A stretch of DNA of 27,211 nt from a virus. Its lineage: Duplodnaviria > Caudoviricetes. Positions 1 through 27,211 of this stretch are shown piece by piece (within the stretch, counting starts at the first letter, position 1; each line of letters starts with the position of its first letter). The stretch is from the IMG/VR virus record IMGVR_UViG_3300030746_000040, positions 1-27,211 of that record. One strand, written 5' to 3'. Position numbers and translations under genes: made by a program. The notes below the pieces were generated by a model that worked only from the letters and a program-made list of their open reading frames with translations, was not told the origin of the DNA and made no database searches.

Positions 1-331
1 ATAGAAGGGCTAACTTTGCTTGCTCTGCCTTGAGTATCATGTAGGGCAGGACACCAAGCAAAAGTTGTTTGCGATTCTTCGCTCCGGTCGGACGCCAAGC
101 CATTGATGGTTTGTGTCGCGGATCGCGCGAAGGTCGTGTATAATACTGCCCGCCAAAGTTCTTAATGAGAAAATCCATCAGGCGTTTATCAGTATTGACG
201 ACGGTCAACTCGACTGCGTATGTCTGAGCGGTATCAGACCGGTCGGGTTTATTGTGTTTGTTAATCGCAATGGTGCCTTCACCATCAATAATTGCGGCCA
301 GATACGACCAATGAGCTTTATTATTTGTCAC
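1..331 (-). CDS. LAGLIDADG homing endonuclease, intron-encoded, truncated by window edge (absent from ORF track)
   Basis: Manual translation from GTG at 331: MTNNKAHWSYLAAIIDGEGTIAINKH...ELTVVNTDKRLMDFLIKNFGG...VLPYMILKAEQAKLALL. YLAAIIDGEG is a LAGLIDADG motif; GAGGT upstream could act as RBS. Confidence 0.92.
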   Translation of the reverse strand, partial: MTNNKAHWSYLAAIIDGEGTIAINKHNKPDRSDTAQTYAVELTVVNTDKRLMDFLIKNFGGQYYTRPSRDPRHKPSMAWRPTGAKNRKQLLLGVLPYMILKAEQAKLALL

Positions 332-412
332 AATCTTACCTCGGTATTGTCTGAGTGTATCAGAGTTTCACCGATTTAGTCAAATTTTACTACGGCATTA
401 TGCTGCTAGTTT
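1..412 (-). mobile_element. Group I self-splicing intron in the major capsid gene (5' part; 3' end outside the window)
   Basis: Exon end CUACGGU (419-413) pairs with intron GCCGUAG (396-390), giving a 7-bp P1 with the U.G wobble at the 5' splice site. Then AAAUCGGUGAAAC...AAUACCGAGGUAAG (P/Q-like elements forming P4). The capsid frame stops 4 codons into the intron and an endonuclease ORF follows. Confidence 0.9.
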
Positions 413-952
413 ACCGTAGAACATGCCGTCAGACTTCGGCTTCGCGTTCTGACCGCGGAGGCTCATTACTGCCTGACGCGCGATGGACGCGGTGAAAAAT
501 TCGTTGTCTGCCAGGGCGATGTTCACGTTGCCTGCCACTGCGGCTTCGAAGGCCGAAGAGGTCAGGGAGTTCACCGTGAGAGCGGCGCGATAACCCATTT
601 CGCCAGCGGAGTTCTCAACAATCGGGTCGATGGCAGTCTCGATCAGAAGATCAGAGAAAGACATGTAATCGAAGTATTGATTGACGCTGGTTTTGTTCGT
701 TGCGGTCGTGGGCGCGATTCCGGTGCCGGGCTGACCTTCAGACCCAGGCGTGGTGTTTGCGCCGAGAACCTGATATCCAAACATTTGGATCGTCTTGCCA
801 CTGCGCTCAGGTAGGACACGTCTCTCGGTCGCAGCCTGGAAGGGCAGATTAGCCTTCAGATTTTCGACGGCAACTTTGTCGTACCAAATTGTCGCTAGAT
901 GAGTCAGTGAAGAAGTGGTGGATACTACTGAAGCTGGGCTCAAAGAAGCCAT
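413..952 (-). CDS. Major capsid protein, N4-gp56-like, exon 1 (180 codons ending ...GMFYG)
   Basis: Motifs LP.RSGKTIQM, EG..G, QY.DYMSFSDLL.ETAIDP.VE...EMGY.AA; position directly after scaffold and portal; too short for a full capsid protein without splicing. Confidence 0.88.
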
Positions 953-977
953 TTTGCTTCACCTCTAAATTAATTGC

Positions 978-1904
978 TTACTTCGAACCTGAAGCTGCCT
1001 TAGCTTTTGCCATTAGCCGGTTCATCTTTTGACGAGCCTCTTCTAATGGTAGCTTATAGATCTCTTCGACTTCCGATTCTGACGCGGCTTGCTTCGCTTC
1101 CACTGCGGAGTCCGGCTTAGTGGCGCTGGACTGATTGGAACGAATGCCCGTCGACATCGGTTTGGTGCGGGTGTGTGGCTTTACTGTGACCGCATTAGGG
1201 TCGGCCACGGCGACATCGAGCAATCCGCTCTCTGTCAACTCTTGGAAGGCATATTCGAGATTGGATGCTGATTTCGTCAGCTTCTCGTCAGCCAGAAATT
1301 TTTCTATCCGCGCGGCATTCTGAGCGGAGGGGATGTAATCGGTCTGATGATTCATCAAGAAAGCAGTTTCAGCCTGGGCCACTTGCTGCGCGGCCATGAA
1401 GTCATTGATGAAGTTGCCGATTTCGGTAGCGGACTTACCGGTCTTCGCGGTGAAGATTTTGTCAATCGCGGCGGCCGGATTGGTGCTGAGCTCATTGGCG
1501 ATCTGAAAGAGTTCATCCGCCGTCAATTCTTTCTTGGCGAGGACCGGCGCTGCTGAGCGATCAGGCTTGGCGCGCTTCTCTCTTTTCAGTTCAAACTCTT
1601 GTTCGCGTATCTTGCGCGTGGCGTTCTCTTGAGCGGTGGTCAGCTTGTCGAGTAACTCTTCCGCGGTGTCAGCGGTGAAGACCTGCTTGCCGGAACCGTC
1701 ACCGAGGTCAATGGTGCGGGTGACCTTGCCCCCAGAGGTTCTTGTAGTGGCGGCGGGAGTGACAACTTCTGAGTTGTCATCTACATCGTCGGTGACAACT
1801 TCGGAGTTGTCATCGGTGGTGGGAACCTGAGCGGTAAATTCGTCGTCGAACAATGATAGGCCAGCTGCTACCTTAGCCTCACCTTTTCCATCATCTTGTG
1901 CCAT
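978..1904 (-). CDS. Putative capsid scaffolding protein
   Basis: Acidic N-terminus, helical/coiled-coil character, basic C-terminal tail, between portal and capsid genes; AAGGAAAG RBS. Confidence 0.7.
   Translation of the reverse strand: MAQDDGKGEAKVAAGLSLFDDEFTAQVPTTDDNSEVVTDDVDDNSEVVTPAATTRTSGGKVTRTIDLGDGSGKQVFTADTAEELLDKLTTAQENATRKIREQEFELKREKRAKPDRSAAPVLAKKELTADELFQIANELSTNPAAAIDKIFTAKTGKSATEIGNFINDFMAAQQVAQAETAFLMNHQTDYIPSAQNAARIEKFLADEKLTKSASNLEYAFQELTESGLLDVAVADPNAVTVKPHTRTKPMSTGIRSNQSSATKPDSAVEAKQAASESEVEEIYKLPLEEARQKMNRLMAKAKAASGSK
1759..1814. repeat. Two copies of a palindromic 20-mer TGACAACT-N4-AGTTGTCA, 33 bp apart, inside the scaffold gene
   Basis: 1760-1779 and 1793-1812; encodes DDNSEVVT twice. 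Confidence 0.9.
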
Positions 1905-1937
1905 GTTTCTCTTTCCTTCGCCGCAATCCGCAGCGTG

Positions 1938-2261
1938 TTAGAGTCCTGAATAGTTTGCCTGCTGCGACAGTTGTTGGGCGGCTTCTTGAGCCTCTATTCC
2001 AACGTCTATGGCAGCTTGGATGCGGAGTTGCAGTTGCTCGAAGATTGAGCGTGCAACGCGCGCATGGCTGTGTGTATCGTCGAGTAGTTGTCGCGTCGAT
2101 CCCGCGGGAAGCGAGAGTAGACGAAATTCGTACTTGACGACTTCGGCTTCGAGAATGTCTAGAACGTCTGACCAACCCGGCGCATTGACGAGTTGGTAGA
2201 GTTTGTTGGCTTTCTCGAAGGCCGCCATTATTTCCGCTTGCTTGGTCTGATCCAAGTTCAC
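1938..2261 (-). CDS. Small helical protein between portal and scaffold genes
   Basis: Abuts the portal stop, AGGAG RBS, GW...L motif typical of small genes at this position in podovirus-like head modules. Confidence 0.75.
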   Translation of the reverse strand: MNLDQTKQAEIMAAFEKANKLYQLVNAPGWSDVLDILEAEVVKYEFRLLSLPAGSTRQLLDDTHSHARVARSIFEQLQLRIQAAIDVGIEAQEAAQQLSQQANYSGL

Positions 2262-4313
2262 TTATTGATCTCCTGTTGCGATCTGGTCGTCGTGTTCGAA
2301 GATGTGTTTGAAGAAGAGTTCTCCGGCCTTATCGATTGAGGCACGGTCGAGTAGTTGGCCCTTGTTCTCAGTCTTGACTTGCTCCATTTGAGCTTCGTGA
2401 GTCATCTGAGCTTGTTGCTGCTGTTGTGCGGCTTGGGCTTTCTGTTGGTCGGCCGCGATGTCCTGCGGCGTCTTATTGACGATGACAGAGGACATGTTGG
2501 GCCAGCCGGATACGTCGAAGCTCATCTTGACGAGTTCGGAGACGTTCACCTTCTTGCCTTCCTGGGCCAGCGAATCTATGACGGGTTGAGTCAAGAGGAA
2601 CTGGTAGAAGAGAGGTAGGTTCTGTTTCATCGCAGTCTTGGCTTGCAGGCGTGAACCGGCGAGCATTTCGAAATCGACTTGCGCATTGATGAGGTCGAGC
2701 GTGTCGCCCTGGTATGCTATGCCGAGTTCTTGAGTCAGGATGCGATCTATGTCGTCTGCTTCCATGAAGAGGCCGTTCATTTTGTGAAAGGCGTCAAGCA
2801 TTGGGACGAACACTTGGTATGAGAATTGTTCAATAATAGACTGTAGGCGTGTTCCGGTGCCTGAAGCCAAACTATTAACACCTGTTGCTGTGCGCGTGAT
2901 AGATGACTTATCAGACGGCATAGAACCCTGTACCGCACTTTCGTTGGCAGCAGTTCTACGAGCAGCGCGACTATCTGATGCAGAGAGAACGGCTTGGGTT
3001 TCAGCAATGGGGATCGGGTTCCGTTTCATAACGGTAACACCTTCGGGGGTGTCTGAATCAATGATACCGCCCGGTCGCATCCGCAGCTGTTGAGTTTGGA
3101 CGTTCGAGCCGCGCACACGTTGAAACATGCCGTTCAAGTTCAGCGAGAGATCATCTAGAAAAGTGTTGATGACTCCTTGCTGCATCCTTTGTTCGTTGCC
3201 GATAAGCATCCCAAAGCCGATGCCCCAGAATGAGCCCAGAACATCCGCCTGGGTGACTGAGAGAAATGGAATAAACCCCAACGGATTTGGCTCATTGCGA
3301 ATGATAGTTTTCGACTGAAGGACAGTGTACACCCTATCGTTCGTCCAATACTCCATGACTTCGAGAGGCTGATTGCGTTTATCATGCGTGGAGTTCCAAT
3401 GGCGCGGTTGTGGTTGAAACTCCTGAAAGAGATCCAACTTCGGCTGTTCGAGCGGATTCTGACGAGGGACTTCTTCGGGTGGGAACTTGAGCTTGATCAA
3501 ATCTTCGAGCGAAGGTATATCGTAGCCTTCGTAGCCACGAAGTTTGTCGAGGTCGAGCGGCGTCATGTAATTGATGTGGATGACGAACTTGCCCTTGCGA
3601 ATGTCGGGGCCGGTCAAGCCTGGGTCGACGAGCACATATTTGTTGTTGACCCATTCCAAAGTTGGCCGATTGACTTTGATTTTTACGTCAACCGCTTTCT
3701 TCTTCGTCTTCGGTTTGATGCGAACGCCGCCGCCATCTCTGAGCCCATGCCATTGATAGGGGGCTTCATTGATGTAGGTGCGGCGCGTAGTCTCGTAAGT
3801 TTCCCATCCGATCTTCCAGATGCCTGCGCCGTGCAAGAGGGCGGATTTCAATCCCAACCGGTACTGCTCACGAACGTCGGCCTGCTTCATTTCGTAAGTC
3901 AGGAGTTGATCGTTCGCGCGCGCCGCATCCATTGGTGTGTTGGGTTTGGGCTTCGACATGAACGGTGGATCGTCTGCGAAGAGGCCCTGCATAAGTTGAG
4001 GCAGGACCGATTCGACATGCTCATAGACGAGCGGCATTCCGAGATGCGAACGCGGGATGTTGGTTCCATCCCACATGCGGACGGGCACCTTAAACAGATA
4101 GAGACGTTCCTCCATCTGCCACTGTAGGAGCCATCCTTGAGTTTGGAGCCACGTCTCAGCCTGAGCGCGGTCCTGCAAGACTATTTTGAGCGCCGTCAAA
4201 TCCTTATCGGGTTTGGTGAGGTCCAGCTGTAGTTCACTGGGTTCCGTAATCAGTTGGAACGCTTCGCCGTTTTGGAAGGTATTGCGCGGAACCAAGTCTT
4301 CGAGAAGCGCCAT
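2262..4313 (-). CDS. Portal protein (P22-like/podovirus type)
   Basis: 683 aa after TerL; ALLHGAGIWKIGW, VLVDP, IPF, FWGIG, TRTATGV motifs; Gln-rich C-terminal tail. Confidence 0.9.
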   Translation of the reverse strand: MALLEDLVPRNTFQNGEAFQLITEPSELQLDLTKPDKDLTALKIVLQDRAQAETWLQTQGWLLQWQMEERLYLFKVPVRMWDGTNIPRSHLGMPLVYEHVESVLPQLMQGLFADDPPFMSKPKPNTPMDAARANDQLLTYEMKQADVREQYRLGLKSALLHGAGIWKIGWETYETTRRTYINEAPYQWHGLRDGGGVRIKPKTKKKAVDVKIKVNRPTLEWVNNKYVLVDPGLTGPDIRKGKFVIHINYMTPLDLDKLRGYEGYDIPSLEDLIKLKFPPEEVPRQNPLEQPKLDLFQEFQPQPRHWNSTHDKRNQPLEVMEYWTNDRVYTVLQSKTIIRNEPNPLGFIPFLSVTQADVLGSFWGIGFGMLIGNEQRMQQGVINTFLDDLSLNLNGMFQRVRGSNVQTQQLRMRPGGIIDSDTPEGVTVMKRNPIPIAETQAVLSASDSRAARRTAANESAVQGSMPSDKSSITRTATGVNSLASGTGTRLQSIIEQFSYQVFVPMLDAFHKMNGLFMEADDIDRILTQELGIAYQGDTLDLINAQVDFEMLAGSRLQAKTAMKQNLPLFYQFLLTQPVIDSLAQEGKKVNVSELVKMSFDVSGWPNMSSVIVNKTPQDIAADQQKAQAAQQQQQAQMTHEAQMEQVKTENKGQLLDRASIDKAGELFFKHIFEHDDQIATGDQ

Positions 4314-4349
4314 TAAGCTATCCTTGTGAACCCTTTTGGGGCAGTGTGG

Positions 4350-5894
4350 CTAGCCGGTAATTCCAGCGCCAAGTAGGTTGTCGTCGTCTGCGTTGAAGAA
4401 GACCGAAGTGATCTCGTCGTCTTCCTCTTGCGAGTCAGGTATGATGTCTACCATCGTCGCGAAGAAGAGGAGCATGGAGATCGCGTCCGGTATGTCATCG
4501 TGTGAGAAGCGCGGGAACTTGAGGAATTGTTTCTTCAGTTCGATCCATACGCTAGGTGGGATGGCAGTCGAGAAATAGAGTTTGTGCTGGGCCATCAAAG
4601 GTTGAAGAGAGAGGATGCGTTCCTCTTTGCTCTTGAACGGATTGGTTGGCATCCAGATGATGTTGAACCGCTTGCCGATGGTGCGCTGTAGGTTGTCGAG
4701 CGCCGGGGCTAGGAGTTTAGAGCCGCCTGCATTTTCGATGCCCACTTGCCTAGGCCGCCACTTGAGCGCCTGGGCAGCAATGATCTGTACCAGAGCATGT
4801 GGCGAATATCGGCCAGCAACAACATCCAAGACGAATAGATTGCCCTTCGTGTCATACATTCCGGTGATGCCAGCGGTGAAGTCTGCGCGCTTCTTTTCAC
4901 TGAAGCCGAGATCCCACGTTTGAAACACGCTCCCGTTTTTCGGGATGTGCATATGGGGCATGTGGTGGGATTCGATCAGTTCGTCGGTGAAGGTTGCGGT
5001 GTCGACGGGTGTGGGGTCGAGCAGGTATTGGCAATTGAAGATGAATTCGTCTTGCTTGCGGATTGAGTTGAGGAAGTCGAACGTGAAACGCTCTGGGAAT
5101 AGCAAGGTGACATCGCTTGCTGATAGAGGCGTTCCTTTAACATAAGCGGGGTTAGTGATGACCCAGGCGGGGCGTCGGAATTTGCGAATCCATGCGCCGT
5201 TCTCTGGATCTTCCAACCATGCGTAGAGGTCCGAATCGCTGTAAGGTGTCCCGATGACATGAATGTATCCGTAGGGCTCCACGATGGAGCGCATGAAGAT
5301 GAATCGGTCGATGACGTTCTGAAGAAGTTCGGGGGTGCGGATGTTGTCGGCATGGACAGCATCGTCAATGAACATGACATCGCAGTGTGGACCTGCCTTG
5401 ATGGAGTCCATTGAGAAGGCCACGCACGAAGCGTCTACGAGGACTTTAGTTCGATTGGGCAGAGTAAATTCAGTTGTCGTTCCCCAATCTTTGTTTGGAG
5501 GAGGACAAAACTCGGGGAAGAGCCGTCGGAGCTTGGGGTTGTGCTGAAAGTGGGATTTGACTGCAACAAGGGAATCCGAGGCGCGATCCAACTTACCAGC
5601 CCCAAAAAAGAGCCGAATGTTAGGGTAGTTGAGGAGCCACTGGACTGCCGATGCAATGGCGAGGGTGGTCTTGAAGTGTCCGCGGGGATCATATAGCGAC
5701 ATGCCTTTCTCATCTGATAAGTCGGCAATTGGTGTGCCGGGCTTCATCTGGTAGAAGTGGTTGGCGACCGGTTGGTGGACTCTATCCACTAGGTCTTCGT
5801 AGCCCAGGATTTCGCGAGCGAGCCACATGAGATCTGTGCGCGCGCGGTACCTAAGCTCTTTTTGTCTTTCCGCTACACTTGCCTCGACCGGCAT
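4350..5894 (-). CDS. terL: Terminase large subunit
   Basis: Walker A PRGHFKTT, Walker B VMFIDD, GTPY, FNCQYLLDP, nuclease motifs WDLG, DFTA, IE and HDDIPDAIS. Confidence 0.95.
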   Translation of the reverse strand: MPVEASVAERQKELRYRARTDLMWLAREILGYEDLVDRVHQPVANHFYQMKPGTPIADLSDEKGMSLYDPRGHFKTTLAIASAVQWLLNYPNIRLFFGAGKLDRASDSLVAVKSHFQHNPKLRRLFPEFCPPPNKDWGTTTEFTLPNRTKVLVDASCVAFSMDSIKAGPHCDVMFIDDAVHADNIRTPELLQNVIDRFIFMRSIVEPYGYIHVIGTPYSDSDLYAWLEDPENGAWIRKFRRPAWVITNPAYVKGTPLSASDVTLLFPERFTFDFLNSIRKQDEFIFNCQYLLDPTPVDTATFTDELIESHHMPHMHIPKNGSVFQTWDLGFSEKKRADFTAGITGMYDTKGNLFVLDVVAGRYSPHALVQIIAAQALKWRPRQVGIENAGGSKLLAPALDNLQRTIGKRFNIIWMPTNPFKSKEERILSLQPLMAQHKLYFSTAIPPSVWIELKKQFLKFPRFSHDDIPDAISMLLFFATMVDIIPDSQEEDDEITSVFFNADDDNLLGAGITG

Positions 5895-5952
5895 AAATAC
5901 CTTCAGGTTCGTCTAAGTATGTGGGTTCAAGCCAAAATGGCGTGGGTGGACC

Positions 5953-6019
5953 GAGTGGGGCAGACGGTGTGTATTTCCACCGCTCCGGTGTGTCAAATGT
6001 GTGTGGCACGCTGCCCCTC
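5953..6019 (-). ncRNA. Structured RNA element between tRNA and terL (branched stem)
   Basis: Minus strand GAGGGGCAG pairs with CUGCCCC(A)CUC and encloses the hairpin GCGGUG-GAAAUACA-CACCGU. Confidence 0.4.
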
Positions 6020-6034
6020 AAAGGTTCATGTATT

Positions 6035-6110
6035 TGGCTGGCTCTCTTGGATTCGAACCAAGAACGACGCGGTTAACAGCCGCGCACTCTGCCGTTTGAG
6101 CTAAGAGCCA
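6035..6110 (-). tRNA. tRNA-Asn (GUU), CCA encoded
   Basis: TGGCTCT/AGAGCCA acceptor stem, GCTC/GAGT D arm, CGCGG-CTGTTAA-CCGCG anticodon arm, CTTGG-TTCGAAT-CCAAG T arm, G discriminator plus CCA; 76 nt. Confidence 0.97.
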
Positions 6111-6124
6111 ATAAAAAAGTTAGA

Positions 6125-6320
6125 TGTGTGACGGGTTCTGTTTTTAGACAAGATGCCGTCTATACAGTGAAGTTTTAGGAAGCAATATCCCGGACCCGTC
6201 GTCAGGATAAAGCTGCTCTTGTCTAAATCACTAGGGATCAACTGGTCGTCGCTTGCGCGGTGTGACTTCTCTCGACCGAAGTCGAACGATGCAGTTTCTT
6301 AGGGTCTAGCCCCGGCGTCT
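6125..6320 (-). ncRNA. Putative structured, pseudoknotted ncRNA upstream of tRNA-Asn
   Basis: C(UUCG)G hairpin 6272-6285, GCAA tetraloop 6250-6259, perfect 11-bp stem 6217-6227/6143-6153, inner stem 6203-6209/6186-6192 whose loop GACGGGU matches ACCCGUC at 6130-6136; no ORF. Confidence 0.6.
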
Positions 6321-6324
6321 GGTG

Positions 6325-6612
6325 TTACGCGACAGACTTGGCGATGAGATCGTTCACGTTGTCGAAGATGGTGTCGTTCGGCGCGAACTTATGCAGGCCA
6401 TGTTTGCCGGTGATGGTCACGATGAGAAACTGTGAGCCATCATAGGTGTAGCTGAAGTCGATGTTCTCGGCCGTGAAGGAGCCGACGAGTACACCGAGTT
6501 GCTTGTTGCTGAGTTCAGTGTTCGATTCGAGCGCGGCCAGTAGTCGAGTGGACTCCTGGGTCGTCACGGCGAACTTTGCTGAGTCAGGGGAGACGTAGAT
6601 GGGCGCGCCCAT
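6325..6612 (-). CDS. Hypothetical protein
   Basis: TAATG coupling to the upstream gene; codon usage like its neighbours. Confidence 0.75.
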   Translation of the reverse strand: MGAPIYVSPDSAKFAVTTQESTRLLAALESNTELSNKQLGVLVGSFTAENIDFSYTYDGSQFLIVTITGKHGLHKFAPNDTIFDNVNDLIAKSVA

Positions 6613-7025
6613 TATGCAGCCACCGAGGGGATGTTCAGGATGGCCACAACGGCGTTGATGATTGATTGGACGGTGTTGGAGTCAGCCGAGTAGCCGAGCG
6701 ACTTGAGGTTGGCCAGGACAGCCTGGGAGACGATGGTGAGAACGTCCGCAGACTTCTGGAGGCCGGTGAGTCCAGCGGGGATGAGCTTGGACTTGGCTTC
6801 AACTTCGATGACCGTGTTCTGAACGACGGCGGTGATGTTGATCGCGACCGAGGTGCCAGCCTTGATAGCGGCAGAGTCGGCGGGGAAGATCAGTTCAGCC
6901 AGGGTGGCCGCTTCGGGCAGATACTTCGCGACTAATGCGAGGCCCTTATCGGCATCGCGACCTGCAATTTCGAGGACGGAGAGAAGCTTCTTGCCGTCTT
7001 TTTCGAATGTGGATATGATAGACAT
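6612..7025 (-). CDS. Hypothetical amphipathic protein, possibly LL-H-type holin-like (start reassigned to MSIIST)
   Basis: Start follows the upstream stop by 1 nt; the TG.QK...V motif and amphipathic helices resemble LL-H-like holins. Function uncertain. Confidence 0.55.
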   Translation of the reverse strand: MSIISTFEKDGKKLLSVLEIAGRDADKGLALVAKYLPEAATLAELIFPADSAAIKAGTSVAINITAVVQNTVIEVEAKSKLIPAGLTGLQKSADVLTIVSQAVLANLKSLGYSADSNTVQSIINAVVAILNIPSVAA

Positions 7026-7026
7026 T

Positions 7027-7308
7027 TTATTTGCCTTTGACAACGGTTGCGTCGGGTTGATTGGTGCTGGTTGACTCAAGAGCGGTTGTGCGAGTGGTTG
7101 AGGGGTCAACGTAGACAGTGGGGTGAAATCGGTCGCGAAAGTTCGCCGCCCCTGATTGAAAGAGATTGTAGGCCCAGGTACGCCAATATCCGCTGGGTGG
7201 GTTTGAACCCAGAGGCGGCTGAGTTCCAGCGGCGAGAACATAGAGTACACCTAAAGACACAATCACTGTTGTCTTATGTATGATGAGATAGGCGATGAGT
7301 GTGTGCAT
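7027..7308 (-). CDS. Small membrane protein (holin-like candidate)
   Basis: Hydrophobic N-terminal segment VIVSLGVLYVLAAG followed by an aromatic amphipathic stretch; tight coupling to both neighbours. Confidence 0.6.
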   Translation of the reverse strand: MHTLIAYLIIHKTTVIVSLGVLYVLAAGTQPPLGSNPPSGYWRTWAYNLFQSGAANFRDRFHPTVYVDPSTTRTTALESTSTNQPDATVVKGK

Positions 7309-7309
7309 G

Positions 7310-7699
7310 TTAGCCCTGGATGTCGTTTATCGCGTCGTACTGATCGGCAACTGGCGTCTTGGGCTTGGAGAAACCTGAGACGCGCTCGTAGGCTGTCAGA
7401 GCTTGCAGTTTGATGCGAGACTCTTCGGCGTTGTTGTAGATGTCGATGTACATGGCGCGAAGTTCTTCGGATGTGGGTAACTTAGCGACGGGCTTGGGTT
7501 GTATATGGTCGCGGATGAGCCCGGCAACTGATGGGTGGGCTATGACGGTGAGGCCGTAGGATCGAGCTTGCGCGGGGTCTTTGATGTCATAGTTTTCCAA
7601 CACAGCCTGAGTTAGATCTTGGTTGATCGCGAAGGAGTCCAGAAAACCCTGTTGTTTGTGGGTTAGCAGAGGATAGCGCGCATCTTGTTTGTAACTCAT
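7310..7699 (-). CDS. Probable terminase small subunit
   Basis: N-terminal LT.KQ..F......DLTQAV...Y......A......HPSV...I helix-turn-helix pattern and a RIKLQAL segment typical of TerS; upstream of terL. Confidence 0.65.
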   Translation of the reverse strand: MSYKQDARYPLLTHKQQGFLDSFAINQDLTQAVLENYDIKDPAQARSYGLTVIAHPSVAGLIRDHIQPKPVAKLPTSEELRAMYIDIYNNAEESRIKLQALTAYERVSGFSKPKTPVADQYDAINDIQG

Positions 7700-7899
7700 T
7701 TTGAGAGGCCCGTTGCGAGTAGGGATTTGCCGACTGAGGGAAATCGCTTCTTGACTGCGGCCACGATTGCCGCCGGGTTCTTCGCGAATTTGCGTTCGCG
7801 GAGCGCGTCTTCGGCGTGCGACTTATCAGGAATGGGAAACGAGTTGCCCGGGCCAGCGTGAGGCGCGGCCTTGCGTTGTGCTGCGTCGAGTTTGGCCAT
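7696..7899 (-). CDS. Small basic phage protein (DUF6582-like)
   Basis: MAKL.A..RK...FPIPDKSHA..AL...I...VK.RFP pattern; AAGGA RBS; ATGA overlap with the next gene. Confidence 0.65.
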   Translation of the reverse strand: MAKLDAAQRKAAPHAGPGNSFPIPDKSHAEDALRERKFAKNPAAIVAAVKKRFPSVGKSLLATGLSK

Positions 7900-7905
7900 A
7901 AGTCC

Positions 7906-10008
7906 TTAGAGTTGGCAAGCGTATTCTAACGTGATGGAGGTCACGCCGGATACGGTTTGCGTATTGACGATGGTGAAGTGGGCAGTCGTGGTTGAGTTGC
8001 TGAAGAGTCCGTAGTATGCGACCCCACCAGATTGCTGAAGGGTGCAAAAGGGAGCGGCCGCTAGACTGGAGGCGAAGTTCAACGTGCCCAGTACCTCCGA
8101 GGTAGTGGCAGATGCGTTGGTGATGGTAATGAAGCCACGCGATTGTGTTGAGCCAGCAGTGACGGAGCAAGAGGTGACACCGGTGCCAGCTGCGCAGGTA
8201 GGCAGGGAACCATTTGAAGTTAGGATCGGTCCCTTGAATGTTCCTGTGCCTTCGAAGTCGCCGGAATTGACCTGGGTGACGTTGGCGGTTGTGATGGACG
8301 CGATGGCTAATGTGGTTGTTCCGCCGTTGCGCCCTAAGTCGGGATTGTTACCAATGACGACGAAGTGGCCGGATGTGCCCGTCTTGAGAACTGCGTCTCC
8401 GATGATGATGGAGCCGCCGCCGCTTATGGGCGTCTGATAGACTGAGGCGCAGGATGAGCACGTCGAGGCTGCGGTCAGGTTGATGTAAGTGTTCTGTTGG
8501 CCGTTGTCGGTTACGTCTACTCCCGCTGTGCCCGCGCCGTTACCTTCGAGATCGGAGTTGATGAAGGTGTTCAGCTTGTTGGATGTGCCAGGATTGACGC
8601 CGTTGCCGGTGGTATTGATGAAAATGCCGTTGCCGGTGAGGTTGTCTTCCGATGTGCCGCCCATAAAGGTCAGGTTGGTAGCGGAAGTCAGATACCATCC
8701 GGTGTTGGAAAGACCCTCGTCGATGGCGTCGATTACTGAGGAATCGGTTGAGTCGATGGTGCCACCGATTGTGTTGCCGCCGAAGATTTTGCCAAAGGCA
8801 GGAACGGTGTGCGAACCAGATTGGATGCCCTGGTAGAAGGCATCGTTCACTGAGCAATGGAGCGACTGGTAGGTGTTCGTGACAGCGCCGTGGACATCGA
8901 GGCAGGCGTTGACCGCGCCCCACATCTTGATTCGGCTGAAGTCGGAGCGGTTGACGAAATCGAGACGGAGGGCGTCAGTTGCGTTGGCCGCGCCGCCATA
9001 GATGTAGAGGTCGCGGATGTCGATGGAATTGATGCCGTTGGAGCCGTAGGAGCCGCTGCCGGTTGTGCCGTTGACATAGAGAACGGCGGCGACGGTTGAG
9101 CCCCCGGTGTACTCAATCTGGGTCATGTTGCCACCCATACCCCAAAGTCCGACGCCGCTATTGGTGATAAGCTGCTGAACGGTCGATTGGATGTGGACGA
9201 CGCCGAGTTGCAGCGTGACGGCCGCGGTGGTCGATCCCGCTAGGCCGAGTGCGAACATGTTGGTGGCGCACGTCTGCGTGCCTGAGAAGTTCTGCCCATT
9301 GACTAAGGGGCGACTGTTTGCGATGGCGTAGATGAGCGCGGCATTGATCTTGGCGCACATGTCGGAACCGGCGAACTGATCGGCTTGGACTACTCCGTTG
9401 ATGGTGTAGGATGAGATTCCCCAGGGCGAGGGGATGATTAGGTTGCCTTGGAGTGTGCCACCTGTGATGGGAAGAGCCGCAGTAGTTGACGGGGAGTTGG
9501 CCGCGCACTGAGGTACATATTGGGCGTTGAAGCCTGTGAAGATGGGAGTTGCGGCTGGGCAGTAGGCTCCAGCGGAGTTGCCGATGACGGGCGGCACGAA
9601 ATTGACCGGAACCTGGGTACTGAGGTTGATGGTGGAGTTATCGACGAGTCGGTAGGTGACGGTGGGCGCGATTGGGAATCCATTGTCCATCCATGTGAAG
9701 GCGTAGGTCGTGTAGGATTGGGTGCCGCAGATGATCTTATCGTTGCCGGGTAGCACGCCGGTCACAACTTGAGAGGCGTTGGCCGTGAAGGGTGCGGCGT
9801 AGGTCTGGTTCGGCGTGTTGGAGATGGGCAGGTTGTTGTAGTAGGGAACCGCGCCATTGCCGCAGCCGACTATTTGGGCGCGCAGCGTGAGTACGTCGCC
9901 GGAGTTCAGGGTGAAGGAGCCAGTGGCCGTGAAGTTGACGAGGCCGATCTGCGCCATCCCCGGTAGCGAGGAGAGCAGTACTGCGAGGATGGCGAAGATG
10001 CGTTTCAT
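7906..10008 (-). CDS. Tail spike/fibre-like beta-helix protein with N-terminal signal peptide (start reassigned to 10008)
   Basis: AAGGA RBS, then MKRIFAILAVLLSSLPGMA|Q; LPITGGTLQGNL fibre motif, ADQFAGSDMCAKINAAL beta-helix cap, G/S/T/N-rich repeats, C-terminal LPTC...GST.SRG.ITI domain. Confidence 0.75.
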   Translation of the reverse strand: MKRIFAILAVLLSSLPGMAQIGLVNFTATGSFTLNSGDVLTLRAQIVGCGNGAVPYYNNLPISNTPNQTYAAPFTANASQVVTGVLPGNDKIICGTQSYTTYAFTWMDNGFPIAPTVTYRLVDNSTINLSTQVPVNFVPPVIGNSAGAYCPAATPIFTGFNAQYVPQCAANSPSTTAALPITGGTLQGNLIIPSPWGISSYTINGVVQADQFAGSDMCAKINAALIYAIANSRPLVNGQNFSGTQTCATNMFALGLAGSTTAAVTLQLGVVHIQSTVQQLITNSGVGLWGMGGNMTQIEYTGGSTVAAVLYVNGTTGSGSYGSNGINSIDIRDLYIYGGAANATDALRLDFVNRSDFSRIKMWGAVNACLDVHGAVTNTYQSLHCSVNDAFYQGIQSGSHTVPAFGKIFGGNTIGGTIDSTDSSVIDAIDEGLSNTGWYLTSATNLTFMGGTSEDNLTGNGIFINTTGNGVNPGTSNKLNTFINSDLEGNGAGTAGVDVTDNGQQNTYINLTAASTCSSCASVYQTPISGGGSIIIGDAVLKTGTSGHFVVIGNNPDLGRNGGTTTLAIASITTANVTQVNSGDFEGTGTFKGPILTSNGSLPTCAAGTGVTSCSVTAGSTQSRGFITITNASATTSEVLGTLNFASSLAAAPFCTLQQSGGVAYYGLFSNSTTTAHFTIVNTQTVSGVTSITLEYACQL

Positions 10009-10016
10009 GAGTTTCC

Positions 10017-11582
10017 TTAGTTGGTTTGAACGTCGTTGGTGCCGGAATCTGTCACCGGAGTCGTGTGGGTGAAGTTCGCGGCGTCGATTGCATAGACGTT
10101 TGAAGTGGTGACGTAGGAGCAGCCAGAATCCAGGGTGACGCCATAATTCATGTAGCCGGATATGGAATTGGCGCTGATCGTGGATCTGACTAACGAAACC
10201 CCTTGTATGCCAACGGAGTTGTTGCCGCTGGGCGCTTCGATGATGTTGCCGGTTATGGTGGCGTTGCGAACCGTGTTGAGCGCGATAGCTGCTGTGACTT
10301 GATTCAAGAAGTGATTGCCGACAATGGCAATGTGCGACGAAGTAGAATTGGCAAGCACACCATATGCCTGAGAGCCATTCTGACCAAACTCCATATTGGA
10401 GATTGTGACGCCGGAACTGCCGGTGACGTTGACGCCAGCTGAGTTGGATGCTGAACCCGCTGCGCTTGTGCCAGACCAGCCGCCATTGATTTCGACGGAT
10501 GAGCCGCAAGCCTGCGTCATGCCTGAGAGGACGATGCCCGCTTGAAAGAAGGAATCATTGATCGTGTCGAGGAGATGGATGTCGGAGCACGAGTATGATC
10601 CGCCTCCGCCGAGATACTGGAAATACTCCCCGTAGGTGACAAATGCGGTTTCGAAGTTGTCGATCATGAAGTCGTTCAGCTGGGAGCCGGTGACTAGCAG
10701 GCCAACAGATTGGACGCCGCTGTAGCCAGGGTAGAGCGTCTGGATAAAGCTGTGTCGGAGGCGAAATGATTCGGCTGAGTAGGTGCCGTTGACTAGGATG
10801 CCGTAGACCGGGACCGTGGGATTGAAGCCGTTCGAGCCCCACATGCCACCAGAGTTTTCCATGCGACCGGTTCCATATGCGCCTGCGTTGTTGAAGTAGA
10901 AGTCGCAAGCTGAGTCGAAGGACCAAACGTCGTCGACGACCCAACCACCCGCATATTCGATTGAGAGGCCAGCTGCTCCGACGCCAATGCCTGTGCCGCC
11001 CTTGCAGGAGCCAGTTGATACGCCGGTGTCAGCGAGGGTGCGGATGATGGAGAAGGATCGGAATTGATTGAAGGAGACTGGGTTGGATAGACCGCCACCA
11101 GCTGAGGCCGGATTGAGTTCAACAGCGGTTGCAGTTGCGGAGTCGATCACGAGAGCGGAGATTGGTAAGGTCTGAAGGAGTTGGTTGGACGTGGTTCGCG
11201 TCCATGCGCCCGGCGATGATCCAATGATGTTGATGCTGGACTTGTTAATGATGATGGGCGCGGTAATGCGATATTTCTTATTGGCTAGGTTGCAGTTGCC
11301 CTGCGGAATCGTGAGGGCTTCGAGTGCATTGATGCAGGCTTGAATGGCGGTCGTGTTGTCGGTGCCGACTCCTGCTGCGCCCGTTGCATCGCCTACTGCG
11401 CCATAAGATTCGACGGTGTAATTGACCGCGGAGGTGCCACCACTTGAACAGGCCGTGAGTGCCCATCCGCCTGTGCCATTGGTCTGCATACATTGACCGG
11501 CTGCAACTGGTGTCGTGGTCTGCGCCTGAACGTAAGAACCTATGAGGGGCAGGAGCGCGAGTAGAAATAGAAGTTTGCGCAT
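10017..11582 (-). CDS. Pectate-lyase-3-like right-handed beta-helix protein with signal peptide
   Basis: MRKLLFLLALLPLIGSYVQA|Q; VESYGAVGD...TDNTTAIQACIN cap motif; repeated ISN/IVGNHF/ITGNII/ISANSI beta-helix rungs; GAGGA RBS. Confidence 0.85.
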   Translation of the reverse strand: MRKLLFLLALLPLIGSYVQAQTTTPVAAGQCMQTNGTGGWALTACSSGGTSAVNYTVESYGAVGDATGAAGVGTDNTTAIQACINALEALTIPQGNCNLANKKYRITAPIIINKSSINIIGSSPGAWTRTTSNQLLQTLPISALVIDSATATAVELNPASAGGGLSNPVSFNQFRSFSIIRTLADTGVSTGSCKGGTGIGVGAAGLSIEYAGGWVVDDVWSFDSACDFYFNNAGAYGTGRMENSGGMWGSNGFNPTVPVYGILVNGTYSAESFRLRHSFIQTLYPGYSGVQSVGLLVTGSQLNDFMIDNFETAFVTYGEYFQYLGGGGSYSCSDIHLLDTINDSFFQAGIVLSGMTQACGSSVEINGGWSGTSAAGSASNSAGVNVTGSSGVTISNMEFGQNGSQAYGVLANSTSSHIAIVGNHFLNQVTAAIALNTVRNATITGNIIEAPSGNNSVGIQGVSLVRSTISANSISGYMNYGVTLDSGCSYVTTSNVYAIDAANFTHTTPVTDSGTNDVQTN

Positions 11583-11896
11583 TAGTCCTCTTGGTATAGG
11601 ACGACTGGCTGAGTCGCCGGTGTGATGGTGTTGGATGTGCCGTTGTAAATTGTGTAGGTTGCGGTCCAGCCAGTGAGAGCAGCGCCGGTGATTGCGATGG
11701 TGGAGACTATGAGGCCTGCTGGGAGGCCGGTCGTGAAGAAGACCGCGGTCTTGCGATAGGGTCGGAAGTTGCGTGTCACGGGTGTGGAGAAGGCGACGGT
11801 CTGGTCAGGATTGATCGCTGAGAAGGTGGTGCTGGCCGAGGGATTGAAGATTGCAACGGCGGAACGCTGAAAAGGGAATCGCGTTAGCCCCGGCAT
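11582..11896 (-). CDS. Hypothetical beta-rich protein
   Basis: TAATG-coupled on both sides; Thr-rich. Confidence 0.75.
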   Translation of the reverse strand: MPGLTRFPFQRSAVAIFNPSASTTFSAINPDQTVAFSTPVTRNFRPYRKTAVFFTTGLPAGLIVSTIAITGAALTGWTATYTIYNGTSNTITPATQPVVLYQED

Positions 11897-13128
11897 TATT
11901 TTCCGCCTATGACAGAGAGCAGTTGCGTAGAGATGGCTTGAGCAAAATCAGAATAGCCGGGGCCATTAGGATGCAAAGTATGGCCATAAAACAAAAATGG
12001 CGCAATGTTTGCTCTCTCGTATGAGCCCCACCTGTCAAAGAGGTCGATAATCGGAATCTGATTGGTTATCGCGAGCTGGTACATGGCCGTTATATATTGC
12101 TGTTGTGTGGCAAGAGCTACCACGCTTATAGAGCTCGGTGGGCCAGGAGTCAATATCACATCGCTAGTCGCTTTCCAAGCTGTGATCATGGCCTGCAGAT
12201 TGGTGGTGAACACAGCCACAGAGGTGCTGTTGGCTCCTTGCCAGTTGTTGATGCCCAGATCGATGAGAACAACGTCAGGGGCTTGGGTAGGAACGGCGTT
12301 AAGCGGAGACCATGGCGCAACCGCAGATGCGTAACTAATGCCAGCAACGGTTCCGGCTCCCGCGCCGCCAATACCACAGTTGGTAACTTGAATAGAGCCT
12401 ACGGTTGTATTAGAGGCTTCGATGCCGACAACATAGATTGCTGCACCAGAGGACCAATTTAAATTGAGCGTATGTGAGCCGACAGCACCCGCTGCGATAG
12501 TTACAGAAGTTAATCCGGCAGCACCGCCCGAAGAGAAAGTGGTTGTGCCGCCTGCATCAACGGCATAGGTTCCAATGCCACCGTTGTTGGTGACGTACCA
12601 CAATTTGAATTGATTGACCTGACCGGTAGGAGTGAATGCCAAAGACGCAGTGGCCGCGGATGCGGAGTACAGAAGGCCACCCGTTGAAGGCGAGTTTAAG
12701 GCAGTCCAACCAGAGCCGATTACCAGGCGAGCATCATTACCAAATTCCGGCGCTAGGCCATTCGCCGCACCCATGACAGAATCGCGATTGGCAGGCATCA
12801 GCGTAGAGTTCAGCTGCTTGGCGAGAAGTGTAGGCCAGGATAAGACAGTGATGTCTCCTGTATCCGACGTATTAGTGGAATAATCACCATAGGTCGTAGA
12901 GTCGCCCACGGCGTACACTCGGCAATTACCGGCGTTGATCTTGACCTTTGCGGTGCAGGCGACCCAATGCGGCATGAGATAAGGGCTGATGTTGCCAGCG
13001 AAGTTGGGCGAGGTGAGGTTACGGACTGATCCGCCCCCAATACCCGATTGGGCCATTAGCAGAGTAGGAAGCAGAAATAAGAAAGCCATCAGTTTACGTA
13101 TGACGAGCCGACCGGACGAAATTCCCAT
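11896..13128 (-). CDS. SGNH/GDSL hydrolase (esterase) with signal peptide
   Basis: Block I VGDSTTYG, block II NCGIGG, block III DLGINN, block V HTLHPNGPGY; N-terminal RKLMAFLFLLPTLLMA|Q; GAGGA RBS. Confidence 0.88.
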   Translation of the reverse strand: MGISSGRLVIRKLMAFLFLLPTLLMAQSGIGGGSVRNLTSPNFAGNISPYLMPHWVACTAKVKINAGNCRVYAVGDSTTYGDYSTNTSDTGDITVLSWPTLLAKQLNSTLMPANRDSVMGAANGLAPEFGNDARLVIGSGWTALNSPSTGGLLYSASAATASLAFTPTGQVNQFKLWYVTNNGGIGTYAVDAGGTTTFSSGGAAGLTSVTIAAGAVGSHTLNLNWSSGAAIYVVGIEASNTTVGSIQVTNCGIGGAGAGTVAGISYASAVAPWSPLNAVPTQAPDVVLIDLGINNWQGANSTSVAVFTTNLQAMITAWKATSDVILTPGPPSSISVVALATQQQYITAMYQLAITNQIPIIDLFDRWGSYERANIAPFLFYGHTLHPNGPGYSDFAQAISTQLLSVIGGK

Positions 13129-13138
13129 AATAATCCTC

Positions 13139-13459
13139 TTAAGAGAACGAAATGTGTGCGACTTGAGCGGATGCGGAGCCGATGATGCCGATGCGGCCGG
13201 GGTCGGATGCGGAGCCTGCCACGGTGAACCAGTCGCCGGGATTGAGTGCGCGCGCGTACTGAGTCGCGGTGACTGCGGGAAGCCAGGAGCCGACGTAGAT
13301 AATGCCGGTGTTGGATGGGTCCGCCTGAATGGAGATGCTGGCCTTCGGATGGATGATGCGGGGCACCTTCTGCCAATCGGTGATCAGGGCAGCCGGGATG
13401 ATTTGAACGGCTGTGGTTCCTACGGTAACTGGCGCGTATGTGCCTAGGTTATTGCTCAT
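13139..13459 (-). CDS. Hypothetical small beta-sandwich-like phage protein, first gene of the late operon
   Basis: VTVGTTAVQI...IQADPSNTGIIYVG...LNPGD pattern common in small virion-associated proteins; AAAGG RBS before MSNN. Confidence 0.75.
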   Translation of the reverse strand: MSNNLGTYAPVTVGTTAVQIIPAALITDWQKVPRIIHPKASISIQADPSNTGIIYVGSWLPAVTATQYARALNPGDWFTVAGSASDPGRIGIIGSASAQVAHISFS

Positions 13460-13487
13460 GATGGAGCCTTTCAAATTTCGAAATTAT

Positions 13488-13649
13488 GAACCACTCGGCT
13501 ATTCAGGAACCCAGGAGCTTGGGTCCGTGCCTTCGGACGAGGTTGCATCAGAGCGCCGTTTTGAATCGGTTCTGAATCTCTGTGCCGGTCGAGTGTGGTT
13601 GGAGGTGGCGGCGTGAGGAATCAACCCTTGCTGTTATTTCCACTGCTCC
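13488..13649 (-). ncRNA. Structured 5' leader of the late operon
   Basis: GGAG..GUGG/CCAC.CUCC, AACCAC..UCG/CGAGUGGUU, AUUCAG-AACC/GGUU-C-CUGAAU and GUCCG/CGGAC pairings on the minus strand; no ORF. Confidence 0.45.
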
Positions 13650-13680
13650 AATACCAATCTAACATGAACCTGGGTCAAAA
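13650..13680 (-). promoter_or_regulatory. Extended -10 promoter (TGnTAGATT) for the late operon
   Basis: TGT-TAGATT with -10 at 13661-13656, followed by GGTATTGGAG; closely matches the promoters at 19143 and 19968. Confidence 0.55.
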
Positions 13681-14486
13681 CCGTAGCAAAGGGGCCCCAC
13701 TATTTTGCGGCGCGGCAAATTAAGAAAAAATGGGGTACTTTTTCTTTCAGTCAGGTCAACCGTAATACCCAAGGTACGAAATTTTCGCGCCTTCGCTCCG
13801 CGGGCGCTCCTTTCGGGGAGCAAAAAGCCTCATCGGTTGGGGGTTTTGGTCGAAATTCGTGTTTGTGCGTCGTAAACGGGGTCATTTTGGTCTGGGCCGT
13901 CGAAAACGGCGTTCACGAAACATGAACAGCGGTCGCGCGTGAACCTTTTTGGGGCACACTCAGTAGGGCGAGCGAAGCTCGCCTTGCGTTTAACTGCCGT
14001 TGAATCAAGCAGTTAGGAGGGTGGCCCCCGGGTTTGGCGTAGGGTTGCCGGTTGCGCGCCCGGCTTTTGGCCATGTGTGGCGATGTCGTTGAATCCAGGC
14101 TTGCGAGTGCCTTCGTTTGGCTTCGAAGTTCTGCGGATTTTTCCAAAATTTTTGAGCTAAGCCCTTTCGATTGATGTCGCTATGCGCCCGCGCGCCTACG
14201 TCCATACCCCCGAGGCCCTCCCGCCCCAAACTTTCGACCGGGGTGGTCGCGTTCAACCGAGCTAAACCCAATGATGTCAACGTTCGCGACATACTTTCTA
14301 ACGTTTGCTTAGTAAGCTCGCTTGAGCGTAACACGAATTGCGAGGATCGTAACACGCAGGTCGGTGAGCTTGATTGTGGTGTGCGCCTGGTCCACCCCAA
14401 CCTGTAGTGTTTACCATGTTGCCAACATGCGGCCGCAACAAAAGGCCAACCATATCGGCCAGCCTTGTGTCAATACACCTCGCGAG

Positions 14487-14684
14487 CTATCCGCGATACG
14501 CAACTAGGCGGCAATTCTCTTGCTGCCGAATGTACACACTCAATTCCGTCCCAACGCAAGCGTGCGCCCGACCCAAAATACGTTCCGCATCCTTGTGAGC
14601 GTCAAACATGTCCAATGGGCGGTCCATATCGTTCAAATGGTAAAGCGCATTCTTAATCACTTTGTAAGCCTCAGTAGTCCGCAT
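14487..14684 (-). CDS. Hypothetical protein
   Basis: GGAGG RBS, directly downstream of a sigma70-type promoter. Confidence 0.7.
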   Translation of the reverse strand: MRTTEAYKVIKNALYHLNDMDRPLDMFDAHKDAERILGRAHACVGTELSVYIRQQENCRLVAYRG

Positions 14685-14707
14685 TGTGTGTTGCCTCCAG
14701 TTCCAAT

Positions 14708-14736
14708 AGAATAGCCGCCCGCATCCCCAATGTCAA
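14708..14736 (-). promoter_or_regulatory. Sigma70-type promoter
   Basis: TTGACA (14736-14731), 17-bp spacer, TATTCT (14713-14708). Confidence 0.7.
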
Positions 14737-14758
14737 ATACAACTTTCGTGCTACTCGA

Positions 14759-14908
14759 TCACGAACCTTGATCGGCCGGAAACAACTTTTCGTAAAGCGC
14801 TTTGACTGCTTCTTTCCACTCTTCAAGCTGTTGAGGGTGGGTTTCTCCTTCCCCATATTCAAACGAATGTGCCCCACAAAGCGGGCAATAATCACCTTCA
14901 TCTGTCAT
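14759..14908 (-). CDS. 49-aa CxxC protein (not in ORF track)
   Basis: ATGA overlap with the upstream gene, GGGGGAG RBS; MTDEGDYCPLCGAHSFEYGEGETHPQQLEEWKEAVKALYEKLFPADQGS. Confidence 0.7.
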   Translation of the reverse strand: MTDEGDYCPLCGAHSFEYGEGETHPQQLEEWKEAVKALYEKLFPADQGS

Positions 14909-15486
14909 TCCGCGCTCCCCCTCACATTAATCCAGCACACGGCCTGTAGATCACGCGCACTAATCGTGCCAATCTCACGCGCTGCTTGCTTATAAGCATC
15001 CTCAATCAACAGATAGGTGTTACCGCGCACACCTGCCTTATCATAATCCGGCAACGCCACCTTTGTTGCCCAAACATCCACCGTGACCATACTTTGATCC
15101 CCCAAGATGTTATAGTAGAACCGATTGACCTTATAACTGCCTTCACTCGAATTCAACTCCTCAATCGGGTCAAACTTATAGCTTCCAAGCGCGATATTCC
15201 AAGCTTTAGTGACGTTTCGCAACGTCCCGCCTACACTTGGCATAACTTCCCCACTACGCGCTGCATCGCACACCCTAACCGCATACTCAATGTTCTTATC
15301 CCACCTCTGCCGTGGACTCAATGCCGCTATAACTCCAGCGCCAGCAACCACACTCGGATGCATAACTCCGGCCATCTCCCGTACAGCAGGATACCAATTC
15401 TTGCCGGCCGCAACCGTCCACTTATCGGCCGACCTATAACACTCGACAATCCGCGCTATCATCACCTTATCCGCAACAGTTACCAT
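14905..15486 (-). CDS. Conserved phage protein (DUF7178-like, distant alpha-helical DNA glycosylase-like motifs)
   Basis: G.NWY, VIAALSP...W..N, KV..FY.NI, VTVDVWA, Y..AA, LQAVCW motifs. Confidence 0.7.
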   Translation of the reverse strand: MVTVADKVMIARIVECYRSADKWTVAAGKNWYPAVREMAGVMHPSVVAGAGVIAALSPRQRWDKNIEYAVRVCDAARSGEVMPSVGGTLRNVTKAWNIALGSYKFDPIEELNSSEGSYKVNRFYYNILGDQSMVTVDVWATKVALPDYDKAGVRGNTYLLIEDAYKQAAREIGTISARDLQAVCWINVRGSAE

Positions 15487-15971
15487 GATATCCGCCGTTC
15501 CTGTAACTTCAACACAGTAAAATCATACTGATCAGTCGGGAATGAGCCGGTTTGCGCGAACCAATTACCCTGCCCATTCACCTCAATATCAACTAATGCC
15601 TCAAACAACGGCGAACTAACCTTACGGAACCGCATCTGAAGTATCTGGTACCGAGCTGCTTTTGCCTCACCCTCCGGATCAAATCCCGCATCCACAGCCA
15701 AATGCGCTGCATCGTGCCATGCGCGAAACATCCAATTGATACGCGGCTCACCAAAGATACTCGTCTGCGAATGCAGCGTATTGACTGAAAACACGCCACC
15801 TCGCATCTGAGAATCCGCCTTCATCTCTTCAAACGAACCATATTGATCTCGCGTAAGTGTATAGCGCAGGTCACCTGCCATCAACTCAACCACGCGATTA
15901 AACTCCGGACTCAAAACTCGCATCTTCACCTTTGCACCTCCATATACTTTAACAACGTCCAAATCTGCCAA
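15480..15971 (-). CDS. Conserved phage protein with N..FRA.HD..H motif
   Basis: INWMFRAWHDAAH...F..EGE..AA...E..GQ; TTG start with GAGGT RBS. Confidence 0.7.
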   Translation of the reverse strand: MADLDVVKVYGGAKVKMRVLSPEFNRVVELMAGDLRYTLTRDQYGSFEEMKADSQMRGGVFSVNTLHSQTSIFGEPRINWMFRAWHDAAHLAVDAGFDPEGEAKAARYQILQMRFRKVSSPLFEALVDIEVNGQGNWFAQTGSFPTDQYDFTVLKLQERRISW

Positions 15972-16045
15972 ACCTCATTGAATGGAGCCGAATACAACGC
16001 GCGCGTTAAACGGTAGACAATCACCAACTGTTCAGCTGTCATACA

Positions 16046-16126
16046 TCACCTCGATCTAGTAGAAGCATAGCCGAAGGCGAGACAAGTTGCAAGGAAAAAA
16101 GCTACAACTATCGTGGCATCAGGCAT
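16046..16126 (-). CDS. 26-aa single-pass membrane peptide
   Basis: MPDATIVVAFFLATCLAFGYASTRSR; GGGGGA RBS; overlaps the upstream stop. Confidence 0.5.
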   Translation of the reverse strand: MPDATIVVAFFLATCLAFGYASTRSR

Positions 16127-16307
16127 TATCTTTTCCCCCTGTAAAAGGGTTCTCCTGTTCGATCCATTCGTAACGCAGTATGAGACTCTTACCGCTGTCA
16201 ACGTGGCGAACACGACAGGTAAAAGCATACATGTGAGTGACCATGTAGCTGCCACCTTGCCATTTAATCACTTCAAACTTGACTGGTCTGCTAACCGGCT
16301 CTTGCAT
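16119..16307 (-). CDS. Hypothetical protein
   Basis: GGAGGT RBS. Confidence 0.7.
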   Translation of the reverse strand: MQEPVSRPVKFEVIKWQGGSYMVTHMYAFTCRVRHVDSGKSLILRYEWIEQENPFTGGKDNA

Positions 16308-16413
16308 TAGACCTCCATGACTCGACTGAAATAAGTATCACGCGGACATGTCAAGTTTTATCGCAGATAAACACGCGCATGAATGCGGCTTTCCACGACC
16401 CGACGTGGTTGGC

Positions 16414-16527
16414 TTAGTCATGGACTTTGCCGGTTTTCAGGTACTCAATCACCTGTTCAGGGGTTGGTATCTCGTCCGGGTCGGGCACTCGTTTCGCGGC
16501 CTCGACTTTCTTAGCTGTGGTTGCCAT
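16414..16527 (-). CDS. 37-aa hypothetical protein (not in ORF track)
   Basis: AAGGAGG RBS; MATTAKKVEAAKRVPDPDEIPTPEQVIEYLKTGKVHD. Confidence 0.65.
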   Translation of the reverse strand: MATTAKKVEAAKRVPDPDEIPTPEQVIEYLKTGKVHD

Positions 16528-16569
16528 TTAACGCCCTCCTTCTTTAAACGAACCATTGTCCACTACGAA

Positions 16570-16731
16570 TTATGCGTCCCATCCTTCTACCGGCCGGCCT
16601 GCGAGCGTGAGAATCATGTGAGCGTTTGCGCTAACCTGCACCCATTCCACTTCAAGCGGGATACCCGATTTAACCACCATGCCGAAACCATCCTCAGTCT
16701 CAAGCCGAATTGTCACCATGTCATCATACAT
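16570..16731 (-). CDS. Hypothetical protein (start reassigned to MYDD)
   Basis: GAGG RBS; overlaps the upstream stop. Confidence 0.6.
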   Translation of the reverse strand: MYDDMVTIRLETEDGFGMVVKSGIPLEVEWVQVSANAHMILTLAGRPVEGWDA

Positions 16732-16993
16732 ACCGGTTTGCCTCTCTCTCTTCCATCTCGTCCAACCACTGTGAGTAGAACCGCTCGTGAAGGTATTGAT
16801 CGCAAGCTGCAACTTGCAACATGTCAGCTTGGTTACCCTCGTATATGAGCAAATCCAACGCCGTCTTGAGAATCAGCCGCAGCGAATACTTGCCACCATT
16901 CAACAAGAAGAGTGCATCCTTCCGCGTGAGAATGTGCATCGAATTGCGCCCCTTACCTGGACTGCCCAATTGCCATTTATCCGGGTCAATCAT
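16724..16993 (-). CDS. Hypothetical protein
   Basis: GGGAGG RBS; TAATG coupling. Confidence 0.7.
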   Translation of the reverse strand: MIDPDKWQLGSPGKGRNSMHILTRKDALFLLNGGKYSLRLILKTALDLLIYEGNQADMLQVAACDQYLHERFYSQWLDEMEEREANRYV

Positions 16994-17172
16994 TACAACC
17001 TCCCGATCAACGTTTGATGTTCGATGAGCGTGTGCGGAACTTCATTCCGACACTGCGTACACTTCAGACTATACGCAAACTCCGGTGTCGACCACGTGTA
17101 ACCGAGACGACCACGTGCGCCCAATTGAGCCACGTTCCGGCCGCATCCCTTCTCATCTACATAATCGCCCAA
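16993..17172 (-). CDS. 59-aa putative Zn-binding protein (not in ORF track)
   Basis: AGGAGGT RBS, TTG start; ...LKCTQCRNEVPHTLIEHQTLIGRL; stop overlaps the next start. Confidence 0.6.
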   Translation of the reverse strand: MGDYVDEKGCGRNVAQLGARGRLGYTWSTPEFAYSLKCTQCRNEVPHTLIEHQTLIGRL

Positions 17173-17205
17173 AGTAAACCTCCTATCGCGCCCAGCGTTA
17201 GAACC

Positions 17206-17406
17206 TCAAAAAGAACTGCGTACCAGATACCCTTCATCAATCCGCTCATCTTGTGATACCTCCGATTCATCTACCCCTCTTACGAAATACCTTTTGGTTC
17301 CTTGGTATATCCAGCGTGACTCTTGAAGCTGCTCTGCGTCCATCTCTTCGCGAACGTGCATGATCCAACGGGCTTCGGCCAGAAAGTTTGCTTGCTCAAC
17401 GGTCAT
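17206..17406 (-). CDS. Hypothetical protein
   Basis: GAGGAG RBS. Confidence 0.65.
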   Translation of the reverse strand: MTVEQANFLAEARWIMHVREEMDAEQLQESRWIYQGTKRYFVRGVDESEVSQDERIDEGYLVRSSF

Positions 17407-17464
17407 CTCGTCATCTCCTCAACTGCAATAATCATCTCATGAGCCACATAAAACCGCAATCAAT

Positions 17465-17650
17465 TTAATGAGCGTTGTCCACCTTTGCCTGCGCATAATC
17501 GTGACACAGCAAGGCATCATCGCCTGAGGACATACAGGATCTATAAGCCGCAGCGTAAACGCGCGCATCCTTCACACGCTGGTCCGCTGCACGCTCGCCA
17601 TAGATCAAACCAAATATCAGGACCGCAACCAAAATCAGTGTCGTTTTCAT
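17465..17650 (-). CDS. Small membrane-anchored protein with a Cys pair
   Basis: MKTTLILVAVLIFGLIYG hydrophobic segment; C-x8-C in the C-terminal part. Confidence 0.65.
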   Translation of the reverse strand: MKTTLILVAVLIFGLIYGERAADQRVKDARVYAAAYRSCMSSGDDALLCHDYAQAKVDNAH

Positions 17651-17760
17651 GTTTTGAGATTACGCTTGACAACTCGTGAGCACCATGTCACTTTAGTGTT
17701 ACATGGTTACTTTTTCCCACCGCCGAGTTACCTGCGTTTGTCCATACGACGAAAGTTGTA

Positions 17761-17790
17761 TTGACGCGCGCCGGGTCACTCTGCTACAAT
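17761..17790 (+). promoter_or_regulatory. Sigma70-type promoter
   Basis: TTGACG, 18-bp spacer ending TGC, TACAAT. Confidence 0.6.
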
Positions 17791-17886
17791 CGGTTACCGA
17801 AGTAACTTTCGCCTTTTCTTCCCCTAGACGTCTAGGTGTCTCAGATTTGAGTCACAAAGCCGGTTTGTGTATCATTTTTGAGACAT

Positions 17887-18083
17887 TGACGATATTTTGA
17901 AAGATCGGTGACGATATTTTGGAAGATCGAGGCGTGCCCCAGAGTGGTTCATGCATTCAACCGCGGGAACCTTTCGGGGCAAGTGACTGACGATATTTTG
18001 GAAGATCCGCTTGACACCGCTCAGTGAGTTTGCTACATTCAACTTACGGCATCGGGAGTCGATGACGATACTTTGGAAGATCG
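17887..18083 (+). repeat. Four 21-bp direct repeats, consensus TGACGATATTTTGGAAGATCG (iteron/operator-like)
   Basis: Copies at 17887-17907, 17909-17929, 17988-18008 and 18063-18083, each within 1 mismatch of the consensus. Confidence 0.92.
18011..18039 (+). promoter_or_regulatory. Sigma70-type promoter
   Basis: TTGACA, 17-bp spacer ending TGC, TACATT; 2 bp downstream of repeat copy 3. Confidence 0.75.
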
Positions 18084-18139
18084 CATTATAACACGAGGGC
18101 AAAAAAATGATACATGGTACAATAGAACAGGAGCGAAAT

Positions 18140-18361
18140 ATGACACCACAACAGGAACGTATCTTCTCACTTCAGGCGTCACGCAATTGGGGGCCGTTCA
18201 CAGCTGATGAGATTGCGCATCTCAATCGGATGGCGATTCCCAACCGTCGCAACCCGGCAGATGTTCAGCGCCCCTACGTAGCCGATCTGATCCGAGTCCT
18301 ACGGCCGGGCGAAACGTTGGAGAACATTCAAACGATTCAAATGCCGGGGGAGGAGCGCTAA
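18140..18361 (+). CDS. Hypothetical protein
   Basis: AGGAG RBS before MTPQQ; TGG-TACAAT extended -10 just upstream. Confidence 0.7.
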   Translation: MTPQQERIFSLQASRNWGPFTADEIAHLNRMAIPNRRNPADVQRPYVADLIRVLRPGETLENIQTIQMPGEER

Positions 18362-18416
18362 AGCGCGACGGCTCCCGTACTTTGGGTGGTACGAACGACC
18401 GAGAGGGGAAAATGGC

Positions 18417-18695
18417 ATGCCATGCAAGCACAGTTTCAGCGATTACATTCAGGTGCGGAATATCCGCGAGGGGAGGGTGGGGGAAAAGGGGTTGGAGACG
18501 GTCTTCTTGCATTTAATCGTTGGACCCCTTATCTTCACCCAAGTGTCGTATCAACCCGTAACCCGCAGTCTTCGATTGAATGCGCGCGGCGTAGAACTCA
18601 AAGGCAGTTACGTCGACATCATCCGCAAGATGATTGTCTCAGAAATCAAACAGCTTCAAAAACCAAAGGAGGATGACAATGGTACACCCAAATAG
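18417..18695 (+). CDS. Hypothetical protein
   Basis: GAGGGG RBS; beta-strand pattern plus C-terminal helix; best of three overlapping frames. Confidence 0.55.
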   Translation: MPCKHSFSDYIQVRNIREGRVGEKGLETVFLHLIVGPLIFTQVSYQPVTRSLRLNARGVELKGSYVDIIRKMIVSEIKQLQKPKEDDNGTPK

Positions 18696-19113
18696 CAAAA
18701 AGTGGAATAGTGGTGAGTATCTGGAGGGACAGGCCACTTTGTCCGGCACGCATGATAGTGCCATAGGAACCATACGCTCACACGTCGAGGCAGCAGATGC
18801 TCAGAAGAGGGGCCACGGCCCAAATCAGGCCAGCCGTGACTGGAATAAGCTGGGCTTGGTTGGCACTAAGGCTACAAATATGAGCAACACCAATCCGGAG
18901 TCACGTGTACGTCGGTGTGGGCGCTGCGAAGAGTATGCAATCGGTCGCCTGGGTGCAGGTCTGTCGGTTCTAGAGATCCCAGCACACAGCGAGGATGAGC
19001 ACCTAGATTACGCACGCAGTCGGACGAAGTTGCCGAAGGATCGTGTGTGGGATACTGCGCGCGAAGCCTTCAGTGACGGACGCCGCACAGCAAAAACCCC
19101 AACACTCGATTAA
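18679..19113 (+). CDS. Hypothetical protein with CxxC...H...EH motif
   Basis: AGGAGG RBS; RCGRCEE...PAHSEDEH. Confidence 0.7.
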   Translation: MVHPNSKKWNSGEYLEGQATLSGTHDSAIGTIRSHVEAADAQKRGHGPNQASRDWNKLGLVGTKATNMSNTNPESRVRRCGRCEEYAIGRLGAGLSVLEIPAHSEDEHLDYARSRTKLPKDRVWDTAREAFSDGRRTAKTPTLD

Positions 19114-19118
19114 TTGTG

Positions 19119-19148
19119 TTGACAACATCCCCCAATTTCCTGTAGATT
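19119..19148 (+). promoter_or_regulatory. Sigma70-type promoter
   Basis: TTGACA, 18-bp spacer, TAGATT, followed by GTATTTGGAG (identical to the 19968 promoter). Confidence 0.75.
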
Positions 19149-19170
19149 GTATTTGGAGAGGTCGAGATGA

Positions 19171-19341
19171 ATGATTTTACCTACACTGGACGATTATGAC
19201 AGACGCGATGGGCAGAGTCATCCTCTGCCTTCCCGCGTAAGAGAAATTTTTGAAGAGGTTGAATCAGAATTACACGAAGAAATTGAGGAGTACTGGGAAG
19301 AATACGACCACGATCTCGGTCAAGATTATTACGAAGACTAA
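19171..19341 (+). CDS. 56-aa highly acidic protein (not in ORF track)
   Basis: MILPTLDDYDRRDGQSHPLPSRVREIFEEVESELHEEIEEYWEEYDHDLGQDYYED; GAGG RBS; stop overlaps the next RBS. Confidence 0.7.
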   Translation: MILPTLDDYDRRDGQSHPLPSRVREIFEEVESELHEEIEEYWEEYDHDLGQDYYED

Positions 19342-19352
19342 GGAGAAACACA

Positions 19353-19556
19353 ATGCCCACAGACAAGAAGGTTCAACCGAAGCGCGAAAACGTCACTGAC
19401 TGGCAGCAGAAGTGCCCCAGCTGTGATCGCACCCTGGCTTTCCAACCGATCTACGCGGTCGAGATCCGCGACCCATTCTTCCACTGCCGCTTCTGCGATG
19501 CGAAGGGCAGGGCGATCTGGGACAACAGCGGCCGGAATAGGCTGGTGCGCGCATGA
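19353..19556 (+). CDS. Zinc-ribbon protein
   Basis: CPSC...CRFC; AAGGAG RBS. Confidence 0.75.
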   Translation: MPTDKKVQPKRENVTDWQQKCPSCDRTLAFQPIYAVEIRDPFFHCRFCDAKGRAIWDNSGRNRLVRA

Positions 19557-19741
19557 GCCAGTGGAAGCGGGACAATGCAGATGGGACGTACACACCCATC
19601 CCGACGATGAACAAAGCCGAGTGGGACGATTTGCGCGGCTTGCCCATCACATTTCCGATCCTGGCCTTCCCGCGGCAGATCACGGTCAACTCGCAACCCC
19701 GCCCGATTGTGCGGACGAAGCAAACAAGGGGCCCCAAATGA
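19553..19741 (+). CDS. Hypothetical protein
   Basis: ATGA overlaps at both ends. Confidence 0.65.
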   Translation: MSQWKRDNADGTYTPIPTMNKAEWDDLRGLPITFPILAFPRQITVNSQPRPIVRTKQTRGPK

Positions 19742-19887
19742 GAAATCAAGGGATATGGATTGACGGCGAAGGTAATGAAACTCAACATAACGCGAAACCT
19801 CCGATAGTTTACAAATGCGTTGAGTGTGGCAAACGCAAGCAGGACTTCGTCTCTGCCGTGAATGACAACTCGGGATTGGAAAGATAG
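19738..19887 (+). CDS. 49-aa CxxC protein
   Basis: ATGA overlap, AAGGGG RBS; MRNQGIWID...YKCVECGKRK. Confidence 0.6.
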   Translation: MRNQGIWIDGEGNETQHNAKPPIVYKCVECGKRKQDFVSAVNDNSGLER

Positions 19888-19944
19888 ATGTGGTCTGTCA
19901 ATTTAGTTCCATAATGGAATGATATTGACATCCACACTTGGGGG

Positions 19945-19973
19945 TTGACAAGACCCGATAAAACTGGTAGATT
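19945..19973 (+). promoter_or_regulatory. Sigma70-type promoter driving the large structured RNA
   Basis: TTGACA, 17-bp spacer ending TGG, TAGATT; predicted start near 19980. Confidence 0.8.
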
Positions 19974-19979
19974 GTATTT

Positions 19980-20378
19980 GGAGGGGTGGAAATTAAACAC
20001 TCCTCCGCTGAACGACAATGGCCGTTCAGTCACACTCATTACAACAATTGCATTAGCGACGATGGGCCGAAAGGTCAACAGTCGCAAGTCCGGACAACGT
20101 GCCTGAACCTCACGAACCGGCGGGGCACAATTGAAAGTAATGAGTGTGACTGAGCGGCCAATTCTGTCTCTGCAACAAGCCAGCGCGCTTTCCCGAGGCT
20201 AGGGTAAAAATGCGGGGTTGCGTGGAGACAGAAGCCGCTCACGATCTGCCGCAATACCCCAACTGACTCGCCCACAGAAGCCGAGGATCCCGGCGCGGGC
20301 ACTTAAGTAGGTGAGCGGCACCCAAGGGATCACACCGGCGACTAGGGCGTCCAGAGTCATCAAATGCGGATGTGATCC
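19980..20378 (+). ncRNA. About 400-nt multi-domain structured RNA of unknown family
   Basis: Five consecutive closed domains: 19980-20006; 20019-20160 (24-bp stem); 20162-20233; 20234-20319; 20327-20378. G.U pairs favour the plus strand; no plus-strand ORF in the track. Confidence 0.78.
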
Positions 20379-20397
20379 ACCAATTTTAGGAGGTTGT

Positions 20398-20448
20398 ATG
20401 AAGAAAGCAGTGATCGCATTCATCCTGGGCCTGACAACTCTGCCATAA
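20398..20448 (+). CDS. 16-aa hydrophobic peptide MKKAVIAFILGLTTLP
   Basis: AGGAGG RBS 4 nt before ATG; KK plus hydrophobic core; TAA at 20446-20448. Confidence 0.5.
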   Translation: MKKAVIAFILGLTTLP

Positions 20449-20466
20449 GTTTGAAAGGGAGACACC

Positions 20467-20709
20467 ATGAGCCTTGAGATTCGCAACGAACGCGACGATC
20501 TCCGTCTGCGTGTGAAAGAACTTGAATGGCAGGTTACCCAGCAGGCAACCACCATCAGCCAGTTGATAAAGGCGTTGAAAGAATCCAGTAAGCAGCACCA
20601 CACTTGGTGCCCACTTATAGCCGATTGGCCACGCGGGGCAAAGCCTTGCATATGCCCGAAGTCGATAGCAGATGCAGCTCTGGCCAGCATCCCCAAGGAG
20701 AAGCCATGA
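20467..20709 (+). CDS. Hypothetical coiled-coil protein with H..WC...C.C motif
   Basis: GGGAG RBS; heptad pattern, then HHTWCP...PCICP. Confidence 0.7.
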   Translation: MSLEIRNERDDLRLRVKELEWQVTQQATTISQLIKALKESSKQHHTWCPLIADWPRGAKPCICPKSIADAALASIPKEKP

Positions 20710-20891
20710 CACCAGAACGCGAAGCAAAATTGTGGGCGATGCTGGAGAAGTATCCGGTCGCTCATTTGGTTGGCAATGATGAGGAAGGCTACGACGTCGA
20801 GATCTCCGACGGCAACACTCACGACATCATGCATCCTGAATCGTTCGTGGATATGTATGACGAAATACACAGGGTGAGACATGAAAATTGA
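20706..20891 (+). CDS. Hypothetical acidic protein
   Basis: AAGGAG RBS, ATGA overlap (MTPEREAK...). Confidence 0.7.
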   Translation: MTPEREAKLWAMLEKYPVAHLVGNDEEGYDVEISDGNTHDIMHPESFVDMYDEIHRVRHEN

Positions 20892-21039
20892 ATTGACCGA
20901 GGAAAGTTTGATGATGGCATTGCGCGGTGCCATTGTGCTAGCCAGGGAGCATCAGGCTGAAGATGTGGAGCGCATCATACGAATGCAGATTATGTCTCTC
21001 GTAGGTGGCAATCGAATGAAGGTGATACATGAAGATTGA
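20881..21039 (+). CDS. 52-aa hypothetical protein (not in ORF track)
   Basis: MKIELTEESLMMALRGAIVLAREHQAEDVERIIRMQIMSLVGGNRMKVIHED; fills the gap and overlaps both neighbours. Confidence 0.6.
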   Translation: MKIELTEESLMMALRGAIVLAREHQAEDVERIIRMQIMSLVGGNRMKVIHED

Positions 21040-21871
21040 CAATTCGCGCTACTCGGCCTTCTGGGCCAACCCAGAACTGTACCGGCTGACGTATGAGAAG
21101 AATATCGTGCCTATCATTGTGCCATATTATTTCGGCCGTGGCATCCTGATGCATGAGTTGAATGAGAAGCGCAACAAGGCCGCGATGTCAGTCAAGAATT
21201 TGAAGGCTGAGCCGCAGCGGTTGAGCGACAAGTCGAAGCAGATGGGCACAGCGTTGTTCGCCGCATTCAAGCAGCGATGGGACGGCGACAAGTCCATCCA
21301 GCTGATGCATGACGATGGCCGTCCGCTTGCTGAGGTCGCGTTTGATTTGCCCATACCGGGCTCACCACATCACATCGTCGGCAAGTTCGACGAGATCGTT
21401 CAGTACAAGGATGCCGCATGGGTAGGCGATACGAAGACAGCGAACGCCAAGACGACCGAGGGCAAGAAGAAAGTTGAATTTGGCTATGCGTCACAGCCAC
21501 TGTTCTATATCAATGCGGCGCGGATGCTGGGCTATCCGGTCAAGGGCATGTTGTATCGCGTGGTGACGGAGCATGTGCCACCGAAGCACTGGGTCATCGA
21601 AAGCAAACGGACTGACTATCAACTCGCGCAACATCTGGTGAGTGTGCATCAGACGGCCGAGACAATCTTGATGTACCGGAGGGCATTTGGTGTCGACAAA
21701 CCGTGGCCGCATCTGTGGTCTTATCCATGCAACTATCCTGATTGGCAAGGTAATCCTACTTGCGAGTACGCTGGCATCTGTGGTCGCCCAACTAGCGAGT
21801 TGTCCGAAGAAGATCTAGCCAGCTTCACACAACGCATCGATCACCTGGGTCTGGAGGAAGAAAATGTGTAA
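21029..21871 (+). CDS. PD-(D/E)xK nuclease (RecB/Cas4-like exonuclease)
   Basis: G...HE, E, GKFD, VGDTKT and Q...Y motifs; C-terminal C...C.Y..IC. Confidence 0.88.
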   Translation: MKIDNSRYSAFWANPELYRLTYEKNIVPIIVPYYFGRGILMHELNEKRNKAAMSVKNLKAEPQRLSDKSKQMGTALFAAFKQRWDGDKSIQLMHDDGRPLAEVAFDLPIPGSPHHIVGKFDEIVQYKDAAWVGDTKTANAKTTEGKKKVEFGYASQPLFYINAARMLGYPVKGMLYRVVTEHVPPKHWVIESKRTDYQLAQHLVSVHQTAETILMYRRAFGVDKPWPHLWSYPCNYPDWQGNPTCEYAGICGRPTSELSEEDLASFTQRIDHLGLEEENV

Positions 21872-22415
21872 CTGGGGCAATGAACCTGACTGGTCCGACG
21901 CGGCCACCGTGGTGGAAATGGCCTATCCAAAGCCGACGCCGGGGCGCGAATTTGCGTTAGCGGAGATCGGCAAGATTGATTTCACGCCGAAGAGTAAGCC
22001 GAAGAAGCAGAAGAATCCTTACACGTCTGACATGACGAGGTTGGCGAAGTTTGCGCAGGAGAACGGCTTGGTGATGCTTCTGCGGAAGCCGAATCAGGTG
22101 CTAGTTGACATCGACACCCCATTTCTGCCAGGGGGCTTCGATCAGCGGTTGAGCATGGTTCACGCCCTTGCGCCCATCTCTGGCTGGCATATCAACACGT
22201 CGCGCGGCGGCAATCTCCATGTGACGGTGGACTTCCATCAGGATGTGAGGCACCAAGATGCGCTTCTGTTTGAGGCAATCCTGGGCGGCGACTTCAAGCG
22301 TGTGGCACTCGGCCGGAAGAGCTTGGCCGAGAACGGAGACCAATTCACGTCCATCTTTTTTGAGAAACCGGGCTACAAAACCAGATACGTGCCGTACCCA
22401 GGAGAGGGCAAATGA
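21864..22415 (+). CDS. Hypothetical protein with AEP/primase-like motifs
   Basis: VLVDID and TSRGGNLHVTV resemble AEP motifs I (DxD) and II (SxxGxH). Confidence 0.5.
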   Translation: MCNWGNEPDWSDAATVVEMAYPKPTPGREFALAEIGKIDFTPKSKPKKQKNPYTSDMTRLAKFAQENGLVMLLRKPNQVLVDIDTPFLPGGFDQRLSMVHALAPISGWHINTSRGGNLHVTVDFHQDVRHQDALLFEAILGGDFKRVALGRKSLAENGDQFTSIFFEKPGYKTRYVPYPGEGK

Positions 22416-22756
22416 CGATATTCGAGAAAGCACTACACATCAAGAACGTCTTGGACGAAGCCGCGGGTTGGAGTGAACTGGGCTTATTGACGGCCATCCA
22501 TGACGCCTTGGTAGGCATCGATAAGATCGAGGAAGCCGAGTGCGAACTTTATAACCGCGCGACTGATGCGCTCGATCTGCTCCGCGACGACGCCTACGAC
22601 GACGAGGAAGAGATCGAGTTGACGGCCGACGAAGTGTATAATCACGCCGTCGCTGACTCGCTCCGAGAGTCTCAGCGAGACAAGGGCGAGCGTGTGCATG
22701 TGCCGTATAGCGGCGCAGTGTTGGACAAGGCGTTTGGGCCAGGGGGATGTAAGTGA
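22412..22756 (+). CDS. Hypothetical acidic protein
   Basis: ATGA overlap, GAGGG RBS. Confidence 0.7.
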   Translation: MTIFEKALHIKNVLDEAAGWSELGLLTAIHDALVGIDKIEEAECELYNRATDALDLLRDDAYDDEEEIELTADEVYNHAVADSLRESQRDKGERVHVPYSGAVLDKAFGPGGCK

Positions 22757-22823
22757 GTGGAGGGTGCCCCAAGAGGGTTCTCGTGTTAAGCTGGGTGATT
22801 GAGGAAGGTAAACTGGAGGCTCG

Positions 22824-23930
22824 ATGGGAATTGAAATCAAGAAGACGCTGACGCCGGTTGTGGTGGGCGAGAAGCTGGGGGTTGATGGTGGAGGCGAAGA
22901 GGCTCCTGAGGTGCTTGTTCCGAGTGACGTTGATCTTGTACGCGGTCGGATTATCATGGACTACGGAGATAGCGGCGACGGCAAATCTACTCGTGCTCAT
23001 TCTTTCGCTCGATACTACTATGCTAAAACCGGTCTGCCTATCGTTCTGGTTTCGGCTGAAGATTCGAGCAAGACTGTCTTTCAAGATCTTATCGACGCTG
23101 GAATTGTTGTGCCCATCTTCCTTATATCTTCAACTACTCCGCTATCTACGTATGAGCGGATCGTAGAGGGGGATCTGCCGCAGCCTGGGCAGTTCGATGT
23201 GATCAAGAAGACCGTCAAGATAGACGGCAAGGAAGTTGTGCAGGAAATCAAGAAGCAGAAGTGGACCACGAAGGAAGAGAATCATGGAAAGTATGGAGCC
23301 TACATCTTTGAAGGAGTCAGCACCATTGTCGAGAACGTGCTCGACTACTTCCGAGAGACCGGCCGGTTCCCCCGCGAGCAGAACGACGGATACTCAGAAG
23401 GCGGCAAGACCTTCATGGCTGCGTCCCAGACAGCTTTTGGCGTGGCGCAGGGAGAGGGACTGAAGCTGGTGCGTAACTCGGCGATGCTGCCGGTTGAACG
23501 CATCTTGTGGACGAGTCACGAGTCGAAGGGGAAGGATGACGATGGCAACCTCATCAGAGGACCAAAACTTGTTGGCTCAGCGGCGACAAACACTATGCGA
23601 AAGCTGGTGGGAATTTTGCTCCACACTGAGCGCGTCGATGGTGGACAGATCCGTGTTTATTTCGAAAACCATGCTGACCAGTTTTCTCCAAAGGTCTCGT
23701 GGAAAGCGAAGGTTACGGTCAACCCGTTCTTTGCGACCGAGTTGAAGAAAAAGTTTCCGGGCGGCTACTTTGTACCGAAGTTGCCCGAAGGCCAGGACTA
23801 TCTGGCCGCAGAAGACGGCCTGATTCCCTTCCTGAAGATGGAAGAAGAAGTCAGGGCAAAGGGATCGCGGGGCGCAAGTGATTTTGCCGCCGCGGTTAAG
23901 AGCAAACTTACACAAACCAAGGAGAATTAA
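22824..23930 (+). CDS. AAA_24/Sak4-like P-loop ATPase (recombinase candidate)
   Basis: Walker A YGDSGDGKST, Walker B-like YIFEGVST, SHE motif, GPKLVG; between an exonuclease and an SSB-like gene. Confidence 0.8.
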   Translation: MGIEIKKTLTPVVVGEKLGVDGGGEEAPEVLVPSDVDLVRGRIIMDYGDSGDGKSTRAHSFARYYYAKTGLPIVLVSAEDSSKTVFQDLIDAGIVVPIFLISSTTPLSTYERIVEGDLPQPGQFDVIKKTVKIDGKEVVQEIKKQKWTTKEENHGKYGAYIFEGVSTIVENVLDYFRETGRFPREQNDGYSEGGKTFMAASQTAFGVAQGEGLKLVRNSAMLPVERILWTSHESKGKDDDGNLIRGPKLVGSAATNTMRKLVGILLHTERVDGGQIRVYFENHADQFSPKVSWKAKVTVNPFFATELKKKFPGGYFVPKLPEGQDYLAAEDGLIPFLKMEEEVRAKGSRGASDFAAAVKSKLTQTKEN

Positions 23931-23932
23931 TC

Positions 23933-24358
23933 ATGAGCGGATTGTTGCCAAGTGTCAAGATCAGTGATGTGCCCGAAATCAAGGCCGATAAGATTAGCGC
24001 CGTGGGCGTCGTTGGCGATGTTGAGTTGAAGGAAGCGAAGAACGACTACATCAGCGTCACGGTGCCGTTGAGCTTTACGGATGAGAAGTCCGGTGATGAG
24101 TACGAGTTCAAGGCGCGTTTCAATGTGAAGGCAGAATGGTTCGATGCTGCGTTTGATGCGAAGGCCCTGGAAGACAACGAAAAGATCAGCTATCAGATCA
24201 ACATGTCTAAGCTGACTCGTGGTTTGTTCAAGGCTGCTGGCCTGGAAGACATCGACTTCGATGCTCTGACTGGCGAGCGCGTTGGCTTCACGGCCGGACC
24301 TCGGAAGGATGATCCTTCGCGCTTAGAGATCAAGTCGTTCTATGCGCCGAAGGTTTAA
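23933..24358 (+). CDS. Putative single-stranded DNA-binding protein (DUF669-like OB fold)
   Basis: Beta-strand pattern, L..LFKAAG...DFDAL.G..V, final EIKSFY; follows the Sak4-like gene; AAGGAG RBS. Confidence 0.55.
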   Translation: MSGLLPSVKISDVPEIKADKISAVGVVGDVELKEAKNDYISVTVPLSFTDEKSGDEYEFKARFNVKAEWFDAAFDAKALEDNEKISYQINMSKLTRGLFKAAGLEDIDFDALTGERVGFTAGPRKDDPSRLEIKSFYAPKV

Positions 24359-24373
24359 TACGGTTGAGGGTGT

Positions 24374-24420
24374 GTAGTGCGGGGGTCATTTCTTACCCGA
24401 GGGTGGCCCCCTACAAATTT
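24374..24420 (+). terminator. GC-rich stem-loop after the SSB-like gene (terminator or processing site)
   Basis: GGGGGUCAUUU (24381-24391) pairs with GGGUGGCCCCC (24401-24411); only a weak U tract. Confidence 0.45.
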
Positions 24421-24432
24421 AAGGAGCGAATA

Positions 24433-24717
24433 GTGCAACCTGAACGCAGGATGATATTGGCGGCTGCATTGTTAGCGGTTGCCCAGCAAGAAGCGAAGAA
24501 CGTCAGGTGGTTGGGCATCTCGAATCGGGCGCATGTGGCTGACGTGAGTCGCATCATTGCGGATGAGGCGCGCGGCTTCGTCGCGAGCGCGGGTTTCGAT
24601 GAGATGTGTGAGAATATTGATGTGGAACCGGCAAGGTTGCGGAGCCTGACTCCCGATGCGGCACTGGTGGCTTATGAGAGAATCACTAGTAAGGATTGGA
24701 ACGGAGACGCATGGTGA
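24433..24717 (+). CDS. Hypothetical protein
   Basis: AAGGAG RBS, GTG start; PE..LAAALL..A..E...A..FV.S..F...C....V.P pattern seen in small phage proteins. Confidence 0.7.
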   Translation: MQPERRMILAAALLAVAQQEAKNVRWLGISNRAHVADVSRIIADEARGFVASAGFDEMCENIDVEPARLRSLTPDAALVAYERITSKDWNGDAW

Positions 24718-25508
24718 AGAAGAGTCAAGCAGGGTTGTGGGTAGTAGATTTTGATAAGCATAGTCCACATGTGGACTGGCCCACGCATAACGCGATGATG
24801 GATTTTGTGAAGAGAGGGCCGAAGCTGAAGGGCTTCATCTTTGGCGGCGATCAGAACAGCAATGACGAAATCTCGCACCACAATAAGTCTAAGATTCTTT
24901 TTCGAAGTCCTGGCAGTTATGCTCGTAACACAGAGCTTTTCAAGACGAAGATTCTTGATCCTCTGGAGGGCGCTCTACCAAAAGGGGCCATCAAAGTGTG
25001 GATTGAGGGAAACCATGACGACTGGGAAAATCAACTCGTGCAAGAAAACCCCGAATTGCTCGGAACTGTCGAGCGTCGTATTCTATTGGATCTGGATCGT
25101 AGGGGGTGGCACTTTGTTAGGACTGGTCACATATTTAGTCTTGGGAAGCTGAAGGTCATCCATGGAGAGACTCTTACAGGCTTGGGCAACCAGGCTGCTG
25201 CGAATCATGCTATCCGCGCCGTACTCGCGTATGGGTCATCTGTGCTTTACGGCCACATCCATGCTCCGCAGTCGGCTTCTCGTATTGCTCCGTTTGGTCA
25301 GAAAGACAAACACATGGGTTGGTGTTCGCCTATCACTGGTGCAACCAACCCCAACTACCTGCGCAACAAACCGACTGCGTGGGTCAACGGATTCACGATA
25401 GTGGAGGTGAGGGACGATGGCACCTTTCAGGTTTATCCGGTCGTCGTTACTCGCGGCCGCTTTAGCTTTGCCGGTGTGGAGTATGGCGCAAGAAAGAAGT
25501 CAAAGTGA
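24711..25508 (+). CDS. Calcineurin-like metallophosphoesterase
   Basis: DKH, GGD, GNHD, IHGE and GHIH motifs; W..GF C-terminal motif. Confidence 0.9.
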   Translation: MVKKSQAGLWVVDFDKHSPHVDWPTHNAMMDFVKRGPKLKGFIFGGDQNSNDEISHHNKSKILFRSPGSYARNTELFKTKILDPLEGALPKGAIKVWIEGNHDDWENQLVQENPELLGTVERRILLDLDRRGWHFVRTGHIFSLGKLKVIHGETLTGLGNQAAANHAIRAVLAYGSSVLYGHIHAPQSASRIAPFGQKDKHMGWCSPITGATNPNYLRNKPTAWVNGFTIVEVRDDGTFQVYPVVVTRGRFSFAGVEYGARKKSK

Positions 25509-25839
25509 TCCCGCAGATCCTTTGTGTCACACTACTGATGGCGTCACTGTTTGCTATCCTCCTCCCACGCTTCACCAGCGAGACGAGGAGAAGGAGCCGA
25601 CGGTCGTTGACATCCTCAATGGCGTCGAAGATGCGCGCGGACTCCTCGACACCGCCAAGCGGCTGCCAGAGGCGCAGTGGATGGGCGCAGAGATAGCTGC
25701 GGCCCAGGATGCGCTGGACGAGTTCGACAAGAACACGACCCATCGGACAGTGGTCGCGCGCTACTTGGAATTGAAGCACGCGATGGACTTGGTAGAGATT
25801 CAACTGGAACACATTCGAAACGGAGACGACATCATCTAG
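25417..25839 (+). CDS. Hypothetical protein, possibly exported
   Basis: GGAGGTGAGG RBS; MAPFRFIRSSLLAAALALPVWSMA|Q signal-like N-terminus overlapping the phosphoesterase 3' end; helical C-terminus. Start uncertain. Confidence 0.55.
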   Translation: MAPFRFIRSSLLAAALALPVWSMAQERSQSDPADPLCHTTDGVTVCYPPPTLHQRDEEKEPTVVDILNGVEDARGLLDTAKRLPEAQWMGAEIAAAQDALDEFDKNTTHRTVVARYLELKHAMDLVEIQLEHIRNGDDII

Positions 25840-26165
25840 TGAGAGTAGCTAGTCTAGGGATAAGAAACAATTTGCGCCACGGTCACACGCAATTTGGTAA
25901 ACGCCCATCGCGTACGCATAATTCTTGGACGAGTATGAGACAAAGGTGTCTCAATGTGAAGAATCCAAATTACAAAAACTATGGCGGGCGCGGTATCACA
26001 ATCGATCCCCGTTGGGGGATGTTTGAAAACTTTCTTGAAGATATGGGAGTTCGACCAGACGGTAAGACACTAGACCGAAAAGATAACGATGGACCTTACG
26101 CAAAATGGAATTGTAAGTGGTCCACCCCAACAGAACAAAATAACAATAGGCGGAAACCTATATGA
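25839..26165 (+). CDS. Free-standing HNH endonuclease
   Basis: RHG...T.NSW.SMRQRC...YGGRGI...W..FENFLEDMG.RP...TLDRKDNDGPY...NCKWST..EQ.NN; visibly AT-richer than its flanks; GTG overlaps the upstream TAG. Confidence 0.9.
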   Translation: MRVASLGIRNNLRHGHTQFGKRPSRTHNSWTSMRQRCLNVKNPNYKNYGGRGITIDPRWGMFENFLEDMGVRPDGKTLDRKDNDGPYAKWNCKWSTPTEQNNNRRKPI

Positions 26166-26557
26166 GCAACAGACACGACGCGAACTATCAGGCAGTGGTC
26201 ACGCTGATCAATGTCACTTGTCACTACTGCGGCAAAGTGGTGCAGGTCAATCCCAATGATCCAACCCAGGCCGCTCTGCTGGCCAGCATTCTGAAGGTGC
26301 AACGTGCCGATGGCTCAACTTTTGCTTTTTGCGATCATGAATGCTTACGCTCTGGCTCCCGTTATTTCGGGCGGTATCCTATGGTACCGGTTGCAACCGA
26401 GCAGGGAATCGGATTCGCGGAGGATAGTGGCCCGGAAATCGTCGTGACTGATCCGAGCGAAGTGCGGCCGGTCACGGTTGAGGAACATGAGCAAATTTCG
26501 CTTGAGCGCCTTCAGCAGATCGCGTATGAGGAGCAGGGCGCAGAGGGAGCGGATTGA
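26162..26557 (+). CDS. Hypothetical metal-binding protein (TRASH/YHS-like)
   Basis: CHYCG...FCDHECL; acidic tail. Confidence 0.7.
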   Translation: MSNRHDANYQAVVTLINVTCHYCGKVVQVNPNDPTQAALLASILKVQRADGSTFAFCDHECLRSGSRYFGRYPMVPVATEQGIGFAEDSGPEIVVTDPSEVRPVTVEEHEQISLERLQQIAYEEQGAEGAD

Positions 26558-26970
26558 TGCGAATCTACTTGGCTGGGCGTTACAGTCGGCGTAATGAGTT
26601 GCGTGATTATGCTGATACGCTGAGGCGGCATGGCCACACGGTCACCTCAAGATGGCTGGATGAAGACAAGCCGCTGGACGGAGCTCTGACGGATCAAACT
26701 GATGAGTGGCTTGCACAGACGGCGGCCTACGATCTTTATGATATTGACTCCGCTGATGTCCTGTTGTTCTTCAGCGAAGACCCACTCGTTGGGATTCCGC
26801 GCGGAGGTCGGCATGTGGAATTTGGCTATGCGCTGGGCCGAGGCAAGTGGATCAATGTCATTGGCCCGATGGAAAACGTGTTCCACTACTATAAAGGGAT
26901 GATCAAACATTACGACTCCTTTGAGTCGTTTCTTGCGGCTAACATTCAGGAGGTGACCTTCGGTGTGTAG
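26557..26970 (+). CDS. Nucleoside 2-deoxyribosyltransferase-like protein
   Basis: RIYLAG, TSRWL, DL.DI..ADVLL, GG.HVEFGYALG.GK motifs. Confidence 0.85.
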   Translation: MRIYLAGRYSRRNELRDYADTLRRHGHTVTSRWLDEDKPLDGALTDQTDEWLAQTAAYDLYDIDSADVLLFFSEDPLVGIPRGGRHVEFGYALGRGKWINVIGPMENVFHYYKGMIKHYDSFESFLAANIQEVTFGV

Positions 26971-27211
26971 AGACGCTAAGTATGCTGTGCTTGATGATCA
27001 CGACTATCGCGGATTGCCGACTGATTCCGCGGAGCGTAAGAGTCTGCCATTCTTCAGCGGTGTGATGAAGTATTTTCCGCTGGCCCTGTTGGAAGTTGCG
27101 CGCGTCAGCAGGATCGGCAATGACAAGCACAACCCAGGAGAGGATCTCCACTGGAGCCGTGGCAAGTCTGATGATCACGCAGATGCGGCAAGTCGGCATC
27201 TGTTGGATTAC
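26963..27211 (+). CDS. dATP/dGTP diphosphohydrolase-domain protein (DUF5664-like), truncated by window edge (not in ORF track)
   Basis: Manual translation: LPTDSAERKSLPFFSGVMKYFPLALLEVARVSRIGNDKHNPGEDLHWSRGKSDDHADAASRHLLDY; AGGAGG RBS, GTG start. Confidence 0.85.
   Translation, partial: MCRDAKYAVLDDHDYRGLPTDSAERKSLPFFSGVMKYFPLALLEVARVSRIGNDKHNPGEDLHWSRGKSDDHADAASRHLLDY

Follow-up and report, generated by a model that had tools for sequence, protein, structure and literature searches.

The assembly of tailed phages is regarded as ending in the cytoplasm, where classical tailspikes fold without signal peptides. The DNA analysed here (the window, 27,211 nt, IMG/VR record IMGVR_UViG_3300030746_000040) raises the question of whether some spikes are made elsewhere. 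Three of its large genes, here called A, B and D, encode two proteins with beta-helices and one SGNH esterase, and all three start with a signal-like N-terminus that ends Ala|Gln. An earlier sequence-only reading had described them in these terms, and the description holds (Pfam finds Beta_helix in B and Lipase_GDSL_2 in D; the helix of A comes from a structural model). The features concerned are:

398–952, minus strand: 5′ part of the major capsid protein gene (phrog_1357; 36% to gp6 of Tunturi 3)
2262–4313, minus strand: SU10-type portal (PF23899, E 2.7e-30)
4350–5894, minus strand: terminase large subunit (phrog_38, E 8e-63)
7906–10008, minus strand: A, 700-aa tailspike-like protein (AlphaFold2 model, Foldseek, phrog_18522)
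9589–9951, minus strand: N-terminal all-beta domain of A, residues 20–140, candidate virion anchor (model, alignment)
9952–10008, minus strand: predicted Sec/SPI signal peptide of A, 19 aa, GMA|Q (sequence, heuristic, AAGGA upstream)
10017–11582, minus strand: B, 521-aa beta-helix protein with 9 Cys (PF13229, phrog_7458, PDB sequence match)
11582–11896, minus strand: C, 104 aa, signal-less and Cys-free (paralogy)
11896–13128, minus strand: D, 410-aa SGNH esterase (Pfam, alignment of 12, motifs)
13139–13459, minus strand: E, 106-aa signal-less low-charge protein (start taken at ATG 13459)

The cluster lies upstream of the terminase, outside the tail module, and is co-oriented with the virion genes. 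A, B and D had been placed at the head of a late operon. They do not head it, as the signal-less E comes first, and they are not contiguous, as C sits between D and B. The label "late" agrees with strand and gene packing, its sole basis, while a promoter and terminator scan of the region stayed at chance level; the name terS given to 7310–7699 found no support in Pfam or PHROG. A starts at ATG 10008 with AAGGA upstream, and AAGAGGA stands ahead of the starts of B (11582) and D (13128). Ribosome-binding-like sites thus precede all three signal-bearing starts, which speaks against true starts further downstream; no comparable site precedes the other candidate Met of D, at 13089. We rejected an 867-aa TTG-start version of A (7906–10509), which overlaps B, in favour of ATG 10008 with its ribosome-binding-like site.

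Signals were called with our own heuristic for n-, h- and c-regions, which is blind to Gln and is not SignalP. It was applied directly to A and B, which the window-level ORF scan had passed over through start choice and overlap filtering. Candidate cleavage falls at GMA|Q in A, VQA|Q in B and LMA|Q in D, and by the same heuristic all three have the basic n-region, hydrophobic h-region and small −3/−1 residues of Sec/SPI signals; false calls on shuffled sequences numbered 27, 35 and 56 of 2000, respectively. A signal was called in 71 of 86 homologue hits (17/22, 17/19, 10/13 and 27/32 in the four sets), and signals are kept across divergent homologues with different N-domains. Judged by their signal-like N-termini, A, B and most homologues would depart from the classical cytoplasmic, signal-less tailspike.

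The earlier remark on several Cys fits A (14) and B, but D has just 3. In the N-domain of A, Cys49 and Cys94 are both invariant in 38 aligned rows. The Cys count after residue 30 is even in 59 of 72 signal-bearing homologues, and the median Cys content of such homologues is 1.8%, against 0–0.94% in nine of ten signal-less comparators; these are related sequences, so that p-values for the comparison overstate. Since the signal-like N-termini are conserved, one Cys pair is invariant and Cys counts are mostly even, export of A, B and D via their predicted signals is well supported.

Gln stands at +1 in all three cluster proteins and in 58 of 71 signal-called homologues. The Bacteroidetes Q-rule (PMC5837995, PMC10653852) has the same feature, Gln right after the predicted SPI site, and the earlier reading had linked the residue to this rule as described in Bacteroidota; neither paper names Acidobacteriota ("acidobacter" gives 0 matches). 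Here Gln at +1 does not point to Bacteroidota. We rejected a Bacteroidota host because a moron gene and the best cultured relatives indicate Acidobacteriota instead, and the host of the phage is probably an acidobacterium. In three candidate host-lineage genomes, 28 of the 53 chromosomal ORFs with signal-like starts have Gln at a candidate site, versus 1 of 13 in E. coli. On these counts Gln at +1 appears to be largely a habit of the host lineage. Within the phylum of the likely host, 33 of the 121 genomes have a match to a glutaminyl cyclase (PF05096), two of these matches being weak.

A consists of the signal peptide, the N-domain, a linker, a beta-helix (residues ∼205–555) and a C-terminal beta domain (604–699). 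Its AlphaFold2 monomer model has a mean pLDDT of 71 (89.9 in the N-domain). The best 12 Foldseek matches listed are all phage proteins (top E 1e-6), with podovirus tailspikes at the top (P22/Sf6/HK620, Det7-type gp208, Klebsiella and Acinetobacter depolymerases), and the PHROGs return a tail protein (1.9e-7). Pfam and an alignment against PDB sequences gave no match for A, an alignment search yielded no further viral loci, and tblastn with A and B found nothing among 50,697 phage records. By its model, A is a phage-tailspike fold with a beta-helix passenger. It shares with podovirus tailspikes the order of N-domain, linker, beta-helix and C-domain as well as swappable N-domains, and some relatives have a P22 head-binding-like domain. 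It differs from them in its signal peptide, many paired Cys and Gln at +1, and its identity to solved tailspikes is 8–14%. The N-domain has 37 matches among 1.84 billion representatives. Its profile recovered neither gp14 nor gp15 of Tunturi 3, so that direct homology with these was rejected, and it gave <1% probability against the other N-domain types; in the Atlas it has weak DUF859 matches alone (best 0.81). A complex prediction with three A N-domains and two adaptor copies scored 0.00, which we count neither way on binding. That this domain shows no link to a known anchor counts against A being a virion appendage.

B comprises a predicted signal peptide (residues 1–20, 11523–11582), a two-Cys segment of ∼30 aa and the beta-helix. 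It matches PF13229 Beta_helix (E 2.4e-6), phrog_7458 tail spike (8.4e-5) and, as top PDB sequence match, 7chu (E 2.7e-10), titled Geobacillus virus E2 ORF18, which predicts a right-handed parallel beta-helix passenger. In D, a predicted signal peptide (residues 1–26, 13051–13128) and a linker of ∼25 aa, with no large N-terminal anchor, precede the esterase domain (PF13472 Lipase_GDSL_2, E 5.9e-15; motif residues Ser76/Asn294/His386). SGNH blocks I, II, III and V are present (GDS 75–77, G252/G255, N294, H386) and conserved in the 12 aligned sequences, whereas the catalytic Asp of DxxH is His383 in D (Asn in nine, Asp in two and His in one of the 12). We infer a Ser-His dyad as the active site. 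D is ∼30% identical to esterase, minor tail and tail fibre proteins of Arthrobacter phages, and its distant homologues are signal-less proteins that other phages encode among their head or tail genes (neighbours judged by eye). With phage tail SGNH esterases (Arthrobacter; signal-less L027, L040, L044) it shares the SGNH domain and an N-terminal helix motif at 28–38% identity, but it has a signal peptide where they have an anchor, and His for Asp before the catalytic His. That B and D are almost without an N-terminal anchor again counts against a place on the virion. The small proteins count for it, as both resemble signal-less structural-module proteins: C has a paralogue of 111 aa encoded in the post-capsid module (E 0.0014, 2112 sequences), and E matches Tunturi 3 gp30, a "virion structural protein" (phmmer E 0.001 among 2112 sequences).

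The window derives from an apparently complete podophage genome of ∼45.7 kb. Circularity was obtained by blastn mapping, an exact terminal-repeat test on this genome found none, and in IMG/VR the contig is listed as linear with a completeness of 58%. The Acidobacteriota phage Tunturi 3 is a cultured relative and gives the top cultured match of the portal (27%). No signal-less spike gene was found among the 50 listed genes, and the only low-charge proteins of at least 400 aa are A, B, D and the nozzle. Between adaptor and nozzle there are two small morons only, where Tunturi 3 has gp14–gp18 with two annotated tail fibres. The nozzle (951 aa) has a long low-charge insertion, which could be the sole receptor binder.

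The same design is seen in a cultured phage–host pair. The podophage Tunturi 1 (PP887698), which infects Tunturiibacter psychrotolerans, has signal-like gp12, gp13, gp14 and gp17 directly after tail protein gp11; gp14 is annotated as tail spike and gp17 as virion structural protein (the Tunturi annotations are computational). Its gp12–gp17 resemble the cluster as large, Cys-rich, signal-bearing genes of an Acidobacteriota podophage, mostly with Ala|Gln, but follow the capsid gene and a tail gene, whereas A, B and D come before the terminase. The tblastn search of the phage collection with A, B and D gave no match from Tunturi 1. Its gp12 groups with P0012/P0013 by alignment, while the match of the f3 profile to gp12 is circular, gp12 being inside that profile. 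The portion of the Tunturi paper considered here (PMC11924767) does not mention signal peptides.

In G124, a complete relative, six low-charge proteins bear signals and none above 300 aa is without one; one of the six is encoded within the post-capsid module, right behind a gp14-like gene that is itself signal-less. In the relative G123 the cluster itself holds a signal-less 494-aa protein and a signal-bearing dockerin protein, which counts against virion appendages. Relatives carry the same passengers on N-domains like the P22 head-binding domain or Tunturi 3 fibre N-termini, and homologues have swappable N-domains and collagen/tail-fibre segments. Residues 19–125 of P0013 reach an Atlas score of 0.92, uncalibrated for parts, with a cluster in which PF09008 Head_binding makes up 83%, although Pfam itself does not assign PF09008 to P0013. 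A second N-domain type resembles gp15 of Tunturi 3, a signal-less fibre (E 4e-4; 3.7e-5 in the reciprocal search; 2112 sequences).

Taken together, we lean slightly towards A, B and D being exported, disulfide-bonded receptor-binding appendages that join the podophage particle at lysis. Appendages matured in the periplasm were one of two readings put forward earlier, and genome content and relatives favour this one. The proteins would be exported by their predicted Sec signals, cleaved before Gln, which a host glutaminyl cyclase may cyclise, and folded in the periplasm with disulfide pairing, presumably as trimers. Once lysis opens the inner membrane they would attach to finished particles, A docking on the adaptor/nozzle via its N-domain, and B and D through brief N-terminal stretches or with the help of small proteins like C and E. 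A surface polysaccharide may then be cut or bound by B/A and de-O-acetylated by D. The gain, at a guess, is oxidative folding and keeping empty spikes off assembling tails. Filamentous phage pIII is a receptor-binding protein with a Sec signal that is disulfide-bonded in the periplasm; it differs in being membrane-anchored and added during extrusion, with no lysis and no tailed capsid.

Rather unlikely, in our estimate, is that the proteins are exported and never sit on virions, a free depolymerase/esterase kit stripping capsule/EPS to let progeny get away and find new cells, with receptor binding left to the nozzle alone. The nozzle insertion, the scant N-termini of B and D, the position upstream of the terminase and not in the tail module, and the secreted dockerin protein of G123 would all fit. 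So would WceF of Pantoea stewartii, described in the part of PMC7949094 considered here as Tat-exported, with a P22-like head domain kept although it is not a virion protein; an anchor-like domain is thus no proof of attachment. WceF is likewise an exported tailspike-like beta-helix acting on glycan, but it is a chromosomal EPS-cluster gene product exported by Tat after folding, whereas the cluster is phage-encoded, Sec-type and beside virion genes. Such a kit is at odds with the lack of a signal-less spike in the phage and in G124, with the anchor-like links of swappable N-domains and the collagen/tail-fibre segments, and with the genes right behind a tail protein gene in Tunturi 1.

More doubtful still is that the proteins remain with the infected cell, in its periplasm or at its surface, and mask or alter receptor polysaccharide, blocking superinfection or adsorption to debris. 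Export signals and an O-acetylesterase-like enzyme suit receptor modification, and the distant relatives G123 and G124 encode integrases, the temperate, prophage-type trait. Q-rule proteins secreted by P. gingivalis prophages are proposed host-membrane modifiers in the part of PMC10367356 considered here; they too use host Sec, but are not spike-like, unlike A and B. Superinfection exclusion, the other earlier reading, is weakened, as neither Pfam on ORFs listed by hand nor tblastn with the integrases of two relatives found an integrase in the phage. In addition, the genes are co-oriented with the virion genes, ∼5 kb of spike-like proteins would be costly for such a role, and the virion would be left without an evident spike. 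Very improbable is that the hydrophobic N-termini go unused, as host-gene vestiges, through downstream starts or by cytoplasmic removal (e.g., by a ClpP-like protein), with normal spike assembly: export is a heuristic prediction, the phage encodes a ClpP-family protein, and P. gingivalis phage capsid proteins with predicted signal peptides are thought to be cut by prohead proteases (same part of PMC10367356), but the ribosome-binding-like sites, the signals kept in divergent hits with different N-domains (71/86), the paired Cys and a Gln+1 that fits the host export habit argue against it.

As exported appendages, the cluster spikes would differ from the tailspikes studied so far, folding outside the cytoplasm and joining the particle at cell burst. 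If spikes fold in the periplasm and attach at lysis, the assembly pathway would gain a further compartment, disulfide-rich receptor-binding proteins would become possible, and spikes could be swapped after lysis between particles of co-infecting phages. Genes with signal peptides in soil phages would then be labelled virion components instead of host-metabolism genes. In its widest form, on which we are evenly divided, a broad group of Acidobacteriota podophages would finish its virions outside the cytoplasm, with all tailspikes exported by Sec, given disulfides and a pyroglutamate cap in the periplasm, and clipped on spike-less particles at lysis, in hosts that have an unreported Q-rule of their own.

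All genes of the cluster lie on the minus strand, and an AAGGA or AAGAGGA precedes the ATG chosen for each of A, B and D.

Genes of the cluster
7906-10008, minus strand: A, tailspike-like, 700 aa
10017-11582, minus strand: B, beta-helix protein, 521 aa
11582-11896, minus strand: C, small, signal-less, between D and B
11896-13128, minus strand: D, SGNH esterase, 410 aa
13139-13459, minus strand: E, small, signal-less, first gene of the cluster

The N-termini quoted for A, B and D in the sequence-only reading are present in the minus-strand sequence, and its signal peptides ending Ala|Gln were borne out as predictions. We used our own Gln-blind heuristic, not SignalP, which asks for a basic n-region, nine uncharged residues with a mean hydropathy of at least 2.2, and small residues at -3/-1. 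All three proteins pass, with candidate sites that include GMA|Q (A), VQA|Q (B) and LMA|Q (D); false calls numbered 27, 35 and 56 per 2000 shuffles (A, B, D). The three genes neither head the unit, as had been stated, nor adjoin one another, since E precedes them and C interrupts them, and the name terS for the downstream gene found no support in Pfam or PHROGs. A signal-like N-terminus, here with SMA|Q at its end, also occurs on a 140-aa early-region protein (25417-25839, plus strand), for which Pfam and PHROGs gave no match.

The description as two beta-helix proteins and an SGNH esterase holds, for A by its model and Foldseek, for B by Pfam Beta_helix, alongside a PHROG tail spike family, and for D by its Pfam assignment as SGNH hydrolase. 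The only family match of A in Pfam and PHROGs was a PHROG tail family. In its model an N-terminal beta domain is joined by a poorly predicted linker (130-199) to a beta-helix, and a second beta domain forms the C-terminus. Phage proteins account for 27 of the 38 Foldseek matches listed (best E 1e-6), including all of the first 12, with Dettilon gp208, Sf6, K64-1 and K2-2 among them; the remaining 11 comprise glycan enzymes of bacterial or fungal origin and one adhesin. Similarity to the phage proteins is low (TM-score 0.17-0.34 by query, identity 8-16%). D keeps Ser76, Asn294 and His386, lacks the usual Asp, and is ∼30% identical to proteins in 54 phage records, mostly Arthrobacter, annotated as esterase, minor tail or tail fibre. 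Distant homologues in 12 other viral loci are mostly signal-less, several within head or tail modules as judged by eye from their neighbours. Sec-like N-termini in L035, L036 and L042 and a twin-arginine-like one in L038 indicate that exported forms of D are not confined to this phage group; these four adjoin genes for tail or lysis proteins, and the phages that encode them do not resemble acidobacterial ones.

The signal-like N-termini of A, B and D are real and conserved. Signals were called in 17/22 homologues of A, 17/19 of B and 10/13 of D, and in 27 of 32 further matches to the N-domain of A, a count that includes three seemingly unrelated sequences. By eye, the uncalled homologues were mostly truncated, carried the signal further in or narrowly failed; one, P0037, is a distant signal-less match. 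Two Cys of the A N-domain (model pLDDT 89.9) are invariant across 38 aligned rows, and the Cys count after residue 30 is even in 59 of 72 signal-bearing homologues. Their median Cys content is 1.8% (n=72) vs. 0-0.94% in nine of ten signal-less comparators and 1.6% in the tenth, and significance tests on Cys counts overstate because the sequences compared are related.

The remainder of the genome is on a 45,917-base contig (G001). Its ends map to window positions 11851 and 12025, a 175-base overlap, and the genome therefore appears circular at ∼45.7 kb, at odds with its IMG/VR class (linear, 58% complete). Other assemblies are 46.2-46.7 kb. It encodes an SU10-type portal and adaptor, a GH108 endolysin and a family A polymerase, and portal, capsid, adaptor and nozzle all match Tunturi 3, a cultured podophage of Tunturiibacter. 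No integrase was found by Pfam on the listed ORFs or by tblastn with the relatives' integrases.

Locus L012, 13244-13537 and 13106-13243: two small morons, between adaptor and nozzle

One moron has an Ala|Gln signal peptide but no in-frame ATG, GTG or TTG; an ACG stands where the start codon would be expected. The other encodes a membrane peptide of 45 aa with two helices. Both are absent from a relative, L016. The signal-bearing moron has chromosomal homologues, with 45-60% identity, in 5 of 151 genomes from the phylum of a Bryobacteraceae MAG, the Acidobacteriota. An Acidobacteriota host is therefore probable.

A LAGLIDADG endonuclease ORF interrupts the major capsid gene (window 2-331 and 398-952; L012 16252-17844), and a group I intron is the likely cause. 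Tunturi 3 gp6 aligns to the capsid gene in two pieces (20-176, 187-343), and in L016 this gene is unbroken (326 aa). The tail adaptor (L012 13634-14395) has a four-Cys loop (75, 82, 86, 91), conserved in L016. This loop, which may lie on the surface where spikes dock, could bind metal or become oxidized once lysis has occurred. A tRNA-Asn(GTT) (window 6035-6110, minus strand) lies directly upstream of the terminase large subunit, and Tunturi 3 likewise has a tRNA-Asn. A ClpP-family protein (PF00574, E 5e-28; locus L011, 15387-16013) is encoded in the replication region, distant from the head genes.

Gln follows a candidate site in 58 of the 71 signal-called homologues. It does so in 28 of 53 signal-like ORFs, with 8.5 expected, in 400 kb from three genomes with a moron homologue (L078-L097), a Q-rule-like bias in chromosomal ORFs of a presumed Acidobacteriota lineage. 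When eight genomes of the likely host phylum were sampled together the count was 10/33, and 150 kb of E. coli gave 1/13. Plant-type glutaminyl cyclase was found in 33 of 121 genomes of that phylum (two matches weak); three of the five moron-bearing genomes have it, one does not, and the fifth is outside this sample. Gln at +1 thus probably reflects, for the most part, a habit of the host, one that may be more pronounced in phage proteins. The accessible sections of the Q-rule papers PMC5837995 and PMC10653852 do not name Acidobacteria.

We prefer the reading, already among those first proposed, that A, B and D would be exported and then attached to particles at lysis as appendages. We hold this to be somewhat better than an even bet, including the case of A on the virion with B or D free. 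Among 50 hand-listed genes, only A, B, D and the nozzle encode low-charge proteins of at least 400 aa. Between adaptors and nozzle, Tunturi 3 has gp14-gp18, all without signals and two of them with a tail fibre annotation, and this phage only the two morons. Of the small neighbours, C is similar to a post-capsid gene and E to Tunturi 3 gp30. These points count for virion parts, as do the following ones from other phages. Like this phage, the cultured podophage Tunturi 1 has a cluster of signal-like Cys-bearing genes (gp12, 13, 14 and 17; 10-32 Cys), placed after tail protein gp11. The complete relative G124 has five signal-bearing low-charge genes before the terminase and a sixth in the post-capsid module, one encoding a Pfam phage depolymerase C-terminal domain; no signal-less low-charge protein above 300 aa was found in its complete genome. 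Among relatives, the same passengers sit on several different N-domains. One N-domain (P0013) scored 0.92 against a cluster in which PF09008 Head_binding, the P22 type, makes up 83%, with no PF09008 call from Pfam; another matches signal-less Tunturi 3 gp15 (E 4e-4, reciprocal 3.7e-5, hhalign 30%). Finished P22 heads can acquire their spikes in vitro, and M13 pIII is Sec-exported.

Other observations speak against virion attachment. In profile comparisons the N-domain of A had no detectable link to the relatives' anchor-like N-domains or to Tunturi 3 gp15, and B and D have just 25-30 residues ahead of the catalytic domain. Another relative, G123, has a dockerin protein in its cluster and also retains there a 494-aa protein that lacks a signal, and the nozzle insertion could be a receptor-binding part. 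WceF of Pantoea stewartii is exported and keeps a P22-like head domain without a virion, according to PMC7949094. A free depolymerase kit, exported and not on virions, draws on these points and is a possible, clearly less probable reading than exported appendages; the remodelling kit of the sequence-only reading thus ranks second. Host-surface modification by the exported proteins, which covers its exclusion proposal, is unlikely. Non-functional signals, set against their conservation among homologues, are very improbable.

Full-text searches, with subscription papers mostly outside coverage, brought up no title or abstract opening on signal-bearing tailspikes in tailed phages. The proposed extracytoplasmic assembly step would be new to tailspike biology.

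Follow-up and report, generated by a model that had tools for sequence, protein, structure and literature searches.

Genomic Context of the Element

The DNA analyzed here (27,211 nt, referred to as the window) comes from the genome of a tailed phage known only from uncultivated material. Genes for the terminase, portal, and capsid are encoded on its minus strand, and those for an exonuclease, a Sak4-like protein, a phosphoesterase, and HNH proteins on its plus strand. A structured RNA element (19945-20378) is found on the plus strand upstream of a PD-(D/E)XK exonuclease gene (21029-21871, plus strand; Pfam PF12705), which is the downstream neighbor in all family members described below, and of a gene for a Sak4-like annealing protein (22824-23930, plus strand; PHROG 124). 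This agrees with the first-pass annotation, which had placed the element ahead of recombination genes. Directly behind the RNA, the sequence and its translation reveal a strong ribosome-binding site and a 16-codon hydrophobic open reading frame (20388-20448, plus strand; reading frame at 20398-20448). The phage sequence was found in peat metagenomes (24 runs listed, all of peat DNA, as possible sources), and an Acidobacteriota host is hinted at solely by a palindrome in common with genomes from the phylum of genome G052 (Acidobacteria).

The RNA is preceded by a sigma70-type promoter-like site (TTGACA-17-TAGATT, 19945-19973, plus strand) with 10 of 12 matches and a TG before the -10 box, from which the transcript would start near 19980. 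The near-consensus promoter described earlier is thus present, but the match alone is weak, since a scan of the window gave five such sites where 2.4 ± 1.4 were expected. A similar site is found ahead of the element in the related locus L021, ending about 7 nt before the helix, and another was recognized by eye in L013, where the scan did not call it. A second promoter-like site (19119-19171), 826 nt upstream, is a near-duplicate of that of the RNA. In L014, a T5orf172/MUG113-family gene (9054-9590) lies between the promoter-like site and the RNA.

Other features were noted in the window. A tRNAAsn gene identified by ARAGORN and Rfam (6035-6110) is located upstream of the terminase gene; it was the only ARAGORN call in the window, and no cloverleaf or tmRNA layout was found in the element. 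At 17701-18000, two tiles of non-coding sequence are more stably folded than their shuffled versions (z -4.5 and -3.3), and an 18-bp repeat is found in four copies (17889, 17911, 17990, and 18065) in the gap between the divergent operons. These repeats are possibly phage repressor sites or iterons. One copy of the repeat in L014 (position 9836) overlaps the ribosome-binding site right behind the RNA.

Predicted Fold of the Element

The region 19945-20378 folds with a minimum free energy (MFE) of -177.3 kcal/mol (z -7.44), which none of 100 shuffles equaled, and its reverse strand folds about equally well (z -6.67). The signal is concentrated in the 5′ core, with z -8.7 for 20019-20160 (boundaries chosen after looking) versus z -1.8 for 20161-20385. 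Fixed 150-nt tiles split the core between them; of 181 such tiles, 7 fell below -3, and the one at 19951-20100 scored -3.3 and was not the lowest. All helices named in the first-pass annotation are complementary where it had drawn them, and the structured region that it had described is real.

In the ensemble of 19980-20390, mean pair probabilities are high for the 9-bp 5′ hairpin (19980-20006, plus strand; 1.0), which has a similar counterpart in L013, for the 24-bp helix (0.99), and for its CAAUUG extension (0.91), as well as for GCGAC (1.0), GGCC (0.99), UUCUGUCUCU (0.97), GCCGCUCAC (0.90), and GGAUCACA (0.98). Low values were obtained for CCGG (0.09), CGUG (0.25), and UGACUC/GAGUCA (0.01). 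Despite its low predicted probability, the proposed CCGG arm is backed by covariation. The possible cross-domain pairing UGACUC/GAGUCA is complementary as claimed but was seen only in an alternative fold. Downstream of the core, hairpin P5 (20162-20233, plus strand; pair probability 0.97) starts with UGUCU, in common with L013 and L014. The remaining 3′ domains (20243-20378, plus strand), which in the in silico fold contain a fifth segment (20311-20319) and a hairpin (20327-20378), are phage-specific: no alignable counterpart was found in L013 or L007, and only a loose one in L014.

The element was not matched by any Rfam model at its gathering score, in line with the earlier remark that it belongs to no recognizable family; at E ≤ 10 only five microRNA models appeared, far below their cut-offs. 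When Rfam 15 was run over the window and 14 loci from the homolog search, only tRNA genes reached the cut-off, and ribozymes, ROOL, GOLLD, OLE, raiA, SRP, RNase P, and introns were unmatched.

Relatives of the Element

Direct DNA searches failed, and therefore the DNA around homologs of the downstream exonuclease was examined. Among 16 non-self metagenome loci, 12 carried the element, three had at most 3 nt of upstream sequence, and one (L015) lacked it in 391 nt. Starting from the window alone, nhmmer recovered L013 (E 1e-17) and L014 (E 5e-5), with L021 (0.017) below threshold, and L007 (identical to L009 and L016) was recognized by eye. A model (R1) built from the window, L013, L014, and L007 found L021 independently (E 2e-5). 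A short form was detected by eye and with a descriptor in L017-L019, L020/L022, L023, L024, and L027, bringing the set to 10 distinct sequences, five long (including the window) and five short. The short forms, with natural minimal versions of about 85 nt, are probably homologous to the long forms; R1 missed them, and a further model (R3) missed the long forms and gave L020/L022 only at E 0.45. Homology is favored by the specificity of the descriptor, which picked up just one site outside the family when 115 loci were scanned (1.28 Mb on each strand), and by the common strand and downstream gene of all members. L060 was rejected as a false positive of the descriptor.

All members lie on the same strand as the exonuclease gene, with 198-1344 nt from loop to start codon (13 loci, including the window), and the exonucleases of member phages are 43-72% identical to that of the window. 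The four long homologs outside the window are all found upstream of this same exonuclease gene in related soil phages, and in L014 and L007 the element follows the first gene. The short forms are mostly found beside tRNA-like genes.

Searches elsewhere gave no further members. Blastn against cultured phages and plasmids returned short chance matches only, and pattern scans of viral contigs returned the same phage and non-members. One scan gave a single match (the phage itself), another two matches (including L029, unscored by R1), another four, of which three were non-self (L113 proved to be coding), and another 34, none scored by R1 and none with the fold. Of 24 matches in a pattern scan of GTDB, the best had an R1 E-value of 0.025 and all were judged chance, and no relatives of the exonuclease were found in GTDB. 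R1 matched only the same phage among 50 virus records and nothing in 151 genomes of the G052 phylum (run without a positive control), and R3 gave one match in 41 records (E 0.024), which lacked the loop. Six phages encoding a more distantly related exonuclease lack the element in the 14-15 kb surrounding that gene. Within the element, contigs assembled from four DNA runs contained no variant letters. In two runs (X20 and X22), short contigs of relatives cover window positions 20057-20179, with P3 (two differences) and the 3′ side of P1 retained and the middle replaced; more family members therefore exist in peat. Word searches of an open-access library found no published description. The element thus represents a new family of phage RNAs, and within the collections searched it was restricted to a single phage clade.

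Conserved Structure and the Cap

The first-pass annotation had described a single RNA of about 400 nt with five domains. This was not supported: only the first 260 nt or so have counterparts in relatives, and the last two domains are variable or absent. As far as the aligned sequences go, the conserved unit is the 5′ part of about 260 nt, and the 3′ 140 nt are mostly phage-specific. The conserved unit is built on a long helix (P1) capped by a three-way junction. In the window, the 5′ strand of P1 lies at 20019-20050 and includes the upper CAAUUG, and its 3′ strand lies at 20128-20160 (both plus strand). Between them are a junction AUUA with arm P2 (20052-20085, plus strand), which has a GAUR/RARCA internal loop and, in three of four aligned members, a GNRA loop. 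The family hallmark follows at 20086-20124 (plus strand) and consists of AAGU, arm P3, the 7-nt loop CUGAACC (20103-20109), and CGGG. It was found in all 10 distinct sequences, and P2 is reduced or absent in the short forms. The cap is the sole part common to all.

Covariation was counted in a hand-anchored, ungapped alignment with registers set by eye, and the shuffles used for comparison ignore relatedness. On this basis, 87 of 90 P1 cells in the five long members are paired, the three exceptions being a single G-G position, and in 16 of 18 columns both strands vary (mean of paired cells in shuffles 54.8; 0 of 10000 as high). The base of P2 is paired in 20 of 20 cells (four members), with changes on both sides in all five columns, and P3 of the long members in 20 of 20 cells (20 of 10000 shuffles as high). 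The long members contain eight G-U but no A-C pairs on the plus strand, which points to this strand as that of the RNA. The first-pass annotation had named a conserved reading frame in place of conserved pairing as a refuting result; instead, the relatives retain the pairing, and each frame is open in at most one of the five long members.

Across long and short forms, P3 is paired in 62 of 63 counted cells, L020 being excluded from the basal part and L021 from the apical part of this count. For the short forms the basal count is circular, as the descriptor required these pairs, whereas the apical pairs, which it did not require, hold in 9, 10, and 9 of 10 sequences. The unpaired bases W-A-R-U, the 7-nt loop YUGARCC, and YGGG are near-invariant. 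P3 has a predicted pair probability below 0.4 in seven of nine members; a helix that covaries yet is predicted to pair this poorly suggests stabilization by tertiary contacts or by a partner. A conserved cis pairing partner for the loop was absent within -200/+400 nt in 6 of 13 loci, including the window. The loop YUGARCC is complementary to the tRNA T-arm word GGUUCR, and the A/G variation of the loop would face a U.

A Predicted Two-State Base

Further comparison revealed a feature absent from the earlier description of the element. Four segments capable of alternative pairing are common to the window, L013, L014, and L007 (four of five long members), and segments 2-4 are absent in L021 and the five short forms. 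In the window, segment 1 lies at 20007-20014, segment 2 within the 5′ strand of P1 (20023-20029), segment 3 within its 3′ strand (20150-20157), and segment 4 behind P5 (20234-20242; all plus strand). Segment 2 can pair with segment 1 or 3, and segment 3 with segment 2 or 4, so that a zipped state (2:3) is set against an unzipped one (1:2 and 3:4). Instead of segment 3, segment 4 can also pair with 20311-20319. The gap between the two folds by constrained MFE is 4.4 kcal/mol in the window, 2.2 in L013, 2.8 in L014, and 3.2 in L007, and by ensemble energy 2.1-6.5 kcal/mol. Compared with L013, L014, and L007, the window contains a compensated change: the three relatives have a G-G in 2:3, where the window has a C in segment 2 and a G in segment 1, and 1:2 is retained. 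The cap is at least 10 bp away from the switch.

When progressively longer prefixes were folded, 1:2 was predicted at 0.89-1.0 before segment 3 and 2:3 at 1.0 just after it; once segment 4 had been added, 3:4 reached 0.015-0.33. The full-length ensemble at equilibrium is zipped in a fraction of 0.97-1.0. Tested singly against 5000 shuffles, the strongest helices were matched by 3 (the 8-bp 1:2 helix of the window) and 5 of 5000, and others were at chance level (1:2 in L014, 992; 3:4 in L014, 1033, and in L007, 640 of 5000). Downstream of the zipped helix, the first 8 nt contain 6 U in L013 and L014, 5 in L021, 4 in the window, and 2 in L007. The sequences of the window, L013, L014, and L007 have no U run after segment 4, and no terminator was called there in the window or L013. 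In the unzipped state, the predicted accessibility of the next ribosome-binding site rises in L014 and L007, falls in the window, and stays the same in L013.

Comparison with Known RNAs

The closest layout is that of cATT-pLS20, a tested zipper-type attenuator with a three-part layout and near-equal energies of its two states (PMC13401043). Both RNAs lead long operons and place a long central stem between two hairpins, a weak one upstream and one downstream, whose strands can zip the stem further; this likeness is one of layout, and a plasmid search found nothing. An upstream hairpin, a central stem, and a downstream hairpin exclusive with the extended stem were found in four of the five long members, and the two states are similar in energy (2.2-4.4 kcal/mol by constrained MFE, 2.1-6.5 by ensemble). 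In cATT-pLS20, intrinsic termination takes place at the downstream hairpin, and zipping prevents it (PMC13401043). In contrast, the phage RNA has no U tract after its downstream hairpin, and in some members a U-rich stretch follows the zipped helix instead, so that polarity would be reversed or the output different. Moreover, its stem bears a sequence-conserved three-way junction, and it belongs to a phage rather than to a Gram-positive plasmid. Because the defining downstream terminator is missing, the phage RNA is not filed as a zipper-type member despite its zipper-like layout.

HK022 put (PMC9378689) and conAn2 (PMC8191782) are likewise structured RNAs near the start of a long phage or plasmid operon. 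Put is described as a pair of stem-loops of about 73 nt (PMC9378689), whereas the phage RNA is a closed long helix with a junction; moreover, few terminators lie downstream at the phage RNA loci and no partner gene is known. ROOL, GOLLD, OLE, and raiA are similar in being structured bacterial or phage RNAs of unknown function, some with members near tRNA genes. The phage RNA differs in its conserved part of 90-260 nt with three to five helices, its restriction to one clade, and the lack of an Rfam match.

Three-way junctions with a GNRA-capped arm and similar junction words are also found in c-di-GMP-I riboswitches. In these the GNRA loop docks on a receptor in the P3 internal loop. In the phage RNA, by contrast, the receptor-like word occupies a terminal loop of 7 nt, the short forms do without the GNRA arm, and P1 is very long. 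No match to RF01051 was found in two records at E ≤ 10, in a search of uncertain sensitivity (0 of 14 controls over the cut-off), and the assignment was dropped. RF00013 (6S RNA, a rod with a central bubble) gave no match in three records at E ≤ 10, with 4 of 14 controls over the cut-off; genome G052 from the putative host phylum was also without a match, which makes the sensitivity of this model for Acidobacteriota uncertain. For 6S, c-di-GMP-I, TPP, SRP, 5S rRNA, and tmRNA, as for twister, twister-sister, pistol, HDV-like, group I and II introns, and phi29 pRNA, either the order of parts was wrong or no model matched.

An Upstream Palindrome Resembling AbiE Operators

A 35-bp palindrome (19896-19930) with 17-bp arms around 1 bp ends 14 bp before the -35 box of the RNA. 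Many peat contigs contain it between different flanks. Four sites with 1-3 mismatches were detected in the G052 phylum (Acidobacteriota), in 3 of the 401 genomes scanned (control, 0). All four lie upstream of AbiEi antitoxin genes, three adjacent and one about 630 nt away (L192-L195, site at 1501), and L192 also encodes an AbiEii toxin. The inverted repeat in the phage is a candidate copy of the operator of a host AbiEi-type antitoxin. AbiEi is known to repress its own operon through inverted repeats, and the antitoxin-bound Streptococcus agalactiae operator consists of two 23-bp repeats 3 bp apart (PMC7319586), compared with the 17-bp arms around 1 bp seen here. In E. coli, an AbiE system assayed against 32 coliphages protected from none of them (bioRxiv 10.64898/2026.01.19.700257), so that a defense role of the host system is itself no more than putative. 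No copy of the palindrome was found in the loci of other family members scored; therefore it is a lead on this phage and not a family trait.

Proposed Role and Alternatives

Comparison and folding predictions suggest that the element is likely a leader switch joined to a binding module. In the specific reading that we favor, with a probability of roughly one in three, a zipper-like, two-state leader switch with a protein-binding cap would act ahead of the recombination genes. Here the fold and the pairings 1:2, 2:3, and 3:4 come from comparison and the folding order from prediction, and termination, partner, and expression are inferred. Helix 1:2 is predicted to form first in the nascent RNA, after which the upper helix would zip down and displace it, giving 2:3. 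Should zipping be complete when transcription has reached the U-rich stretch that follows segment 3, a short RNA of about 185 nt would be released. If 1:2 persisted, 3:4 would form and the exonuclease-Sak4 operon would be transcribed. The G-G mismatch in 2:3 would adjust the balance of this race, and a cap-binding factor would bias it or be titrated by the short RNA. The switch is supported by the covariation, by segments 1-4 in four of five long members with two folds of similar energy, by the compensated change in the window, by the predicted order of pairing, by the U-rich stretch behind the zipped helix in L013, L014, and L021, and by the analogy of layout to pLS20 (PMC13401043); the poor predicted pairing of the covarying P3 fits a partner or tertiary contacts at the cap. 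Against it count the U tract, which is absent in L007 and weak in the window (2 and 4 of 8, respectively), the distance of at least 10 bp between cap and switch, the lack of a terminator after segment 4, the inconsistent effect on the ribosome-binding site, the helices within chance, and the dominance of the zipped state at equilibrium. It is also informed by only four sequences, and L021 and the five short forms keep the cap without segments 2-4.

These last sequences, together with the position of the short forms ahead of tRNA-like genes, make a stand-alone, trans-acting small RNA the main rival. It would serve as decoy or sponge for a host protein that binds RNA or targets tRNA, with the alternative pairings as folding aids or chance, and we regard it as possible though doubtful. 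The decoy, scaffold, and ribozyme roles put forward in the first-pass annotation are likewise hypothetical. The cap alone being common to all 10 sequences fits such a molecule, as do the promoter-like site some 7 nt before the helix and the U-rich stretch after it in L021, and the L017-L019 short forms, which directly follow a tRNALeu gene with common AU-rich flanks. Yet segments 1 and 4 are kept in four long members, with a compensated change, the element was never seen away from the exonuclease operon in the loci found, and the homology of the short forms rests on the descriptor (R1 missed short and R3 long forms). An RNA that acts in a larger counter-defense scheme was also considered: the AbiE-operator copy would let the RNA be made on loss of the antitoxin, the cap, which in relatives is found beside tRNA and tRNA-like genes and has a loop complementary to GGUUCR, would decoy a tRNA-targeting toxin, and the zipper would couple this to the recombination genes. 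Related toxins are reported to act on tRNA acceptor stems (PMC7450476, PMC10435456); the full scheme is very unlikely.

The other explanations rank below the small RNA. A cis-acting processive antiterminator like HK022 put or conAn2, whose cap would bind RNA polymerase and carry it through the early operon, is unlikely. It would suit an element that is transcribed first after a promoter-like site in the window, L013, and L021 and always lies upstream of a long operon, places that put and conAn2 also occupy (PMC9378689, PMC8191782). However, a simple scan gives 0-4 weak terminator-like hairpins downstream, with one in 7 kb of the window, the element follows the first gene in L014 and L007, and short forms are found among tRNA-like genes. 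Near-invariant unpaired junction bases next to a downstream two-state platform could instead point to a riboswitch-like sensor that binds a small molecule (e.g., a defense signal nucleotide) and sets the switch. Its junction words resemble those of c-di-GMP-I riboswitches. With RF01051 unmatched at E ≤ 10 in G000 or G001, a 20-30-bp helix that would form regardless of ligand, and no platform in 6 of 10 sequences, this is quite improbable. The chances are just as slim for cleavage of the early transcript at an RNA-processing signal or by a new ribozyme: the long helix suits a double-strand RNase, short forms occur at tRNA boundaries, and the junction is conserved, but no Rfam ribozyme family matches the window or the 14 homolog-search loci, and a plain RNase III site would presumably not need a conserved cap. 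The constant linkage to recombination genes could also reflect a single-stranded DNA hairpin, a priming or recombination site for the neighboring exonuclease, Sak4, and SSB-like genes. The eight G-U versus no A-C pairs and the GNRA loops on the transcribed strand argue against this, as do the promoter-like site of its own and the location inside tRNA clusters, and it is the least probable explanation of all.

Few phage regulatory RNAs are known outside model phages. The comparisons establish a real and new phage RNA family of narrow distribution, for which a switch is plausible. Owing to covariation across phages, minimal versions of about 85 nt, and a modular build with a constant cap and an optional two-state base, its structure and function are directly testable. 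If the leader switch works, the recently described zipper attenuation would extend from plasmids to phages, probably with a different output, and if the cap is a decoy, soil phages would have a further, new tool made of RNA. Independently of this, the palindrome resembling AbiE operators offers a testable lead to a phage that may read or titrate a regulator of host defense.

Irregular tRNA-Like Genes and a Second Non-Coding Stretch

Irregular tRNA-like genes follow the short form in L017 (6460-6555), L018, L019, and L023, and shorter ones are found in L020, L022, L024 (365-430), and L027. They have a T arm, with an extra loop or missing arms, and were called by neither ARAGORN nor Rfam. They recall the irregular tRNAs of PMC5389517; in its irregular-tRNA supplement, the words searched for occurred inside tRNA sequences only, among the matches listed. 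L017 (5735-6010) and L023 also contain a near-identical second non-coding stretch behind a promoter-like site, with a weak fold (z -1.2). This stretch has three words of 8-9 nt in common with the 3′ half of the window's element, perhaps by chance.
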